The notes under the pieces were generated by a model. The model made no database searches. It was not told the DNA's origin and was given only the letters and a program-made list of their open reading frames with translations. From a virus (taxonomy: Duplodnaviria > Caudoviricetes), in IMG/VR virus record IMGVR_UViG_3300028392_000082, positions 1-53,747 of that record: a DNA stretch of 53,747 nucleotides, one strand, 5' to 3'. This document shows, one piece after another, positions 1 through 53,747 of this stretch (positions are counted from its first letter, which is position 1; every line of letters begins with the position of its first letter). Both the position numbers and the translations under genes were made by a program.

Positions 1-104
1 AGCAATCCTGCGTTAAATACATTGTGACCGCATTCATCACATAACCAAGCCGTAGTTTTAGTAAGATCTACTTTTACTTGAAGTTGTTTTTGTTGTTGAT
101 TCAT
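1..104 (-). CDS. Hypothetical zinc-ribbon protein (truncated at window edge)
   Basis: ATG at 104, reads MNQQQKQLQVKVDLTKTTAWLCDECGHNVFNAG...; CxxC motif; translated manually. Confidence 0.6.
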   Translation of the reverse strand, partial: MNQQQKQLQVKVDLTKTTAWLCDECGHNVFNAGL

Positions 105-107
105 TTT

Positions 108-482
108 TTATTTTTTAGATTCCCAATATAATTGTCTTACTTTAGCTCCTAACTCTTGATCGTTAGGCGTACTCAATACAGTATACTCAGATACAGTAAA
201 TAGATTTCTATGAGAGTCCAAAGCGATTGGCTCTTCTTCTTTGTTGCCGCATTTATTACACAACTGACCTGCGCCTTCTACGTAATTGTATCTGAAGTCA
301 ATAGGAGTTCTAAATCTGTATTGAGTATCTACTCCACAGATAACGCATTTTTCAATGGGATTTTTTTGATTTTGTTCTTGCTCTAATGCACAAGAAAGAT
401 GGTCTACACCAACAAGATAATCGTACTCTACTTCTGAGGTGTCTTTGCCGCAATATTGGCAGGTAAATAGGGAGGTTTCCAT
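108..482 (-). CDS. Hypothetical Cys-rich zinc-finger protein
   Basis: Three CxxC pairs (CQYC, CVIC, CNKC); promoter-like TACATTTA at 501-508. Confidence 0.7.
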   Translation of the reverse strand: METSLFTCQYCGKDTSEVEYDYLVGVDHLSCALEQEQNQKNPIEKCVICGVDTQYRFRTPIDFRYNYVEGAGQLCNKCGNKEEEPIALDSHRNLFTVSEYTVLSTPNDQELGAKVRQLYWESKK

Positions 483-547
483 AACGTTTTATTTATAACC
501 TAAATGTAACAATTATGGAGAAGATGGAGAAATAAAAGTTTAAAGTA

Positions 548-883
548 AAGCTGTTGTTCTTGACTTATTTTTTATTTTTTGTTAATTAACTTTGATTCTA
601 ATTTGTCTAGTCGAGAATCCATCATGCTGTATATAGCTTGTTCTGATTCTGCTCGACTTCTGTGAACTTGTTCTATCTCTAAGGATAGTACTCTATTTGT
701 TTGAGCGTCTATTTCAAAGACGTCTCTATTGAGGTCTTCGATTCTTTTTTCTAACTTAATGGTCTTAACGAAGGCAATAACAGCAACTATCGCTAACGCG
801 ATAACCACCACTAGGCTCATCCCTAAAACGAATGATAGTGTTTCCATATTTTATTTCTCCTATATGTCAAAGAACAACAGCTT
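548..883. repeat. Long-range inverted repeat bracketing ORF 572-847
   Basis: AAGCTGTTGTTCTTGAC (548-564) is the reverse complement of GTCAAAGAACAACAGCTT (866-883) apart from a 1-nt bulge. Confidence 0.85.
572..847 (-). CDS. Single-TM coiled-coil membrane protein
   Basis: N-terminal hydrophobic helix followed by a coiled-coil-like tail. Confidence 0.75.
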   Translation of the reverse strand: METLSFVLGMSLVVVIALAIVAVIAFVKTIKLEKRIEDLNRDVFEIDAQTNRVLSLEIEQVHRSRAESEQAIYSMMDSRLDKLESKLINKK

Positions 884-884
884 G

Positions 885-1039
885 CTGTAGGGGAAGGATT
901 CGAACCTTCATGCAGCGATTCGATAAAAGACACATTGCTCGAGCTTGTGGTCAATCCATATCTTTTATCTATTTCGTTCTCTGCGCCCACGAGACGAGTG
1001 GGTGTGTATGCCGTGGCGTACGCCTTTCACCACCCTACA
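885..1039 (-). ncRNA. Oversized tRNA-like RNA (155 nt; GUC at the anticodon position, G73, hairpin in D-loop, 76-nt variable arm)
   Basis: Acceptor TGTAGGG/CCCTACA+G73; U8G9; D-stem GTG/CAC; anticodon arm CCCAC-TCGTCTC-GTGGG; T-arm GAAGG-TTCGAAT-CCTTC. Confidence 0.8.
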
Positions 1040-1044
1040 GTATA

Positions 1045-1293
1045 TTAATAGATTCCGTCCTCTTCGTCTATTTTAAAATCCAATTTATTCTGATCGATTC
1101 TAGCTTGTTCGGCTTCTTTGTACCACCTAATCCAAGTTAGAGATACATCGATAGGAGCCAATACCCAAGCCATTACTACAACCATAACAGCGTCTAACTC
1201 AGGAGAATTGTATTCTGTTCCTGTTTTTCTATATCTCTTGTTTAGTTGATAGAAACAATAGATAATGCAAATAAAATAATAACCTAATAACAT
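1045..1293 (-). CDS. Small two-TM membrane protein
   Basis: Two hydrophobic segments; fills the gap between two RNA genes. Confidence 0.65.
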   Translation of the reverse strand: MLLGYYFICIIYCFYQLNKRYRKTGTEYNSPELDAVMVVVMAWVLAPIDVSLTWIRWYKEAEQARIDQNKLDFKIDEEDGIY

Positions 1294-1310
1294 ATATTTA
1301 ATTTTTAAAG

Positions 1311-1381
1311 TTGCCCCTCAAGGATTCGAACCTCAACAAACTGTACCAAAAACAGTCGTACTACCGTTATACTAAAGGGCA
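1311..1381 (-). tRNA. tRNA-Gln(UUG)
   Basis: TGCCCTT acceptor, anticodon arm ACTGT-TTTTGGT-ACAGT, GGTTCGAATCC T-arm; CCA not encoded. Confidence 0.95.
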
Positions 1382-1386
1382 TAATA

Positions 1387-1487
1387 GTGTAGTAGGAGCT
1401 AGCATCCTTGTGGTTACTACACGTTTTATCCACTTTGGTAAAAGGCCTACTCTGTGCGCCCTGATCGCGGGAAGGGGAGTAAACGTC
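1387..1487 (-). ncRNA. Structured inter-tRNA element (multibranch plus hairpin)
   Basis: ACGTTT/AAACGT, ACTC/GAGT and CCCT/AGGG nested stems, then GTGTAGT/ACTACAC closing AGGA-TGCTAGC-TCCT. Confidence 0.45.
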
Positions 1488-1492
1488 TTTTG

Positions 1493-1579
1493 CGGAAAGA
1501 CAGGGATTCGAACCCCAGATACAGTTTCCCGTATTCTTGTTTTCAAGACAAGTGCATTAAGCCTCTCTGCCATCTTTCC
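1493..1579 (-). tRNA. tRNA-Ser(UGA)
   Basis: GGAAAGA/TCTTTCC acceptor, G73, CTTGT-CTTGAAA-ACAAG anticodon arm, long variable arm, TTCGAAT T-loop. Confidence 0.95.
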
Positions 1580-1584
1580 GTTAC

Positions 1585-1676
1585 GGTGGCGACAATACTT
1601 AGACTAGGGCTGCAGACCCTTGGTATTGCGTTTCTTCAACCACCAACCACCGGCTTAAGACGTCAATGCCAATGGT
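1585..1676 (-). ncRNA. Structured two-hairpin element upstream of tRNA-Ser
   Basis: ACCAUUGGC/GCCGGUGGU (G-U pairs valid only on minus strand); GGUGGU/GCCACC, GCAAUAC/GUAUUGU, AGGG/CCCU. Confidence 0.5.
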
Positions 1677-1782
1677 CCTGTTTATTTTATATAAGACGTT
1701 TACAGCTAACGTCTTTGTCGGTTTAAAATTATCGCAATATTAGTACTATGAATACTAATTTTTGACTTTTTTAAACCAATAA

Positions 1783-1901
1783 GGTGCCGGTGGAAGTATT
1801 TGTTTAACTTCACGGAGTCCTTTTCGGTCACTCCACCACTTCGAATCAGGTACGTCTCAATGCTACTCGTCAGTATACATTGTTTATTCCGCCACACCGG
1901 C
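1783..1901 (-). ncRNA. Type II tRNA-like RNA with D-loop hairpin insertion and non-canonical T-loop
   Basis: GCCGGTG/CACCGGC+A73+CC; GTGGCGGAAT start; variable arm GGAGT/ACTCC; T-stem GAAGT/ACTTC with 9-nt loop TAAACAAAT; weak anticodon arm around TCG. Confidence 0.7.
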
Positions 1902-1910
1902 ATATTAAGT

Positions 1911-2048
1911 TTAGGAAAGGCGAGGATGGTTCAGTGGACAACTCCTTTTATGATTGGCATTACTAATGATGGTTTAAACTCCGATATAGTCGGCCAATGC
2001 TTTTTGAGCGCCACCAACAGGCTAACCTATATCATTCCCCAATCAACC
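1911..2048 (-). ncRNA. Structured ncRNA motif, tandem copy 1
   Basis: GGTTGATTGG...TTAGTAATGCCAATCATAAAAGGAG-TTGTCCAC...CCTTTCCTAA; same scaffold as 2057-2162. Confidence 0.75.
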
Positions 2049-2056
2049 CAAAAAAT

Positions 2057-2162
2057 TTAGGAAAGCAGAAGATGGGTGCGTGGACATCTGCTTTTACGAT
2101 TGGCATTTCTAACCGCGAGGTATCCGCCCTTTCTACAGTTAAAGGATACATTCCAATCAACC
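2057..2162 (-). ncRNA. Structured ncRNA motif, tandem copy 2
   Basis: GGTTGATTGG...TTAGAAATGCCAATCGTAAAAGCAG-ATGTCCAC...CTGCTTTCCTAA; compensatory change relative to copy 1. Confidence 0.75.
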
Positions 2163-2171
2163 TTAATATTG

Positions 2172-2249
2172 AAACAAACTACCCACAATTTTTCAAAGTC
2201 GCCATCCAAGTCATTGCTCTGGTTAAACCAGCGGCAGGTAGTTGTGTTT
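2172..2249 (-). ncRNA. Structured element directly after the 3D-domain gene
   Basis: AAACA/TGTTT plus AACTACC/GGTAGTT closing stem; internal CTGGT-TTA-ACCAG hairpin. Confidence 0.45.
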
Positions 2250-2651
2250 TTATGCTTTGTACATTTTAATTCGATACAATTTGAATTGCTTGTCTTTTGG
2301 ATTGATAAGAATATCTATACGCTTTTTCCAACGTTTGTTCATTAGGTCTTTGACCACATAAACTCCGCTGTACTTTCCTGCGCCCACAATTCTTACCTTT
2401 TGTCCGAACTTAAATTTTTTATTTAAGTCCCTACTAACTGCTATAATTCTGTGCTTCTTCGGATTGTTTTCTGTTAACCTCATTCCGGTTGCAGTCACAT
2501 CTCCATTAGGATCGTTTTTAAATTCGTTCACCTTGTAAGTGGTGACAGTTACGAATTCAACGCTACTCTTTTTATGAGGCACGAACTTCTTACCCGCTTT
2601 TATGGGGCTTGAAGCCAATACACTTATTAAAATAATACTAATCCATTTCAT
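2250..2651 (-). CDS. Secreted 3D-domain (RlpA/MltA-like double-psi barrel) cell-wall protein
   Basis: Start moved to MKWISII because the longer ORF overlaps tmRNA; signal peptide; TATG, IIAVSRDL, VKDLMN and RIDIL motifs of the 3D family. Confidence 0.8.
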   Translation of the reverse strand: MKWISIILISVLASSPIKAGKKFVPHKKSSVEFVTVTTYKVNEFKNDPNGDVTATGMRLTENNPKKHRIIAVSRDLNKKFKFGQKVRIVGAGKYSGVYVVKDLMNKRWKKRIDILINPKDKQFKLYRIKMYKA

Positions 2652-2666
2652 AACCTTTATTTTTTG

Positions 2667-3069
2667 TGGAGCATATGGGACTCGAACCCATGTCTCCGTA
2701 ATGAACAATAATACCAACGTCTCACACGCTTAGATCTGTTTTTATTCTGATCAGTAAGGGTCGTATGGTTTTTGGTCCTTACGATATCCACCACTTGGTT
2801 TTATGACTACCAAGAAACTCCCAGAAGGAGCAGAGCTATAATACTGAGACTATAGCGGGGTTTTCACTTCTTTTTAAAGTCCCATGAGTGATACGGGATG
2901 CGACTAAGCAGCGTATGCGTACTCGTCAGCACCGATGAAACTCATAAGAGAATCAAAGGTCATAGTAGATAATTCTACAGTTATTGTTTCGTAAGGTTTT
3001 AAGGACTTATCTTACTTTGTCCGCGTGTGGTATTACCTCCGAATTACGGATCAATTCCAAGGATGCCCC
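2667..3069 (-). ncRNA. ssrA: tmRNA; tag (A)VELSTMTFDSLMSFIGADEYAYAA*
   Basis: GGGGCAT/ATGCTCC-A acceptor with G3-U70; GGTTCGAGTCC T-arm; ATAACT before the resume codon; tag ORF 2978-2904 ending YAA. Confidence 0.93.
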
Positions 3070-3079
3070 ATGTGAATAT

Positions 3080-3087
3080 ATAAATAT
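3080..3087 (-). promoter_or_regulatory. ATATTTAT putative phage promoter upstream of tmRNA
   Basis: Recurrent upstream motif, 10 nt before the tmRNA 5' end. Confidence 0.6.
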
Positions 3088-3094
3088 ACTAATT

Positions 3095-3352
3095 TTACGA
3101 GAATAGAATATCTGCCTCTTCTTCATCGAATCCATATTCTCCATCATGAAATTCAACTTCGAATAGATTGCCTACTTCTACATCGGTGTCTACAAATCTG
3201 TTCTTGTCAAAACAATTGTAAGGTTCAGGAGCGTCCAATTCCCAGAAAATATAATTTCCTTTTGAAGTGGTTGAGAACACTGTGTAGAATGCATCCTCTA
3301 CTAAAATACCGGTGTCGTCTGCTTTAATACATTTAACTTTTCTATAACTCAT
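3095..3352 (-). CDS. Hypothetical acidic protein
   Basis: 85 aa ORF, co-oriented. Confidence 0.7.
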   Translation of the reverse strand: MSYRKVKCIKADDTGILVEDAFYTVFSTTSKGNYIFWELDAPEPYNCFDKNRFVDTDVEVGNLFEVEFHDGEYGFDEEEADILFS

Positions 3353-3370
3353 AACTTATTAATTTAAAAT

Positions 3371-3397
3371 AAAAAGACCTTTCTTAATGTAGTCTTT
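3371..3397 (-). terminator. Possible intrinsic terminator
   Basis: AAAGAC/GTCTTT stem followed by a U-run on the minus strand. Confidence 0.35.
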
Positions 3398-3428
3398 GCA
3401 GGCGGAATTCCCCGACACCGTTACTTAA

Positions 3429-3644
3429 TTACTTTTGTGGTTGCTCTACTTTTGCGCGAGCTCCAGATCCACCGCCAATTGTTTTAGCTGTAGAATCTAC
3501 TGTAATCTCTGTTGAATCTGCTGCAATCTCTGTTGAATCTACTGTAGTTTTTGTAGAATCTGTTGTTGTTGTAGCAGAAGTGTTAGAAGTTCCGCAAGCC
3601 GTTAATACTAAAGCTGTAGCGAAAGCGATCATGATTTTTTTCAT
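3429..3644 (-). CDS. Small lipoprotein with Thr/Ser-rich DST repeats
   Basis: MKK signal with lipobox LTAC; repeated DST motifs. Confidence 0.8.
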   Translation of the reverse strand: MKKIMIAFATALVLTACGTSNTSATTTTDSTKTTVDSTEIAADSTEITVDSTAKTIGGGSGARAKVEQPQK

Positions 3645-3760
3645 GGTTGTTTTCTTTTTTGATTAATGAATAGATATGTAATATACACATCTCCTTTGAT
3701 ATAAAAAAATATTTAAGCTGTTTTTTTAAATATTCTTTTTTTTAATATATAACAGATTGA

Positions 3761-5143
3761 TTATAAATTCAATTTGCTACCAATCATGAAAGATCTTATT
3801 GGTATACTTTGGTCTGCGGTGCTTACCATAATTTTAAAGTTAACATTCACTTTAAACTTTCTAGTGATTTTGAAGTCTGTAGCGAAACCAGTCAAGAATG
3901 TCAAATCTCTACTTCTTGTTTGGGCTCCATCTTTTAAAGAGATTCCCCATGGTGCGGCTATCATAAATAGATCTGGGGTTACTGTCTTTCTACCTACAGT
4001 TATGGGATACATGGCGAAGCTGATAATAGAAGGGGATAGACTAATTGATCCGCCTTGAATGAACGCAGTGTTAGCGCTTATATTATACCCTGTGATTAGC
4101 TTGTCTATTGGTTGGATGTAAGTGTAAGCTGGAAATATCATGTGATTAGAGAAGTCGGTGAAATACGTAGTACCGAAGTTGTGCATCGCTTCTAATTGAC
4201 CTCTATCATTCATTTGACTCTTTGTGTAACTTCCACCTACCGCTATTTTACTAAAGTCCAAGAATATGCTTGCGTTAGCACCAAAGTTGGACAATCCTGT
4301 CATTGAAGACTTGGAAACTCCCATATTCATAGTCGGTACTAGCTTTCTATTCGGTGCTTGCTCTGCTACACTCAAATCTGCAGAGAATATCATTGGATTT
4401 ATACTTGCCGCTTTTTTCTTTTCTTCTTTCTTTTTGTCTTCTTTCTTCTTCTCTTCTTTTTTCTCTTCAGATTTTTTTTCTTCTTTCTTTTCTTCTGATT
4501 TTGTCTCTTCTTTTTTCTCTTCAGATTTTGATTCAGATTTGCTCTCTGATTTTGTTTCAGACTTGGTCTCTGATTTTGTTTCTGTACTTGAGCTTTTGCT
4601 CTCTGAGCTTGAGCTTGACGACGAAGAGCCAGAAGACGACGACGATTGGGAGGAAGAGGAAGATGAAGACGAAGTTGGTGGAGGTGATGAAGATACCGCT
4701 GAAGTCGATGCAGTGGATGCACTTGATGACGCTGCACTTGATGCGCTCGAACTTGCTGCTGATGAGGCCGCAGAACTTGCCGCACTTGAAGCTGCAGAGC
4801 TTGCCGCCGAAGCAGCTGCTGATGCCGCCGCTTGAGTTGCCGCGTTTGCAGCTGTGGTCGCTATTATGGCCGTTGTTTGTTGAGATACTGGACATGGCGT
4901 TGCGAATATGGATTTGATCCATGCATCTACTGTGCCTGATGCAAAGTCTGCGTAAGTAAATAATCTAGATTTTCCCCTAACTATAACTAGAACTCCGGGA
5001 TAATTGGAAGCTATGGGAGCTATGAATGTATAAACCTTGCTATCGCATGGATCTACGTAAGTGTTAACAATATTTTGCCCTTTAGCTTTGAGCGCTAATA
5101 AGGACAAAACCGATATCGTAAACGCTACTATCCATTTTTTCAT
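3761..5143 (-). CDS. Secreted protein with Ala/Ser and Lys/Glu low-complexity linker and C-terminal beta-barrel-like domain
   Basis: Signal peptide; SSAA, ETKS and EEKK repeats; C-terminal amphipathic strands ending IGSKLNL. Confidence 0.7.
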   Translation of the reverse strand: MKKWIVAFTISVLSLLALKAKGQNIVNTYVDPCDSKVYTFIAPIASNYPGVLVIVRGKSRLFTYADFASGTVDAWIKSIFATPCPVSQQTTAIIATTAANAATQAAASAAASAASSAASSAASSAASSAASSSASSAASSSASTASTSAVSSSPPPTSSSSSSSSQSSSSSGSSSSSSSSESKSSSTETKSETKSETKSESKSESKSEEKKEETKSEEKKEEKKSEEKKEEKKKEDKKKEEKKKAASINPMIFSADLSVAEQAPNRKLVPTMNMGVSKSSMTGLSNFGANASIFLDFSKIAVGGSYTKSQMNDRGQLEAMHNFGTTYFTDFSNHMIFPAYTYIQPIDKLITGYNISANTAFIQGGSISLSPSIISFAMYPITVGRKTVTPDLFMIAAPWGISLKDGAQTRSRDLTFLTGFATDFKITRKFKVNVNFKIMVSTADQSIPIRSFMIGSKLNL

Positions 5144-5250
5144 TATTTCAATTTAGCTAGAATCGCTAAGTTGTTGTCTACTAATTGTTTCTTTTTAACT
5201 CCAGAGCTTCTGCTACGCATTGCTCTCTTTTTTGGTTTTGCGTGTGCCAT
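5143..5250 (-). CDS. 35-aa basic peptide MAHAKPKKRAMRSRSSGVKKKQLVDNNLAILAKLK
   Basis: Manual translation; fills the intergenic gap exactly, stop overlaps the next ATG. Confidence 0.6.
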   Translation of the reverse strand: MAHAKPKKRAMRSRSSGVKKKQLVDNNLAILAKLK

Positions 5251-5251
5251 A

Positions 5252-5998
5252 TTATTTGGTGAATACACCTTTTTTAACCATTCTTGCTAAAATACGAGAA
5301 CACGCGATATCTAATGCTTTCTTAGTTGCTATTGAAACTGTTGATTGATTGAATTTAACCGGGTCCACTGTTGCGTCAGATAGTAAAGTTAATTCTCTTG
5401 TTGTTTTTGCTTCGCCTAAACCAGATGCCGCTATAATCTCTCCAGTCTCGGCGTCTGTGAATCTTACTTGAAGACCGAGTCTAGTTACCATTGTGTTCTT
5501 AACTCCGTTTGATAAGTTAACCTCTTCGTCGTCAGATACAGACCAGTCGTAAACTTCGATCTCTACAAAGTAGTGAGCTAATCTAATCTTACCACGACCG
5601 TCTAATTTATCTTGAGAAATTCCAGCTGCTGAAGCTTGGAATTGTTTTACCATTCTATTTTTTATTTCTGTCTTGTCTTCTGTGAATGTGAACCTGTTTA
5701 AGTTCTCTAAGTACTCTAAAGAGATATTAGCGACACCAAGACCTACTCGCTTTTCTTTTAGCTCTGGGTATTGTTCGTATACTTCTTCTCCGATACCACA
5801 TTTCAATATCTGAATTGGAATGGTTGGACCTGAGTAGTCCATGTATTGATTAATATCTAGCTTTGTTTCGAATGAGGCTTTGTATTGCTCTGTTGTAGTT
5901 TTACCTATGGTTTGAGCGCATAAACTAGCTACAGTGAATAGGGCTAGCAATAAAGTGAGTCCAACTATTAGTAATATTTTTTGGTACTTTGCTTTCAT
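5252..5998 (-). CDS. CsgG/HfaB-like (curli transport family) protein
   Basis: Signal peptide; LENLNRFTF, LGLQVRFTDAETGEIIAASGLG and ATKKALDIA patterns typical of the CsgG-like fold. Confidence 0.65.
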   Translation of the reverse strand: MKAKYQKILLIVGLTLLLALFTVASLCAQTIGKTTTEQYKASFETKLDINQYMDYSGPTIPIQILKCGIGEEVYEQYPELKEKRVGLGVANISLEYLENLNRFTFTEDKTEIKNRMVKQFQASAAGISQDKLDGRGKIRLAHYFVEIEVYDWSVSDDEEVNLSNGVKNTMVTRLGLQVRFTDAETGEIIAASGLGEAKTTRELTLLSDATVDPVKFNQSTVSIATKKALDIACSRILARMVKKGVFTK

Positions 5999-6001
5999 GT
6001 A

Positions 6002-6283
6002 TTAGTATTTTCTCTGTGGACGCGGAGGATTCTGTCTATATTCTATTCTTGGAATTACAATAGGCATATAATATGGAATAGGATACATATTATTGTAAAA
6101 ATAAGTTGGCATCATACTGTGTTGATAAACATCTTGATATATGATTCTTTTTCTTACTTCTATCAATTTACTAGAATCTTTAGCGTCTATCATTACGTAC
6201 TTTACTGGAGTGCAACTATTAATTAGCATTGCAAACCATAAAATTGCTAAAAATATTAAACAGATACTAATTATCTTTTTCAT
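6002..6283 (-). CDS. Lipoprotein-like, Pro/Tyr-rich
   Basis: MKK, hydrophobic stretch, INSC lipobox-like site. Confidence 0.65.
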   Translation of the reverse strand: MKKIISICLIFLAILWFAMLINSCTPVKYVMIDAKDSSKLIEVRKRIIYQDVYQHSMMPTYFYNNMYPIPYYMPIVIPRIEYRQNPPRPQRKY

Positions 6284-6284
6284 A

Positions 6285-6611
6285 CTACTTATTTTTTATG
6301 ATCAATTCTCCCAATACTTCTAAACGTCCCATCTCTTTTTGGAATTCTATAGGAGACATTGACAACGATATGCTTTTAAGAGTCTTTTCAAATTCTTTTT
6401 TAGCTTCGTCGATATCCATTTTTCCCTCTTTTGCTTTTTTGTAGTAAGGCAACTTAACTTTGTAATGATGGTAAGTCAACATTGAAGTACCGCCTTTCTC
6501 ATGAGAGGTATCAGCAATCTTTTCAGCACCGCTCAATCGCTTATCTGCAAACTCTTCGAATGGTTTTGTTTGAGCTAATTCTTCTTTTAGTAAATCTGCT
6601 AATTTTATCAT
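6285..6611 (-). CDS. Hypothetical phage protein (MIKLADLLKEE start)
   Basis: ATG at 6611 overlaps the TGA of the upstream ORF. Confidence 0.7.
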   Translation of the reverse strand: MIKLADLLKEELAQTKPFEEFADKRLSGAEKIADTSHEKGGTSMLTYHHYKVKLPYYKKAKEGKMDIDEAKKEFEKTLKSISLSMSPIEFQKEMGRLEVLGELIIKNK

Positions 6612-6781
6612 TTGAATCTTCCGTCTAATTTCCACATTATTTCGTTACCTATTTTTGTTGCCAATTCTGGCTTTACTACCATCAAAGTCATCATAGTAAC
6701 TTGAAACGATAGCGCGAATACGGTCCACGCAAAAACTAATTTTACAAACCATAGAAACGCTTTCTCTTTTACTTTATTCAT
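6608..6781 (-). CDS. 57-aa membrane peptide
   Basis: Manual translation MNKVKRKAFLWFVKLVFAWTVFALSFQVTMMTLMVV...; ATGA coupling to the next gene. Confidence 0.65.
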   Translation of the reverse strand: MNKVKEKAFLWFVKLVFAWTVFALSFQVTMMTLMVVKPELATKIGNEIMWKLDGRFK

Positions 6782-6796
6782 ATACGTTTTTTATAT

Positions 6797-6820
6797 AAAA
6801 GGGCATTGCTGCCCTTTTTT
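6797..6820 (-). terminator. Intrinsic terminator
   Basis: AAAAGGGCA-GCAA-TGCCCTTTT hairpin just after ORF 6823-7074. Confidence 0.65.
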
Positions 6821-6822
6821 GT

Positions 6823-7074
6823 TTAAGATTCTTTTTCTTCAGCTGGAGCTTTCTTTGTAAATTTATCCAAAGTATCCGCACCCATACCAATACCAGTAAT
6901 AATCATTACTGCGTTTACCAATTCAGCAGCCGGTTTGAAGTGCTCCTCTGTAAAAGAGTTTGCCAACATTGTACCGCAAAGAAACAAAGCGCCAATAAAT
7001 GCAATTACAGGTTTAACTGATATTGTGCCTCTTTCGTCTTTGAAAATGTCAATTAGCCATTCTTTGAAAGTCAT
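6823..7074 (-). CDS. Two-TM membrane protein (holin-like)
   Basis: Two TM helices and a charged C-terminus. Confidence 0.55.
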   Translation of the reverse strand: MTFKEWLIDIFKDERGTISVKPVIAFIGALFLCGTMLANSFTEEHFKPAAELVNAVMIITGIGMGADTLDKFTKKAPAEEKES

Positions 7075-7081
7075 AATAATT

Positions 7082-7183
7082 TTATTTTATTTTGTTATTT
7101 AATCCGTCCTTGTAACCTTTAACACACAACAAAACTATTATCAAAACAAAAACTATAACCGTTACTATTTGGTATGCTACCAT
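7082..7183 (-). CDS. 33-aa single-TM peptide
   Basis: Manual translation MVAYQIVTVIVFVLIIVLLCVKGYKDGLNNKIK. Confidence 0.5.
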   Translation of the reverse strand: MVAYQIVTVIVFVLIIVLLCVKGYKDGLNNKIK

Positions 7184-7515
7184 TTAGGATCTTCTTTTTT
7201 AAATTCGTCTCCCTCTTTTTTCTTAACCGGAGCTGCTGGTTTGGAGTCTGTAGATTTTTCTTTAATGATTATAGTCTTACCACTCGCAGCTTGTTGTTGC
7301 TGAGGAATGTTAATATTGATTGATTGAGGTTGAACTTGTTTGTTTTCACCTTCTTTCGGTTTTTGCATATAAGTTAATAAAAATGCTCCGCCTGCAGTTA
7401 CCAATGTGCCGACTGTACCCAAGATGGTCTTCTTTAAACCACTCATTGTACCGTCGTTCATTTTTTCTATTTTGGCCATTGGATCTTTCTCTGCTGTTTG
7501 TTTTGCTTTTGCCAT
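7177..7515 (-). CDS. Membrane-anchored hypothetical protein
   Basis: One TM segment; Gln/Lys-rich tail. Confidence 0.7.
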   Translation of the reverse strand: MAKAKQTAEKDPMAKIEKMNDGTMSGLKKTILGTVGTLVTAGGAFLLTYMQKPKEGENKQVQPQSININIPQQQQAASGKTIIIKEKSTDSKPAAPVKKKEGDEFKKEDPKW

Positions 7516-7521
7516 ATTAAG

Positions 7522-7878
7522 TTATTTTATAATTAGTGGATACTTTGTTTCTTTTCCGCTTATATCTATAAATATCAAATCGTAGTCCTTTTTAGACAAC
7601 GTTGAAAGATCGTAGACTTTCTTCGTGGTGATATCAGTTGCTGTGAATCCGTCCTTCTTTACAGGTTCGTCTTTTCCAAAAGGAACGATCTGAACCGAGT
7701 ACTTTGCTCCTACGGTAGTTTCGAACTCTGCAGTTACTACGTTTCCCGCTTGGTATATTGATTTGATTGATGTAGAATTTGATTTTACTCCCAAATCAAT
7801 TGGAGCTGGACTTGGTACTGGAGCAATTTTGGTACACGCAGCCAAAAACAAAACAGATATTAATGTTAGTTTTTTCAT
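7522..7878 (-). CDS. Lipoprotein with Ig-like beta domain
   Basis: Lipobox LAAC; beta-rich sequence. Confidence 0.7.
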   Translation of the reverse strand: MKKLTLISVLFLAACTKIAPVPSPAPIDLGVKSNSTSIKSIYQAGNVVTAEFETTVGAKYSVQIVPFGKDEPVKKDGFTATDITTKKVYDLSTLSKKDYDLIFIDISGKETKYPLIIK

Positions 7879-7879
7879 G

Positions 7880-10009
7880 TTAAAAGTTATTGTAGCCTGT
7901 TAATTTAATGTTAGTCATATTCAAAACTACGCCCAATTGATTTCCTTTATTATCGCTAGCATCCATTGTTTGAGATACTTTTAAAGCGGTGATAATATTT
8001 ACCCCATCCCCAATTGTTGAGAACTTTAATTTGAAAGGAGTTGAAACGCCTTTGATAGAGGTGGAGTTGTTTTGATCCAATGCTCCAAATTTAACTACGC
8101 CGTTTTTAGAGTTTGCAAAAACATACCATGAATTAGGAAGTGTAGATGCTAATTCTTCGAACTTAATTTTATTAGGATCGTATACAAACTCTAATTGTAA
8201 ACCTCCCACGCTATTGCCTTTAGTATCAATGTTAACCGGTATTTCAATTACGTTTGATGTTACTGTTTGATTAGAAAGGTTTACGTCTATTGAAGTGTAA
8301 GCAAAGTCAGTGTTAATATAAGGTCCTGTGCTTGCCATCGACATTTTTTGAGTCGATTCATTAAACGCTACATTCATTTGTAAACTTGGAATAGCGTTTG
8401 TTTGAACTGTACTTGAACCATTTGAAACTGTTACCACTTGAGATGAGTGAGATCTATTAACGTCTCCCCATAAAAGATACTTTAAATCCAATATTGCGTT
8501 TGCGCCTGCTGTGCCGGTTTTAAAATAAGTCTTAGGATAAGTGATGCTATTCCAGTTTGAGGTTGTAATAGCTCCCCAAGAATTGTTAACAGACGTATTG
8601 AATTCGAACTCTGCTCTAAAATTATAATCAGTGGTGTTCTGTCTTATATAAGCAGCGTATGTTGAAGTTCCGTCTGTCGCTTTAGCAAACGATGAAGGCA
8701 CTTTATATAAAGCCCAAGCTGCATCTTCGCTTACGTACTCAACTGGTCCAGTATAAACATCGAATAACTGAATACTTTTAATTTGACTTGGAGTAGTTCC
8801 GGTTGGGAATTTTCTCATGTCAATACGTAAAGCACTAACTCCTGCAGAATAACTGTTTGGAGAAACATATGCCCATTCTACTTGACCCCATACAGTAGTA
8901 GCGTCTGCTGCTCTCCAAGTTGGTAAACTCATCCATCCACCACTACCGGCTGTGTACGTTGAAGGCAAAGTCATTAAGGTATCTTTTCCTGCAACTTGAC
9001 CTAACAGTCTAGGTAAATCTCCTCCGTCTATTGCTTTATTTCTATTAATATCCGCTGCGTATAACGATTGACCTGTATTTAAGTTAATGCCTTTTGTAGG
9101 TGTAAGACCCATAGAAGTAAATTCTCCTTGAGCTGTAGTAAAATCTGATATGGTTATGGCGCTGTTATATATGTCGTATATTTTATCCATATCGTGCATC
9201 AAACTCACATCGTATACTGTGTTAGCCTTCAATAAAGCTTGATTAACGTCTACGCTTCCATCTGCTAATACTGGAAATAACTGACCTTGATTTGTAGCAG
9301 TATCTCTAAATGAAACTTTCAAAGCAGAAAGATTGTATAAGTTAGAGTTCAAATCAACTTTAGCCGATACGTACTTACCAAAGTTTTGATTCATTGTAAC
9401 TGCTGTTGATGTAGGAGATTCCATTATAGTAGCCTCTTGAGCTCCAGCGGCATTCCAACCTGCAACAAAGTTTAATTTAATTGGATTAAATGTATATGCA
9501 GTAGAAGCGGCTTTTAGTCTGAATACGAATACGATTAACCTATCGTAGCTTGCATACGGCATTGCGTTTGCAGTGGACCACGTTAATGTTGTTCTTAAAA
9601 TAGCATTTTGGCCTCCAACTCCGTTGTAAGTATAACTAGAATACTGGTAGTTAGCTGTACCATTAGAGGTATTGTTAGCGCTATTACCAGAAGTTACAGA
9701 GTTCCAAGTGTAATTAGTATAATTGTAGTAAGACAGGTTAATTGTAGATCCTGATGGTAGTATTCCACCATTTCCGCCTGTTCCTGTATGGTTAACTGAT
9801 ACTAATTCAAAATTGGTTTGATCGTATTGCATATCAACCAATATTTGACGAGTCGTGTTATTACTATTACCGTTAGCTTGAACGATGTACTCGAATGTAC
9901 CACCTCTATCAAGAGTGGCTCCACCTACAGAAGGCAGCGCTCTAAATTTGATTTGAGCAAAAGAGGAAAGGGATATCATCATCCCTAAAAACAATAAGAT
10001 TTTTTTCAT
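7880..10009 (-). CDS. Secreted protein with cohesin-like domains and dockerin-like Ca-binding repeats
   Basis: Signal peptide; ADINRNKAIDGGDL and WGDVNRS dockerin-type loops; IEIPVNID...GGLQLEFVYDPNKIKF cohesin signature; N-terminal DMQYDQTNFELV cohesin-like segment. Confidence 0.7.
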   Translation of the reverse strand: MKKILLFLGMMISLSSFAQIKFRALPSVGGATLDRGGTFEYIVQANGNSNNTTRQILVDMQYDQTNFELVSVNHTGTGGNGGILPSGSTINLSYYNYTNYTWNSVTSGNSANNTSNGTANYQYSSYTYNGVGGQNAILRTTLTWSTANAMPYASYDRLIVFVFRLKAASTAYTFNPIKLNFVAGWNAAGAQEATIMESPTSTAVTMNQNFGKYVSAKVDLNSNLYNLSALKVSFRDTATNQGQLFPVLADGSVDVNQALLKANTVYDVSLMHDMDKIYDIYNSAITISDFTTAQGEFTSMGLTPTKGINLNTGQSLYAADINRNKAIDGGDLPRLLGQVAGKDTLMTLPSTYTAGSGGWMSLPTWRAADATTVWGQVEWAYVSPNSYSAGVSALRIDMRKFPTGTTPSQIKSIQLFDVYTGPVEYVSEDAAWALYKVPSSFAKATDGTSTYAAYIRQNTTDYNFRAEFEFNTSVNNSWGAITTSNWNSITYPKTYFKTGTAGANAILDLKYLLWGDVNRSHSSQVVTVSNGSSTVQTNAIPSLQMNVAFNESTQKMSMASTGPYINTDFAYTSIDVNLSNQTVTSNVIEIPVNIDTKGNSVGGLQLEFVYDPNKIKFEELASTLPNSWYVFANSKNGVVKFGALDQNNSTSIKGVSTPFKLKFSTIGDGVNIITALKVSQTMDASDNKGNQLGVVLNMTNIKLTGYNNF

Positions 10010-10012
10010 AGT

Positions 10013-10498
10013 TTAAAGTAGTTTATTCACAACCTGAACGCATGTCTTTTTTAGCGCGTTCCTCATAACGGTTGAGTTAAACTCTCCATTCTCTGAAATC
10101 AATAATGTTGATGTAGATATTTCAGAAGACTCGTCGGTTACCAACTCCTTTTTAACAACTTTACCTGATTTGTCTATTAACTTACCAAGCATTCTAATAA
10201 CTACTGCATTTTCGGCCTTGTGAAAAATAGATATATTGGTAGCAGTTTTCTGCTGGTCCATATACACGATCTCCACGTCGACAAAAAGATCAGCATCTTC
10301 TTTGTTAACTAATGAATAACCTTTGTCCTGTAAAACCTCTTGAATTATATTTTTGACACCGAAAGTCAGGTTTTGATTTCCTGTCATTGGGCCCATTCTA
10401 ACGCTATTTCTAACTGTGTTTACCGAAACCTTTGATTTTGCCTCTTGAGATAAAACAAAAAGAGGACACAATAATAGCAGTAGTAGTGTATATCGCAT
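10013..10498 (-). CDS. Secreted alpha/beta protein (CsgG/LptE-like fold)
   Basis: Signal peptide; helix-strand pattern ending ALKKTCVQVVNKLL resembles 5252-5998. Confidence 0.55.
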   Translation of the reverse strand: MRYTLLLLLLCPLFVLSQEAKSKVSVNTVRNSVRMGPMTGNQNLTFGVKNIIQEVLQDKGYSLVNKEDADLFVDVEIVYMDQQKTATNISIFHKAENAVVIRMLGKLIDKSGKVVKKELVTDESSEISTSTLLISENGEFNSTVMRNALKKTCVQVVNKLL

Positions 10499-10499
10499 A

Positions 10500-10547
10500 A
10501 AATGGCTTTAAAGCGAAACTGCTTCAAAACCATTTGTAGATAAATAT
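10500..10547 (-). promoter_or_regulatory. ATATTTAT promoter plus 15-bp leader hairpin abutting the start codon
   Basis: AAAUGGUUUUGAAGC/GCUUUAAAGCCAUUU with 2 G-U pairs specific to the minus strand; motif at 10540-10547. Confidence 0.6.
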
Positions 10548-10553
10548 GTGGTG

Positions 10554-10814
10554 TTAGCCTATTGTTCTAAGTAATTGAGACAATTGTCCCTTTGGCATGG
10601 GTCCTGTATGGCGATATAACGCTTTACCCATTTGATCTGCTATAACGATGGTAGGCACAGAAGTAACGCTATACATTTTGGCCAAAGCAGGATCTGCTTC
10701 TGCATCTACGTAGTTAACTTGAATGCCAAGCTCCTGTGAAACTTGTTGAACTACCGGTTTAAACGCTTTACAAGGTCCGCACCATGTAGTAGAGAAGTAT
10801 ATTATCTTTTTCAT
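10554..10814 (-). CDS. trxA: Thioredoxin
   Basis: WCGPC active site; SVPT cis-Pro motif. Confidence 0.92.
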   Translation of the reverse strand: MKKIIYFSTTWCGPCKAFKPVVQQVSQELGIQVNYVDAEADPALAKMYSVTSVPTIVIADQMGKALYRHTGPMPKGQLSQLLRTIG

Positions 10815-10826
10815 ATTAATTGATTT

Positions 10827-11123
10827 TTAATTAGTTTTCCAAAACTGGTACCAACTCTTTTTTGATGTCTTTGGTTCTTCGAATGGATTGGTGTTATCGT
10901 GAATGTTTACAACGCTTCCGTATTTTACCATCATCATCCTCATGAATAGCAAATGATACTCTTTTGGTATCTTTTCAAAATCTGCAGATATGATAATATC
11001 CAAATCTTGGCCTTTGCTATCTCCTGTCAACAATCTCAACTTATCTCGCATCTCGACAGTATGGGTAGTTTTCATAGTTAGGTGCTGTCCATCGCCTATA
11101 TGAAATTCTGCTTCTTTTTTCAT
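10827..11123 (-). CDS. Hypothetical protein
   Basis: 98 aa ORF; TATATTAG element at 11128-11135. Confidence 0.7.
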   Translation of the reverse strand: MKKEAEFHIGDGQHLTMKTTHTVEMRDKLRLLTGDSKGQDLDIIISADFEKIPKEYHLLFMRMMMVKYGSVVNIHDNTNPFEEPKTSKKSWYQFWKTN

Positions 11124-11153
11124 AGCACTAATATAACCTTTTTTCTGGAATTC

Positions 11154-11789
11154 TTAATGTTTAAATTTGAAGTGAGTTAGCTTCTTAACATCGTCTAGAG
11201 TGACTTTATGACTTTCCAATCCACTGGGCTTGTCTGTGGTGTTATTGAAAACGAAAGCCATGTACTCTTTGGTCTTTTTGATATAGATCACCTTCCAACA
11301 AATTGTAGGAACAGATACTCTACCAATTTTTTTGGCTTCTCCTATATTTCCTGCCCATACGTGAATGCTATCTTGTTCTAGAGCCAAAGTTCTTGTTAAT
11401 GTTTCAAGCGTCTTCCAATCTCCAGCGTTTAGACTGTGATACTGCGGTGACATATTAGTAAAGTAGAAACATTCTGTTTGTACCTCTGCTCCTGAACATA
11501 AGTTATCAGCTGCAGGACTCATATGGCCGCGATCTGTCCCTGATCCAATATAATCTTTCGCTATATCTGACTCTTCTTTGATTTGAGGATCTGGTGCGAA
11601 TTGATCTTTTCTTGCTAATGGTGTAGGGCATCCAATTTTTGCTTTGGTTGCGTACCACTCTACTAATACAGGATACTTCTTTGATTTTGAATAAACTGTT
11701 GTGTACTCCTTGTGGTGTATTCTAACTGTGTCTTGGGCGTTTACTGCTAATGCGAATAGTAAACAGATAAAAAATATGGCTTGTTTCAT
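11154..11789 (-). CDS. Secreted DNA/RNA non-specific endonuclease (NucA/EndoG family)
   Basis: Signal peptide; DRGH motif; TNMSPQ...LNAGDWKTLE. Confidence 0.92.
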   Translation of the reverse strand: MKQAIFFICLLFALAVNAQDTVRIHHKEYTTVYSKSKKYPVLVEWYATKAKIGCPTPLARKDQFAPDPQIKEESDIAKDYIGSGTDRGHMSPAADNLCSGAEVQTECFYFTNMSPQYHSLNAGDWKTLETLTRTLALEQDSIHVWAGNIGEAKKIGRVSVPTICWKVIYIKKTKEYMAFVFNNTTDKPSGLESHKVTLDDVKKLTHFKFKH

Positions 11790-12505
11790 GTATATAAATA
11801 TACACGGCCGCTATCTTCTACGCATATAGCGGTCATGTTTTCAACCCAGTCCCCGCTGTTTAAATAACGCTTACCGTTTATCATTCTGTCTTCAGGTTGG
11901 TGTATATGTCCACACATTACTCCGTGACAGCCTTTCTTGGCGGCCATGGATAGCGCTGTAACTTCAAAATCGTTAACGTAATTGGTTGCAGCTTTTACTC
12001 CGCTCTTTATCTTTTGTGAAATTGATTGATAGGGCAGTTTTCTCCAAACTCTATATTTGTTGTACCATCTATTTAACCACAAAGCAAAATCGTATCCTAC
12101 AGCTCCTATCTTAGAAAGCCACTTGTACTTTGTTATAAAAATATCAATAATGTCTCCGTGGAAAACATAGTAGCTCTCCATAGTGTTACGTACATTGAGA
12201 ACATAGTCTTCTCTAATTTCGATTCCTCCAAAATGGTTTCCCATAAATTCGTGTAAGAATTCATCATGATTTCCTCTGATCCAAACGATCTGTGTTTTGT
12301 TAGATAATTTTAATAACTTAGATATTACTTTTGTGTGTTGTTTTTTCCACTTAGCGCCTCTATTCAAAGCCCAACCGTCAATGATATCTCCATTAAGAAT
12401 TAGTAGATCTGTTGGATGCTTTTCTAAAAACTCCATGAACTCTTCGGCTTTAGAATCTTTAGTTCCTAAGTGTAAGTCTGATACAATGATTGCTTGATAC
12501 TTCAT
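11786..12505 (-). CDS. Metallophosphoesterase, LpxH-like UDP-2,3-diacylglucosamine hydrolase family
   Basis: SDLHLG, GDIID, GNHD, HGD, GHIH and NSGDW motifs. Confidence 0.85.
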   Translation of the reverse strand: MKYQAIIVSDLHLGTKDSKAEEFMEFLEKHPTDLLILNGDIIDGWALNRGAKWKKQHTKVISKLLKLSNKTQIVWIRGNHDEFLHEFMGNHFGGIEIREDYVLNVRNTMESYYVFHGDIIDIFITKYKWLSKIGAVGYDFALWLNRWYNKYRVWRKLPYQSISQKIKSGVKAATNYVNDFEVTALSMAAKKGCHGVMCGHIHQPEDRMINGKRYLNSGDWVENMTAICVEDSGRVYLYT

Positions 12506-13206
12506 GACCAGTAGTTGTGGTGTTGTTTAAAGAATTCTGGATTGTTTCTATTCACATAACACTTGATCATTAACCAAAACATGTAGAATACTCCCTTATT
12601 TTTAAACCTTCTAGCCGAAGTATAGACGCCTTCTGTTTTGTGTATTTTGAATTTTTTAGAATCTACTAAATGGGATACAGAGTAGTCTTCAGCAAACAGC
12701 TCTTCTGCTTTGTATCCTCCACATTCCCAATAGGCTTTTGTATTCCAATATTGAAATCCACCAACAGCGAAAGGCGTTCCAAGCTTAATACTTAGAAGCT
12801 GAAATAAATCGAATAGCCTAAAAATCCAATTCCATTTTTTTTCTGTAACGAATGGAACTGTAATTAAATGCTTATTTTCTTTGCATATTTTTTCTAGCAG
12901 ATCTTTCTCTTTAAGCATTATGTCGGAGTCTAAAAATAGAATATATGGAGTGGTAACTAATTTACTGCCCTCTAATCTCGCTTTTGCTGGATATCCGCCT
13001 TTTATGATTTCTATATTTACAGAGTATTTAAAATCCATTTCTGTTCTCCATAACCACCACATGGATTCCTCTTCGTCTGAATTATCCGCTATTATGATTC
13101 TCGTTGAGTCGATATTTTTTTGCATACATATCAAACCTAAGCAATCGTAAATGTTTATTCCTTCATTTTTACAAGGAATAACAATGGTCAATATATCTTT
13201 TAGCAT
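12502..13206 (-). CDS. Family 2 glycosyltransferase
   Basis: IVIPCKNE, IIIAD, FLDSD (DxD), AED and SARRF motifs. Confidence 0.88.
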   Translation of the reverse strand: MLKDILTIVIPCKNEGINIYDCLGLICMQKNIDSTRIIIADNSDEEESMWWLWRTEMDFKYSVNIEIIKGGYPAKARLEGSKLVTTPYILFLDSDIMLKEKDLLEKICKENKHLITVPFVTEKKWNWIFRLFDLFQLLSIKLGTPFAVGGFQYWNTKAYWECGGYKAEELFAEDYSVSHLVDSKKFKIHKTEGVYTSARRFKNKGVFYMFWLMIKCYVNRNNPEFFKQHHNYWS

Positions 13207-13264
13207 ACCAATAAATAAAAAACCCCTATAAAACTAGAAGGTTTCAATGTTATCTAATTATTAA

Positions 13265-13525
13265 CTACTCGGTTTCTTTTTCGTAGAAGTTTTTTACTTG
13301 CTCGTAGCACTTTGCATTGTTATCTTTTAAATACTCCAAAGTTAATTCGTATCTTCCGTTTGCAGTTTGAGATTGGAACAATTCGTCCGTTAAACTATCG
13401 ACTAATTTGTCTTGTTTTACCGCTACAGTTTTTAGCTCTGTAATTTTTTCGTTCTGAGTATACATTGTGTATAAAAATAACGCAACACTAAATGTTGTTA
13501 AAAATGGTTTGATGTACTGTTTCAT
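13265..13525 (-). CDS. Membrane-anchored coiled-coil protein
   Basis: Start moved to MKQYIK; TM segment plus coiled coil. Confidence 0.65.
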   Translation of the reverse strand: MKQYIKPFLTTFSVALFLYTMYTQNEKITELKTVAVKQDKLVDSLTDELFQSQTANGRYELTLEYLKDNNAKCYEQVKNFYEKETE

Positions 13526-13535
13526 ATTTTTTATT

Positions 13536-14072
13536 TTAATCCCACCAATTGCGAAGATCAGTTCCATCGAACTTTTCCCAAGTGGTAAATTTGTTTCCTT
13601 TAATAATGGTCCACAATTCTTTCCACTCCTTCGCTTCTAACTGATGTGCTTGCTTAAATACTTTTCTACCATGTTTCTTTTCTTCTGGTGTATCGTTGTC
13701 TATCAATTCGTAATTTCCACCTTCTAATTTTTTCCAGTTTTTTTCGTCTAAAAAATTTGTATAGTTTACTGGTCCCAACTCAGCTTCAACTCTTTCTAAG
13801 TAATCATCGTCCAATTTGTGTTTAATTAATTCTATTGCTCTACGTATTTGTTTTACTTTTACATTTCTAGTCTCTGCTACTTCCATGCCTTTCTTACTCA
13901 TGCCCTCTTCCATAATAACCAAAGAGCGATAAAGCATTTTTAAAGTAAAAGTGTAATCCCACCAATCGTGACTGTACAACTCTTTTCTAAATTTCCAAAT
14001 GTTCTTAAAAAAGGTTGGTATGCCTCTTGTAAGCACTTCTTTTGCTCTATATATTGTGTATTGTATGCTCAT
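13536..14072 (-). CDS. Hypothetical phage protein
   Basis: 178 aa ORF; Trp-rich, ends LRNWWD. Confidence 0.75.
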   Translation of the reverse strand: MSIQYTIYRAKEVLTRGIPTFFKNIWKFRKELYSHDWWDYTFTLKMLYRSLVIMEEGMSKKGMEVAETRNVKVKQIRRAIELIKHKLDDDYLERVEAELGPVNYTNFLDEKNWKKLEGGNYELIDNDTPEEKKHGRKVFKQAHQLEAKEWKELWTIIKGNKFTTWEKFDGTDLRNWWD

Positions 14073-14548
14073 ATTAATGATAAGTTTTTCATTCTGCGCT
14101 CTCTGGTCAGCTGCTTTACGTGAGTGTATAATTCTAAAGTAGTACCGTCAAAGTCTTCCATAATCAGCTCTAATTCATCACCAGATATACCGAAAGTGCC
14201 TTTAAAATCCCGCTTCATCTTTCTTAAGATTTCTTTCTCGTCTTTAGCATAATCGTCCATCAGTCTTTTCCATCTGGATCCGAATAAACTTCTGTGCTCT
14301 AATTGATCTTCGTAGAATCTTATGTCTTTGATTCTGTCTTGTAGAAGATAGTTTTCCATTTCTGCTTGATAGTAATAATCAGAGTGTTCGTAGTCACCGT
14401 TAACTATTTTATCGTATAGCGGAGATCTTTCTGGTAAAGTCTGTCTAGATTCGTAACGTCTCCACCACACAAACTGACTGTATCTTTTTGGAATCAACTT
14501 AGATAGTTGCTCTTCTAAAAACTCTCGTGCTAATTTTGTTGCTATCAT
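14069..14548 (-). CDS. Hypothetical phage protein
   Basis: 159 aa ORF; overlaps its neighbour by 4 nt. Confidence 0.75.
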   Translation of the reverse strand: MIATKLAREFLEEQLSKLIPKRYSQFVWWRRYESRQTLPERSPLYDKIVNGDYEHSDYYYQAEMENYLLQDRIKDIRFYEDQLEHRSLFGSRWKRLMDDYAKDEKEILRKMKRDFKGTFGISGDELELIMEDFDGTTLELYTHVKQLTRERRMKNLSLI

Positions 14549-14553
14549 AACTT

Positions 14554-15192
14554 TTATTTTAACATGTCATAATGTCTTGGATAGATGTGTAAGTTAGTTA
14601 CCATCCAATGCATTTCTCCTACTGAAATATCTAACTGAAACGCTACCATCTCCATAAGCTTGGCAAATGTGTACTGATCGTTACAGAAACCGAAAACTAA
14701 ATCGATAGATCTTGCGAATACTGTTAAATGTAGCTTATCGTCTTTTATATAGAAGTTAAGTACATCGTTACAAGGCGTATCGTATTTATATCTATCCAAT
14801 TCGTTTATATCGTAATGTACAACAATTGCTCGTCTTGTTTCTTTATTAGTTTTGAGTTCTTGTATTACTCTTGATAGTTGATAGTTCTTGTTCCAAAAGT
14901 AACCGTAGTTAGAGTTAACTTCTGTTGTGCCTTCTACCATCATCTGTTTCCATATCTTAGCACGTTCACCTATTTCGCTAGCATCACGATCTCCTTTAAG
15001 ATACCAATTCCATTCGTACTCAGCATAGTCTTCGTTGAACTTACGTTGAGGTGTGGTAACAGTTTTGTTACTTACATCTTGTAGTGTAAATGAAACGTTG
15101 AACTTAGCTTTAGTACCAGCGAATGATTCTCCGTTGGCGTTAATGTCGCTAAATAGTAATTCGAATGCGTCTGTGGCGTTTTTATATATCAT
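14554..15192 (-). CDS. Thymidylate synthase homolog with dCMP-type specificity residue (T4 gp42-like)
   Basis: TRRA, catalytic PC, RSIDLVFGFCND, NLHIY; Asp occupies the position of ThyA Asn177. Confidence 0.8.
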   Translation of the reverse strand: MIYKNATDAFELLFSDINANGESFAGTKAKFNVSFTLQDVSNKTVTTPQRKFNEDYAEYEWNWYLKGDRDASEIGERAKIWKQMMVEGTTEVNSNYGYFWNKNYQLSRVIQELKTNKETRRAIVVHYDINELDRYKYDTPCNDVLNFYIKDDKLHLTVFARSIDLVFGFCNDQYTFAKLMEMVAFQLDISVGEMHWMVTNLHIYPRHYDMLK

Positions 15193-15592
15193 ATTTTTCT
15201 ACTTCTATAAACTTTGATAAAAATTCAATTGGTTTTAAATCTCTGTAGCCTTCTAAATACACTACACGTTTAATACCTGATTGGATAATCAATTTACAAC
15301 AATTTTGACACGGGGATAAACTTAAGTATAGGGTGCTACCGTCTACTGCGTTACCGCTTTTGGCTGCTTTCAATATGGCATTCATTTCCGCATGGATAAC
15401 TTCTTCTTTGGTAACATTATTTTCTTCGCAACCATTGTCCATTCCAGCCGGTGTGCCATTATACCCAAAACTTATTACGTTACCGTCCTTCACCAACACT
15501 GCACCTACTTTTGATCTGGTGCAGTGCGATAAAGTTCCGACTTCTTTTGCGATGTTGATAAATGTCTTATCTAACTTCTTTTGTTTGTTCAC
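15182..15592 (-). CDS. dCMP deaminase (ComEB family)
   Basis: GYNG, HAEMNA and PCQNC motifs. Confidence 0.92.
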   Translation of the reverse strand: MNKQKKLDKTFINIAKEVGTLSHCTRSKVGAVLVKDGNVISFGYNGTPAGMDNGCEENNVTKEEVIHAEMNAILKAAKSGNAVDGSTLYLSLSPCQNCCKLIIQSGIKRVVYLEGYRDLKPIEFLSKFIEVEKYDI

Positions 15593-15593
15593 A

Positions 15594-15788
15594 TTACTTA
15601 TTTAGCGTTTTTGTCATATCTAAAGAAAAAAACCACCTCCACCATCCAAAATAAAATGCATAGTGGTATACGCCTTTTGGAAATATATCAAGATTTTTAT
15701 TTTTAAAAAACCTAATTATAAAGAAAGGCAAAATATCCCTTCTCATTTTTTTTGATCCTTTATTGAATTGAAATTCCCATTTATACAT
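15594..15788 (-). CDS. Small aromatic-rich hypothetical protein
   Basis: 64 aa ORF filling the gap. Confidence 0.45.
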   Translation of the reverse strand: MYKWEFQFNKGSKKMRRDILPFFIIRFFKNKNLDIFPKGVYHYAFYFGWWRWFFSLDMTKTLNK

Positions 15789-15805
15789 AACTATATTTTT
15801 TTGTT

Positions 15806-16234
15806 TTATAAACCTGTTGATCCGAATCCACCAGCTCCTCGCTCTGTGTTTCTGTCTGGTAACTCTTCTAATACGTGTACGTCCATATAACTTACAGGAA
15901 TCAAAACGAACTGAGTTAACTTTTGTCCTGGTTTAATAGTTGTATGAGATCTTCCTACGTTGATTAAATGCAGATGAATTTCTCCTTCGTAGTCTTCGTC
16001 AACTACGCAAGCTCCAACTGATAAATTTTGTTTTGTCGCAACTCCTGATTTGTTAAATGCGATTAGTGCATAACCTGATGGAACGTGAGCTCTGATACCT
16101 GAAGGAATTAAAACTGCTTCTCCGGTGTGGATAGTAGTTTCTTGAAAATCTTCTGGTACGTAGAAGTCTAAACCCGCTGAAAGGTTAGTTCCTCTACTTG
16201 GTGTTTTTACGTTTCTTGTCTTTTGAATGTTCAT
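15806..16234 (-). CDS. dut: Trimeric dUTPase family protein
   Basis: AGLDF, KSG, VVDEDYEGEI and RGAGGFGSTG motifs; start taken at MNIQK (in-frame upstream ATGs exist). Confidence 0.9.
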   Translation of the reverse strand: MNIQKTRNVKTPSRGTNLSAGLDFYVPEDFQETTIHTGEAVLIPSGIRAHVPSGYALIAFNKSGVATKQNLSVGACVVDEDYEGEIHLHLINVGRSHTTIKPGQKLTQFVLIPVSYMDVHVLEELPDRNTERGAGGFGSTGL

Positions 16235-16499
16235 TCTGTACATTGTTTTGAAAGTCATTTAGTGATGCAATATATGCAACTAAATCTAAATAATTGTCTT
16301 CTTTGTAATTATAAGATGCTCTTGATAACTTTAGGGCCATCATACAATTGTACATGTCAACTGTAGTGATTTCCTTTCTCGATAATAGAGACGCAATCTT
16401 GGCAGCTTCTTGCATGCCTTCTTGGAAAGGACCGTAAAGTCGCTCTTTTTCTTCGTTTCTTTCGAATACGATTTCGTTTGCTTTTAATAGTATATTCAT
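16194..16499 (-). CDS. DUF6378-like all-helical protein (possible nucleotide pyrophosphohydrolase)
   Basis: ER..YG, MMALKLSR and DNYLDLVAY pattern recalled from phage DUF6378. Confidence 0.6.
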   Translation of the reverse strand: MNILLKANEIVFERNEEKERLYGPFQEGMQEAAKIASLLSRKEITTVDMYNCMMALKLSRASYNYKEDNYLDLVAYIASLNDFQNNVQNEHSKDKKRKNTK

Positions 16500-16529
16500 G
16501 TAGTAAATATAATTGATCTATTTGAGATA

Positions 16530-17441
16530 TTAAAATCCACGTTCTAAGTCTCTCATATCTCCCCAAACTCTTTGGGAATCAATGGCTTTCATATCGATAT
16601 CCACCACTCTTTTTTCTATTTGAGCATCGGCACCAACGTTTATAAAATAAGCACCTGGTTTTCCCTTTGTTTTAAATGCTTCGAACGCTTTTGCATCGTA
16701 AGTAGCCGTGGTAGGAAATGGAGGTAATTGATCTGGTCTTACTGGTTTTAAAAATGGTATAGTTGCGCTTTCTATAATTGCTCTACCGATTTCACCTTTC
16801 TTTAAATTTCTCGCAACAGCAATACCGTAAGCTGCAGCGTTTGGCCAACCGATTTGTAAACCTCTAGTCATAGTGCCTGTTGATACTGCGCACCAAAATT
16901 CTGGTGGCTCAGGTAAACTATTTGCAAAATTGACAATTCCTGCTGTTACGCCTGGCATACCTGATAATCCGAAAGTTAGGTACTGCGCTCCGTACTTCTC
17001 TGCCCACTTCTTTGCATAAATGTTAATAGTTGGCATCGCAGGAGTTTTAACGAATCTTAAGTCAGCTCCATACGCTTTTACGACTGCTTGGTGTTTTGAT
17101 ACCTCTTTAGAAGCTGGTGCAAAGAACACCGATTTCTTACCGTACAGCTGTGCTAAATTAGCGATTGCTTCTGGAGCGTGACCGACTCTTGGAGCTACGT
17201 AAACGAAAGTATCTTTAGGACACTCAGCAATTACCTTCTCTGCGGCAAATGCTTTGAATCCTGCTAAAGATAGATCGCATCTGATAATAAATTTATCTTC
17301 GAATGGCTCAACAACTACTTTAGGCATTTTCGATACAAAATCAGTACCGTACATGTCTAAATAATATTGTTTCGCTTGTTCAACTGTCATCCCGGCTGGG
17401 ATGTCTTTGTTGGACCTATCTTCTGTTACTTCATATTGCAT
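16530..17441 (-). CDS. PLP-dependent fold-type II enzyme (PALP / cysteine synthase-like)
   Basis: IRCDLSLAGFK (PLP lysine), AVSTGTMTRGL phosphate loop, YDAKAF. Confidence 0.75.
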   Translation of the reverse strand: MQYEVTEDRSNKDIPAGMTVEQAKQYYLDMYGTDFVSKMPKVVVEPFEDKFIIRCDLSLAGFKAFAAEKVIAECPKDTFVYVAPRVGHAPEAIANLAQLYGKKSVFFAPASKEVSKHQAVVKAYGADLRFVKTPAMPTINIYAKKWAEKYGAQYLTFGLSGMPGVTAGIVNFANSLPEPPEFWCAVSTGTMTRGLQIGWPNAAAYGIAVARNLKKGEIGRAIIESATIPFLKPVRPDQLPPFPTTATYDAKAFEAFKTKGKPGAYFINVGADAQIEKRVVDIDMKAIDSQRVWGDMRDLERGF

Positions 17442-17450
17442 AACTTTTTT

Positions 17451-18146
17451 TTATTTATTTTTTTCTTTCTTCTGAAGTTCCTTACTTAAGTTGCTAATAG
17501 GAATTGGTGTTCCTACAGGGTAAGGAGATCCTTCTTTAGCCGCAGTTATAGATGTCATTCCTGATTTAACTGGAACTGCTATACGTAATGGAACTGCTGC
17601 TTCGTTAAGTGGTCCGTATACTTTTGCTAATACAATACCTGAAGCGGTTGTATCAAAGATAATACCTGGCATAGCAAACATATTACTTTCGCTTGTGCTT
17701 GGAGAATCTAAGTTTACAACAAACGAACGATTTACTGGTGGTAATAATTGCCACTCTTTAGTCGATGGATCGAATTGAGGTACTGAAGTTGCTGAATCGT
17801 AATACCAAAAGAAAGACCATACTGTTTTGTCAGTTCCGTCTGGAGTTTGTGGGTTTTGGCCTACGTTGAATTTTCCGTAAGTTCCGCTAACGCCTTCCAT
17901 TAATAAATTTGAAAGAGACGGTCCTGTTAATACTGGACATACAGCACAACCTTCGTTATACTCTACGCCTTGAACTATAATCTTTTTTCCAGTTGGAACT
18001 GCTGCTGATGCACCGCAAAATGCGAAAGCGCCTTGGTGAAGAGCTGCGGCTTTATCTAATTTAATTTCTTGATCTGCTTCATTTTGTGTGTTACAGCTAA
18101 ATAATACCGTTAGTAGACTGACTACTATGATTGACATTTTTTTCAT
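17451..18146 (-). CDS. Lipoprotein of unknown function
   Basis: Lipobox LFSC; CAVC motif. Confidence 0.75.
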   Translation of the reverse strand: MKKMSIIVVSLLTVLFSCNTQNEADQEIKLDKAAALHQGAFAFCGASAAVPTGKKIIVQGVEYNEGCAVCPVLTGPSLSNLLMEGVSGTYGKFNVGQNPQTPDGTDKTVWSFFWYYDSATSVPQFDPSTKEWQLLPPVNRSFVVNLDSPSTSESNMFAMPGIIFDTTASGIVLAKVYGPLNEAAVPLRIAVPVKSGMTSITAAKEGSPYPVGTPIPISNLSKELQKKEKNK

Positions 18147-18163
18147 GTTTTTGTTTTTAATAA

Positions 18164-19099
18164 TTATTTTAATATATCTGATAAGTAAGGATACTGCTTT
18201 GGTTTCAAATGCACGGACTGCTTCATTTCTAATATATCTAGCATTTTAGTGCCGTCTTCATCGATCCACTCTGATGGCCACTGAATTACTTCTAATCCTG
18301 AATTGTTAATAATTTCGTTTGCAATTTCTCTTACTTGCATTCTTTCAGCTCTTGTACCAAAGAATGGTTGCTTCTTGTACAAACCAGTTCCAGGAATTTT
18401 TCTTGATTCGTGTTCTACTGGTAATAGTTCAACTAATGTTGCTTTCTTTAATTGTTTCGCAAATTCTACGTATCTGTTAAATAGATCTGCTGTAGCTTGT
18501 TGTGGATTATCTTGTCTCATTAAATGAAAACGTAAATCTATATTACCGAAGTATAATATAACTTCGTCGAATCTGCTATTGATCTCTTCTACCGTTTCTC
18601 TTTTTAGGAATCCGTGTAAAGTTCTACCAGCAGTAAAATCCAAAGAGTGTCCAGGTTTCCACACTGATAAAGCGTGAGAATCTCCAACAACGCCTTTTCT
18701 ACTTACTAAACCGTGAGCTAAAAAAGTGTTGTACCAAGATATTGTATTTGTTTCTGGAAATGTGCCTTCTACTTTTAATCTTTGGTTGAACTTATTGAAG
18801 TCGAATATACTGTTTGAATATCTTAGCTCGCCTTTAAATTCGGCAATAGCTTTCATTTTTTCTGTGTGAAGTGGTTGAGGTCCACCAGGAACGTTAAAAG
18901 ATCCCGCTACGAAATTAACTCCTTCGCAAATATAAAGCAGATCGTAAGTCCCCCACGTTGATGGTGGAGGATTTACGTCTACAGTATCGTTAGCATTTTC
19001 GTCTTTCAACATTTTTGATTGTATAAGTCCGTACGCTCCACCCTGTGAGTTAAACGTTGAACCTACATTTCCCATCATTGATACTAATCCAATTTTCAT
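18164..19099 (-). CDS. Hypothetical protein with SGNH/GDSL-like C-terminal domain
   Basis: GDSH, GRT, FGNID and SVH blocks in SGNH order. Confidence 0.55.
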   Translation of the reverse strand: MKIGLVSMMGNVGSTFNSQGGAYGLIQSKMLKDENANDTVDVNPPPSTWGTYDLLYICEGVNFVAGSFNVPGGPQPLHTEKMKAIAEFKGELRYSNSIFDFNKFNQRLKVEGTFPETNTISWYNTFLAHGLVSRKGVVGDSHALSVWKPGHSLDFTAGRTLHGFLKRETVEEINSRFDEVILYFGNIDLRFHLMRQDNPQQATADLFNRYVEFAKQLKKATLVELLPVEHESRKIPGTGLYKKQPFFGTRAERMQVREIANEIINNSGLEVIQWPSEWIDEDGTKMLDILEMKQSVHLKPKQYPYLSDILK

Positions 19100-19117
19100 A
19101 ACTATATTTTTAATTTA

Positions 19118-20743
19118 TTACATTCCCATACCCATACCCATCATTGGGTCTTGAGTTTTTTCTTCTTTGTCTTTCTTTTCGAATACAACTGATTCTGTGG
19201 TTAGAATAGTTCCTGCTACAGAAGCTGCGTTTCTAAGCGCTGTGATAACGACTTTGGCTGGATCAATAATACCTGCGTCTAAAGCATTAACAATCTTGTG
19301 ATTCTTGGCATCGTACACTTCACCTTCGTTAGGAATTTTAGTGTACCAATCTTGAATTCCTGCATTTTCTAAGATCTTCTTGAATGGACTTTGAATCGCT
19401 TTCTGAACAATTCCATAAGCAATAGCATCGTGGATAGTCTCTTCTGGATGATGTTGAATAGACGCTTGGAATAAAGCTGAACCTCCGCCTGCTACTATAC
19501 CATCAGCTAACGCTGCTTTAGTTGCATATAAAGCGTCTTCTACTCTATCTTTCTTTTCTTTAATTTCAATATCAGAATTACCGCCTACGCTAATGATTGC
19601 AACACCTCCGACTAGTTTACCTAATCTCTCTTGTAATTTCTCTTTCTCATAGAATGAAGTAGATTTATCTATTTGATCTTTAATCTCTTCCGCTCTTGCT
19701 TGTAACTTAACTTCTTCGCCTTTACCGTCAATAATGGTGGTTTCATCTTTAGATACTGTTACTAATCTAGCTTTACCCAATACTTGAGAAACTTGTTGAG
19801 TAGTTAATTTATCTAATTTGTGACCTTTGTCTTTAGATAGCAATTCTGCGCCTGTTAAGATCGCAATATCTTCTAAGATCAAAGTTTTTCTTTCGCCAAA
19901 ATCTGGTGCTTTAACTGCGCAAACTTGAACGATGCCTCTCATTTTATTTACAATCAAAGTAGCTAATGCTTCGTCTCCGATATCTTCTGCAACAATTAAC
20001 AACGGTTTATTCTCAGAATTTACTTTCGCTAATACTTGCAATAACTCTTGGGCTGTTGAAATTCTACCATCAAATAAGAAGATGTAAGGATCTTCCAATA
20101 CAGCTTGCATACTCGTATTGTTAGTTACGAAGTAAGGAGATTTGTATCCGCGATCGAATTGCATACCTTCAACAACCTCTAAACTGGTTTCACCTGATTT
20201 AGATTCTTCGATTGTAATAACTCCTTCGCGACCAACTTTCTCTACTGCAGAAGCAATCAAGTTACCAATTTCTGGATCGTTGTTGCCTGAAATTGTAGCG
20301 ACTTGTTTAATTTGTTCTTCTGATTCGATATCAATAGCGATTGTCTTAATATATTCGATAACCTGTTTAACTGTTTTATCGATTGCATTTTTAATCTCTA
20401 CTGCGTTAGAACCTTGACGAATTTCTTTTAAACCTTCTCTTACCATTTCTGTTGCCAATAAAGTGGAAGTAGTTGTACCGTCACCAGCTTCGATAGCCGA
20501 CTTAATACTAACTTGCTTTACTAACTGAGCTCCTAAATCTTCGATGTCGTCTTCTAGCTTATGAAAAGCTTTTGCGACAGTTACGCCGTCTTTAGTTACT
20601 TTAACTTCCCCGTTTTGTTCTCTAATCAAAACAGTTCTACCGCCGGGTCCCAATGTTGATGACACCGCTTGGTTTAGTTTTTCTATACCGGAAAGTAACT
20701 TCTCTTTAAGTTCTGTTCCGTTTATGTTTTTTGTTGTACTCAT
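19118..20743 (-). CDS. groL: Chaperonin GroEL
   Basis: TLGPGG, TKDGVTVA, AGDGTTT, GMQFDRGY; GMGM tail. Confidence 0.97.
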   Translation of the reverse strand: MSTTKNINGTELKEKLLSGIEKLNQAVSSTLGPGGRTVLIREQNGEVKVTKDGVTVAKAFHKLEDDIEDLGAQLVKQVSIKSAIEAGDGTTTSTLLATEMVREGLKEIRQGSNAVEIKNAIDKTVKQVIEYIKTIAIDIESEEQIKQVATISGNNDPEIGNLIASAVEKVGREGVITIEESKSGETSLEVVEGMQFDRGYKSPYFVTNNTSMQAVLEDPYIFLFDGRISTAQELLQVLAKVNSENKPLLIVAEDIGDEALATLIVNKMRGIVQVCAVKAPDFGERKTLILEDIAILTGAELLSKDKGHKLDKLTTQQVSQVLGKARLVTVSKDETTIIDGKGEEVKLQARAEEIKDQIDKSTSFYEKEKLQERLGKLVGGVAIISVGGNSDIEIKEKKDRVEDALYATKAALADGIVAGGGSALFQASIQHHPEETIHDAIAYGIVQKAIQSPFKKILENAGIQDWYTKIPNEGEVYDAKNHKIVNALDAGIIDPAKVVITALRNAASVAGTILTTESVVFEKKDKEEKTQDPMMGMGMGM

Positions 20744-20744
20744 A

Positions 20745-21038
20745 TTATTCTGTTATAACTGCTAAGATTTCAGTATCTTTTGCGATGAAATAATCTTCTC
20801 CTTCCATTGTGATCTTCATTGATCCCATTTTTGGAATTAGAACTTTGTCTCCAACATTAAGTGTTGATTTAATGTTTGAATCTGTGTGCCAATTGTAAGT
20901 TTCGCTAACTGCTACTACTTCGCCCATTTCAGGACGCTCTTTACCTAAGTCTGGAATTACAATGTTTCCGTAGGTCTGTTCTTGTTCTTCAACTGGTTTC
21001 AATACGATAAAACCGTTGAGTGGTTTAATTTTACTCAT
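20745..21038 (-). CDS. groS: Co-chaperonin GroES
   Basis: IKPL, GNIVIPD, GEVVAV, VGDKVL, EILAV. Confidence 0.95.
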   Translation of the reverse strand: MSKIKPLNGFIVLKPVEEQEQTYGNIVIPDLGKERPEMGEVVAVSETYNWHTDSNIKSTLNVGDKVLIPKMGSMKITMEGEDYFIAKDTEILAVITE

Positions 21039-21041
21039 TTT

Positions 21042-21242
21042 TTAATTTATTATTTCTAGGTCTTCAATTTTAATACAAAAATATAACATTCCATCTTTTT
21101 TAAATGCGGTGTCAGCACCTAACCATTTTTTAATAGTTTCTACCTCAGTTTCAGGATTATCGATCCGGTCCTCAGGCATTTGCTTTACCACTTGGAAAAG
21201 CGAGTCGTTGACTTTGATGTAATTTTTACAGATGCTAAACAT
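21042..21242 (-). CDS. Hypothetical protein
   Basis: 66 aa ORF in the chaperone operon. Confidence 0.7.
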   Translation of the reverse strand: MFSICKNYIKVNDSLFQVVKQMPEDRIDNPETEVETIKKWLGADTAFKKDGMLYFCIKIEDLEIIN

Positions 21243-21245
21243 AAC

Positions 21246-21784
21246 TAAGGGCGGTAGGCCTCTTTATTTTATTTAGGCGTTAACTTGAAATAACGTCCTT
21301 GGTTTGATTTGAATTTTCTTTGGTAAACTTTCATCGGATAATGGAATTTCTATTTTTAATAGTCCTTTATCTATGGTGGCTTCCAAAGAAGTTAGATCGA
21401 ACTTGGAAGCAATTTTCCAAGCCAAATCAAAAGATCTTCGTGCTATTCCTTTGTGGATAAAATTTGTTATAGGTTCGTCTTCTTTTGCTTTTGCGTACTT
21501 GATGCGAAGAACATCACCTTGCACTTCGATATCGATATCTTCGTAATCCAAACCTACTGCTGCAAGTTCGAATACGATACTATCTTGTTTCTCGTAAATG
21601 TCTAGTGGATAAGAGATTTTCTCTGCGATTGTAGAGAAATTAGAATTTTGGTCGAATAGATTCTTCCATAGAAGATCAAAGGGATCGACGCCCCAATGGG
21701 TTAATTGTGTCATTTTACACCTCCTGTGTGTTTTGGGTTAATTATTAAATTTAACATTCGTAACTAAAGGCCTACCGGTCCTTA
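21246..21784. repeat. Long-range inverted repeat bracketing the hsp20 gene
   Basis: TAAGGGCGGTAGGCCTCTTTA (21246-21266) versus TAAAGGCCTACCGGTCCTTA (21765-21784); perfect 10-bp core CGGTAGGCCT/AGGCCTACCG. Confidence 0.8.
21273..21713 (-). CDS. Small heat shock protein (Hsp20/IbpA family)
   Basis: YPLDI, HKGIARRSF and GLLKIEIP alpha-crystallin motifs. Confidence 0.92.
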   Translation of the reverse strand: MTQLTHWGVDPFDLLWKNLFDQNSNFSTIAEKISYPLDIYEKQDSIVFELAAVGLDYEDIDIEVQGDVLRIKYAKAKEDEPITNFIHKGIARRSFDLAWKIASKFDLTSLEATIDKGLLKIEIPLSDESLPKKIQIKPRTLFQVNA

Positions 21785-21830
21785 TTTTCTATAAATATAT
21801 ATCATTTTTAAATGATAATAAAACTTAAGT

Positions 21831-22154
21831 TTAAAGTGCGAAACTTTCACCACATCCACAAGTTCTACTTGCATTTGGGTTTATAAACTGAAACCCTTTG
21901 CCGTTTAATCCATCAGAAAAATCCAGTTCGGTACCATACAGATATAGCAAAGATTTCATATCTATTAGTATCTGTACGCCCTTATCTTCTGCTAAAGTAT
22001 CCGATGGTTGTTGTTCTGTATCAAATGAAAGGTCGTAAGACAATCCACTACATCCACCTCCTTTAACTGCCACTCTAACGAATGGAGTTTTGAATCCGCT
22101 TTCCTCAATTAGCGAATTTAATTTCTTTGCAGCTGTTTCTGATACAGTTACCAT
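21831..22154 (-). CDS. iscA: Fe-S cluster A-type carrier
   Basis: GGCSG and CGCGESF motifs. Confidence 0.95.
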   Translation of the reverse strand: MVTVSETAAKKLNSLIEESGFKTPFVRVAVKGGGCSGLSYDLSFDTEQQPSDTLAEDKGVQILIDMKSLLYLYGTELDFSDGLNGKGFQFINPNASRTCGCGESFAL

Positions 22155-22462
22155 TAGGCATATTTTAATCCAAAGAATCCGTAGTTTTTATGAACTGATT
22201 CTTCGTCTCCTGCTTTTATGGCAAGATCTTCGTCTTCGTAAATAGCACTAACTGGACATTCTGGTACGCAAGCCCCGCAATTGATGCACGTATCTGGATT
22301 AATGTAGAGTTGGCCTCCTGGGAATGCCTCTCTACCCTGCTTTTCTACTTCCGATCCAGATCCTTCGATGTCTATTGGTCCGTGTATACAATCAACTGGA
22401 CATGCACTTGCGCATGCTGTATCCATACAATCAACGCATGCTTTTCCGATAATAAAACTCAT
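22154..22462 (-). CDS. Dicluster 4Fe-4S ferredoxin
   Basis: CVDCMDTACASACP and CINCGACVPECP motifs. Confidence 0.92.
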   Translation of the reverse strand: MSFIIGKACVDCMDTACASACPVDCIHGPIDIEGSGSEVEKQGREAFPGGQLYINPDTCINCGACVPECPVSAIYEDEDLAIKAGDEESVHKNYGFFGLKYA

Positions 22463-22472
22463 AATCTATTTT

Positions 22473-22883
22473 TTATATGTGTGATTCTTCAAAGACTAGT
22501 TGTTCTAGCCCTTGTTTTTGTCTATAATCGTTTATCGCAGATTTGATAGCGTCTTCAGCTAATACTGAACAGTGAATTTTAACAGGCGGAAGGTTTAGCT
22601 CTTCTACCAAATCCATGTTGTCTATCGTTACTGCTTCGTCTAATGTCTTGCCCTTCAACCACTCTGTAGCTACAGAAGAGGAAGCGATAGCAGAACCGCA
22701 ACCAAATGTTTTAAATTTAGCGTCAACAATAATGTCGTCGATAACTTCTATCTGAAGTCTCATAACGTCACCACACTCTGGTGCTCCAACCAATCCTGTA
22801 CCCACGTTCTTTTTCGACTTGTCTAAAGTGCCTACGTTCTTTGGGTTTTCGTAGTGGTCTATTACCTTATCTGAGTATGCCAT
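22473..22883 (-). CDS. iscU: Fe-S scaffold protein IscU
   Basis: GAPECGD, KTFGCGSAIAS, LPPVKIHCS. Confidence 0.96.
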   Translation of the reverse strand: MAYSDKVIDHYENPKNVGTLDKSKKNVGTGLVGAPECGDVMRLQIEVIDDIIVDAKFKTFGCGSAIASSSVATEWLKGKTLDEAVTIDNMDLVEELNLPPVKIHCSVLAEDAIKSAINDYRQKQGLEQLVFEESHI

Positions 22884-22907
22884 ATTGTGTTTTTATATAA
22901 ATAAATA

Positions 22908-25217
22908 TTAGTGACCGTCTCTTAGGTTGTGTGCAATCATGGGTGGCGCTTTTAATGCAATACTTAATTTTGTAGTATTTTCCATTTTATCTTGTACAAT
23001 CTTAGCAGCTTCTTCTGCGTTTTCTTTAGGTACTTCGCATACGATCTGGTCATGTATTTGTGCGCACACCCAGCCAGCTATTCCTCTCTTCTTAAATTCT
23101 CTATTGATTTCCATTGCAGCTCTGTTTACGATAGATGCAGACAGTCCCTGTATCTGTACGTTTTTGGCGTTGTTTAGACCGTTTACAAAGTCTCTGCTCA
23201 AGTTCTTAACGTTGTCCTTACCAAATTCGAACTCCATCTTTCTTTTAAAGTTCCAATCCAACATGCCGTCACCAATGGTCTCGTATATTGCTTTCACCTT
23301 TGGCAAGTGTCTTACTCGACCAACTTGTGTTTTAACGTATCCCAATGTTTTAGCTTCGTTCTCAGATCGCTTCATCCACTTGTCTAGTTCGGGAAATCCA
23401 CTTAAGTAACCTTTAACTAATTTATCCGCTTCTTTGGTAGACACTCCAATATTTTTACCCAAAGCGTAAGCACCCATACCGTAAGGAATACCTAATGCAT
23501 AGGCTTTAGCGGTGTTTCTTTTCTTTGGCGCATGCTTTCTTAAAAAGTTATCTGCTTTCTTGTCTCCTGAGTATTGATTAAGACCTTCTGTTTTGATAGC
23601 AATAGTGGAATAAAAATCCCAGTTATTTCTAAAGATGTCCTTAAGACCTTCGTCACCAGAAACGTGAGCGAATACGTGTGGCTCCAATGATTCGTAATCG
23701 CAGTCTACAAATATATTGCCCTGTTTTGGAATAAAGAATGCTCTTACCAAGTTTGTGTATTCGATAATTACTGCATCGTCATCGCCTTCTTCTTTAGGTC
23801 TTGGTAACTGTTGAGCATCTGATCCGTAACGACCTGATACAGTACCGTGTTGTTTGTAGTAGAAATAGTAGATCTCATTCTCGCTAGCATTTAGGAATCG
23901 ATCTATGTAAGTTGATTTGATCTTTAGTAGCTTGTTGTATATTCTTAGATTCTTTGCCCACTCGTATGTTTCTGAAATGACTTGTAACATATCTTCGTCG
24001 AACTGCGCTTTACCTTTTTTGGTACTGGACAACGGTTTGAATCCAAGAACGCTGAAAGCTATTTCGCCTAATTGATCTTTTGATTGAATGTTAAAGAAGT
24101 TACCGTCGTTTGCTTCTCTCCACATTTTCATACTGATCTTGTTAGAGAAGTCTTCGTCCAATACATCTGCACCGTTTAATAAGAATTGTTTTGCTGCCGA
24201 CTCTGGTAATCTTGCTACTTCTGATTTTGTAATGTTGTATTTGCCAGTCTTTTCTGATTTCGGTAATTCTAATCCACACTCTTCTACAACTTTCTGAGCG
24301 AATACGCCTTTACTATTTGCTGGGTAAGCCTCTTTTGCTTTGTCTAAAATCCAATGCTTGACTCTGCTATCTGAAAGCAATTCTGTTACTACTGCTTTTG
24401 ATCTCTTGTTCATCTCTTCGGTAATATCAAGATCTGCTTTTTTCATTGTCTCTACGTCAAGCTTAACACCGACCTCTTCCATTGGAATTGTGACCTCTCT
24501 GTACAATGGCATAACTTCGTCTTCAAAAAAGAAGGTTTCAAGACCTTGTGCGTAAAGCTCTTTAATAAAGTGGTGATACACTCTCAACGTTAAGTCGGTA
24601 TCTGCTGCGGCGTACTTTGCTAGAATGTTTATGTCAGCTTTGTATATTTCGTAGTTTTCTCTAGTTATAGATCCGCCGTTCTCTTTGATTGACGTCTTTA
24701 ACTCGATTTGTTCTTCGTTTGCTTCTTTGGTAACATCAAGACCTAATTCTTTTTGGATGGATTGTGCGATACTTTTTAGACCGAATGGACTAGCGAAAGC
24801 AAATCCTGCGCCTTCTTCGTTTACCGTGTGTACCAATAGAATGGTATCTACGTAAAGACTTGGTAATAAATCTACACCGTAAAAATTCTTAACGAATCGA
24901 CAGTCAAACGATGCATTGTGCATGATCAACTTTTTACCGATTAATTTTGATATGAATTGTTTTGCTAGATCTTGACAGTCTTTACCGTCTATGGTAGCGT
25001 TTACTAGAGAATCGCTTGCTTTATCGTAAACCGCTGTGGGCATATAATAACCTTCACCGATTTCTGCTGATACTGAGAAACCTATTATAGTTCCTTGTCT
25101 TGTGTTCAAAGAGTTGGTCTCGGTATCGAAAGCAATAATCTCTTTGTCTTTGACATGATTGACCATGTCTTTTAGTTTGTCGAAAGTGTCGACTAATACA
25201 TAACTTTTTTCTTGCAT
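22908..25217 (-). CDS. polA: DNA polymerase family A with 3'-5' exonuclease (Leu at the 762-equivalent position)
   Basis: DTET exo I, HNASFD exo II, DYESLE motif A, RNTAKAYALGIPYG motif B, QIHD motif C; start taken at MQEK. Confidence 0.95.
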   Translation of the reverse strand: MQEKSYVLVDTFDKLKDMVNHVKDKEIIAFDTETNSLNTRQGTIIGFSVSAEIGEGYYMPTAVYDKASDSLVNATIDGKDCQDLAKQFISKLIGKKLIMHNASFDCRFVKNFYGVDLLPSLYVDTILLVHTVNEEGAGFAFASPFGLKSIAQSIQKELGLDVTKEANEEQIELKTSIKENGGSITRENYEIYKADINILAKYAAADTDLTLRVYHHFIKELYAQGLETFFFEDEVMPLYREVTIPMEEVGVKLDVETMKKADLDITEEMNKRSKAVVTELLSDSRVKHWILDKAKEAYPANSKGVFAQKVVEECGLELPKSEKTGKYNITKSEVARLPESAAKQFLLNGADVLDEDFSNKISMKMWREANDGNFFNIQSKDQLGEIAFSVLGFKPLSSTKKGKAQFDEDMLQVISETYEWAKNLRIYNKLLKIKSTYIDRFLNASENEIYYFYYKQHGTVSGRYGSDAQQLPRPKEEGDDDAVIIEYTNLVRAFFIPKQGNIFVDCDYESLEPHVFAHVSGDEGLKDIFRNNWDFYSTIAIKTEGLNQYSGDKKADNFLRKHAPKKRNTAKAYALGIPYGMGAYALGKNIGVSTKEADKLVKGYLSGFPELDKWMKRSENEAKTLGYVKTQVGRVRHLPKVKAIYETIGDGMLDWNFKRKMEFEFGKDNVKNLSRDFVNGLNNAKNVQIQGLSASIVNRAAMEINREFKKRGIAGWVCAQIHDQIVCEVPKENAEEAAKIVQDKMENTTKLSIALKAPPMIAHNLRDGH

Positions 25218-25220
25218 ATT

Positions 25221-25228
25221 CAAATATA
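25221..25228 (-). promoter_or_regulatory. Bacteroidota-type -7 promoter element TATATTTG
   Basis: Exact TAnnTTTG match just upstream of polA; variants at 501, 3678, 11128, 16504, 33452 and 35280. Confidence 0.55.
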
Positions 25229-25259
25229 CACTATTTAGGGAATCTAGAAAAATGTAAGA

Positions 25260-26282
25260 TTAAAGTACTAACTCGTTCTCTATCAACGACTTGGCCGTAG
25301 CGTAATCTACTTGGTACTCTTTTCGTCTTGCGCGTACCTCTTTGATAATGTCCAATTCGGTGCAGTATACCACGAAGTTTCTTACTTCGCTTTGGATACA
25401 ATTAACTTTTTGGTTCTTTACCAACGATAGCATCTTATTAAAAGACAGCACCGGATCTCCAGGTCGCTTCTTTCCGTTTTGGTAGTATAGTTTTAAAAGC
25501 GTAAGATTAAGCTCTGCCTGTTTGTACTTGGGCGTTGACAGGAGCTTTTTGGTCTCGTCGTACGATCCTAATGTATATACAGCGTTAAATGCCACACCAA
25601 GAGCGATGATAAACTCCAAGAAAAATGTCATGAATACGAATGCAGTATCGTTTTCTTTGTTCTTTGCTAAAACTGTTTCTGATCTGCCCACAGTTTTATT
25701 TTCGGCTTCTTTGACCTTTGTGTCTTTATTAACTTGTAGTGCTGCGACTATTGAATCTCTATATTTTCTATCGGCTTTAGATCGGCCTGGTTGTGATCTG
25801 TAGTATGTGATTTCTTTGTCGTAGTACTTTGAGATTGAATCCGACTTGATTTGAATATTATTGTCTATGGCTGTTTCTATCGTAGCGGAAGAGTCGACCA
25901 ATCTGTGAGCTCCGTTTAAAGAGAGGTAAAAAGATCCTGCTATTAGGAAAGCTACACACAAAGATCCGACTATTCCGTTCCAAGTAAAAAACTTTCTAAT
26001 CTGGATAAAATATACGCTTAGCTGTTCTATTGCAAATCTTTTGGTTAATTCGTATCCAGCCAAAAACAATCCAATGAATACCGAAAGGAATTCTGTTTGA
26101 TACGGAAACATGTGAGGTAATGTGTCTACGATATTCTTAATAAAGAAGTAACCGAAGTACACCAAAAAAATATTGCCCAAGAAAGAGAAGTAATACAACA
26201 CTCTGTCTAACGCAAAAAAATTCTTCTCAAGCTTAAGTACTTCTAATCTAACCTTGAGTTTTTGAAACTTGTCTAATTTCAT
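25260..26282 (-). CDS. Multi-pass membrane protein
   Basis: About 4 TM helices and a coiled-coil loop. Confidence 0.75.
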   Translation of the reverse strand: MKLDKFQKLKVRLEVLKLEKNFFALDRVLYYFSFLGNIFLVYFGYFFIKNIVDTLPHMFPYQTEFLSVFIGLFLAGYELTKRFAIEQLSVYFIQIRKFFTWNGIVGSLCVAFLIAGSFYLSLNGAHRLVDSSATIETAIDNNIQIKSDSISKYYDKEITYYRSQPGRSKADRKYRDSIVAALQVNKDTKVKEAENKTVGRSETVLAKNKENDTAFVFMTFFLEFIIALGVAFNAVYTLGSYDETKKLLSTPKYKQAELNLTLLKLYYQNGKKRPGDPVLSFNKMLSLVKNQKVNCIQSEVRNFVVYCTELDIIKEVRARRKEYQVDYATAKSLIENELVL

Positions 26283-26284
26283 AA

Positions 26285-26464
26285 CTACTTTTTTATTTTC
26301 TTGTAGGGAAAAAGCTTATTTAGCGTGCTTTGTCTTCTTGTGCATCCGCAATCTTCGTAACCTAAAGCGTTTGCAATACGTTCAGCCAATTTGTCGAGTC
26401 CAACAAAATGGGTAAATTTCGCTATAGTATCGCCTAATCCACTACTTTTATTTTCTATTTTCAT
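26285..26464 (-). CDS. 59-aa phage protein with GLGD...CGC motif
   Basis: Manual translation MKIENKSSGLGDTIAKFTHFVGLDKLAERIANALGYEDCGCTRRQSTLNKLFPY... Confidence 0.75.
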   Translation of the reverse strand: MKIENKSSGLGDTIAKFTHFVGLDKLAERIANALGYEDCGCTRRQSTLNKLFPYKKIKK

Positions 26465-26654
26465 TTCTGTCTACTTTTCTTTCGACTTCTTCTATCTTAG
26501 CGCCAGTCGCCATTGCCAGCACTCTTATTTGATCGAAGACTTCTTCTAATACATATTTCAATGCGTGGATCTTTCTCCACTGTAAAATTTGCATAACTGA
26601 TAGTACTACTATAATTAACACATAAACCCTATCCTCAGTGACTTCAATAATCAT
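26448..26654 (-). CDS. Small membrane protein
   Basis: One TM helix. Confidence 0.65.
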   Translation of the reverse strand: MIIEVTEDRVYVLIIVVLSVMQILQWRKIHALKYVLEEVFDQIRVLAMATGAKIEEVERKVDRNENRK

Positions 26655-26680
26655 CTTGTATTTTTAACTAATTTAATAAA

Positions 26681-26845
26681 TTATTCGGAATCTTTATCTT
26701 TTATTTTCTTGGTACCCATCGTGTGCTTTGGATCGTAAGGACAATGTCTGCAGTAGTTACCACAGCACTGACCTCTCTGCAAATGGAAAAGAGCCGTAAA
26801 AACGACTCTTTCTCCTTCTACGTAGTAGTGAATATTTTCTACCAT
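26681..26845 (-). CDS. Small Cys-rich protein (DUF5522-like)
   Basis: HLQRGQCCGNYCRHCPY motif; start taken at MVENI. Confidence 0.75.
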   Translation of the reverse strand: MVENIHYYVEGERVVFTALFHLQRGQCCGNYCRHCPYDPKHTMGTKKIKDKDSE

Positions 26846-26852
26846 TCCGTCT

Positions 26853-28703
26853 TTATACGATTTCGCATGCTCCGCCTGCACAAGCTAGTTCTCCTTTTTG
26901 ATCCGTATTGTCGTTCAACTCTACGACTTTAGTAAGATCGATTTCGTGAAGATTTTTAATTATATCGTTGAATTGCTCTTCTGTGATTGTTTCGAAAGGC
27001 GCTTGAACGTAACTACCATTATCGTAAGGCAAACATGATAACGCTGTGTAGTTATTTCTGTTGTTCCATGCCCACTCGGTTACCTCTGGCCACTCTTCGT
27101 CTCTTAAACTAATTGTTACTGAAACGTTGTGCGTATTTCTACCGCCTCTGTGACCAGGCTTGATCCACTCTTTGTGTATCTTTTCTAGTCTGTGTAAAAG
27201 ATCTAATGCTTTTTCGTCTCTAGTAATTGCTCCTTCTGGTGCCTTTTGAGGAATGGTTACTATCGCTTGAGTTTGTGGTTTAAAGTACTCGTCTTCTATT
27301 AGCTCTGGATGATGAAGCGCCAAGTGAGTGTATAAAGATTCGTTCTTTCCCAATCTCATTCTTCTGTAATAGAATTTATCGTGCCATGCGTGTACTCCTG
27401 AAGAGGTTCCCAATACCATTGAAGTTGTGCCTGACGGTTTAACTGTTGTACATCTTGCAGATTTATTTATTCCGATTAGTTTTGCTACTCTTTCGTTTTC
27501 TTCTTTTACTATTAAGGCCGCTTCTTTCATGTTTAATTTAAGAACTGCGCCTGAAGCAATACCTGTCATACCGATTCCGATCAACGCATCTTTCTCTGTT
27601 GTTCTCTTCCAAATATCTCTTAAATAATGGAAGTCGGTGTAAGAGGCTTGTAGCGTTCCGATGAATGCGGCTTGCTTAACTCTTTCGTTGTAGTCTTCTT
27701 GTGATTCCAAGTTAGACACATTCACTTCGCACAAATTACAGAATTGAAAAGATCTCAACGCAATCTCAGCACATGGATTAGTTCCCCAATCTTTATCGTT
27801 TGTTAAGAAAAATCCAGGTTCTCCAGCTTTTGATAATTCAATTTTCTTGAACAGATCAAAGAATTCCTCTTTTTGAATTCTGTCTCTTAATAAGACCGCA
27901 GAGTTGTTTGCTCTACCGCGTTGTGGATTTGCTTCCCACCAAGAACCGAATTTAGAAGTTAACATGTCTTCGTCGTCGAAACTGAATAAGCTAATTAAAG
28001 CAGCTCTACGAATACCACCTGATAATACTGCGTCTGCAATATAGCAGATCATATCGTGACACTCTAATGGAGATAATCTGTCTCCGCTTTCTTTACGATC
28101 CAAAATCTTTTGAATTTGGAACAAACACTCTTTTAATGGCTCTGGTCCTGGCGCTTTACCGCCTGCAGTAATTAACATTGCGCCTTTTGGTCTAACGTCT
28201 CTAAAATCGAATTTAGGTCTTGGTCCACCAACTAAGTAAGACTTCATTAAAATCTTTACTGCGTCTGCCCAACCTTCTATAGAATCTCCAACTAAGAATC
28301 GCTTCTCTTTTGTTGGCTTTGTAATTTCTGGTAACTCGTCAATGTGATGCTTTTGCACAGAGTATCCAACACCGCAACCACCTAACAAAAGGAACATTAC
28401 TTCACTGAACACCCTCCAATCGTTAACAGGAGCAAAAGAGCAGTTAAATATACGAGCATTATTAATTTCAATGGGCTTACCTGCAAACTGCATCGAACGC
28501 ATCGAAGGAAGAATTTTTTTATCATATACTAGTTTATAAGCTTCTTCAATTTCTTTAGACAATAACGGAAACTTCTTCTGATGCATTTGTTTGTTTCTTG
28601 TTACTATCTCGTTCCACGTTTCTCTTCTCTGTAACTCGGGTAAATACTTGGCGTACTTGTTATACACCGTAATGTCAGATAGAATCTCCTGCGTAATGTC
28701 CAT
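26853..28703 (-). CDS. nrdJ: Class II (B12-dependent) ribonucleotide reductase, monomeric type
   Basis: FNCSF, TNPCAEI, TVKPSGT, C-terminal CAGGAC; no nrdB nearby. Confidence 0.9.
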   Translation of the reverse strand: MDITQEILSDITVYNKYAKYLPELQRRETWNEIVTRNKQMHQKKFPLLSKEIEEAYKLVYDKKILPSMRSMQFAGKPIEINNARIFNCSFAPVNDWRVFSEVMFLLLGGCGVGYSVQKHHIDELPEITKPTKEKRFLVGDSIEGWADAVKILMKSYLVGGPRPKFDFRDVRPKGAMLITAGGKAPGPEPLKECLFQIQKILDRKESGDRLSPLECHDMICYIADAVLSGGIRRAALISLFSFDDEDMLTSKFGSWWEANPQRGRANNSAVLLRDRIQKEEFFDLFKKIELSKAGEPGFFLTNDKDWGTNPCAEIALRSFQFCNLCEVNVSNLESQEDYNERVKQAAFIGTLQASYTDFHYLRDIWKRTTEKDALIGIGMTGIASGAVLKLNMKEAALIVKEENERVAKLIGINKSARCTTVKPSGTTSMVLGTSSGVHAWHDKFYYRRMRLGKNESLYTHLALHHPELIEDEYFKPQTQAIVTIPQKAPEGAITRDEKALDLLHRLEKIHKEWIKPGHRGGRNTHNVSVTISLRDEEWPEVTEWAWNNRNNYTALSCLPYDNGSYVQAPFETITEEQFNDIIKNLHEIDLTKVVELNDNTDQKGELACAGGACEIV

Positions 28704-28815
28704 TTATTTTGTTTTTTTATTATTTTTTTAAATAGCCCAGCCCGTGAGCGTAGCTGTATACCCCTATTATGGTTCGAAACCTTTAATAAATTAGTGAGAA
28801 TGTAAAAAGACTAAA

Positions 28816-29037
28816 CTATCTAGTTCCAGGTACTGTTGTGTTACCTTGAGTTTGATCAGCAGGCTGACTTTGAATCTTACCAATTTTTCTGATTTTATCA
28901 GTAGTAAGTTTATCGTACTGTTGGTCTCCTGTTGAATTCAATTGTGCAATTGAATCATTATACTTTGAAGGAGTTGCGTTAGCGCGAAAGTTATCGCCCT
29001 TTGGTGATTTTTTAAATAAGCTGATCAAAAAGTTCAT
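28816..29037 (-). CDS. Hypothetical protein
   Basis: 73 aa ORF preceded by ATATTTAT at 29056. Confidence 0.65.
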   Translation of the reverse strand: MNFLISLFKKSPKGDNFRANATPSKYNDSIAQLNSTGDQQYDKLTTDKIRKIGKIQSQPADQTQGNTTVPGTR

Positions 29038-29081
29038 AGAATGCGTTTTGTACTAATAAATATAGCCTTTTTACGATAAAT

Positions 29082-30458
29082 CTAAAGATTCATCTCAAAG
29101 AATTTTTTGGACAAATAGTTTTTCTCGTCGGCGCTAAAACTGCCACTATTTCCATTACCGTTTGGCTTGCCGGTGTCGAATGTCAAATTGTCCTCGTCCA
29201 TCTCGTCCTTACTAATTTCTATTCTGCCGCAATTTGTGTTGACCTTTGCGGCGTAGGTCATGCCGTCTGCACCGTACCTATTTTTCATTACGTGCATTCT
29301 TCCGGTGCCATTTACCTTGTCCTGTCTCTTTCTTGATAACGACATCGCAAAGTCAGCAATCATCATTTTATTGTAAGATCCTGCGGCCTTGTCACCCTCA
29401 ATTACATCGTCTTTTGCTCCCATTCTATTTACTTGGGATACTGTCCAAACTGGTACTTTGATTTCTCTTGCCATACCTTTGACCGCAGTGTATACATCGT
29501 CTATCGCGTCCTTTGGGTCTATAGATCTTGTTTTGCTCTTTAACAGGTCAACGTAATCTATAATGACTAAATCTGGAGGATGCCCTAAATCTCTACACTT
29601 TTGAATGTGATTCTCTATAGTGTTAGGAGTAGTTTTACCCATTGGAAATTCTTTGATAATCAACTTGCCTTTTAGCTTGTCAATTTCTTGTTGAACTTTG
29701 TCTCTGTTCAAGTGAATCTGTTGAACGTCTATGCCAGTAAACAGCGCATCGTATCTTTTACCAATGTAGTCTTCGGATAATTCCAATGTGTAATGGTTTA
29801 CCGTAAAACCCATTTGCACTGCTATGGCGCCTAGGTTTACCAACAACCAAGATTTACCACCGCCTGGATTTCCAAATATAATTCCTAGATCTCCTACACC
29901 CAAACCTCCCATAAGCAATTCGTTTAGATTTGCCCATGGAGTTGCAATGGGAGAACGCTGTTCCATTCTATAACGAGTTTCCATGTCCTTCTCGTATTCG
30001 TGTCCTATTCTTTTGTCTTGTCCTGCTTTTAACGCTGTATCGATCATTGATCTAATCTGATCAAATTCGCCCTTTTCCAAAAGACTAACAGAATTCATAA
30101 TCGCGTTCTTCATCTGCTGATTCTTACAGAAGTTAGAAAATTCGCTCTCTACGTATTCTCTATCTTCGTCTGTAGCTTTTAATGAATCCTTTAGTTGTTC
30201 TACTACGCTCACCTTTAACACGTCGTTGTCGATCTTCTTAACTTCGACCTGTAAAGATTCCATAGAAGGCGTTGTGTGATACTTGTAATAGTACCTTAAT
30301 ATCTCTTGTACAATCCACTTGTGCGCTGGATTATCGAACATCTCTACGTCCAAAATGTCGTTTATGTTTTGTAAGAATTCTTTATCTTTTAATAAGCTAG
30401 ATAAAACCTTAATTTGAAAACCTACTCCGTACTGTTGTAACTGATTTAAAACTGCCAT
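29082..30458 (-). CDS. Replicative SF4 helicase (DnaB / T4 gp41-like)
   Basis: GNPGGGKS Walker A, IIDYVD, SQVNR, KNRYG. Confidence 0.92.
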   Translation of the reverse strand: MAVLNQLQQYGVGFQIKVLSSLLKDKEFLQNINDILDVEMFDNPAHKWIVQEILRYYYKYHTTPSMESLQVEVKKIDNDVLKVSVVEQLKDSLKATDEDREYVESEFSNFCKNQQMKNAIMNSVSLLEKGEFDQIRSMIDTALKAGQDKRIGHEYEKDMETRYRMEQRSPIATPWANLNELLMGGLGVGDLGIIFGNPGGGKSWLLVNLGAIAVQMGFTVNHYTLELSEDYIGKRYDALFTGIDVQQIHLNRDKVQQEIDKLKGKLIIKEFPMGKTTPNTIENHIQKCRDLGHPPDLVIIDYVDLLKSKTRSIDPKDAIDDVYTAVKGMAREIKVPVWTVSQVNRMGAKDDVIEGDKAAGSYNKMMIADFAMSLSRKRQDKVNGTGRMHVMKNRYGADGMTYAAKVNTNCGRIEISKDEMDEDNLTFDTGKPNGNGNSGSFSADEKNYLSKKFFEMNL

Positions 30459-30461
30459 AAC

Positions 30462-31493
30462 TTATTTATATTTTGATAACTGGTGAAAATGATTGTGTAA
30501 CCACGACTGGAGATTTGCTATCGAATTTCCTAGGTCGTCTTCGTGATAAATTTCCATAAATTCCTTTGATCTATAAGTCTTGTTAGGACTCGCCAACATT
30601 TCTTGTATTTCTACAATGGAATCTTCTGGTATGTTGGGATTTGTTAGATCCATTAACTTTTCGTTTATCTTTAACTGATGCTCGAAATTTCTAATACTCA
30701 TGAATGCTTTTCCGTCTCCGTCTTTTGCTTTTTGTATAACTTCTGTTAAAGTCATTTTATTGTAGCTAGATAATTCTGGATAAAGTTTTGTTATCGTCTT
30801 TGGTCCGATGCCTTTAATTCCAGGAACGTTATCTCCAGAATCTCCGGTTAAAACTTTATAATTCAAAAAGTTTTCGCTGCTAACTCCGTATTGGTCTAAG
30901 ACTTTTTTAGGAGTGTAGAAGATTTTTTTCGTAGGAGAATATACAGTTATCCTTTCAGATACGAGCTGTAAATAATCTCGGTCTGAAGACATTATTGTGA
31001 AGTCAGTGTCCATCTGTTGAGTAATGTAACCGATAACATCGTCAGCTTCTATTTTATCTATTGAAATTAAATCTACCGGCAAGCACTTCAAATAATCTAT
31101 TAATCTAACTAACTGATTTGTGATTGCTTCTGATTCTTGCTCTTGATTCTCAAAAGCGTCCCAGTTAGTGACCCTGCGTATGCCTCTATTAGCTTTGTAC
31201 TCTGGATAGATATAACGTTTATTCGTTGATGAGCCCTTGCCATCGAACGCCAGAATCACTCTGGTAGGTCGAATCAAGTTGATGGCAAAACCAAGCGACC
31301 TTAGGTAACCTGTTAATCCACCAACGTGATTCAAACTTTTATTAAAATGCTGTATAACCGTAAACGCTCTTAGGAAAGTATTCAGTGAATCGATAATTAA
31401 AATTCTATCGTTTACCTTTAGATCTTCTTTTGTCTCTTCTACTACTGCTTCCTTTCCAAGCGAATCGAATATCTTTTGGTAATCTTTATTCAT
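30462..31493 (-). CDS. 5'-3' exonuclease / flap endonuclease (T4 RNase H-like)
   Basis: YKANR, EADD, SSDRD, GDSGDNVPGIKGIG; start taken at MNKDY. Confidence 0.92.
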   Translation of the reverse strand: MNKDYQKIFDSLGKEAVVEETKEDLKVNDRILIIDSLNTFLRAFTVIQHFNKSLNHVGGLTGYLRSLGFAINLIRPTRVILAFDGKGSSTNKRYIYPEYKANRGIRRVTNWDAFENQEQESEAITNQLVRLIDYLKCLPVDLISIDKIEADDVIGYITQQMDTDFTIMSSDRDYLQLVSERITVYSPTKKIFYTPKKVLDQYGVSSENFLNYKVLTGDSGDNVPGIKGIGPKTITKLYPELSSYNKMTLTEVIQKAKDGDGKAFMSIRNFEHQLKINEKLMDLTNPNIPEDSIVEIQEMLASPNKTYRSKEFMEIYHEDDLGNSIANLQSWLHNHFHQLSKYK

Positions 31494-32562
31494 GTTCTGA
31501 ACTATCAAATAAATCTTTAGTGTCTTCGTCAGCCTCTTCAATTACATCGAAATCTTTTGAACCCAATGTTTTTAGCCACTGATGAGAATATTGTTTCTTG
31601 TAATTGTCCAATGCTTTCTTATCGTCGTCAATAAATCCGTGTACTGTCATAATAACCTTGTTCAAAGCAGTAACTCCAGTGACGTGATTCTTATCGCAAG
31701 AGATTTTTGTTCTCTTTGCAAACTCAACCTCTTTACCGTTCTTGGTAGCTTTGATCTTGTTTGTACCTGCATTAGTAACGTTTCCGAAAGTGATAATAAG
31801 AGAAGCGTCAAAGAACATTGTGTCTCCACCTTTATTCTTCATCTTTGGTTGACTCATAATAGTTTCAGGCTTTGCGACCCAAACTTTATTGATTGCAACG
31901 AATGAGTTTGTATAAGGCTGACTCTCTTTTCTTGATAACGCAATCTTCTGATTAACGAACTGTCCGAACTGTTGTGACATAGCACCCGCGTTCCACTCGT
32001 TATTGTTCTTGTTTGACTCAATCGATAGTCGGCATGGGACGGAGCCCACAGAGTCCCAAAAGAAACAGATATCGTAAGGCAAGTTTCCAGCCTTCTGCTC
32101 GTCCAAAATATCCAAGATAAATGCTGATACGTCTTCGATACAATTCATCTTTTCTCTATCAACGAACAAGAAAAAGCCTTTGTAATCGGATACTACGCCG
32201 TCTTCGTCAGCAACCTCTTCAAATTGCAATCCCATTTCTTTAGCGTGTTCCCAACTCCATTTCATCTCGGTAATAATGAAGACAGGTAGAATGCCCATTT
32301 TTTGAGCGTTAACTGCTGCTTCCAATAAAGCGGTTGTTTTACCTGTATCGGAGTGACCTCTCAATAAAGTAATGTGACCCTTTGGAATACCAGGAATTTG
32401 TAATGCGTCTTGAAACGATTTCGATAAAGGAATCCACGTTTGATCTTTGAATTTTATAGACGTAGAAGATAAATTCTTTGACTTCTTAAAGTTGTCCAAG
32501 TTGAATTCTGTCTTGATAGCTTTTGATATGGAGCTATTTAACCCTTCTTTAGCCTTTGCCAT
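31486..32562 (-). CDS. RecA/UvsX-like recombinase
   Basis: GHSDTGKT Walker A, WDSVG Walker B, KGG. Confidence 0.85.
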   Translation of the reverse strand: MAKAKEGLNSSISKAIKTEFNLDNFKKSKNLSSTSIKFKDQTWIPLSKSFQDALQIPGIPKGHITLLRGHSDTGKTTALLEAAVNAQKMGILPVFIITEMKWSWEHAKEMGLQFEEVADEDGVVSDYKGFFLFVDREKMNCIEDVSAFILDILDEQKAGNLPYDICFFWDSVGSVPCRLSIESNKNNNEWNAGAMSQQFGQFVNQKIALSRKESQPYTNSFVAINKVWVAKPETIMSQPKMKNKGGDTMFFDASLIITFGNVTNAGTNKIKATKNGKEVEFAKRTKISCDKNHVTGVTALNKVIMTVHGFIDDDKKALDNYKKQYSHQWLKTLGSKDFDVIEEADEDTKDLFDSSEHE

Positions 32563-32573
32563 TAGTGCGGTTT

Positions 32574-32602
32574 AAAAAGCCCTCGTTTTTAGGTGAGGGC
32601 TT
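32574..32602 (-). terminator. Intrinsic terminator after the SSB gene
   Basis: AAGCCCTC/GAGGGCTT stem plus U5. Confidence 0.75.
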
Positions 32603-32610
32603 ATATGAAT

Positions 32611-33423
32611 TTAGAAGTTAAAAAGGTCATCGATTTTGCTATCGATCTCTGTCTTACTTGTGTTCAAAGTAAAAGCTGCTTTTGGCGCTTCTTCTTTTGA
32701 TTCCCAAGGTAAATCTCCTACTTGCGCAGTTTTTTCAACTACTACGTCTGCGTTTTGCTTGATCTCTTCTTCAGGGTTCAAATGAGCGCCTAAAGCAGAT
32801 TTCATGTCTTCGTAAGACCAACGCTTAAATAGAGTGTTAGGCTCTGGTTGAGTTGTTAACCATAGTTTTACTTTGTCTGCATCTTCTGATAACGCAGTAA
32901 CTTTTGTTCTAACTCTTACTGTACTAGTGTTGTACATTAATCCAGTGGTTTCTTTACCTGCTGTGTCGACTGTAATGTCGTGACCTTGAATAGGATCTGT
33001 AAAATCTCCTACGTCTTCGTCTTCTAAGATTGCCAACAAATCCATGTAGACTTGCTTGCCGAATTCCCATAGTCTTACGCCTTTCTCTTCTTCGCCTCTT
33101 ACGATGACTGGAACGAATACGCGTAATTTTGGTTCGAACTTCTTAGCTGACTGCCAATCGTCGCTCTTTCTTAAACCTTGAGCGAATTCAACGATTGGAT
33201 CTTTTTCGCCGAAAGAAGTCGGAGAAATCATCGTCTTGTTGTTGATGCCGTAGTGGAAAAATAATTCCTTGAATGGGTTCGATTTGTCGTACGCGGATGG
33301 TACAATACGAACTAAGTGTTTACCTACAGTAGGTTTCCAGACTGTTAAACTGAAATCCTTTTTCTGTCCGCCTCTTGGATTTTGTAGGGAAGCGAGCCTA
33401 GACTTTAATTGAGAAATGTCCAT
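32611..33423 (-). CDS. Single-stranded DNA-binding protein (T4 gp32-like)
   Basis: WKP, VRIVP, DFTDP..GHDI; acidic C-terminus IDDLFNF; replication context. Confidence 0.8.
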   Translation of the reverse strand: MDISQLKSRLASLQNPRGGQKKDFSLTVWKPTVGKHLVRIVPSAYDKSNPFKELFFHYGINNKTMISPTSFGEKDPIVEFAQGLRKSDDWQSAKKFEPKLRVFVPVIVRGEEEKGVRLWEFGKQVYMDLLAILEDEDVGDFTDPIQGHDITVDTAGKETTGLMYNTSTVRVRTKVTALSEDADKVKLWLTTQPEPNTLFKRWSYEDMKSALGAHLNPEEEIKQNADVVVEKTAQVGDLPWESKEEAPKAAFTLNTSKTEIDSKIDDLFNF

Positions 33424-33501
33424 AACTGTTGTTTAATAATTTATTATATAGCTAATATACTAAAAATAATCGAAAGAAAAAAATTTATTTTTCAGTGAAA
33501 G

Positions 33502-33930
33502 TTATACAGCAACTATCTTGTGGATGGCGGTATTCAACTTTCTTAACTCTTCGCCTTGGGTCAATAGTATTGAGTTTCTGTAGTCAGGCCAGTTCACCAT
33601 GAACGAATTGTCCAGGACGCCGTTGTTCAGACTCTTAATCAAAGTATTGAGTGCGTTAATTGTATATAGAGTGTTTGAGTCCTTCTTTCTGTGCAAAAGG
33701 ATTGTATTGGGAAGTATCTTTGTATTCGGCCCTTCTATCTCGATGTTGTATGTACACATGTACTCATCCGATTCAGGGGAAGACAAAACAAATATCTTAT
33801 TGTATAGGATCTTGTATTCTTTATTGATTTCTTGCAACCTTTCGTCTAATAACTCTTTTTTAGCGAATGTGCAAAATAGCTTGTTCATAAGCGATTCTGG
33901 TGTTAATTCTATTGTGTTTGTTTCTGTCAT
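33502..33930 (-). CDS. Hypothetical phage protein
   Basis: 142 aa ORF with HRKK...LYTINALN motif. Confidence 0.75.
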   Translation of the reverse strand: MTETNTIELTPESLMNKLFCTFAKKELLDERLQEINKEYKILYNKIFVLSSPESDEYMCTYNIEIEGPNTKILPNTILLHRKKDSNTLYTINALNTLIKSLNNGVLDNSFMVNWPDYRNSILLTQGEELRKLNTAIHKIVAV

Positions 33931-33960
33931 AACCTTGTTTAATAAATATTTGTAATTAGT

Positions 33961-35262
33961 TTAGAATGCATAGCTTGTTCCATGTTTGTGTTTTACCTTC
34001 ATTTCGCCTGTTTCCAATACGGTTTTAATCTCCTCTAGTGTCTTTTTGCCGTCCTTTTTGCTGAAATCAAATAGAAACGAGTCGTATGTGATCAGAATAA
34101 GTTTTGTTTTGGCTGCCGTATTTTTAAGGTAATTCTGAATCTCCTGTATCTTATAAATATTTTCCTTAGTCTCTAGGTTCTGCACCACGTAGTTAAATAG
34201 CTTGTACTTGGTCATTGAAACATCAGGTCTTATAACTCTGCCGGTGTGTAGCTTATAGCCTTTTTGACTTTTATAGGCCTTCCATACCTCTTCAGCAAAC
34301 TCTTCCATTTTTGCAAAGAAGGGAATTTTCTTGTACTTCTTATCAACTCCACCATAAAGCTGTCTGAACGTGATGGTTTTGGACTCTTTGTACTCTTCTT
34401 CGGTCAACTCTTCCTTTTCGAAATACTGCTTTCCCAAATAAATGTGAAAAGAATCTTTTGGACACTCGAAGTCTATAAGTCTTGCTATAAGTCGTAAGTG
34501 ATAAGCGTCGAAGTCAAACTCTACAAGAAAATCGTTAGAAGGTAAAAAGCAGCTTCTAAAGTCGTTCTCTTTTGGAATGGCAAGAAAGTTAATGCCATTG
34601 AAAGAATTTGTCGGTCTTCCAGTTAAATTGTAAAGATTATAACAAGAGTACATCTTATCCGATTGTATGGAGTAGCTCTGATCGTGAATCTGGTACTTAT
34701 CTGTCAAGCACTTAACGTCTACCTTTATTGGATTCTCCTCGACTGATTTGTATGTGCTAACGAAGTCCTCTTGAGTCTGTAAATCTGTTTCTAATCCAAA
34801 GTAACCTTTAACGTAATCGTACAAACATTGGCACCTTTCGTAGTGCTTCGATATAGGTATTAATTCGTTTGTGATGGGAAGCTGCCCATAACGTGAGTAA
34901 AAATCGTGGTGTAAATTGGTATCACAATCGAACTGGTTAAATTCGTTGGTTTGATCTAGATTAACGAAGTGTAGATCTATAGCGTTAGGTAAATCTAAGA
35001 AGTAAGAGTGAAACTTCTTGTCTAATAGGTATACTTTTTTGTGTAGCTTTAAAAACTCTTGAACCATTTTAAAATCCAAGTAAAAGCTTTCTGAATGTTT
35101 GAAAGGAAATATATAGCCCTTTTCTCCATCGTGGTAGTACAGCAAACTTGGATACGTCAACTTTGGATGAACTCTATCGTTGCCCGGTATAAGCTGTACG
35201 AAACACTCGTCTTTAATATCAAGGTTGCCGAATTGCGACAAACTTTCTACAATGAAATACAT
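33961..35262 (-). CDS. Second, compact PolA-like protein
   Basis: TGRPTN...NFLAIPK...RSCF, EFDFDAYHLRL (motif A), KTITFRQLYG (motif B), TYDSFLFD (motif C). Confidence 0.8.
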   Translation of the reverse strand: MYFIVESLSQFGNLDIKDECFVQLIPGNDRVHPKLTYPSLLYYHDGEKGYIFPFKHSESFYLDFKMVQEFLKLHKKVYLLDKKFHSYFLDLPNAIDLHFVNLDQTNEFNQFDCDTNLHHDFYSRYGQLPITNELIPISKHYERCQCLYDYVKGYFGLETDLQTQEDFVSTYKSVEENPIKVDVKCLTDKYQIHDQSYSIQSDKMYSCYNLYNLTGRPTNSFNGINFLAIPKENDFRSCFLPSNDFLVEFDFDAYHLRLIARLIDFECPKDSFHIYLGKQYFEKEELTEEEYKESKTITFRQLYGGVDKKYKKIPFFAKMEEFAEEVWKAYKSQKGYKLHTGRVIRPDVSMTKYKLFNYVVQNLETKENIYKIQEIQNYLKNTAAKTKLILITYDSFLFDFSKKDGKKTLEEIKTVLETGEMKVKHKHGTSYAF

Positions 35263-35316
35263 AACCTTTTAATTTGAACTAAATATAACCAATCCAATCG
35301 ATTGTATTAAATTAAT

Positions 35317-35946
35317 CTACGAAGTGGGTCTTGCAAATTTAGCGTACTCACCACCTATGAACTCTACCAATCCTATGAACTTAACATTAGCCGCTTCTAT
35401 TAATCTTTTGTTTGTATCTATAATTCCCTCTCGTATATCGTACTGGGAATATCTTTTTGTGTTTAAATTTCCGGTTAACTTCCAAAATATGTCTTCCACC
35501 AAATAGAAAGACACATCGTAAGAAACAGTTCCATTCACAAAGTCATCGTATTCTTGAGGAGATATTTCTGTAACGAATCCTTTACTGTTTATCTTTTTAA
35601 TGAAGTATCTTATAATATAACCTTTATCGTAATCAGATTGTGTAGGTTTTGGAAAATAAGAAAGTGGTTCTTTTCCAGTGTGTTTAGTAAGATTAGTTTG
35701 TCTAGCCAATAAATCTTTTAATTCTGGAGATAGTATTTGTTCTGCTAAGTAAGTAGAATTTTTTGCGTAAGAAGCTATCGGTACTAACTCTTCGCTTGGT
35801 CCGACAATTGGATCTGCTCCGCTGTATACTTTGTTATCGTAAGTAGCATAGTAATCTCCTTTGTAAGGAATACCATTTAAAGCGTATTCATTTCCGGTAG
35901 TTTTTAAATTCGTCTTGACCTTGAATGATGGATAATATTTTATCAT
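35317..35946 (-). CDS. Hypothetical protein in the baseplate region
   Basis: 209 aa ORF coupled to the hub gene. Confidence 0.7.
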   Translation of the reverse strand: MIKYYPSFKVKTNLKTTGNEYALNGIPYKGDYYATYDNKVYSGADPIVGPSEELVPIASYAKNSTYLAEQILSPELKDLLARQTNLTKHTGKEPLSYFPKPTQSDYDKGYIIRYFIKKINSKGFVTEISPQEYDDFVNGTVSYDVSFYLVEDIFWKLTGNLNTKRYSQYDIREGIIDTNKRLIEAANVKFIGLVEFIGGEYAKFARPTS

Positions 35947-38900
35947 AGTAATTTACCTGTTGAATCTAAGTAAGTAGATAATACACCGTCTTTTAAAGCA
36001 ATGTGTAAGTGAGTATCCCATGCATAATCTGGTCTTGGAGGCCGGCCTACGTAACCCAATAAATCTCCTTTTTTAACTGATTGACCATCTTTGGCTACAA
36101 CGCTATCTAAGTGAGTATACCATGAATTTGTTTTAGAGCCATTCAATGTGAATCTATATCCCCAAATATATGGAACCACTTCGTAGAAGTTTATGCCTGA
36201 TATAGTTCCATCAAATAATGCATATACTGGAGTATAAGCAGGTACAAATAGATCCCACGCATTTTCACTTTGCCATTGACCTTTTTGAGAAGCGTCTCTA
36301 GCTCCATGCGCTTTTTGAGATACGGAATCTCCAAAACTTTTACTAGTTCCAAAAAGATATGCAGATGTAGAAGTAGCATTATTCGTGGCGTTTCCAGTTC
36401 CTCTTGCAGATTTAGATCCTTTAGAACTAGAAGTACCAGTTCCTCCTATGATATCTATTGCGTCTCCTGCACCCGGTACCGCAACTCCACCTTTGTCTTG
36501 ACTCTTATTGAGCTCTCCATTAAAATCAGATCTATTTTTTAAATAGATCATGCTACCTTTTATAGAAGTGGTCCATTGATTATTTTCTATAATATGGTTT
36601 ATTCCAGTAGTTATAAATCCAACTTTGTGTAAAGCGTCTAGTTCCTGTTTTCCGTTCTTATCAACTTTTACAGCTCTTGCGCTATATGTGTAAGGAAGTA
36701 GCTGCTGTGGTATTGTGAATCCTTGAGTAATTCCAAATCCAGATATTCCGTCTGTAGAAAAATTAACAGATACTGGAATCATTGCTGCTGCGCGAGTAGG
36801 AAAACTTTCATTCTTATTAGTAGCCATTCTTTGAATAAAATAGTTAGTAGCGTGATTTACATTTTCGGTAGACGGTTTGTCTGTACCGTAAAACTGTTCT
36901 ACGTTGCTATTGAATTTTATTGCAGATTCTTTTTCTGTATCGTTGTTTGCAGGAGTTTTTTCGTCAGTTAATCCAGTTCGGTTATTTATGTATCTATCGT
37001 AATAAAAATTATTTATAGCTCCTACAGGACTTGCGTCTACTGAATTTGAAGCTTGTTTTTTCTGATCAGCATTTGCAGATATGGCCAAAAGATTATTTAC
37101 TCTTGTTGATAGATCAGTTTTTAATTCTAAAGTTTTTGCTATAGATGCGACGCCATACAAAGGTAAATCTGTAGTTCCTGTTTTACTAATTAAAGTTTCG
37201 TTAGTCTTACCTGGCACCAATTGATCGTCTACTACTTGTAAAGTGTTTGCTGAATCGTCGTAATACAATCTAAATGCATTAAAACTACCTAAAGTTTTAT
37301 TCATATCGCTTAATATTTGATCTATTAAAGCTTTTAAATATAAACTATTAGAAGCGTCTTGAGAAAGATACTGTTTTATTATACCAAATAAATAATCAAT
37401 ACTTACCAATACATTCATAACTTTACCTCTATGCGCATCTGTTGAATCTCCACTGTTTGTAAATTTAAACTTAGGAATTTTATTCAAGAAAATGTCTTTA
37501 GAAGAAGCTGGATTAAATAGCTTGGTTACCGCTTTATTTTCTTTTGTTGCCAAAATTTCGTTACTAGAGTTTAATACAGCGGGATTAAACAATTTAACGT
37601 AATCTGAAAATTGACCCTCGAATGGAATTAGGAAAGATAATCCGTCAACAGATAATTGACTTGGATTACTCAAACAGAAGTTTGTTTCTGGATTGAAATC
37701 CAAATACATTATGGGTGTGGTGCTTGTGTTATCTGTAGCGCCAATCTTTTTATCGTAAAGTAAACAAGTATCATTAAGAATCATTAATAACAAACCAAAT
37801 TGTATATAGACAGGATGATTTAGCTGACTGCCGTCTTGTAAATTTTGATTTATTTTATAAGGAACTACATAAGATGTTAGTAATTCTTTATAGTTTACTG
37901 GAGGCAACATGTCTACTGATTCTCTACCAGCCAATAAAGAAGCGTTAAATCCGTACTTCGCAAATCTTTGTATGGTAACAGAAGCGTCTATTTTATCGTC
38001 TATTAAGTTTTGTATAAACGATTTGAATATTCCTGCGCTAAAAATTTGAGATGCTAAACTAGTCGTTAAATCTACTTTTTGTGGAACCAATCCAATATCC
38101 AATGCATTGTTAGCTTTTTTAATAGCGTCTACAAGAGAGTACACTTGTATTGTTCTTAGAATACACTCCAAAGAAGATTGCGTATTTGAAGAAGGCGATG
38201 TTTGAGATGGATCTGAACCTTGCGCGGGCTTAGAATCTGCCGTAGTAGTTTCTGCATTTGTATTTTGACTGTTTATGTTTTTAAGATAATCAAAATATTG
38301 AGCTGTAATTTCTAATTTTCTATTTGCTAATATTTTATCTATTAAAGCGCTATCTGTTATTTTAACGTATACTGGTAAAGTGGTAGTACCATCAGATTTG
38401 TCTACGCTATCTACTAAAGTGCCGCCCACGTTTTTAGTTCCGTCTTTACTTGTAGTAGTGGGTATTGTAAGATTGTAATGTAAAGTCAAATAATATCCGC
38501 TAAGGCCGATATCAGTACGATTAGCTCTATCATAACTAGGGCTTGATTCTCCGTTAATTATTTGAGTTATTTTATATGATCCTCCAACCCAACCATCCGG
38601 TGATTTTCTGTCGTCAGGTAATAATTGACTCTGTCTAGTATTTAAAACCACTTTTTTACTGCTGTCTAAAAGCATTTTATAAGAGCCGTAGTTAATTTCT
38701 CCAGTAGTTAAAAATTCAAATACATGCTTTGCTATGTTACTTTTTGAATCATTGTTATACTTAACTCCATTATTTTGAGAGAAGTCTATTTTAATTTCAA
38801 AAGTTTGAGGGTATAGACCTGTTTTATATTTGTCTGATGCGTAGTAACTATTCTTAGAAAAATATAATTGGCCATACTGTAAAAAAGTATCGCCAAATCT

Positions 38901-40208
38901 TGCCATATCGGAAACTAATTGATCAGGCGATTGATTAGAAAAAACGTTATTTTTTATGTAATCATAATTTAGAGTAATGCTATCTATATCATCATTAATT
39001 GTGTTTTTATTAAAAGCTAGTCCGTATTTTTTTAAGTAGATTGCATCGTCAGTAGCGTAATCATATTTTTTCCAGTCAGCGTAACTTTCTGCTGAGGTAG
39101 AATTGGTTTTTAAATCACTAGGAGAAACAGCATATTTTGCAAATGTGCTATTCGATATAGTATCACCCCATGCTTCGCTTGCTTTAGAAGACGCATTTTT
39201 TGGATCTAAATCAGCAATTAAACTATCATAATTTAATAATTTCTTTTTAGCCTCGTCTTCTTTAGCCTTTATTTCGCTATCTTTTTTAGCCTGCTCTGCT
39301 TTTACGGTAGCTTCCTTTACTGCTTCAATCTTTTTATAGATATTATTTAAGTCGTTGACTTGTTGTTGTAATATATCTGGAAGATTTAAAGGGTGGTTAA
39401 TCTTAATACTTTCTGCTAGCGTTCCTAAACCTGCCATTTTCAAAGTACAATCGTATCCGCCGTCTTGATTGTAAGAAAAACTAAAGTTGACTACCATGCC
39501 CAGCATGCCGTCGTAGTTACCTTCTGATTCTCTTCTTTTTTCGCCAATGTGTAATTGAATTTGTTCTTTTACAAGTCCATTAGAAAATGGATCTAAAGAA
39601 AATAATTCTGTAGAAGATAATGCACCATCTCCAGTTAAAGTAGTTGGATAGTAATATGTGTTACCCCATTCTAAGTACATTGTAAAACCTAATTTGAAAT
39701 ACAAAGCGTCCATTACGTCCAACTGATCTTTGTCCCAAACTTTGAATTCTATTGTGGCCATTCTTATAGATCCCAATTTACCTTGAGTTTCAATACTAAC
39801 TCTTGTTAAACCTGGCATTGGGCGATATCCGTACTTATTTACTTCTTTTTCTCCCAACATAGAGTAGGTCTCTTTGAAACCTTGTCTTGGCGTATAAGAA
39901 GTTGCGCCGTTTTGAATTTTTGTGTATACTGAAGTTCCTCCTTGTAACACGAAATCTTTTGCTAAAGAGTCAGGATTTGACAAAGGATAACCAATAAGAT
40001 CAGAGAAGTAACGTATATCTTCTTGTGCCTCTAAATTAACAGAAGACACTAACCTTACCCATGCAGTTTTGTTAGAAAGATACTCCAAATTTGCATTGTC
40101 TCTTTGGAGTTGGAGTCCTTTAGCACTTCTAGTTTGCAATTGTTTAAGTAACCAATTAGGGATAGCAGTGCCTATTATATTGGATATCTTATTATCAGAA
40201 CCTGCCAT
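35943..40208 (-). CDS. Baseplate hub / tail-associated lysin with C-terminal M23 peptidase
   Basis: AH...AWDL, YTHLD, VKKGDLLGYVG and HLH M23 motifs; N-terminal RPMPG and LEWG hub motifs. Confidence 0.8.
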   Translation of the reverse strand: MAGSDNKISNIIGTAIPNWLLKQLQTRSAKGLQLQRDNANLEYLSNKTAWVRLVSSVNLEAQEDIRYFSDLIGYPLSNPDSLAKDFVLQGGTSVYTKIQNGATSYTPRQGFKETYSMLGEKEVNKYGYRPMPGLTRVSIETQGKLGSIRMATIEFKVWDKDQLDVMDALYFKLGFTMYLEWGNTYYYPTTLTGDGALSSTELFSLDPFSNGLVKEQIQLHIGEKRRESEGNYDGMLGMVVNFSFSYNQDGGYDCTLKMAGLGTLAESIKINHPLNLPDILQQQVNDLNNIYKKIEAVKEATVKAEQAKKDSEIKAKEDEAKKKLLNYDSLIADLDPKNASSKASEAWGDTISNSTFAKYAVSPSDLKTNSTSAESYADWKKYDYATDDAIYLKKYGLAFNKNTINDDIDSITLNYDYIKNNVFSNQSPDQLVSDMARFGDTFLQYGQLYFSKNSYYASDKYKTGLYPQTFEIKIDFSQNNGVKYNNDSKSNIAKHVFEFLTTGEINYGSYKMLLDSSKKVVLNTRQSQLLPDDRKSPDGWVGGSYKITQIINGESSPSYDRANRTDIGLSGYYLTLHYNLTIPTTTSKDGTKNVGGTLVDSVDKSDGTTTLPVYVKITDSALIDKILANRKLEITAQYFDYLKNINSQNTNAETTTADSKPAQGSDPSQTSPSSNTQSSLECILRTIQVYSLVDAIKKANNALDIGLVPQKVDLTTSLASQIFSAGIFKSFIQNLIDDKIDASVTIQRFAKYGFNASLLAGRESVDMLPPVNYKELLTSYVVPYKINQNLQDGSQLNHPVYIQFGLLLMILNDTCLLYDKKIGATDNTSTTPIMYLDFNPETNFCLSNPSQLSVDGLSFLIPFEGQFSDYVKLFNPAVLNSSNEILATKENKAVTKLFNPASSKDIFLNKIPKFKFTNSGDSTDAHRGKVMNVLVSIDYLFGIIKQYLSQDASNSLYLKALIDQILSDMNKTLGSFNAFRLYYDDSANTLQVVDDQLVPGKTNETLISKTGTTDLPLYGVASIAKTLELKTDLSTRVNNLLAISANADQKKQASNSVDASPVGAINNFYYDRYINNRTGLTDEKTPANNDTEKESAIKFNSNVEQFYGTDKPSTENVNHATNYFIQRMATNKNESFPTRAAAMIPVSVNFSTDGISGFGITQGFTIPQQLLPYTYSARAVKVDKNGKQELDALHKVGFITTGINHIIENNQWTTSIKGSMIYLKNRSDFNGELNKSQDKGGVAVPGAGDAIDIIGGTGTSSSKGSKSARGTGNATNNATSTSAYLFGTSKSFGDSVSQKAHGARDASQKGQWQSENAWDLFVPAYTPVYALFDGTISGINFYEVVPYIWGYRFTLNGSKTNSWYTHLDSVVAKDGQSVKKGDLLGYVGRPPRPDYAWDTHLHIALKDGVLSTYLDSTGKLL

Positions 40209-40209
40209 A

Positions 40210-40518
40210 TTATCTTTTTGAGTTTACTATCTTGTATTGATTAATTACCGATTGAACGTCATTGGGAATTCTTAGTTGCATTCCAACGGGTGGATACAAA
40301 GAATCTCCTGGTAATGCATTTGCTGAAGCTATGATCCACCATAAGGTAACGTCTCCATAAAAATCGTTTGCTAATAGATCTAGTCTATCTCCAAGAGTGC
40401 TTATTACGTAAGTATCATTTTCAGTCACAGCGATGTCTGGATATACATTATTTACATAGTATTGACTACCTGTTGCATTGTATTTAATTACGTTTATATT
40501 TTGGTATCTGTAAGGCAT
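40210..40518 (-). CDS. LysM / tail protein X-like baseplate protein
   Basis: GDRLDLLANDFYGD..LWWIIASAN...LRIP. Confidence 0.85.
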   Translation of the reverse strand: MPYRYQNINVIKYNATGSQYYVNNVYPDIAVTENDTYVISTLGDRLDLLANDFYGDVTLWWIIASANALPGDSLYPPVGMQLRIPNDVQSVINQYKIVNSKR

Positions 40519-40528
40519 TTTTTATTTA

Positions 40529-42358
40529 TTATCCAGTTTGAGGAACGTAATCGAAGTCTATTGGTTCTTGTATAATTGGAGGATTTTTTAACGACTCTCG
40601 TAATTGCTGAGTATTGAAATCTAATAAAGCTTGGTATACTTTATTCTCTTCGTTTATTTTTGTTTGAGCAGTATTAATATCTTCTTGTCTTTGTTGTTCT
40701 ATTTTTTGAGTAATAGAAGTATAATTAGTCGCATTTTGTACAACATTATTATTTGCTATCAATGCTGGCACTTCAGTTTCTGTTCTTCTTCTTGGTAAAA
40801 TATCCATAATTGGTTTGAACGATATGCTTACTTCAACTAGATGTGGTAGTTGAGGTTTATTTTCTGCAGCCACATCGTTTATTTCCCAAGTCGCTTGACC
40901 ATCTATAGAGACATTTACGCTTTCTAAAAATCCTGGGGTTCTGTATATGTAATCGCCTATTGTTAATCTAACTATAGGCGCTCTCATAATTGAGGTAGTT
41001 GGACTATAATCAGGATAAACTTGACTGATTAGATCGTTTAATTTTTGATACAACGGCTTTAATTCAGCTGATGATTGTGAAAATATTTTAAAACTAAAAG
41101 ATATTGATCTATCGAATCCTTGATAAGTTCTAAAATTTTCTCCTCTACCCAAATATTTGAAAGAGTTTAATTCAGCTGAGTGATTGTCTGTTATGCTTCC
41201 TAAAAATGCTCTAAATACTAGCGCTTGAGATCTACTAGGATTATCGTTTGAAATTGCTTCGAATGCAAATTTAATGATATCTTTATTTTCTGTAGCATTG
41301 TCCCATGGTGATGTGCTATTATTAAAAAATTTTGCTGCTGACGCATTTAATTTATCGACACCATTTAAATTGCCTTTTAAAAATTTTACTATGTATCCAG
41401 GATTTCCCGTATTTAATTTATTCTCTATGCTATCTGTGGTGTAATTCCAAGCTCTTGATTTTTGTGCTGTATTAGTCACATCCAATCTAAAGTCAGAAAT
41501 AACAGGAACTCCAAATTTTGTAGCTTTTCTATTCGGATCCATTAATTTATCGTAAGTCAATGTAAATTGATTCGATAATTTTGTAGAATCAACAAATCTT
41601 CTAATAACTGTTTTTCCAGTTCCGTATGTAGAACCAGGCCCTTGTAAGTAATCGAATAAAATATTTCTATTTAAAGAGAAGCCTAAATCGTTGTATAAAG
41701 TTACATCTGCTAGTGCTGAATTCGTTAAAGTAGAAACCATTTTAGTTTTGTAAAAAGCCACCAATCTATTCGTCTTTCCGTTATTGCTTGGTAGTGCTTG
41801 TGCTCCTACAGTATCTGCGTAGAATTTTTGGCCTGGTTGGAACGCGTTTAATCCGGCTCTATTTCCATGGGTGCCTGTACCCGCTGTTGCCACAGAATAC
41901 AAAGTATTTGCGCCGGTTGCATTATATACCCACGTATTTGGAACAGTGCCAGTATAAATCTGGTCAGCTAGGTTGTCTCTTGTTTGATAAGTATATTGAG
42001 TCTCTATTCTTGGATTAGACTTCTGTAATAAGACCTGCTTTGTTAAGAACGCTTTACCTCTTGGATCGTCTTTTAAAAATTTAGAAATTCTTAGTGCGTC
42101 TACTTGTGCTGCCGGACTCAAGTATTGTTGACCTGTAATTGATGCAGCAGAACCGCCTCTTATCGGAAAATCCAAAGAGGTTCTGTTTGTATTGTAATAG
42201 TCTCTAATAGACTGCGCAACGTTTTGATCGTCGATAGGAAATTTAACATAAGGTTGATCTGAACTTCCACCGCCCGGTCTGTCCATTCCGTACTTTAAGG
42301 TTTTAAAGTCGGTTTTTATTTCAAATAGCTCTTTCTGTCTTATGTTTCTTACTGGCAT
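40529..42358 (-). CDS. Baseplate / tail-tube initiator-like protein
   Basis: FRAFL, YLGRGENF.TYQGFDRSISFSF, PIVRLTIGD; position after tape measure. Confidence 0.7.
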   Translation of the reverse strand: MPVRNIRQKELFEIKTDFKTLKYGMDRPGGGSSDQPYVKFPIDDQNVAQSIRDYYNTNRTSLDFPIRGGSAASITGQQYLSPAAQVDALRISKFLKDDPRGKAFLTKQVLLQKSNPRIETQYTYQTRDNLADQIYTGTVPNTWVYNATGANTLYSVATAGTGTHGNRAGLNAFQPGQKFYADTVGAQALPSNNGKTNRLVAFYKTKMVSTLTNSALADVTLYNDLGFSLNRNILFDYLQGPGSTYGTGKTVIRRFVDSTKLSNQFTLTYDKLMDPNRKATKFGVPVISDFRLDVTNTAQKSRAWNYTTDSIENKLNTGNPGYIVKFLKGNLNGVDKLNASAAKFFNNSTSPWDNATENKDIIKFAFEAISNDNPSRSQALVFRAFLGSITDNHSAELNSFKYLGRGENFRTYQGFDRSISFSFKIFSQSSAELKPLYQKLNDLISQVYPDYSPTTSIMRAPIVRLTIGDYIYRTPGFLESVNVSIDGQATWEINDVAAENKPQLPHLVEVSISFKPIMDILPRRRTETEVPALIANNNVVQNATNYTSITQKIEQQRQEDINTAQTKINEENKVYQALLDFNTQQLRESLKNPPIIQEPIDFDYVPQTG

Positions 42359-42366
42359 GGTTTCTT

Positions 42367-45135
42367 TTATGTAAATAGATTGCCTCTATCGAATTTTGAA
42401 TATTGATTATTTTCGAAACTATTCAATATTAAAGCGCCGACTTTAGTATCTCCCAAGAAAATTGGAGCTGCAGCGATTTGTATCTTATCGTTTGTTCCGC
42501 CTCTTCTATTCATCTGCTCTAGTAATTCGTTTGTTCTTTTTGTATTTTCTCCCATTTCTTTAACGTATTGGGCAGAATTCTTACCAAAATAAAATTCTCC
42601 TTTATCTATCACAGCGTTTCCAGATTCTTGAACTACTCCACCGTCTGCAGCTTTTGGTTTAGATAGTTGTCCTAAATTAGAACTTCTAATAGTACTTCCA
42701 AAATCTTTTAATTGATCTCCGTAATCCTCTCTAATTTTGCTATCTCCAATCAAGAATATATTTGCTATTTTTGAAATAGCATTTACCATAGATCCTGCAA
42801 CGTCTAATACTTGAGCAAAGAAATCTTTAACGCCGTTTACCATACCCATAATATTTTCAGGTTTAGACATCCAATTAATTGCTTTGTCTATAAACTGAGA
42901 TACTCCTGAATTTGATACTAAATCTACGAAACCTTGTTTAATTTTATCTATTAAAGCCGCAAGTTTTTCTTGAGCAGATCCATTAGCTAAAGCTTGATAC
43001 TCTTGTTTTTCTTGTTCGGTAGTAATAGCCGCCATTGTTGTGAAAGTCTTCTTGGCTAATTCGTATTTTTTTTCTGCGCTATCTGTATCTTTTGCTCCAA
43101 TCTTAGCTAAGAATTCTTGCTTCTTTAACATTTCACCCATAGAATCTCTAGTCATACCAAAAGCACTAGCCATACTTTCTGCAGCAATTCTATTTAGCTT
43201 TAAGAAATCTCCTGCGCTACCTACTTGATCAGTAATTTCTTTCGCTGCACCGGCTAAATCGTTATTTAAGAAAGCCTCTCTTGCTTTGGATAAATTAATA
43301 TCTTTACCTGTCAACAATTGTGCTTCCATCTCTTTTGAAATACTCGATTCAAAATCCAAGAAAGAATCAGCCATTCCGTCCAATTGTTTTAACTCAAGGC
43401 CCATTGCTTTTGTTTGCAATAACGCCTTTGTTAATTTTTCTGGATACTTAGCAAAACTTAAACCTAAATAACCGCCTAAATTACTAACATCTTTTAATAC
43501 CGCTTTGTAGTCTTGAGTTGCTAAACCTGCTTTTTTAAGATTCGCGACTTGCGCTATAATATTTCCAACAATATTTTCTGATTCTTTTCCTGTTATTGTA
43601 GAAGCTTCTGCAATTCTAGCTTGAGTTTCTGCGTCTACTCCAAGAACTTGATTTAATCTAATATTAGTAGCAAGAATTTCATTAGATAAAATAGCTGTAG
43701 TTCCTAAAGTTTTGCTTAAACCAATTTGAGCTTCGTACAATTTTTTAGAATTTACGAAAGCATCGTTTGTATTATTTGCAAAATCGCTAAATTGATTTGC
43801 TAATTTTTGAGATTCGTCAGCGCTTAAACCGAGTTCGCGTCCCATTTTAACAAACTGAGAATTTGCATTAACAGCAAAATCAAAGAATGTCGCCATCATA
43901 TCGACCAATCCTCCCAATAATCCGCCAACTAAAGGAATCTTTTCTAAGAATCCGCTAATTGGTTTTACTAAATTTTGAATAGGTCCGTCCGCTAATTCTC
44001 CTCCGATAGATTTCATTCCACTGGACAACATCTTAGTGGCTCCAGAAAACACATTCATTAAAGAGCTCCCAATCTTTCCTGCTATTAGCGCTAAAACTGC
44101 TGGATCTTTTAGAGAATTTAAAGCTCCTGTAAACATTGCGCTTAATCCGGATCCAAATACTTTAAAATTTGTAAGTAATTGACCAGGCGCGGCTTTTAAA
44201 TTATTGACAACGTTTTTGAATCCATTTCCTAAAGCTGCAGGAGCATTTTTAATTCCTTGCATAAAAGATTGAGTTCCATCTTTTAATTTATCAGAAATAC
44301 TTTTCGATTTAGGTATATCAAAAAGAGGAATAGGTTTTTTGCCTTGCTCTTCTCTTTGTATATTAATCGCTTGAATTCTCTTATTTCTCTGTATTAATTC
44401 TTCTTTCTGAGCGTTTAGTTCGTTTTGTGCTTGAATTTTTCTGGCTTTATCTACCATCGCTTCGTAAATAGAATCTCCTAAACCTAATTTTTTAGAAAAA
44501 TTCTCCATTGCAATACCAGAAAGACCTATAGAATTTTTAATTTCTCTTTCTTTAGATAACTGTTGCTCTAATTCTTTTGTCGTAGCCGTAAGCACTTGTT
44601 TGCTCTTTACTCTAGCAATGTATTCTCCTTGAAGTGGAGTTAATTCTTGAGATTCGCTATCTATTCTAGCCTCTATTAAATTTAAGGACTGTTTTAAAGA
44701 CTCTATTCTAGTTCTATCACCTTTTGCGCCAGCTTCTCTTAATTGACTTTCTATTTTGTCTTTATCACTTAATAAGCCTAAATACTCTTGAGCTCCATTT
44801 AATTGTTGCTGTCCAGCAATTTTTAACTTAATCTCTGTTTCTAATATCTTAGAAGCTTGAATAAACTCTTGAGATCTTGTCTTATTAATGTCTTGCTGAA
44901 TTCTTTTGATATCCAGACTGGAAGTTCTGAATCCATCTATAGAAGATCTTACTTTATTATAGCCAGTAAGTAATTTACCCAATTCCCTAACCTGATCTTT
45001 GATAATGTCATTAAAGTCATTACCATCCCTTAATATCTGTTTTAACGAGTCCCTTAAGTCTTTAGCTGAATCTGCTGCTTTAGCAGATTGCGATGCGTCC
45101 ATACCGGGACCTGAAGGGTTATTAGGATCTGACAT
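42367..45135 (-). CDS. Tail tape measure protein
   Basis: 922 aa, helical/coiled-coil; follows tail chaperone genes. Confidence 0.8.
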   Translation of the reverse strand: MSDPNNPSGPGMDASQSAKAADSAKDLRDSLKQILRDGNDFNDIIKDQVRELGKLLTGYNKVRSSIDGFRTSSLDIKRIQQDINKTRSQEFIQASKILETEIKLKIAGQQQLNGAQEYLGLLSDKDKIESQLREAGAKGDRTRIESLKQSLNLIEARIDSESQELTPLQGEYIARVKSKQVLTATTKELEQQLSKEREIKNSIGLSGIAMENFSKKLGLGDSIYEAMVDKARKIQAQNELNAQKEELIQRNKRIQAINIQREEQGKKPIPLFDIPKSKSISDKLKDGTQSFMQGIKNAPAALGNGFKNVVNNLKAAPGQLLTNFKVFGSGLSAMFTGALNSLKDPAVLALIAGKIGSSLMNVFSGATKMLSSGMKSIGGELADGPIQNLVKPISGFLEKIPLVGGLLGGLVDMMATFFDFAVNANSQFVKMGRELGLSADESQKLANQFSDFANNTNDAFVNSKKLYEAQIGLSKTLGTTAILSNEILATNIRLNQVLGVDAETQARIAEASTITGKESENIVGNIIAQVANLKKAGLATQDYKAVLKDVSNLGGYLGLSFAKYPEKLTKALLQTKAMGLELKQLDGMADSFLDFESSISKEMEAQLLTGKDINLSKAREAFLNNDLAGAAKEITDQVGSAGDFLKLNRIAAESMASAFGMTRDSMGEMLKKQEFLAKIGAKDTDSAEKKYELAKKTFTTMAAITTEQEKQEYQALANGSAQEKLAALIDKIKQGFVDLVSNSGVSQFIDKAINWMSKPENIMGMVNGVKDFFAQVLDVAGSMVNAISKIANIFLIGDSKIREDYGDQLKDFGSTIRSSNLGQLSKPKAADGGVVQESGNAVIDKGEFYFGKNSAQYVKEMGENTKRTNELLEQMNRRGGTNDKIQIAAAPIFLGDTKVGALILNSFENNQYSKFDRGNLFT

Positions 45136-45161
45136 ATTGATTGTTAACTAAAAATAAATAT

Positions 45162-45422
45162 TTAAGCCTTTGGTTTTACCTTAGATACAAACGTGGGCTT
45201 GTCTTCAGACTTTGGCTTGGCAAACTCTGGTATGACTACTTTTGAATTATCTGTCTTGTTTGTGAGGACTTTATCGTTATCTTCTTGCATTTGACGCTGC
45301 CTTTCTAAGTGTTCGTTGATCTTTTTAATATTGAAACGACGCTTAGGTACATCCATCTGCCAAACTTCAGTGTAAGTAAAACCTCCACCACCGTGATATA
45401 CGAGGTCAAAAACCTCGGTCAT
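45162..45422 (-). CDS. Tail assembly chaperone, second ORF (probable frameshift extension)
   Basis: Sits between the gp26-like and tape measure genes; +1 frame is open upstream across a slippery site. Confidence 0.7.
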   Translation of the reverse strand: MTEVFDLVYHGGGGFTYTEVWQMDVPKRRFNIKKINEHLERQRQMQEDNDKVLTNKTDNSKVVIPEFAKPKSEDKPTFVSKVKPKA

Positions 45423-45432
45423 GAATACTGAC

Positions 45433-46200
45433 CTATATTCCGCTCCCGGGAAAAAAGAATTCCGCCGTCATTGGCATGTCAGATGTGACCTCCTCTCCAC
45501 CTTTTGTAGTGAAAGTGATCTGACTATCGATGTCCGGAGTCATAGAATCTATATAACGTCTTAACGGCATAGAATCTATTGAAAGTAGGGCACCGCTGTC
45601 GATGAACTCTCTGATGGTCTTTGTTGAATAATCTCCGTTAACCGAAGTAATTTGATGCTTTAATTTGGTAGTCAACAAACCTGGTGCTGCGTCTCCCAAA
45701 TTCTTTTTCAAGCCTTTTACCTCTTCGTCGATCTTCTTGTCGTCTGAGATTGTAAGTAATTTGAATGTAATAACGTTCTTAGTGCTTGGCAATTCGAAAG
45801 AGTACTCGTTCTTTTCGTTCAATGCACTAACGTCTACGTTTTTGTATCCAACTGACTGTAAGTTACCAACAACCGTCTCAACTTCTCCTGTGGCAGGATT
45901 GTAGTAGTCAAAAGAGTAGTCTTTACCGTAAGCCAATATACGAGCGGCTATAAGAAGCGCATTGCGATCGCCCAGAAGCAGATCCTCATACTTTATTGGA
46001 GTTTTAATAAGAGATTTAAGCATGTTCTCAATAGCTAGACCCTGACGTAACAGGTTAGCATTGGTGAGAATGTCTTCCTCTCTAGCGGTCATGTATTTTA
46101 ACTCAATTTGACCTGACGATGCAGGATTTTCTTTTGGGTAGATCAAGCCTTTTGAAGGAAGATCTATCATTTCGGTAGGAACCTGAAACTTTTCTGCCAT
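45433..46200 (-). CDS. T4 gp26-like baseplate hub / tail assembly chaperone
   Basis: LPSKG..YP, MTAREEDIL, GDRNALLIAARILAYG..Y, FFFP. Confidence 0.8.
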   Translation of the reverse strand: MAEKFQVPTEMIDLPSKGLIYPKENPASSGQIELKYMTAREEDILTNANLLRQGLAIENMLKSLIKTPIKYEDLLLGDRNALLIAARILAYGKDYSFDYYNPATGEVETVVGNLQSVGYKNVDVSALNEKNEYSFELPSTKNVITFKLLTISDDKKIDEEVKGLKKNLGDAAPGLLTTKLKHQITSVNGDYSTKTIREFIDSGALLSIDSMPLRRYIDSMTPDIDSQITFTTKGGEEVTSDMPMTAEFFFPGSGI

Positions 46201-46249
46201 AAACTATGTATTTTATTTATAAATATACCCCATTAAAATTTCCGGGAAC

Positions 46250-46277
46250 AAAAAAAGACCGCAGTGAAGCGGCCTTT
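46250..46277 (-). terminator. Intrinsic terminator after tail tube gene
   Basis: AAAGGCCGC-TTCACT-GCGGTCTTT plus U-run. Confidence 0.8.
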
Positions 46278-46301
46278 CTTATATTGTATGTTATTAGTAT
46301 A

Positions 46302-46787
46302 CTAGAAGTTCAAGATAGCGTAGTCCATACCAAGACTTAAAGTCAATTCGGTAGGATCTGAAGTAGACCAGTCGTAAGTTCCGAAGTTTGCTTCTTTGAT
46401 GAAAGCGCCCTTACAGATCCACTCAGATACGATATCACCAACTGGACCCAAGATTGATAAATTGATATCTTTCTTGTAAAAGTCAGAGTAACCGTTTCTA
46501 CCGGTAACTGATTCATGGTGTAAACGTACCCATTCCATAATAGCTTCTTGGCCTGATGGACTGATTGGGTTGTACAATGACAAACTGATATCTTTCCATT
46601 CAGCTTTACCTTTGATCTTACGGTAAACGTTGATATGGTCGATTTTGATCTCATTTAAAGTGATACCTGGAGCATCAGCTTTTTTGATCATATATGAAGG
46701 GATGCCATCAATGTACATTACGAAGCGATTTGATACTGTTGGTTCAAACGCTGTAAACATGATTTCATTTGGGTCCAATACTGGCAT
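46302..46787 (-). CDS. Tail tube protein (T4 gp19-like)
   Basis: EP...NRF, GKAEW, MEW, YKKDI, EWICKGAF. Confidence 0.9.
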   Translation of the reverse strand: MPVLDPNEIMFTAFEPTVSNRFVMYIDGIPSYMIKKADAPGITLNEIKIDHINVYRKIKGKAEWKDISLSLYNPISPSGQEAIMEWVRLHHESVTGRNGYSDFYKKDINLSILGPVGDIVSEWICKGAFIKEANFGTYDWSTSDPTELTLSLGMDYAILNF

Positions 46788-46830
46788 GGTCTATTGATTT
46801 AGTTATTTCTTTTATAAATATCGTTATAAC

Positions 46831-47262
46831 TTATTTTTTCTTTTCTGCAACTTTCTTCTTAGCTTCTGCTTCTTTCTTTTTCTTGTCTTCAGCTTTCTTT
46901 TTATCGTCAGCTTCTTTTTTCTTTTTATCAGCAGCTATTTTTTTAGCGTCTTCTTTCTTAGCTTCGTTCATAGACTCTGCGCCTTTTCTAGCCCATTTTG
47001 TTTGTAAAAATTGCGAAATTTGACCAAGGTTTACTGTAGTTTTTTTAAGCAAGTCTCTTTGTTGGGGATCCTTTTCTACGTTTATTTCTTGCATTATCAT
47101 TTTAAGCGCTCTGTTAACAGCTTCGATTGTTTCTGCATCCAGTCCTCTTGTGCTGCCCTCTTTTACAGGAGTTTCAGTTTCTTCTTTGATCATTAACTTA
47201 GCCTTTACACTCTCGTATAAATGTGCTGGTACTTTAATTCTAATGATTGTATTATCGTTCAT
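46831..47262 (-). CDS. Hypothetical protein with Lys/Glu-rich tail
   Basis: KKKEA repeats; lies between sheath and tube genes. Confidence 0.7.
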   Translation of the reverse strand: MNDNTIIRIKVPAHLYESVKAKLMIKEETETPVKEGSTRGLDAETIEAVNRALKMIMQEINVEKDPQQRDLLKKTTVNLGQISQFLQTKWARKGAESMNEAKKEDAKKIAADKKKKEADDKKKAEDKKKKEAEAKKKVAEKKK

Positions 47263-47280
47263 TTTCTATTTTATTTGATA

Positions 47281-49050
47281 TTATTGGCCAAATGTTGCTC
47301 CTGTAGGTAAAACGTTGAAGTCTAATTGAATAAACTCTGCAGTTTTAGTTGGTTGTAAGTAGATAGATCCAACTAATTGGTTTCTATCGATTACATCAGG
47401 AGTATTATTACTATCGTCCATTACTACTTGGAATGCGTACAAACCTTGTCTTTGTTGAACTGACTCTAAATAAGGGTTAACTTGACTTAAGAATCTGTTA
47501 CGAGTAACTTGTGTGTTAGGCTCGAATACAATAGTTTGTGCAACTTGACCGATGTAGTCTTTAAGAGCGATCAACAATCTTCTAACGTTAACTCTATCTA
47601 ATGCAGATGGTCTGCGTTGTAAAGTCTTTTGACCGTAGATAACTGTACCAACGCCTGGGAAAGTAGCGATTGGGTTGATTGAACCTTGGTAAACTCTATC
47701 TCTATCGTTAGAAGATAATTTACGCTCAGGTTGAAGAGCTGTTGGTAAACCGCCTCTGTTTAAACCGGCTGGTGCGAACCATTCTGCTCCAACTCTATCG
47801 TTGTATTCGTAAGCAGCAGGAACAATTGTAGAAGCTGGGATAAATGCTAATTTACCAGTCTCTCTTGATCTTACTTGAACCCAAGGCCAATAAGCTGCGG
47901 CGTATGAGTTATCGAATCCAGCAGCTTGAGAAAGCAATGTAGGAATAGATTGACCGTAACCAACCATATCAACTACAGCTATAGAGTCACCTCTTGTTTG
48001 TGCTGTGTTAACTAAGCTTGTTACTTGGCTTGTAGCGTTTACTGCTGTTAAGCCTGGTGCATATAATATGTTGAATTTATAAGAGTCTTTATTTCCTAAT
48101 AAATTGATAGCTGTGTTATAATCTGTAGCAAAAACTCCTTGAATATTTGAATTGCTTGTTGCAGTAGTAGAAGGCACGTTAGCAATCGTTTCGAAGAAGT
48201 TAACAGGCTCTTTACCGAATGAACCGAAGATTGCGCCTGTAGCAGCTCCAAAAGAACCGTTATAAGAGCCAGATCCTACGATTGGTAAAGATGCTGTATA
48301 CTGAGATTGTGCTTGACCATAAGTGTTCAAGTAACCTGGAGTTGGAGTGGCTACTGACTTGACTCTGATATACTTGCTCTTGTTTTGGTAAGAACCAGTA
48401 ATTTGTAAGTAGTAGTTACCTAAATCATCAGTTGATACTGTTTGTGTTTGATCACCAATTACATAAGAGACGTAGTTGTTTTGATTCGGATCCAAAGAAA
48501 GATTATTCCATGTTTCAAGAATGCTCTTGCTGTTCTCGTAGTCATCACCTCTTCTAATAATCATGTTGAAAATACCAGAACCAGTGTCGGTAGAGGTAAT
48601 TTCAAATCTTAAGTTAGCAGAAGATCCAGAAACTAAAGCTCCGTTAGATGCGCTAGTTTGGAAAGAGGCTGCGTTGTTATTCATTACAGATCCAACTGAT
48701 AAAGTTTCTAGAACGAATGCTGTAGTACTAGCCGCATTTGTAATAGAAGCAGTGGCTGGTGTGTAAGAACCAGAAGCTACTCTAGTTACTAACAATGAAT
48801 TTCCTCCTTGCTCGAAGTAGTTCAATGCTGCCATACTAGTTAAGTACTCGTAAACTGCACCTCCAGAAACGAAGGGAGCTCCGAATACAGCCTTGTATTG
48901 AGAGTAAGTAGTTACTAAGGTTGGGATGTTCACCGGACCAGTTACTGTTGGTCCGACGATTGCTGCTCCAGCTGTGATAGGACCTTGGGTTATCTGAGAT
49001 AAGTCGTTCTCTTGTAAGAAGACTCCCGGGCTAATTAATGTTTCGGCCAT
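47281..49050 (-). CDS. Contractile tail sheath protein
   Basis: SPGV, WFAPAGLNRG, INPI, GQKTL, RVNVRRL, FEPN, PTKTAEFI. Confidence 0.95.
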   Translation of the reverse strand: MAETLISPGVFLQENDLSQITQGPITAGAAIVGPTVTGPVNIPTLVTTYSQYKAVFGAPFVSGGAVYEYLTSMAALNYFEQGGNSLLVTRVASGSYTPATASITNAASTTAFVLETLSVGSVMNNNAASFQTSASNGALVSGSSANLRFEITSTDTGSGIFNMIIRRGDDYENSKSILETWNNLSLDPNQNNYVSYVIGDQTQTVSTDDLGNYYLQITGSYQNKSKYIRVKSVATPTPGYLNTYGQAQSQYTASLPIVGSGSYNGSFGAATGAIFGSFGKEPVNFFETIANVPSTTATSNSNIQGVFATDYNTAINLLGNKDSYKFNILYAPGLTAVNATSQVTSLVNTAQTRGDSIAVVDMVGYGQSIPTLLSQAAGFDNSYAAAYWPWVQVRSRETGKLAFIPASTIVPAAYEYNDRVGAEWFAPAGLNRGGLPTALQPERKLSSNDRDRVYQGSINPIATFPGVGTVIYGQKTLQRRPSALDRVNVRRLLIALKDYIGQVAQTIVFEPNTQVTRNRFLSQVNPYLESVQQRQGLYAFQVVMDDSNNTPDVIDRNQLVGSIYLQPTKTAEFIQLDFNVLPTGATFGQ

Positions 49051-49101
49051 TTATGTCGTTTTTTTTCTAATAATAAATATCGATATTTGATTCAAAACGC
49101 T

Positions 49102-49341
49102 TTAGCTGATTTCCCCAGTTTCGATGTTTATGGAGACGTTGCCGTATTTTTCTTTGATTTCTTCGAAAATTTCCTTTTCTTTTATCTTGATTCTTTTGAT
49201 CTTTGCTCTTAATTCTTCTTGGTCCAATTCGATTACCATCTTCTGGTATTCTAACTCTCCAAGTAAGGAAGCGACTTCTAAAGCGTCGGTTCTAATGAGA
49301 TTGATCTGTTGTAACTCTTCTGGTGTTAATTGCTTTTCCAT
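49102..49341 (-). CDS. Small coiled-coil phage protein
   Basis: Start taken at MEKQLT; EKYGNVSINIETGEI ending. Confidence 0.7.
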   Translation of the reverse strand: MEKQLTPEELQQINLIRTDALEVASLLGELEYQKMVIELDQEELRAKIKRIKIKEKEIFEEIKEKYGNVSINIETGEIS

Positions 49342-49367
49342 AACTAGATTTGCTATAAATATGTAAG

Positions 49368-49395
49368 AAAAACGGCCCACTTTTTGGGTGAGCCG
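49368..49395 (-). terminator. Intrinsic terminator
   Basis: CGGCTCAC/GTGGGCCG stem plus U5. Confidence 0.75.
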
Positions 49396-49417
49396 ATTGT
49401 CTATTATTCTTTTGTGA

Positions 49418-49879
49418 TTATTCTGGTACTTTTACTAGCTTCAAGAAAGTAACGTAAGCGCCCTCGGTCTCAACGTTCTCGAAATCTTCCAATTGAAACT
49501 CTTTGTGTTCGATTTCTTTTTCTTCGTTTAATAGAGCATTGAACTCGTTTTGAAACTCTACGAACTTGGGGTTAATGTCTCTTGAAACTGTTTGGCCGTC
49601 TTCGTCTGTTACTACGTTAGTATACATTGGAATCGATACGTTGCCTTGATCGTCAGCTTCTCCATGCTTCTTGATTAGGTCCTGCTTGATAGCTTCAACT
49701 GCTTCTTTTTCTGCAACAGCTTTCTTGGCCAAATCTCCGATCCAATACTTTGTTGTTAGCTTTAACTTTTCTGCCAAAAGTCCCTTTGAGGTAACTTCTC
49801 CAGTTTGTTGATTCGTAACACCATTTAGTTCAGCTTCAAGGTTATAAAACTCGTAAAGCTTTAATGATACTTTTTCCAT
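49418..49879 (-). CDS. Hypothetical phage protein
   Basis: 153 aa acidic ORF. Confidence 0.75.
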   Translation of the reverse strand: MEKVSLKLYEFYNLEAELNGVTNQQTGEVTSKGLLAEKLKLTTKYWIGDLAKKAVAEKEAVEAIKQDLIKKHGEADDQGNVSIPMYTNVVTDEDGQTVSRDINPKFVEFQNEFNALLNEEKEIEHKEFQLEDFENVETEGAYVTFLKLVKVPE

Positions 49880-49882
49880 ATA

Positions 49883-50146
49883 TTATTTAGATTTTTTTGC
49901 TGACTTCTTAGGAGCTACTTTAGTGGTAGTCTTCTTAGTTTTCACTTGCTTTGTAGCAGTTTTAGCTTGGGCAACGATTTCGTTTTTAGGAGCTACTGCA
50001 GCGGCTTGTTCTACCACTTCTTTAACTTCTTCAATTGCAGGGGCGATAGCCTCTTCAACTTGATTAACTACTTTAGAGATTTTTGCTTTGTTTAGTAATA
50101 CAGCTATAACTACTGCTATTACTACGATAATAATTCCGAATAACAT
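49883..50146 (-). CDS. Membrane protein with Lys/Ala/Thr-rich tail
   Basis: N-terminal TM segment. Confidence 0.7.
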   Translation of the reverse strand: MLFGIIIVVIAVVIAVLLNKAKISKVVNQVEEAIAPAIEEVKEVVEQAAAVAPKNEIVAQAKTATKQVKTKKTTTKVAPKKSAKKSK

Positions 50147-50210
50147 ATTTTTTAATTTTAGGTTGTTGTATATAAATATATAAGAATTTACGAAAAAATC
50201 TTTGAAGTGA

Positions 50211-52466
50211 TTAGTTAGTTTCTAGGGCTTCTACTCTTGATTTTAGAGAATCGTTTTCTGCTTTTAGTTCTTGGATTGCTTTTACTAAATAAGGAACTAA
50301 ATGTCCTGTATCAATAGTTTTAAAGTCTTCTACAACTTCTTCATTTATTGTTTCTTCACTAGAATGAACATATTTAGGAAATACTGTTTCAAACTCTTGA
50401 GCTATGAATCCTATATTATTGTTCTTTTGAGTATCATTCCAAGATCTATGAGTAGCAAAATCTTGTTTATAATCAAATGTAACAGGATTTAATGCTGCTA
50501 TTTTATCTAAAGCATTTGGTATTGTTACTACATTTTCTTTTACTCTAATATCTGAAGTTGTGTTGAATGTAGTTGAGTTAGAATAGTTGTATACTAAACC
50601 TGATGGACCTATCCATATTGCGTATGTTGATCCATTACAACCATAATAAGCATATGAGCCATACGCATCTATATTTGCAGTACCATTTGTGTTCTCTCCA
50701 ATATTTGCTGCTCCTATTACTGATAGTCTTCCTACACCCGGTACATTACTTGTACCTGTTGCAGGACCTATAGATACTAAACCTGCACTTGTAATACGCA
50801 TTCTTTCTGTAGCTCCATAAGAGTTACCAGTTCCAAACATTAGATCTCCTATAGCCCAGTTTGTATCTCCGCCCGCTCCTTGATAAATTCCAGTAATAAA
50901 AGCGTAAGTTGCGTTGTAAGCTCCACCTGAAGTCATTGAACTAAACGCAATAACTGGAGAATAAGCACCAACAGAAGCTACGTTGTTATATAAAGTTAAT
51001 CCATTGCCAATATTAGCATTGGCGGTATTAGATCCTGCCACTGAAATTCCATCGCTATTATAAGATAAACTAGTCGCATTTATATAAGGTAATATGGCAC
51101 CCGAAATTGCGTTATTAACTACTAATTTAGTTCCAGGACTAGTGTTGCCTATTCCAACATTTCCTCCGCCTGTAATACGCATTCTTTCTGTAGCTGTTAC
51201 ATCTCCACTTGCGCCTGCAGTACCAAAAGTCAATATTGACGTACCATTAGAAGTTGTACCAATACATTTAACATATGTTTGACAAGTACCACTAAAATCA
51301 TTCGCGGTTTCTAATAACAAAGTTGCAGTACCACCTAATGCACCATTTCTAACTCTTAAAGATGGACTACTACTATTTGCTACATCTAAAGCATAGCTAG
51401 GGTTTATTTGGCCAACTCCAACATTTCCAGCAAAATAAGCAACACTACCAGTCTGATAAAAACTACCAGTAAATGTCTGTGTATTGCTTAGTTGACTTCC
51501 AAAAATATTAGAACCACTACTATATTCTATAGAACTAGTAATCGTCTGCACTACCAAGGTCTGCGCAGTGATTGTTCCTGTTGATAGAATAGATGACCCA
51601 GTGATACCTTGAGATACGTTTAAGGAACCAGTAATGTTCACGCTACCTGTCATACTAATATTGGACCCTGATAAGTATAAACTTGGTCCTTGTATACTTA
51701 CAGAAGTCCCAGTATATATACCAATGCTATTTGCGCTTATAGAAGGAGCAAGAACACTTGCATTAGATTCAATAATGCCTCCTACGTACAATGCTCTACT
51801 ACCTCCATCATTGTTACTTCCAATTACCAAGTTACCGGTAGAAATTCTCAAGGCCACTTTTGCAGTTGTTGACCCAGAAAAACGTGGGTTAATGTTTACC
51901 GCTTCTAGTATTTGCGCACTTCCAGTTGCAGTCAAATAAGGGGCAATGTAAACTGCTGTAGTTCTTGAGCTAGAAGCGTAAAAACTACCAGATACTATTA
52001 CCAAAGACATAGATGGATTATTCGAAGCAACAGACCCTGATACTACTCCATCGAATATTGTTGTTCCGTACGAATTTATAGAACCCGAGCTCAAGGTTAT
52101 GCTGCCCGATTGGATAGTTAAATTACCTATAAAGGTAGAACTTCCTGTTACTGTTAGAGATCCCGTAATGCTTTGATCTGCTCTAAAGCTATTGGAACCT
52201 GTAGTGGCGTAATTGGCAACAACATTCAATAAGCTTGCGCTAATCTGCTGTTGAGAGCTAGAGACCTGTAACATGGAAGCTGTAGTAGCGAAGCCTATAG
52301 ATCCTGTGCCCTGCAACAATAAAGAGTCGCTTGCTAAACTAGCGGTGCCCGTCAAACTGCCCGAGGTCATGGTAAGACTGCCTGAGTTTATTGTTATGTT
52401 GCCTATAAACGTTGTGCTTCCGGTTACTGTTAGGGAGCCTGATATTACTGGTTGGTATATGTTCAT
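50211..52466 (-). CDS. Tail fibre with C-terminal intramolecular chaperone (peptidase S74)
   Basis: ITGSL repeats, ATERMRIT repeats, TSDIRVKEN cleavage site, GFIAQE, LVKAIQEL. Confidence 0.9.
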   Translation of the reverse strand: MNIYQPVISGSLTVTGSTTFIGNITINSGSLTMTSGSLTGTASLASDSLLLQGTGSIGFATTASMLQVSSSQQQISASLLNVVANYATTGSNSFRADQSITGSLTVTGSSTFIGNLTIQSGSITLSSGSINSYGTTIFDGVVSGSVASNNPSMSLVIVSGSFYASSSRTTAVYIAPYLTATGSAQILEAVNINPRFSGSTTAKVALRISTGNLVIGSNNDGGSRALYVGGIIESNASVLAPSISANSIGIYTGTSVSIQGPSLYLSGSNISMTGSVNITGSLNVSQGITGSSILSTGTITAQTLVVQTITSSIEYSSGSNIFGSQLSNTQTFTGSFYQTGSVAYFAGNVGVGQINPSYALDVANSSSPSLRVRNGALGGTATLLLETANDFSGTCQTYVKCIGTTSNGTSILTFGTAGASGDVTATERMRITGGGNVGIGNTSPGTKLVVNNAISGAILPYINATSLSYNSDGISVAGSNTANANIGNGLTLYNNVASVGAYSPVIAFSSMTSGGAYNATYAFITGIYQGAGGDTNWAIGDLMFGTGNSYGATERMRITSAGLVSIGPATGTSNVPGVGRLSVIGAANIGENTNGTANIDAYGSYAYYGCNGSTYAIWIGPSGLVYNYSNSTTFNTTSDIRVKENVVTIPNALDKIAALNPVTFDYKQDFATHRSWNDTQKNNNIGFIAQEFETVFPKYVHSSEETINEEVVEDFKTIDTGHLVPYLVKAIQELKAENDSLKSRVEALETN

Positions 52467-52481
52467 CTAGGATAAATATTA

Positions 52482-52652
52482 TTATATTGGGGATACTTTG
52501 TATTGTATGCCTTCTGTGTCTCGACTTTGTAATTCGTCTACTTTGATTTGTGCCTCTTCTGCGGTATCGAATACGTAGTTTGGATTTTCGGGGTTTAGGC
52601 GAATGACAAGGTGAAATTGGCAAGGTATTGTGGCTAGTATTATGTATTTCAT
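52482..52652 (-). CDS. 56-aa hypothetical protein
   Basis: Manual translation MKYIILATIPCQFHLVIRLNPENPNYVFDTAEEAQIKVDELQ...; fits the gap better than the listed 52339-52623 ORF. Confidence 0.6.
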   Translation of the reverse strand: MKYIILATIPCQFHLVIRLNPENPNYVFDTAEEAQIKVDELQSRDTEGIQYKVSPI

Positions 52653-52653
52653 A

Positions 52654-53331
52654 CTATCTTGTTATTGTTATTGGGTAATCCGTATAAGAGTTCGAGCGAA
52701 TTATGTGCCCGTCAATGTAGTCTCCCAAATAGGCAGTTGAGGAAGCGTTTGCGTAGTACCTAATCGCGTCCATTGTTGTTGCGGAGTTTAAAATAAAAGT
52801 AATGTCAAGATAAGAATAGGTTCCCGTACAAGAGCTCACCCCAGTGTAAAAGTTTAACGGCGCGTCGCAAACGTACTGCGGTCTACTTAACGCTGGATAA
52901 AAAGAAACTATACCAACAAAAGGTCGAATTAAGTTGTTAGCAACAGCATCGCTTAAAGAGTAAAGAGTTCCGTTTAGCCTAACTTGAAAAGATTGAAACG
53001 TACGTGTACCTGTAATAGCTCCCCATTGTATTATAACGCTTACCACTCTGTTGCCAGAGATTGTTGGATACGTAGCGTTGAAAGTATATGTGTTTGTTCC
53101 TGATAAAAACTGTTGAGCGGTCGCGGTCACTTTAAGGGTGTGATCAAGATAAACCGGCGGTTGCGATTGACCAATAGGTTGGATATTATTACCGGTAAAC
53201 GTCCAGCTTGGAGCGTTCACTAAAGCATTATTACGATATATTTTACTGTTATACGAGTTTAAAGTCGTATTTAGAGAGCCGTCTCCTAAATACAATGGGC
53301 GCAAAGAGTCTCCGTATACTAGCGTACTCAT
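52654..53331 (-). CDS. Hypothetical beta-rich structural protein
   Basis: Start MSTLV overlaps the upstream TAA. Confidence 0.65.
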   Translation of the reverse strand: MSTLVYGDSLRPLYLGDGSLNTTLNSYNSKIYRNNALVNAPSWTFTGNNIQPIGQSQPPVYLDHTLKVTATAQQFLSGTNTYTFNATYPTISGNRVVSVIIQWGAITGTRTFQSFQVRLNGTLYSLSDAVANNLIRPFVGIVSFYPALSRPQYVCDAPLNFYTGVSSCTGTYSYLDITFILNSATTMDAIRYYANASSTAYLGDYIDGHIIRSNSYTDYPITITR

Positions 53332-53747
53332 TATACTATTCCTCCTAATACGTTCCAAACGTTCGTATCTGTTTTATAGCACTGAATTACTTTGTACTGT
53401 CCAAATGTAGTTCTTGCCGGTGGTAATATTGTAACTCCACTTCCGGTCACTGCTGTTACTGAGCCCGAAGCCGCTTGCTCTATGGTAATAAAACTGCCCG
53501 TTGCCATTGGAACCGAAGTGTTGTCTGGTAACGTTACCGAGCAGGACACGCTACTACTTATGCGAACTATTTTGCCGACGTCTCCCGCTACTAGAGTGTA
53601 ACTACCGGTCTGCGTATTGAATGCCACTATTCCCGTAGTTCCTCCACTACTTCCAGCGTTTAAGGCGTATGAAGCGGTCAAAGCAAAAGACGAGGTTATA
53701 GCGTAAGAAGAGGAAACCGGAGATGCTGACACTCCTCCCATAGAAGC
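53331..53747 (-). CDS. Tail fibre-associated structural protein (5' end may lie beyond the window)
   Basis: SSSYA/TASYA repeats; YTLVAGDVG...WNVLGG domain common in phage fibres. Confidence 0.7.
   Translation of the reverse strand, partial: ASMGGVSASPVSSSYAITSSFALTASYALNAGSSGGTTGIVAFNTQTGSYTLVAGDVGKIVRISSSVSCSVTLPDNTSVPMATGSFITIEQAASGSVTAVTGSGVTILPPARTTFGQYKVIQCYKTDTNVWNVLGGIV

Follow-up and report, generated by a model that had tools for sequence, protein, structure and literature searches.

We analysed a window of 53,747 nt from a lake phage, positions 1 to 53,747 of IMG/VR record IMGVR_UViG_3300028392_000082, assigned to the Caudoviricetes. A copy of the motif ATATTTAT on the minus strand is followed by a tmRNA gene, a 133-aa open reading frame (ORF) and then eight non-tRNA units, E1 to E8, with tRNA-Ser, tRNA-Gln and an 82-aa ORF interspersed (Table 1). 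An earlier reading of the sequence only had counted nine consecutive RNA elements here, where we find eight non-tRNA units and two tRNAs, but most of its description of the layout was borne out. The motif precedes the tmRNA, which both ARAGORN and Rfam recovered; the 82-aa ORF is the one small ORF that interrupts the array; the linkers read as short and A/U-rich; and the two tRNAs are the only ordinary ones that ARAGORN and Rfam found in the stretch, also with introns allowed. Similarly, the array is richer in G+C than its flanks (0.41-0.47 within the RNA part for most windows of 300 nt, 0.26-0.38 outside). The tRNA-Met and tRNA-Thr genes of the closest relative are absent, and both tRNAs, like E4 and E8, appear from the sequence to lack a complete encoded CCA.

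Table 1. Features of the array, listed in minus-strand order.
Feature	Position	Strand	Basis and remarks
Promoter-like motif ATATTTAT	3080..3087	(-)	10 nt 5' of tmRNA 5' end; putative promoter
tmRNA	2664..3069	(-)	ARAGORN; Rfam RF00023, 61.1 bits (gathering score 47); tag peptide ADEYAYAA
133-aa ORF	2250..2651	(-)	Putative secreted protein; hydrophobic N-terminus read from sequence
E1	2174..2247	(-)	74 nt; 7-9 bp closing stem, invariant core
E2	2056..2164	(-)	E2/E3 family; alignment A2, strict pattern
E3	1910..2049	(-)	Second, paralogous E2/E3 member with longer inner domain; alignment A2, strict pattern
E4	1783..1901	(-)	tRNA-Leu-derived tRNA-like RNA; alignment A3 and an alignment of 20 distinct sequences; RNAalifold
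E5	1690..1782	(-)	A/T-rich linker with two small hairpins; alignment of 6 distinct sequences
E6	1581..1679	(-)	About 100 nt, abuts tRNA-Ser; 8 distinct sequences
tRNA-Ser (UGA), class II	1492..1579	(-)	ARAGORN; Rfam, 54.6 bits
E7	1382..1491	(-)	Insertion between tRNA-Ser and tRNA-Gln; conserved 52-nt core, 1437-1386
tRNA-Gln (UUG)	1310..1381	(-)	ARAGORN; Rfam, 56.9 bits
82-aa ORF	1045..1293	(-)	Putative membrane protein, read by eye; embedded in RNA array
E8	882..1039	(-)	tRNA-shaped RNA, about 158 nt; nhmmer, alignments A1 and A5, model R1

The window holds 16 copies of ATATTTAT, every one of them on the minus strand, which is that of the genes; 6.9 would be expected on both strands combined, and only 1 of 100 shuffles contained as many as 16. 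Several copies are intergenic, located 5' of start codons or 3' of hairpin-plus-T-run sequences. Terminator-like sites were at chance level in a sequence scan (3 seen, 2.2 expected), the two on the minus strand falling within the tmRNA and in the T arm of tRNA-Ser. The layout supports an array of RNA genes packed densely on a single strand downstream of one promoter-like motif, with a transcript that probably carries protein genes too. The 133-aa ORF had been labelled as a 3D-domain gene, a label that found no backing: no Pfam match was obtained even at E<=10 and no PDB sequence match, the sole hit being phrog_21574 (E 4e-21), for which the PHROG function annotation is unknown. Its structure model is unusably poor (pLDDT 49), and six related loci were found in IMG/VR. 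Relatives of the 82-aa ORF occur at 41 IMG/VR loci (55-93% identity), nearly all within tRNA arrays, and the protein belongs to no Pfam or PHROG family.

Structured elements of the array

E8 folds into a tRNA-shaped body with a 7-8 bp acceptor stem, U8, a 3-bp D stem, a canonical T arm (GGUUCGAAUCC) and G73 followed by CAA. Its D loop bears a palindromic hairpin (GGCGUACGCC, 1024-1015), its anticodon-like arm has a 5-bp stem and a 7-nt loop (UCGUCUC), and the position of the variable arm is occupied by an arm of ~80 nt with a palindromic apex (GCUCGAGC, 944-937). Model R1 scores this copy at 165.8 bits and cross-matches class II tRNAs (tRNA-Leu and tRNA-Ser, 30-51 bits) over its whole length. 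Among 85 distinct sequences, which are not near-clonal (mean column identity of 72% in A1), 99.1% of cells were paired, compared with 81.3% in shuffles (0/500 as high) and 42-55% when partners were slid as a control; the alignment used for this count was fitted to the model structure and leans towards it, and a MAFFT-based fold agrees. Double (compensatory) changes were found at 30 of 41 pairs, and both sides had changed in 634 cells. At three positions the commonest pair is G-U or U-G (73/85, 67/85 and 85/85 distinct sequences), in line with the earlier remark that G-U pairs favour the minus strand. In the anticodon-like loop, position 33 is variable and position 37 is a pyrimidine in 83/85. 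The commonest loop, CUGUCUC on a CCCUC/GGGGG stem, resembles that of the phages' tRNA-Asp, CUGUCAC on CCNCC/GGNGG. At the level of sequence, E8 is shown to be a tRNA derivative in which a class II body is combined with an anticodon arm resembling that of tRNA-Asp and with a giant arm in place of the variable arm.

E4 is likewise tRNA-like, with a 7-bp acceptor stem and a D arm (UGGCGGAAU...GACG) carrying a hairpin inserted in its loop. The variable arm of E4 is long, the T loop is non-canonical, and CC follows A73. Its anticodon arm is decayed to a 3-bp stem with a loop of 11-13 nt and holds the palindrome UUCGAA. RNAalifold recovered the cloverleaf, with double changes at 8 of 35 pairs overall and at 3 of the 8 pairs that make up the acceptor helix. 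The element aligns with the phages' own tRNA-Leu genes in the D arm, variable arm and A73, and this comparison shows it to derive from tRNA-Leu. Neither E8 nor E4 was picked up by the tRNA model of Rfam or by ARAGORN at its default settings; with introns allowed, ARAGORN labelled E8 'tRNA-Ser(cga)' with an 84-nt intron and still did not call E4. Judged from their predicted folds, both are shown to lack the features that decoding requires.

The E2/E3 family is of a different build. In E2, the helix GAUUGG/CCAAUC is invariant and the inner domain variable, and the 3' hairpin has a loop of 17 nt that includes invariant GUCCAC and CCAUC. A strict pattern returned 147 instances, 103 of them distinct, and the 3' hairpin was paired in 92.9% of cells versus 72.1% with shuffled partners (48 distinct sequences). 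E1, found in 9 loci at 93-97% identity directly 3' of tRNA-Met or tRNA-Glu, showed by eye one or two compensatory changes in its closing stem among 13 distinct aligned sequences, which is modest evidence of structure. E5 is 88-97% identical in 9 loci (6 distinct sequences only) and may be a spacer or an internal promoter. E6 carries two hairpin loops with the palindromes GACGUC and CUGCAG. The structures of E1, E5 and E6 are weakly supported because these elements are known from close relatives only (6-13 distinct sequences). The core of E7, present in 10 loci and mostly between tRNA-Asp and tRNA-Gly, has a pseudoknot-like pairing in which GUGG/CCAC covaries by eye with GCAG/CUGC, and a 7-nt loop holding the palindrome GCUAGC; its 5' half (1491-1438) had no relatives among the loci compared.

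Distribution and possible transcription in related phages

The sequence-only reading had made conservation in relatives a touchstone of its proposal, and the elements are clearly conserved there. Among 47 loci fetched through their proteins, and so independently of the RNA motifs, nhmmer found full-length E8 in 25, and E2/E3 had 26 matches. The core motifs of E8 and of E2/E3 were each present in at least 120 contigs of IMG/VR; loci L049-L273 were retrieved by searching for these very motifs, and counts there describe spread and not an independent frequency. Overall, conservation of the families extends to many contigs of related freshwater phages, where they are packed head-to-tail with tRNAs at tRNA-like spacing and maintained through compensatory base changes. 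E8, E2/E3 and E4 abut tRNAs by 0-9 nt in many viral contigs, and in loci with tRNAs every match lies on the strand of the nearest tRNA (87/87, 149/149 and 29/29, respectively). For example, the spacing in locus L008 reads tMet-1-E1-9-E2-8-E3-4-E4-2-E5-3-E6-1-tThr, and tandem E2-E3 pairs occur there as well as in L003 and L047. In close relatives the spacers are 88-100% identical, compared with 47-93% for the flanking proteins.

The array in the window is a cut-down form of a widespread kind of phage island with tRNA and tmRNA genes, which in related IMG/VR phages holds up to 22 tRNAs and in some cases GOLLD RNA. The proposal of an undescribed system stands in part: the non-tRNA elements have no match in Rfam 15, but they form a reduced copy of this island type and not a self-contained system. 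The idea that almost every spacer is a folded RNA fits the conserved and covarying elements but less well E5, an A/T-rich linker with weak evidence of structure. Borders between elements are sharp; in one contig positions 882-1045 are replaced by 12 nt, and another joins 1716 to 2057. From such cassette-like presence and absence it follows that none of the elements is essential by itself.

In metatranscriptome contigs from lakes and rivers, which cannot show RNA ends, strand or abundance or exclude DNA, the highest summed depths were over the tmRNA and E2. One contig contained an exact 111-nt match to E2, and within a single RNA run the contigs that match E2 and related copies had summed depths similar to those of the tmRNA. 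These data weakly hint that E elements accumulate as discrete RNAs.

Palindromic loop tips and possible roles of the elements

The loop tips of E4, E6, E7 and E8 keep their self-complementarity while their letters change, and the palindromes within the window all differ from one another. The E8 apex is palindromic in 47 of 50 distinct sequences, with 18 different palindromes of 8-12 nt, compared with 5% in shuffles and 3 of 213 variable arms of class II tRNAs from the same arrays. Anticodon-arm segments of E4 contain a palindrome of at least 6 nt in 13/15 distinct sequences versus 22.5% in shuffles, although in one of the 13 (GGTGGCCACC, L039) the palindrome belongs to the D-loop insert, an earlier AGACG having been matched during extraction. 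The E7 loop holds GCTAGC, GGTACC or GATATC (8/8 distinct sequences, 17.8% in shuffles), and loop 1 of E6 is GACGTC, GATATC or TTGATATCAA, palindromic in all three distinct types. Symmetric kissing loops in both OLE and GOLLD were argued from covariation of the same kind, palindrome to palindrome (PMC12286853). We hypothesize that E4, E6, E7 and E8 may self-associate through these tips. Whole-molecule dimer energies computed in silico did not separate the E elements from ordinary tRNAs, and the tips could also be palindromic for other reasons, for instance as the site of a dimeric protein or through something that acts on DNA.

With moderate confidence, we favour a pared-down tRNA/tmRNA island whose 'spacers' are genes for at least 4-5 families of small structured RNAs, co-transcribed, released and possibly acting as self-pairing tRNA mimics. 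The whole array would be transcribed from ATATTTAT as a single precursor. Judging from shape and spacing, units would be freed by the same enzymes that process the adjacent tRNAs and tmRNA (RNase P at the 5' side, RNase Z or exonucleases at the 3' side), to which E4 and E8 would offer their own acceptor/T-arm helix. Copies of E4, E6, E7 and E8 could then pair through their tips to form dimers or bigger assemblies made of RNA only, akin on a small scale to those of GOLLD, ROOL and manA. As a guess, the most likely role is that of stable tRNA mimics engaging host tRNA-binding factors during infection, perhaps processing, modification or tRNA-cleaving defence enzymes. The translation control or anti-defence function proposed earlier for the array is not supported by any evidence here, and no connection of the RNAs with defence, counter-defence or translation came to light.

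Instead of being stable RNAs that work in trans, the elements could act in cis within the precursor. As leaders, trailers or punctuation they would determine in what order or how efficiently tRNAs are processed, shield the precursor from nucleases or house internal promoters, and they would be degraded after tRNA release. We consider this unlikely, though it has several points in its favour: the median distance from E2/E3 to a tRNA is 5 nt, often directly 5' of tRNA-Tyr (41), tRNA-Thr (16) or tRNA-Glu (11); E6 in relatives always lies 1-2 nt 5' of tRNA-Ser or tRNA-Thr; E5 is poorly structured; and elements are gained and lost as cassettes. However, a leader role would not call for 100-160 nt with invariant loop nucleotides, for a complete fold like that of a tRNA (E4, E8) or for palindromic tips that covary. 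One E2/E3 core precedes at least 7 different tRNA species, and E8 does not precede a tRNA but usually lies 3' of a protein gene or 58-409 nt from tRNA-Ser. The tmRNA-like depths of E2-matching contigs are a further, weak hint against it.

SerRS reads the long variable arm and G73, and LeuRS reads A73 and the D arm. E8, E4 or both might accordingly still be charged, by SerRS and LeuRS respectively, to deliver amino acids outside normal decoding or to act as a synthetase sink, which we hold to be quite improbable. E8 keeps G73, G2:C71 (83/85), a canonical T loop (UUCGAAU in 48/85) and an arm where tRNAs have the variable arm; in E4, A73-CC and the D arm of tRNA-Leu are retained; and the lack of a complete encoded CCA is shared by both with the true tRNAs here. 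Against this, the identity rules are general background, the arm of E8 exceeds any natural variable arm about fourfold in length, an insert is often present in the D loop of E8, the E4 T loop is non-canonical, and a search of 3 records turned up no phage CCA-adding enzyme, although a host enzyme could serve.

Slimmer still are the prospects that these features act on DNA, as small mobile or recombination cassettes or as sites for dimeric DNA-binding proteins (recombinases, homing enzymes, regulators). Such cassettes would explain the mosaic distribution, the sharp borders and the varying neighbours of each element among relatives, and perfect palindromes are typical of protein sites on DNA. 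A protein site would keep its sequence, however, whereas the E8 apex keeps self-complementarity alone, and the G-U pairs are frequent and strand-specific in elements always oriented like the tRNAs. In passing, neither target-site duplications nor terminal inverted repeats were noticed. Finally, decaying tRNA pseudogenes and neutral filler from an eroded larger array, suggested by the loss of the tRNA-Met and tRNA-Thr of L008, the tRNA ancestry and defective anticodon loops of E4 and E8 and the intron-containing tRNA call for E8, are hardly credible given 99% helix pairing kept through so many two-sided changes, invariant loop motifs held in more than 100 contigs, 18 perfect palindromes at one site and spacers better conserved than the flanking proteins.

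Comparison with known RNAs

RNAC and RNAD of T4, small stable RNAs of unknown role transcribed from the phage tRNA cluster (PMC3014915), resemble the E elements by that description; T4 has two such RNAs, whereas the phages here have several families in varying combinations. The ends of YrlA RNAs form a separate Ro-binding stem, unlike those of E8 and E4, which form the acceptor stem itself. YrlA-type bacterial and phage Y RNAs, partners of Ro60/Rsr, are otherwise alike in their tRNA-like T arm, acceptor-like stem and size (non-coding, about 100-150 nt; PMC4201824). No TROVE/Ro60 gene was found in the window, nor in the records of two relatives, one of which has a completeness rating of 100%.

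The manA RNA motif (RF01745) of cyanophages and Photobacterium, described in a preprint as forming cages of 10 to 60 subunits via kissing loops (bioRxiv 10.64898/2026.07.01.735769), is similarly below 200 nt, phage-associated and multi-hairpin. E4 gave a weak whole-model alignment to it, sharing GUG.C.GAAUAAAC and a 3' hairpin beside the closing helix, but at 15.9 bits it stayed below the gathering score of 55.2. In the 5 records searched, E4 relatives gave no hit and the sole match (7.1 bits) lay elsewhere, and the search also gave matches at E<=10 in 4 of 14 control genomes. Moreover, manA is described as a 5'-UTR element, whereas E4 is a unit of a tRNA array.

With class II tRNAs (Leu, Ser, Tyr) and the tRNA-like domain of tmRNA, E8 and E4 share the 7-bp acceptor stem, U8, the 3-bp D stem with GG in the loop, an extra arm located between anticodon arm and T arm, the T arm and the discriminator base. 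They differ in length (119-160 nt), in an anticodon loop lacking the U33/purine-37 frame (E8) and in the 3-bp anticodon stem and 11-13 nt loop (E4). GOLLD and ROOL share their genomic niche, being phage or prophage RNAs near tRNA islands; of 14 loci from relatives that were searched, 4 have GOLLD (268-314 bits) in their tRNA island, and the window has no sequence or model match to either. Both form RNA-only homo-oligomeric cages, whereas oligomerisation of the E elements is only predicted, and both are larger (580-800+ nt versus 52-160 nt for the units here). The symmetric kissing loops of GOLLD were deduced from loops that switch between palindromes (PMC12286853), the pattern seen at the E-element tips; unlike GOLLD and ROOL, E4 and E8 are built on a tRNA fold.

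Composition and conservation of the RNA island

The array at 860-3090 packs genes for structured RNAs, conserved and strand-specific, between its tRNAs, and two of its units, E4 and E8, are rebuilt from tRNAs. With ARAGORN and with Rfam at gathering thresholds, three RNA genes were identified in the window (completeness rating 34% in IMG/VR), all on the minus strand. The tmRNA named by the sequence-only reading was recovered at 61.1 bits against a gathering score of 47 (RF00023), with tRNA-like ends and a tag frame, and its count of only two ordinary tRNAs, Ser(UGA) and Gln(UUG), held. The array is also richer in GC than its surroundings, as had been noticed, with a G+C content of 0.41-0.47 in the greater part of the RNA stretch versus 0.26-0.38 in the flanks. 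The remaining space is taken up by eight non-tRNA units (E1-E8) and two open reading frames (p133 and p82). No family of Rfam 15 matched the spacers, with noise only at E<=10 (SpF41, Plastid-psbl-rps4, wcaG, sX4 and DUF2693 RNA), and we found no description of these RNA families in the literature, the candidate lists in the supplements of PMC10690425 lying outside this comparison.

Features of the RNA island and of related loci (positions in the window unless a locus is named)
Feature	Position	Strand	Remarks
ATATTTAT octamer	3087-3080	minus	10 nt upstream of tmRNA
tmRNA	3069-2664	minus	ARAGORN tag ADEYAYAA*; RF00023, whole model 1-374 matched
p133 ORF	2651-2250	minus	133 aa, hydrophobic N-terminus; directly after tmRNA
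E1	2247-2174	minus	unit read from strand sequence
E2	2164-2056	minus	unit read from strand sequence
E3	2049-1910	minus	unit read from strand sequence
E4	1901-1783	minus	unit read from strand sequence
E5	1782-1690	minus	unit read from strand sequence
E6	1679-1581	minus	unit read from strand sequence
tRNA-Ser(UGA)	1579-1492	minus	ARAGORN, Rfam
E7	1491-1382	minus	unit read from strand sequence
tRNA-Gln(UUG)	1381-1310	minus	ARAGORN, Rfam
p82 ORF	1293-1045	minus	82 aa; amid RNA array
E8	1039-882	minus	unit read from strand sequence
DUF2693 RNA, sub-threshold match	774-875	minus	19.6 bits vs gathering 81.3; directly downstream of E8; spans start of 91-aa ORF; matched part mainly GUUCUUUGACAUAU and A-rich run
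460-aa ORF	3761-5143	minus	hydrophobic N-terminus, long low-complexity Ser/Ala stretch, then Lys/Glu/Ser-rich middle
ATATTTAT, all sites	3087, 7575, 10547, 11801, 21798, 22908, 29063, 33949, 34160, 45161, 46226, 46821, 49080, 49362, 50179, 52479	minus	
GOLLD in relatives	L023:2119-2533; L039:6840-7248; L063:5418-5825; L142:6933-7342		Rfam RF02032
Further matches of E8 model R1	L097:7678-7832, 6138-6264, 7942-8054, 6473-6618, 5125-5278	minus	
Further matches of E8 model R1	L022:4216-4361, 4489-4653; L110:5864-5978, 4905-5054		
Further matches of E8 model R1	L113:143-269; L015:1436-1557; L076:2667-2813		
tRNA-Ser(ACU) in large arrays	L017:843-928; L019:1213-1298; L023:3601-3686		ARAGORN; A at position 34

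The label of a 3D-domain protein (PF06725) did not stand for p133, which matched no Pfam family at E<=0.1 or at E<=10. Its sole match was phrog_21574, a family of unknown function; a sequence search of the PDB found no relative, and the structure model has a pLDDT of 49, too low for use. By eye, p82 is a membrane protein, without family assignment, conserved at 55-93% identity across viral loci (L008-L048), nearly always within the tRNA array and often with tRNA-Ser or E8 directly after it.

Among GenBank phages, blastn of 860-3090 returned no relative of the array, 26 records matching the tRNA-Ser or tRNA-Gln part only. In IMG/VR, p133 was present in 6 loci and p82 in 41, in islands that contain as many as 22 tRNAs and often a tmRNA. 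Every spacer of the window was found again in close relatives at 88-100% identity, compared with 47-93% for the flanking proteins. In one relative, L008, the order (with the nt between units in brackets) is tmRNA, p133, tRNA-Met (1) E1 (9) E2 (8) E3 (4) E4 (2) E5 (3) E6 (1) tRNA-Thr (141) tRNA-Ser (427) tRNA-Gln, p82, E8. By this unit order, the array of the window is the L008 island minus tRNA-Met and tRNA-Thr and plus E7 between Ser and Gln. The gaps between units equal the spacing seen between true tRNAs, and elsewhere the units sit among other tRNAs, as in tTyr-0-E4-3-tMet (L039) and tTrp-1-E2/3-6-tTyr (L036).

In pattern scans of IMG/VR, each of the two cores, that of E8 and that of E2/E3, turned up in at least 120 viral contigs. 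Across 272 loci, nhmmer matches numbered 163 for E2/E3, 120 for E8, 29 for E4, 22 for E1, 14 each for E5 and E6 and 10 for E7, counts which describe spread and not frequency, most loci having been retrieved by the motifs themselves; E8 was full-length in 25 of the 47 loci fetched by way of the two proteins. In loci with tRNAs, the strand was that of the nearest tRNA in every case for E8 (87/87), E2/E3 (149/149) and E4 (29/29), the smaller families behaving alike, and the median distance of E2/E3 to a tRNA was 5 nt. Two metatranscriptome contigs of relatives carry variant arrangements: in one, 882-1045 (E8) is swapped for 12 other nt (borders 881/1046), and in the other 1716 is joined to 2057, which fuses E2 to the end of E5. 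The behavior of the units is thus that of cassettes, gained or lost whole.

The islands of relatives hold other RNAs as well. GOLLD RNA was detected in 4 of the 14 relatives' loci searched (268-314 bits), in L023 between tmRNA/tRNA-Met and tRNA-Asn, and was absent from the window, both over 53.7 kb at gathering score and over 700-3300 at E<=10. Unusually long tmRNA tags were predicted in several relatives (L014, L023, L028, L029, L031, L038 and L047), for example DEMSTMTFDSLMEFVGANEYALAA and DNVYNTMEIAGVLATSKVAA; the window tag has 8 residues. ARAGORN called tRNA-Ser with anticodon ACU, and likewise tRNA-Arg ACG, in large arrays; an unmodified A34 would be unusual in a Ser tRNA.

All 16 copies of ATATTTAT in the window lie on the minus (gene) strand, against 6.9 expected on both strands, a number reached by 1 of 100 shuffles. 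Several are intergenic, located after a hairpin-plus-T-run or 20-35 nt ahead of a start codon. Given this strand bias and these positions, the octamer is a fair candidate for, and likely, a promoter element of the phage. Terminator-like sites at 500-3500 showed no excess over chance (3 observed, 2.2 expected); two are on the minus strand, one inside the tmRNA and one in the T arm of tRNA-Ser.

Twenty public runs contain part of the array (freshwater, lake-water, riverine or unspecified metagenomes; 6 RNA libraries). Summed depth was highest over the tmRNA, where it reached 88, and over E2, with 45-58 in one run (X18), versus about 2-6 on protein genes, as read from assembled contigs in which ends, strand and a reliable level are unreadable, DNA carry-over is possible and many parts are uncovered. 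One contig is identical to 2057-2167, and exact matches in other contigs span E3-E4, E6 and part of E8. These data hint weakly at abundance.

Two units rebuilt from tRNAs

E8, 158 nt long, folds by RNAalifold and pair counts as a cloverleaf with acceptor stem, D arm, T arm and discriminator. In an alignment of 22 sequences (A1), 27 of its 41 pairs show compensatory double changes, and the covariance model built from A1, here called R1, gave 96 matches at E<=1e-34 (128-179 bits, 100 sources; 165.8 bits for the window). Among 85 distinct sequences, in an alignment fitted to R1 with which an independent MAFFT fold agrees, 99.1% of cells were paired versus 81.3% in shuffles (0/500 as high), pairing fell to 42-55% when partners were slid by 1-3 columns, and double changes occurred at 30 of the 41 pairs. 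E8 has the shape of a class II tRNA: an acceptor stem of 7-8 bp followed by U8, a D stem of 3 bp with GG in the loop, a stem of 5 bp and loop of 7 nt at the anticodon-arm position, an arm of about 80 nt at the variable-arm position, and a canonical T arm (loop UUCGAAU in 48/85). The discriminator is G and, as in the true tRNAs of the array, a complete CCA is not encoded. Neither E8 nor E4 (119 nt) matched the tRNA model RF00005 at E<=10, and default ARAGORN was silent on both. With introns allowed, ARAGORN read E8 as a tRNA-Ser(cga) with an 84-nt intron, which we rejected because it ignores the conserved hairpin and the long arm.

R1 cross-matched tRNA-Leu and tRNA-Ser genes over the full length of the model (30-51 bits), and it also matched E4 of L039. 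A dozen other array elements in relatives, of 113-165 nt, were likewise scored by R1 over their whole length (28-49 bits) and may, on this model, be further families of oversized tRNA-like RNAs.

The anticodon-like loop of E8 reads CUGUCUC in 42 of the 85 distinct sequences, UCGUCUC in 23 (the window's form) and near variants in the rest. GUC is invariant, all four nucleotides occur at position 33, 83/85 have a pyrimidine (U/C) at position 37, and the loop lacks the decoding frame of U33 plus purine 37. For comparison, tRNA-Asp of the same phages carries the loop CUGUCAC on a CCNCC/GGNGG stem, and the E8 stem is CCCUC/GGGGG. Because of this likeness in loop and stem, together with the varying position 33 and the pyrimidine at 37, the arm resembles one from tRNA-Asp that has been disabled for decoding. 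Among the D-loop inserts of E8, the most frequent (about 25 nt; for example L009, L016, L038 and L039 in alignment A5) is non-palindromic and its loop repeats UGUCUC, so that many E8 RNAs show this hexamer twice. A possible pairing of CGUCUC in the E8 loop with GAGACG in E4 is present in the window, fails in L009 and was dropped. A scan of bacterial genomes for the E8 motif returned mostly chance matches; of its roughly 120 loci, 100 were screened with R1 and two proved to be true E8, both on contigs of <4 kb binned into Bacteroidota MAGs, which weakly supports a Bacteroidota host and an essentially viral family.

E4 also folds as a cloverleaf (20 distinct sequences), with double changes at 3 of 8 acceptor-helix pairs (GCCGGUG/CACCGGC, GCCGGAG/CUCCGGC, GCCGAAG/CUUCGGC, GCCGGUU/AACCGGC). 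Aligned with tRNA-Leu genes of these phages, it corresponds to them in the D arm (UGGCGGAAU...GACG), in the CGUG that precedes the T stem, in the long variable arm and in A73. It departs from a working tRNA in an optional hairpin inserted in the D loop, in an anticodon arm cut to 3 pairs with an 11-13-nt loop holding a palindrome, and in a non-canonical T loop (not UUCRANY). We also considered manA RNA (RF01745), which gave a weak whole-model alignment to E4 at 15.9 bits against a gathering score of 55.2, and rejected it: in 5 relatives' records the model had no match over cut-off and left the E4 relatives unmatched, and at E<=10 it matched 4 of 14 control genomes.

The remaining units and the self-complementary tips

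The E2/E3 core, common to both tandem units of the window, was found in 147 instances (103 distinct) across the loci examined. An invariant GAUUGG/CCAAUC helix closes a variable domain of 15-102 nt with helices and sub-classes of its own, followed by RUAAAA and a hairpin with a freely compensating stem (92.9% of cells paired in 48 distinct sequences versus 72.1% with shuffled partners). The 17-nt hairpin loop has invariant GUCCAC and CCAUC, which point to a specific partner or a tertiary fold. An outer helix, P0, was weak: past GG/CC one more pair is kept (26/28) and the next two in 15/28 each. We found neither tRNA likeness nor palindromic tips in E2/E3. The smaller families are E1 (13 distinct), with an invariant core and, by eye, one or two compensatory changes in its closing stem; E5 (6 distinct), A/T-rich and perhaps no more than a linker; E6 (8 distinct), always 1-2 nt ahead of tRNA-Ser or tRNA-Thr; and E7, whose 52-nt core (9 distinct) is usually located between tRNA-Asp and tRNA-Gly. 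Read by eye, the E7 core shows a change from GUGG/CCAC to GCAG/CUGC and a second helix enclosing one strand of the first, an apparently pseudoknot-like arrangement.

The least expected result of the analysis was the palindromic tips. Counts of the longest palindrome over whole elements carry no information (8 nt is reached by 32-47% of shuffled sequences of 100-160 nt), and position-specific counts were therefore used. At the apex of the E8 long arm, 47 of 50 distinct sequences have a perfect palindrome 8-12 nt long, compared with 5% of shuffles, and 18 different palindromes occur there, including GCUUGCAAGC, GCCGGCCGGC, UCCGGCCGGA, GCUCGCGAGC and GCAUGCAUGC, with GCUCGAGC in the window. The stem of a hairpin must be self-complementary; its loop need not be. 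Class II tRNAs of these loci served as a natural control: their variable arms had a palindrome of at least 8 nt in 3 of 213 distinct sequences, and 3 of 165 predicted even-length variable-arm loops were self-complementary. Palindromes were also found in the optional D-loop hairpin of one E8 sub-class (GGCGUACGCC in the window, GCGUACGC, GGUGUACACC, GCUCUAGAGC; 13/46 distinct, shuffles 5%), in the anticodon-position segment of E4 (UUCGAA, UCUAGA, UUCUAGAA, UCCGGA, ACUAGU; 13/15, shuffles 22.5%, one of the 13, GGUGGCCACC of L039, being in the D-loop insert), in the E7 loop (GCUAGC, GGUACC, GAUAUC; 8/8, shuffles 17.8%) and in the first loop of E6 (GACGUC, GAUAUC, UUGAUAUCAA; 3/3, shuffles 23.3%), the second E6 loop having CUGCAG.

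Variants of the tips change in pairs that keep self-complementarity (UUCGAA to UCCGGA, UCUAGA to ACUAGU), and no two tips of the window share a palindrome. Loops that covary to stay self-complementary are a feature of symmetric kissing-loop RNAs (OLE, GOLLD, ROOL), and E4, E6, E7 and E8 have them. For isolated tip oligomers, predicted energies were 0 to -2.6 kcal/mol for the hairpin versus -4.1 to -24.1 kcal/mol for the self-duplex. Whole-molecule RNAcofold (dimer minus monomers) gave -5.5 to -16.2 kcal/mol for the E-elements versus -10.3 and -15.7 kcal/mol for true tRNAs, so that these predictions fail to separate the two and the isolated tips alone are informative. On the basis of the covarying palindromic tips and of reported loop-loop assemblies, we propose, as a hypothesis, that E4, E6, E7 and E8 self-associate.

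Possible mode of action and relation to known RNAs

We envisage a single precursor that would be transcribed from the ATATTTAT site, with units released by RNase P and by RNase Z or exonucleases acting on their neighbors; the same enzymes would act on the acceptor and T-arm helices of E4 and E8. Neither the window nor the records of two relatives, one of them rated complete, yielded a CCA-adding enzyme. The tips would mediate self-association, and the units could serve as stable tRNA mimics engaging host tRNA-binding factors. On translation control or anti-defence, the role put forward in the sequence-only reading, these results speak neither for nor against. Possible, if on balance doubtful, is a more specific reading in which E4, E6, E7, E8 and their oversized tRNA-like relatives are hidden self-assembling RNAs on a tRNA chassis, with E8 as a multivalent bait. 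The tRNA-like ends would then recruit host RNase P, RNase Z and CCA enzymes for excision, identical copies would be joined into dimers, rings or cages by the one or two orthogonal palindromic tips of each molecule, and E8 would offer its tRNA-Asp-like anticodon arm many times over as bait to an enzyme reading or cutting GUN anticodon loops.

A kinship with Y RNA or YrlA was rejected: the TROVE domain (PF05731) was found in none of three viral records (the window and the records of two relatives, G002 and G005, the latter rated 100% complete), in a search whose controls matched in Deinococcus and Bacteroides and whose scope, viral records, leaves room for a host-encoded Ro60. The 5' and 3' ends of YrlA form a Ro-binding stem with a conserved bulged helix, whereas those of E4 and E8, compared here by description, pair as an ordinary acceptor stem.

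Annotation usually presents phage tRNA islands as tRNAs with nothing in the spacers between them. In this array the spacers contain several RNA families, conserved like the tRNAs, each occurring in a hundred or more contigs of uncultivated phages and absent from Rfam 15, and we caution that tRNA counts and "intergenic" fractions of phage genomes are systematically misread. E4 and E8 illustrate a route by which a tRNA gene can be rebuilt, the parts read by processing enzymes being kept, the decoding loop lost, and arms added whose tips appear to be selected only for self-pairing. If the tips self-associate, natural RNA-only assemblies would reach beyond GOLLD, ROOL, OLE and manA to small, easily synthesised RNAs, and would offer a tractable means of asking what such assemblies do during infection.

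Several precedents are available for comparison. The tRNA region of T4 is described as yielding two small RNAs of unknown role (PMC3014915), and GOLLD and ROOL are reported near phage tRNA islands (PMC5737381, PMC12286853). A 2023 survey lists 10,006 structured RNAs predicted in IMG/VR, tRNA-like ones included (PMC10690425), and a 2026 preprint describes manA and other RNAs of <200 nt as forming trimers, decamers and a 60-mer via loop-loop contacts (10.64898/2026.07.01.735769). On the self-assembly reading judged doubtful above, the units E4, E6, E7 and E8 would be miniature, modular counterparts to the cages of GOLLD in the same islands. We rate the array as belonging to a known kind, the unexplained structured RNAs of phage tRNA islands, and the tRNA-chassis design with covarying palindromic tips as new.

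What the first reader, a model, noticed from the sequence alone, without database searches (positions are those of the whole stretch)
885..1039. 155-nt giant tRNA-like RNA with GUC anticodon, G73 and 76-nt variable arm
Seen in sequence: a complete cloverleaf core with a 7-bp acceptor, U8/G9, a 3-bp D-stem, a perfect 5-bp anticodon stem and a canonical TTCGAAT T-loop. A palindromic hairpin GGCGTACGCC is inserted in the D-loop. The anticodon loop is TC-GTC-TC (C33 and pyrimidine 37, both non-canonical). The 76-nt variable region folds as one long stem (GCAG/CTGC, CGA/TCG, GATAAAAGATAT/GTGTCTTTTATC). Intact pairing throughout argues against simple decay. Established: G73 with GUC are Asp identity elements, while G73 with a long variable arm is the SerRS signature. 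Inference: a new tRNA-mimic class, such as a decoy for anticodon nucleases, an aaRS/ribosome-binding RNA, or a mischarged recoding tRNA.
Basis: partly seen in the sequence, partly recalled or inferred. Interest (0 to 1): 0.85.

Follow-up and report, generated by a model that had tools for sequence, protein, structure and literature searches.

The report
Phage giant tRNA-Asp-like RNA family
This is a real, widespread and so far undescribed family of phage RNAs built like an oversized transfer RNA: it keeps the marks that the aspartate-charging enzyme reads, lacks the marks a working decoder needs, and carries a long extra arm that looks made for pairing two copies together.

Summary
Window 885-1039 (minus strand) is a 155-nt cloverleaf with a hairpin in the D loop and a 76-nt variable arm. 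ARAGORN and Rfam miss it.

It belongs to a large family in uncultivated phages.

The genes lie inside phage tRNA arrays at tRNA spacing, and C74 is always encoded. All three complete phage genomes checked also carry a normal tRNA-Asp, so this RNA is an extra.

G34-U35-C36 (81/81), G73 (82/82) and C38 (75/81), the strong AspRS determinants, are kept. Position 33 is free, position 37 is a pyrimidine (79/81), and the T stem is of the weakest EF-Tu-binding kind.

The arm apex is a perfect palindrome of 8 nt or more in 144/148 members, in 28 different sequences. That points to homodimers.

Best reading (about 0.5): a non-decoding, AspRS-directed, dimerising tRNA-like RNA. Its function is untested. 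It is a new variant of tRNA-like RNA.

The parts
885..1039 (-). Whole 155-nt tRNA-like RNA, position 1 at 1039 and G73 at 885. C74 is encoded at 884.
   Evidence: Model R1 matches 885-1039(-) at 160.7 bits. Sequence read. C74 is present in 147 of 147 distinct members.
1033..1039 (-). Acceptor stem, 5' strand UGUAGGG. It pairs with 886-892 (CCCUACA). U1-A72 and G2-C71 are conserved.
   Evidence: 6 of 7 pairs covary. U1:A72 in 76/77 rows and G2:C71 in 77/77.
1004..1032 (-). U8, G9 and the D arm: stem GUG (1030-1028) with CAC (1006-1004), and a 21-nt loop (1027-1007) with the GG at 1012-1011.
   Evidence: Pairs 10:25 and 11:24 covary. U8, G9, A14 and the GG are present in 78/78 rows. The D arm is most like phage tRNA-Leu.
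1015..1024 (-). Palindromic insert GGCGUACGCC in the D loop.
   Evidence: Read. 117 of 148 members have an insert of 9 nt or more, and 53 of those hold a perfect palindrome of 8 nt or more. Duplex -19.8 against hairpin -2.6 kcal/mol.
986..1002 (-). Anticodon-like arm: stem CCCAC/GUGGG and loop UCGUCUC (997-991), with GUC at 995-993.
   Evidence: All 5 pairs covary. GUC in 81/81; position 33 is U45/C24/A11/G1; position 37 is U68/C11/A2; position 38 is C75/A5/U1.
910..985 (-). 76-nt variable arm. Helices GCAG/CUGC (984-981 with 915-912), CGA/UCG (976-974 with 918-916) and an 11-bp helix (969-959 with 932-922). Internal loop AAUA/GAA (973-970 and 921-919).
   Evidence: Length. Helices 4-6 pair in 98.8-99.7% of cells, and 13 of 18 pairs changed on both sides.
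947..957 (-). Conserved unpaired stretch GGAUUGACCAC on the 5' side of the arm apex (family consensus GGGUWGACCAC).
   Evidence: At least 90% conserved in alignment A2, whose search pattern did not touch the arm.
937..944 (-). Apex palindrome GCUCGAGC, the candidate site of pairing between two copies.
   Evidence: A perfect palindrome of 8 nt or more sits at this place in 144/148 distinct members, in 28 different sequences, against 8.5% of shuffles. It forms no stable hairpin (0 kcal/mol), while the duplex is -14.1 kcal/mol.
893..909 (-). T arm GAAGG-UUCGAAU-CCUUC, with G49-C65, A50-U64 and A51-U63.
   Evidence: T-loop positions GGUUCRA are invariant, but the search pattern fixed them. 3 of 5 stem pairs covary. 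The T stem belongs to the weakest EF-Tu-binding class.
1310..1579 (-). Context: tRNA-Gln(UUG) at 1310-1381 and tRNA-Ser(UGA) at 1492-1579, upstream on the same strand.
   Evidence: ARAGORN and Rfam tRNA at 56.9 and 54.6 bits.
2664..3069 (-). Context: phage tmRNA with tag ADEYAYAA, same strand.
   Evidence: ARAGORN and Rfam tmRNA at 61.1 bits.

Best explanation
SHOWN. The element is one member of a large, conserved family of phage-encoded tRNA-like RNAs.
- It sits on a class-II tRNA scaffold with a tRNA-Leu-like D arm.
- It is encoded inside tRNA arrays with the same spacing and the same encoded C74 as the real tRNAs there.
- It is carried in addition to a normal tRNA-Asp.

INFERRED.
- It is cut out by RNase P and the 3' processing enzymes, and it gets CCA like its neighbours.
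- It presents the full set of strong aspartate determinants (G73, G34-U35-C36, C38) to the host aspartyl-tRNA synthetase. It is therefore bound by that enzyme and probably aspartylated.
- It is not a decoder. Position 33 is unconstrained, position 37 is kept as a pyrimidine, and the T stem (G49-C65 with A/U51-U/A63) is of the kind that makes EF-Tu reject Asp-tRNA(Asn).
- The long arm carries a conserved internal loop, a conserved unpaired GGGUWGACCAC and a self-complementary apex. The apex pairs two copies into a symmetric dimer, giving a two-headed tRNA mimic. Such a dimer would suit a dimeric partner, and AspRS is recalled to be one.

What the phage gains from this is not known. Options are control or capture of AspRS, an Asp carrier kept off the ribosome, or protection of tRNA-Asp.
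For: Family and structure:
- 8 homologues at 148-164 bits against 34 bits or less for ordinary tRNAs in 81 sources.
- 91 matches in 92 sources.
- 99.3% of cells paired, 29/38 pairs with double changes, 0/500 shuffles.

Place in tRNA arrays:
- A same-strand tRNA ends 10 nt or less upstream in 37 of 155 distinct contexts, and one starts 10 nt or less downstream in 19.
- C74 is encoded in 147/147 elements and in 646/655 neighbouring tRNAs.
- U at -1 in 125/147.

An extra, not a replacement:
- 3 of 3 complete element-bearing phage genomes have tRNAs for all 20 amino acids, including one 75-nt tRNA-Asp(GUC).
- 13 canonical tRNA-Asp genes lie in the 119 loci of the first scan.

Aspartate determinants, measured on 83 distinct rows (82 found with a pattern that leaves these positions free, plus the window):
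- GUC 81/81, G73 82/82, C38 75/81.
- These are the five strong Asp determinants named in PMC9976931 (passages read).

Not built for decoding:
- Position 33 is U in only 45/81, and position 37 is a pyrimidine in 79/81. Canonical phage tRNA-Asp loops are YUGUCAC in 13/13.
- T-stem score: mean +1.03 kcal/mol (n=122 of 147 scored), the weakest class. Phage tRNA-Asp scores -0.70. Values are from Table 2 of PMC3239215.
- G49-C65 with A51-U63 are the pairs that make EF-Tu reject Asp-tRNA(Asn) (PMC1904265, passages read).

Dimer:
- Perfect palindrome of 8 nt or more at the apex in 144/148 members, in 28 different sequences with 8 different self-complementary central tetramers, against 8.5% of shuffles.
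- Hairpins 0 to -2.6 kcal/mol against duplexes -14 to -24 kcal/mol.
- Palindromic pairing is a known homodimer motif (PMC12990946, passages read).

Presence in RNA libraries:
- Contigs of 4 of 4 lake or freshwater RNA libraries cover the element with the arm in place.
Against: - No aminoacylation, processing or dimerisation was measured.
- The RNA-library evidence is from contigs. They show neither ends nor strand, and DNA may be present in such libraries.
- Bacterial tRNA-Asp has a strictly conserved G1-C72 that helps place the 3' end in AspRS (PMC9976931). The family has U1-A72 in 76/77 rows.
- G10, recalled as a minor Asp element, is not conserved: G40/A24/U14.
- Class II synthetases are recalled to approach tRNA from the variable-loop side, so a 76-nt arm might clash with AspRS.
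- About 25 of 147 T stems could not be scored, mostly because of a bulged U.
- The three 93-94-nt forms (L175, L086, L119; two distinct sequences) lack the long arm and the conserved GACCAC stretch, so the dimer cannot be essential to every member.
- A crippled anticodon loop lowers decoding but does not prove that it is absent.
- No phage protein partner turned up. The commonest neighbour is a 75-aa membrane protein, in 57/203 loci. No class-II Asp/Asn/Lys synthetase core and no GatB was found in 5 complete genomes.
Confidence: 0.5

Rival explanations
1. Nuclease-resistant spare decoder. It is a working tRNA-Asp whose anticodon loop (positions 33 and 37) and bulky arms make it insensitive to a host anticodon nuclease that destroys ordinary tRNA-Asp. 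It keeps GAY decoding going during infection.
For: - The changes sit exactly at loop positions that AspRS does not read, while the AspRS determinants are kept.
- The element comes in addition to a host-like tRNA-Asp.
Against: - U33 is lost in 36/81 rows, with all four bases allowed, and position 37 is a pyrimidine in 79/81. Both are recalled to be near-universal needs of decoders.
- The T stem is 1.7 kcal/mol weaker than that of phage tRNA-Asp. With the weakly binding Asp this predicts poor EF-Tu binding.
- It does not explain the conserved internal loop, the GGGUWGACCAC stretch or the palindromic apex.
Confidence: 0.15
2. Decoy or inhibitor. The RNA is not meant to be charged. It mimics tRNA-Asp to soak up or block a host factor that reads the Y-G-U-C loop, such as a colicin-E5-like anticodon nuclease, another tRNA-targeting defence protein or a tRNA-modifying enzyme. 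The dimer adds avidity.
For: - GUC is invariant, while U33 and A37 are absent in most members.
- Colicin E5 is listed among the nucleases that phage tRNAs may have to face (PMC10264068). That it needs only Y-G-U is recalled.
- Self-complementary apex.
- It is an extra beside the normal tRNA-Asp.
Against: - A loop-directed decoy would not need G73 (82/82), C74 (147/147), U1-A72 or G2-C71 to be invariant. Nor would it need the intact elbow: U8, A14, the GG and the T loop.
- Position 33 is A or G in 12/81 rows, so Y33 is not kept throughout.
- No nuclease partner is known for these hosts.
Confidence: 0.2
3. Serine-accepting missense tRNA of the allo-tRNA kind. SerRS charges it through G73, G2-C71 and the long arm, and it puts Ser (or a derivative) at Asp codons.
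For: - G73 in 82/82, G2-C71 in 77/77, C11-G24 in 26/78, and a long arm.
- The nearest upstream tRNA is tRNA-Ser in 42 of 70 contexts.
- Allo-tRNAs with GUC anticodons are common in metagenomes (PMC5389517, section 14 read).
Against: - SerRS does not read the anticodon (recalled). An invariant GUC plus C38 would then have to serve decoding, and N33 with Y37 speak against that.
- The D arm is of Leu type, not Ser type: mean identity 0.60 to tRNA-Leu against 0.40 to tRNA-Ser.
- The acceptor/T branch is 7/5, not 8/4 or 9/3.
Confidence: 0.07
4. A tRNA body as a handle only. The arm is the working part (a protein-binding or self-assembling RNA). The tRNA-like body serves only for excision from the array and for stability, as in tRNA-scaffolded RNAs.
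For: - The arm holds strongly conserved unpaired motifs and the palindrome.
- The element lies in arrays at tRNA spacing.
- T4 has unexplained stable RNAs (rnaC, rnaD) at the end of its tRNA cluster. rnaC carries a tRNA-like T arm.
Against: - A mere handle would not keep GUC (81/81), C38 and G73 invariant while the anticodon stem around them covaries freely.
- The three 93-94-nt members (L175, L086, L119; two distinct sequences) keep the body and the loop but lack the long arm.
Confidence: 0.08

Closest known systems
Canonical bacterial or phage tRNA-Asp(GUC)
   Same: G73, G34-U35-C36, C38, G2-C71, 7/5 acceptor/T branch, U8, A14, G18-G19, a T loop of the UUCRA type, and an encoded C74.
   Different: - Class-II variable arm of 24 to about 90 nt instead of a short loop.
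- Often a hairpin in the D loop.
- U1-A72 instead of G1-C72.
- Position 33 free and position 37 a pyrimidine, instead of U33 and A37.
- A/U51-U/A63 instead of G51-C63 (13 of 16 scored phage tRNA-Asp have C50-G64 with G51-C63, and all 16 have G51-C63).
- Not called by Rfam. ARAGORN did not call it in the window or in the two long-form loci checked, L180 and L192.
Class II tRNA-Leu of the same phages
   Same: The D arm (UGGYGRAAUUGGYAGAC-like) is up to 95% identical, with mean identity 0.60 against 0.46 or less for every other class. 3-bp D stem and long variable arm. tRNA-Leu is the commonest downstream neighbour, in 17 of 33 contexts. T4 tRNA-Leu is the best T4 match to the model, at 38.4 bits.
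   Different: G73 instead of A73 (A73 in 77/77 phage tRNA-Leu). Asp-type anticodon loop. A far longer arm with its own conserved motifs.
Allo-tRNAs (Mukai et al. 2017, PMC5389517)
   Same: tRNAs found in metagenomes with a long variable arm. GUC is among their predominant anticodons, and some occur in phages (abstract passage and section 14 read).
   Different: Allo-tRNAs are defined by an 8/4 or 9/3 acceptor/T branch. This family is 7/5. Their anticodons are diverse, while this family has GUC only. They are read as missense or suppressor decoders, and this loop is not decoder-like.
Asp-tRNA(Asn), the transamidation intermediate that EF-Tu rejects (Roy et al. 2007, PMC1904265)
   Same: Would carry Asp on a body with G49-C65 and A51-U63. 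It also has U1-A72, which the amidotransferase reads (PMC9976931; PMC1904265).
   Different: - The anticodon is GUC, not GUU.
- The tRNA-Asn genes of these phages mostly have G1-C72 (16/18).
- The enlarged D loop may be an antideterminant for GatCAB (recalled).
- 4 of the 5 putative host MAGs have AsnRS.
Homo-oligomeric natural RNAs (OLE, ROOL, GOLLD, HYER1)
   Same: A self-complementary sequence as a likely contact between copies. Palindromic pairing and kissing loops are the listed homodimer motifs (PMC12990946). GOLLD, ROOL and OLE form homo-oligomers (PMC12286853, start of the abstract seen in the listing). That GOLLD and ROOL lie in phages near tRNAs is recalled.
   Different: No Rfam match to any of them. 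The RNA is much smaller, with a full tRNA body. Oligomerisation is only inferred here.
T4 species 1 and species 2 RNAs (rnaC, rnaD)
   Same: Stable RNAs of 139 and 119 nt with unknown function, annotated at the end of the T4 tRNA cluster. rnaC ends in a tRNA-like T arm, CCGGG-UUCGAAU-CCCGG.
   Different: Not homologous. Model R1 gives 12.1 bits on part of rnaC, against 120-165 bits for family members. No GUC loop was seen.

Membership tests
tRNA (Rfam RF00005 / ARAGORN tRNA) | Reaches the family's gathering score or is called by a tRNA finder | tested here: not met
   No RF00005 match on 885-1039 at gathering score or at E<=10, and no ARAGORN call. Only the 93-94-nt relatives are called, as tRNA-Asp(gtc).
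tRNA (Rfam RF00005 / ARAGORN tRNA) | Cloverleaf with a 7-bp acceptor and 5-bp T stem, plus the core U8, A14, G18-G19 and a UUCRA T loop | tested here: met
   U8, G9, A14 and the GG are present in 78/78 rows, and all helices covary.
Elongator (decoding) tRNA-Asp | U33 and a purine at 37 in a 7-nt anticodon loop | tested here: not met
   Window loop is UCGUCUC. In the family, position 33 is U45/C24/A11/G1 and position 37 is U68/C11/A2. That these are universal needs of decoders is recalled.
Elongator (decoding) tRNA-Asp | AspRS strong determinants G73, G34, U35, C36 and C38 | tested here: met
   82/82, 81/81, 81/81, 81/81 and 75/81. The list of determinants comes from PMC9976931.
Elongator (decoding) tRNA-Asp | G1-C72, strictly conserved in bacterial tRNA-Asp | tested here: not met
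   U1-A72 in 76/77 rows. PMC9976931.
Elongator (decoding) tRNA-Asp | A tight EF-Tu-binding T stem that makes up for the weak binding of Asp | tested here: not met
   Mean +1.03 kcal/mol against -0.70 for phage tRNA-Asp, by the three-pair model. This is a prediction, not a measurement.
Elongator (decoding) tRNA-Asp | Aspartylation and use on the ribosome | not testable with these tools
   Needs biochemistry.
Class II tRNA-Leu | Discriminator A73 and a Leu anticodon | tested here: not met
   G73 in 82/82 and GUC in 81/81. Phage tRNA-Leu has A73 in 77/77.
Class II tRNA-Leu | Class-II D arm and a long variable arm | tested here: met
   D-arm identity to tRNA-Leu has mean 0.60 and maximum 0.95. The arm helices covary.
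Allo-tRNA | 8/4 or 9/3 acceptor/T branch | tested here: not met
   7 acceptor pairs and 5 T-stem pairs are supported by covariation. Definition from PMC5389517.
tmRNA | Rfam tmRNA match, G3-U70, a tag reading frame and pseudoknots | tested here: not met
   No tmRNA match on the element. Pair 3:70 is U-A in 70/77 rows. The contig has a separate tmRNA at 2664-3069.
Homo-oligomeric RNAs (palindromic-pairing dimers) | A self-complementary contact kept as a property while its sequence changes | tested here: met
   144/148 members, 28 different palindromes, against 8.5% of shuffles.
Homo-oligomeric RNAs (palindromic-pairing dimers) | Oligomer observed in solution or by cryo-EM | not testable with these tools
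   Only cofold energies: dimer minus two monomers is -14.6 kcal/mol for the full length and -16.1 for the apex alone.
T4 species 1 RNA (rnaC) | Sequence and structure homology | tested here: not met
   R1 gives 12.1 bits on L354:1910-2001.

The most novel reading that the evidence does not exclude
The RNA is a symmetric two-headed tRNA mimic. Two copies join through the palindromic apex of the arm, and in many members a second palindrome in the D loop could build larger assemblies.

The dimer would then occupy both tRNA sites of the dimeric AspRS and be aspartylated. U1-A72, N33, Y37 and a tRNA-Asn-type T stem would keep it away from EF-Tu and the ribosome.

The phage would thereby hold a private pool of activated aspartate, or a switch on AspRS. 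In hosts with GatCAB the Asp might be amidated to Asn on a GUC-bearing RNA. GatB was found in 5 of the 5 MAGs that hold such contigs.

This would be the first natural homodimeric tRNA-like RNA and the first phage RNA aimed at an aminoacyl-tRNA synthetase.
Probability: 0.2. Interest if true: 0.92.

Novelty: new variant of a known kind. Interest (0 to 1): 0.8.

Why it matters
Phage tRNA genes are usually read as codon supplements or as spares against tRNA-cutting defences. Here a common gene in the tRNA arrays of freshwater phages has the shape and the charging marks of tRNA-Asp, but it has been selected against the marks of a decoder, and it carries a large conserved arm with a self-pairing tip.

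- It would add a new class to the short list of non-decoding tRNA-like RNAs: tmRNA, YrlA, viral tRNA-like structures and the cell-wall tRNA-Gly species.
- It gives a compact RNA of about 155 nt for testing natural RNA dimerisation.
- It points to AspRS or another reader of the GUC loop as a target of phage action.
- Standard tRNA and Rfam scans miss it, so tRNA counts for such phages are incomplete.

Tried and rejected
- **Intron or spliced arm.** No joint removing the arm or the D-loop hairpin appears in the contigs of four RNA libraries. Contigs of two runs span the whole element unspliced: X3 record 15 (875-1171) and X4 record 24 (885-1043). The arm itself carries conserved motifs and covariation. 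Rejected, with the caveat that contigs drop rare forms.
- **Decayed tRNA.** Rejected by covariation.
- **Replacement for a missing tRNA-Asp.** Rejected, because 3 of 3 complete genomes hold a normal tRNA-Asp.
- **Phage-encoded partner enzyme.**
  - No class-II Asp/Asn/Lys synthetase core (PF00152) and no GatB (PF02934) in 5 complete element-bearing genomes.
  - Clustering of ORFs within 4 kb gave no enzyme. The top cluster is a 75-aa membrane protein, in 57/203 loci.
- **Cultured phages.** blastn of the 2.8-kb region hit only ordinary tRNA genes. blastn of the 155 nt found nothing in 50,697 records at E<=0.01. BLAST is weak for such RNAs, so absence is not shown.
- **Known RNA families.** Nothing in Rfam 15. 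T4 rnaC and rnaD are not related.
- **Literature.** Searches listed no paper that describes such a family; I read the listings only. PMC5737381 has no 'tRNA-like' passage. The allo-tRNA supplements (PMC5389517) could hold related sequences.
- **U1-A72 as a tRNA-Asn mark.** Weakened, because the tRNA-Asn genes of these phages mostly have G1-C72 (16/18).
- **Depth in RNA libraries.** Not used as a measure of expression, following the tool's warning.
Full report
**1. What is there**

The window is a complete IMG/VR virus record of 53,747 nt, and CheckV estimates it as 34% of a genome. All long ORFs lie on the minus strand. PHROGs matches include DNA polymerase, ribonucleotide reductase, DnaB-like helicase, exonuclease, UvsX-like recombinase, SSB, GroEL, tail sheath and tail fibre. 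This is a large tailed phage with a contractile tail.

Between about 880 and 3070 the minus strand holds an RNA gene cluster:
- tmRNA at 2664-3069
- tRNA-Ser(UGA) at 1492-1579
- tRNA-Gln(UUG) at 1310-1381

The element of the finding follows at 1039-885.

Coordinates are in the parts list. One correction concerns the D stem. It is G10-U11-G12 with C23-A24-C25, followed by A26. Covariation shows this.

The variable region has exactly 76 nt. It folds into helices of 4, 3 and 11 bp, separated by an AAUA/GAA internal loop. The apex holds an unpaired GGAUUGACCAC and the palindrome GCUCGAGC. ARAGORN and Rfam do not report the element.

**2. It is a family with strong covariation**

I fetched loci around relatives of a neighbouring 460-aa protein. 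Seven of the 80 held a homologue at 75-93% identity.

Pattern 1 covers the D arm and anticodon region. These gave 80 distinct elements of 93-172 nt. RNAalifold on them predicted 38 pairs, 28 with compensatory change.

I built covariance model R1 from this alignment. In 81 sources it scores 8 elements at 148-164 bits, and the next best hit, an ordinary tRNA, at 34 bits.

Pattern 1 fixed the anticodon loop, so I ran a second pattern that touches only the arm and the T loop. R1 confirmed 84 of the 85, and L203 was a chance match.

On the resulting 83 distinct rows:
- 99.3% of 3,064 cells pair
- 29 of 38 pairs changed on both sides
- 0 of 500 shuffles reach any of the five measures
- slid controls pair in 42-51% of cells

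This alignment was fitted to the model, which favours pairing. The independent MAFFT/RNAalifold result agrees.

**3. Where the family occurs**

- No match among 50,697 GenBank phage records by blastn.
- In one genome per prokaryote species, the pattern hit 26 places. R1 confirmed 6 of them.
- All 6 are contigs of 529-3,588 nt in Bacteroidota MAGs: Algoriphagus, Flectobacillus (two), Cytophagales, Bacteroidia and 'Bacteroidetes'. These are probably phage fragments that were binned with their hosts.
- The RNA libraries that hold parts of the stretch are labelled lake, river or freshwater.

The hosts are therefore probably freshwater Bacteroidota. This is an inference from binning only.

**4. It is treated like a tRNA gene**

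- In the 119 loci of the first scan, 86 hold at least one tRNA and 23 hold a tmRNA.
- Among 155 distinct contexts, a same-strand tRNA ends 10 nt or less before the element in 37, and one starts 10 nt or less after it in 19. A tRNA or tmRNA lies within 300 nt on either side in 84.
- The nearest upstream tRNA is tRNA-Ser in 42 of 70 cases. The nearest downstream tRNA is tRNA-Leu in 17 of 33.
- C74 follows G73 in 147 of 147 distinct elements, and CCA is encoded in only 10.
- The ordinary tRNAs of the same loci show the same habit: C74 in 646 of 655, CCA in 70.
- U stands at -1 in 125 of 147.

That the RNA is matured by RNase P, 3' trimming and the CCA-adding enzyme is an inference from these facts.

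Contigs from four RNA libraries cover the element. Two of them span it whole with the arm in place, and no joint removes the arm. Contigs cannot show ends or strand, and DNA may be present in such libraries.

One contig (run X2) joins 881 to 1046 with 12 other letters in between. So a close relative lacks the whole element between the same two flanking genes.

**5. It is an extra, derived from a class II tRNA**

Three complete phage genomes that carry the element were scanned (256, 238 and 321 kb; CheckV 100%). Each has 24-27 tRNA genes covering all 20 amino acids, including one ordinary 75-nt tRNA-Asp(GUC).

The D arm of members without the hairpin is most like the tRNA-Leu of these phages. 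Mean identity is 0.60 and the maximum is 0.95. Every other class has a mean of 0.46 or less, with Ser at 0.40 and Asp at 0.42. In T4, R1 scores tRNA-Leu best.

The 93-94-nt members (L175, L086, L119) have an ordinary class-II arm of 24 nt, and ARAGORN calls them tRNA-Asp. The family thus runs from a plain class-II 'tRNA-Asp' to giants of 176 nt.

**6. What is conserved and what is not**

These counts come from the set whose search pattern left the positions free:

| Position | Count |
|---|---|
| G34-U35-C36 | 81/81 |
| G73 | 82/82 |
| C38 | 75/81 |
| U1-A72 | 76/77 |
| G2-C71 | 77/77 |
| Position 33 | U 45, C 24, A 11, G 1 |
| Position 37 | U 68, C 11, A 2 |

The 13 ordinary tRNA-Asp genes in these loci have the loop YUGUCAC.

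According to the review PMC9976931 (passages read), aspartate identity rests on five strong determinants: G73, G34, U35, C36 and C38. The anticodon ones are strongest in bacteria. The family keeps exactly these, and it frees or alters the two loop positions a decoder needs.

The T stem points the same way. With the three-pair values of PMC3239215 (Table 2 read), the ordinary phage tRNAs fall in the expected order. Asp (-0.70) and Glu (-0.62) are tightest, and Gln, Trp and Tyr are weakest. The element scores +1.03, the weakest of all (122 of 147 scored).

Its usual pairs are G49-C65 with A51-U63 or U51-A63. PMC1904265 (passages read) shows that G49-C65 and A51-U63 are what make EF-Tu reject Asp-tRNA(Asn), and that Asp binds EF-Tu weakly. 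An Asp-charged element should therefore be a poor EF-Tu ligand. This is a prediction, not a measurement.

**7. The arm and the palindromes**

Alignment A2 was found without any constraint on the arm. In it, the stretch GGGUUGACCAC and the AA of the GAA strand of the internal loop are 90-100% conserved. The loop RAUA/GAA recalls the bulged-G (loop E) motif AGUA/GAA. That resemblance is from memory and was not tested.

The apex was not noticed before. A perfect palindrome of 8 nt or more sits there in 144 of 148 distinct members. There are 28 different sequences, with 8 different self-complementary central tetramers. Shuffled apex regions reach this in 8.5% of cases.

A hairpin needs only its stem to be self-complementary, and a 4-nt loop would be so by chance once in 16. 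As hairpins these sequences are worth 0 to -2.6 kcal/mol. As duplexes between two copies they are worth -14 to -24 kcal/mol.

The simplest reading is pairing between two copies. Palindromic pairing is a listed homodimer motif, for example in HYER1 (PMC12990946).

Of the 117 members with a D-loop insert of 9 nt or more, 53 hold a second perfect palindrome of 8 nt or more, as the window does. Two different self-pairing sites on one RNA could build chains or closed assemblies. This is speculation.

**8. Mechanism**

My best reading is a non-decoding, tRNA-shaped RNA aimed at AspRS. It would be cut out of the array like a tRNA, bound and probably charged by the host enzyme, kept off EF-Tu and the ribosome, and joined in pairs through the arm. 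I put this at about 0.5.

Points against this reading:
- U1-A72 replaces the G1-C72 that bacterial AspRS uses to place the acceptor end.
- The arm may clash with AspRS.
- The smallest members lack the long arm.
- Nothing was measured.

Rivals are a nuclease-proof spare decoder (0.15), a decoy for a GUC-reading nuclease or enzyme (0.2), a SerRS-charged missense tRNA (0.07) and a mere processing handle for the arm (0.08).

The idea that GatCAB amidates the Asp rests on U1-A72. GatB is present in 5 of the 5 MAGs that hold such contigs. Against it:
- 4 of those 5 MAGs have AsnRS.
- The tRNA-Asn genes of these phages mostly have G1-C72.
- No phage GatB was found.

**9. Comparison and novelty**

The family fails the membership tests for ordinary tRNA-Asp, tRNA-Leu, allo-tRNA (8/4 or 9/3 branch), tmRNA and T4 rnaC. 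It shares features with each.

It is best filed as a new variant of tRNA-like RNA. I found no description of it in four literature searches (listings only) or in Rfam 15.

Noticed in passing
window 863-875 (-), and after the element in L085, L124, L130, L146, L097 and L184: The motif GTTCTTTGACATA lies just before the ribosome-binding site of the next gene (ORF 572-847). It recurs downstream of the element in several related loci. Rfam gives a weak DUF2693-RNA match at 774-875(-), 19.6 bits with E 0.82. It may be a phage promoter or leader.
   Followed up: no
window 1783-1917 (-), and repeats near 1911-1966 and 2056-2112: A weak manA-RNA-like match: 15.9 bits against a gathering score of 55.2, E 0.19. 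Two similar units of about 55 nt were seen by eye. RNA-library contigs cover 1671-2214. A 2026 preprint reports that manA RNA forms 60-mer cages (abstract read).
   Followed up: partly
window 881-1046: One contig of RNA library X2 joins 881 to 1046 with 12 other letters in place of the element. A close relative therefore lacks the whole gene between the same two flanking ORFs.
   Followed up: no
L159:1310-1405 (+): A second odd tRNA-like gene of 94 nt, which ARAGORN calls tRNA-Leu. It has an acceptor stem, a Leu-type D arm, a T arm and A73, but no normal anticodon arm. A GAGAGA/UCUCUC hairpin takes that place.
   Followed up: partly
window 2664-3069 (-), and 23 of the 119 loci: Phage-encoded tmRNA (tag ADEYAYAA in the window). 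It is frequent in the same regions as the element.
   Followed up: no
Loci L082-L285: Nearly all tRNA genes of these phages encode C74 but not CCA: C74 in 646/655, CCA in 70/655, and CAA is the commonest next triplet.
   Followed up: partly
window 1382-1491 and 1580-1700 (-): Spacers of about 110 nt between and upstream of the tRNA genes contain hairpins, seen by eye. They are not called by Rfam and were not compared across relatives.
   Followed up: no
window 19118-20743 (-) and 16530-17441 (-): A phage GroEL-type chaperonin (PHROG 5725, E 1e-147) and a protein matching the 'threonine dehydratase' PHROG 7093 (E 2e-47).
   Followed up: no
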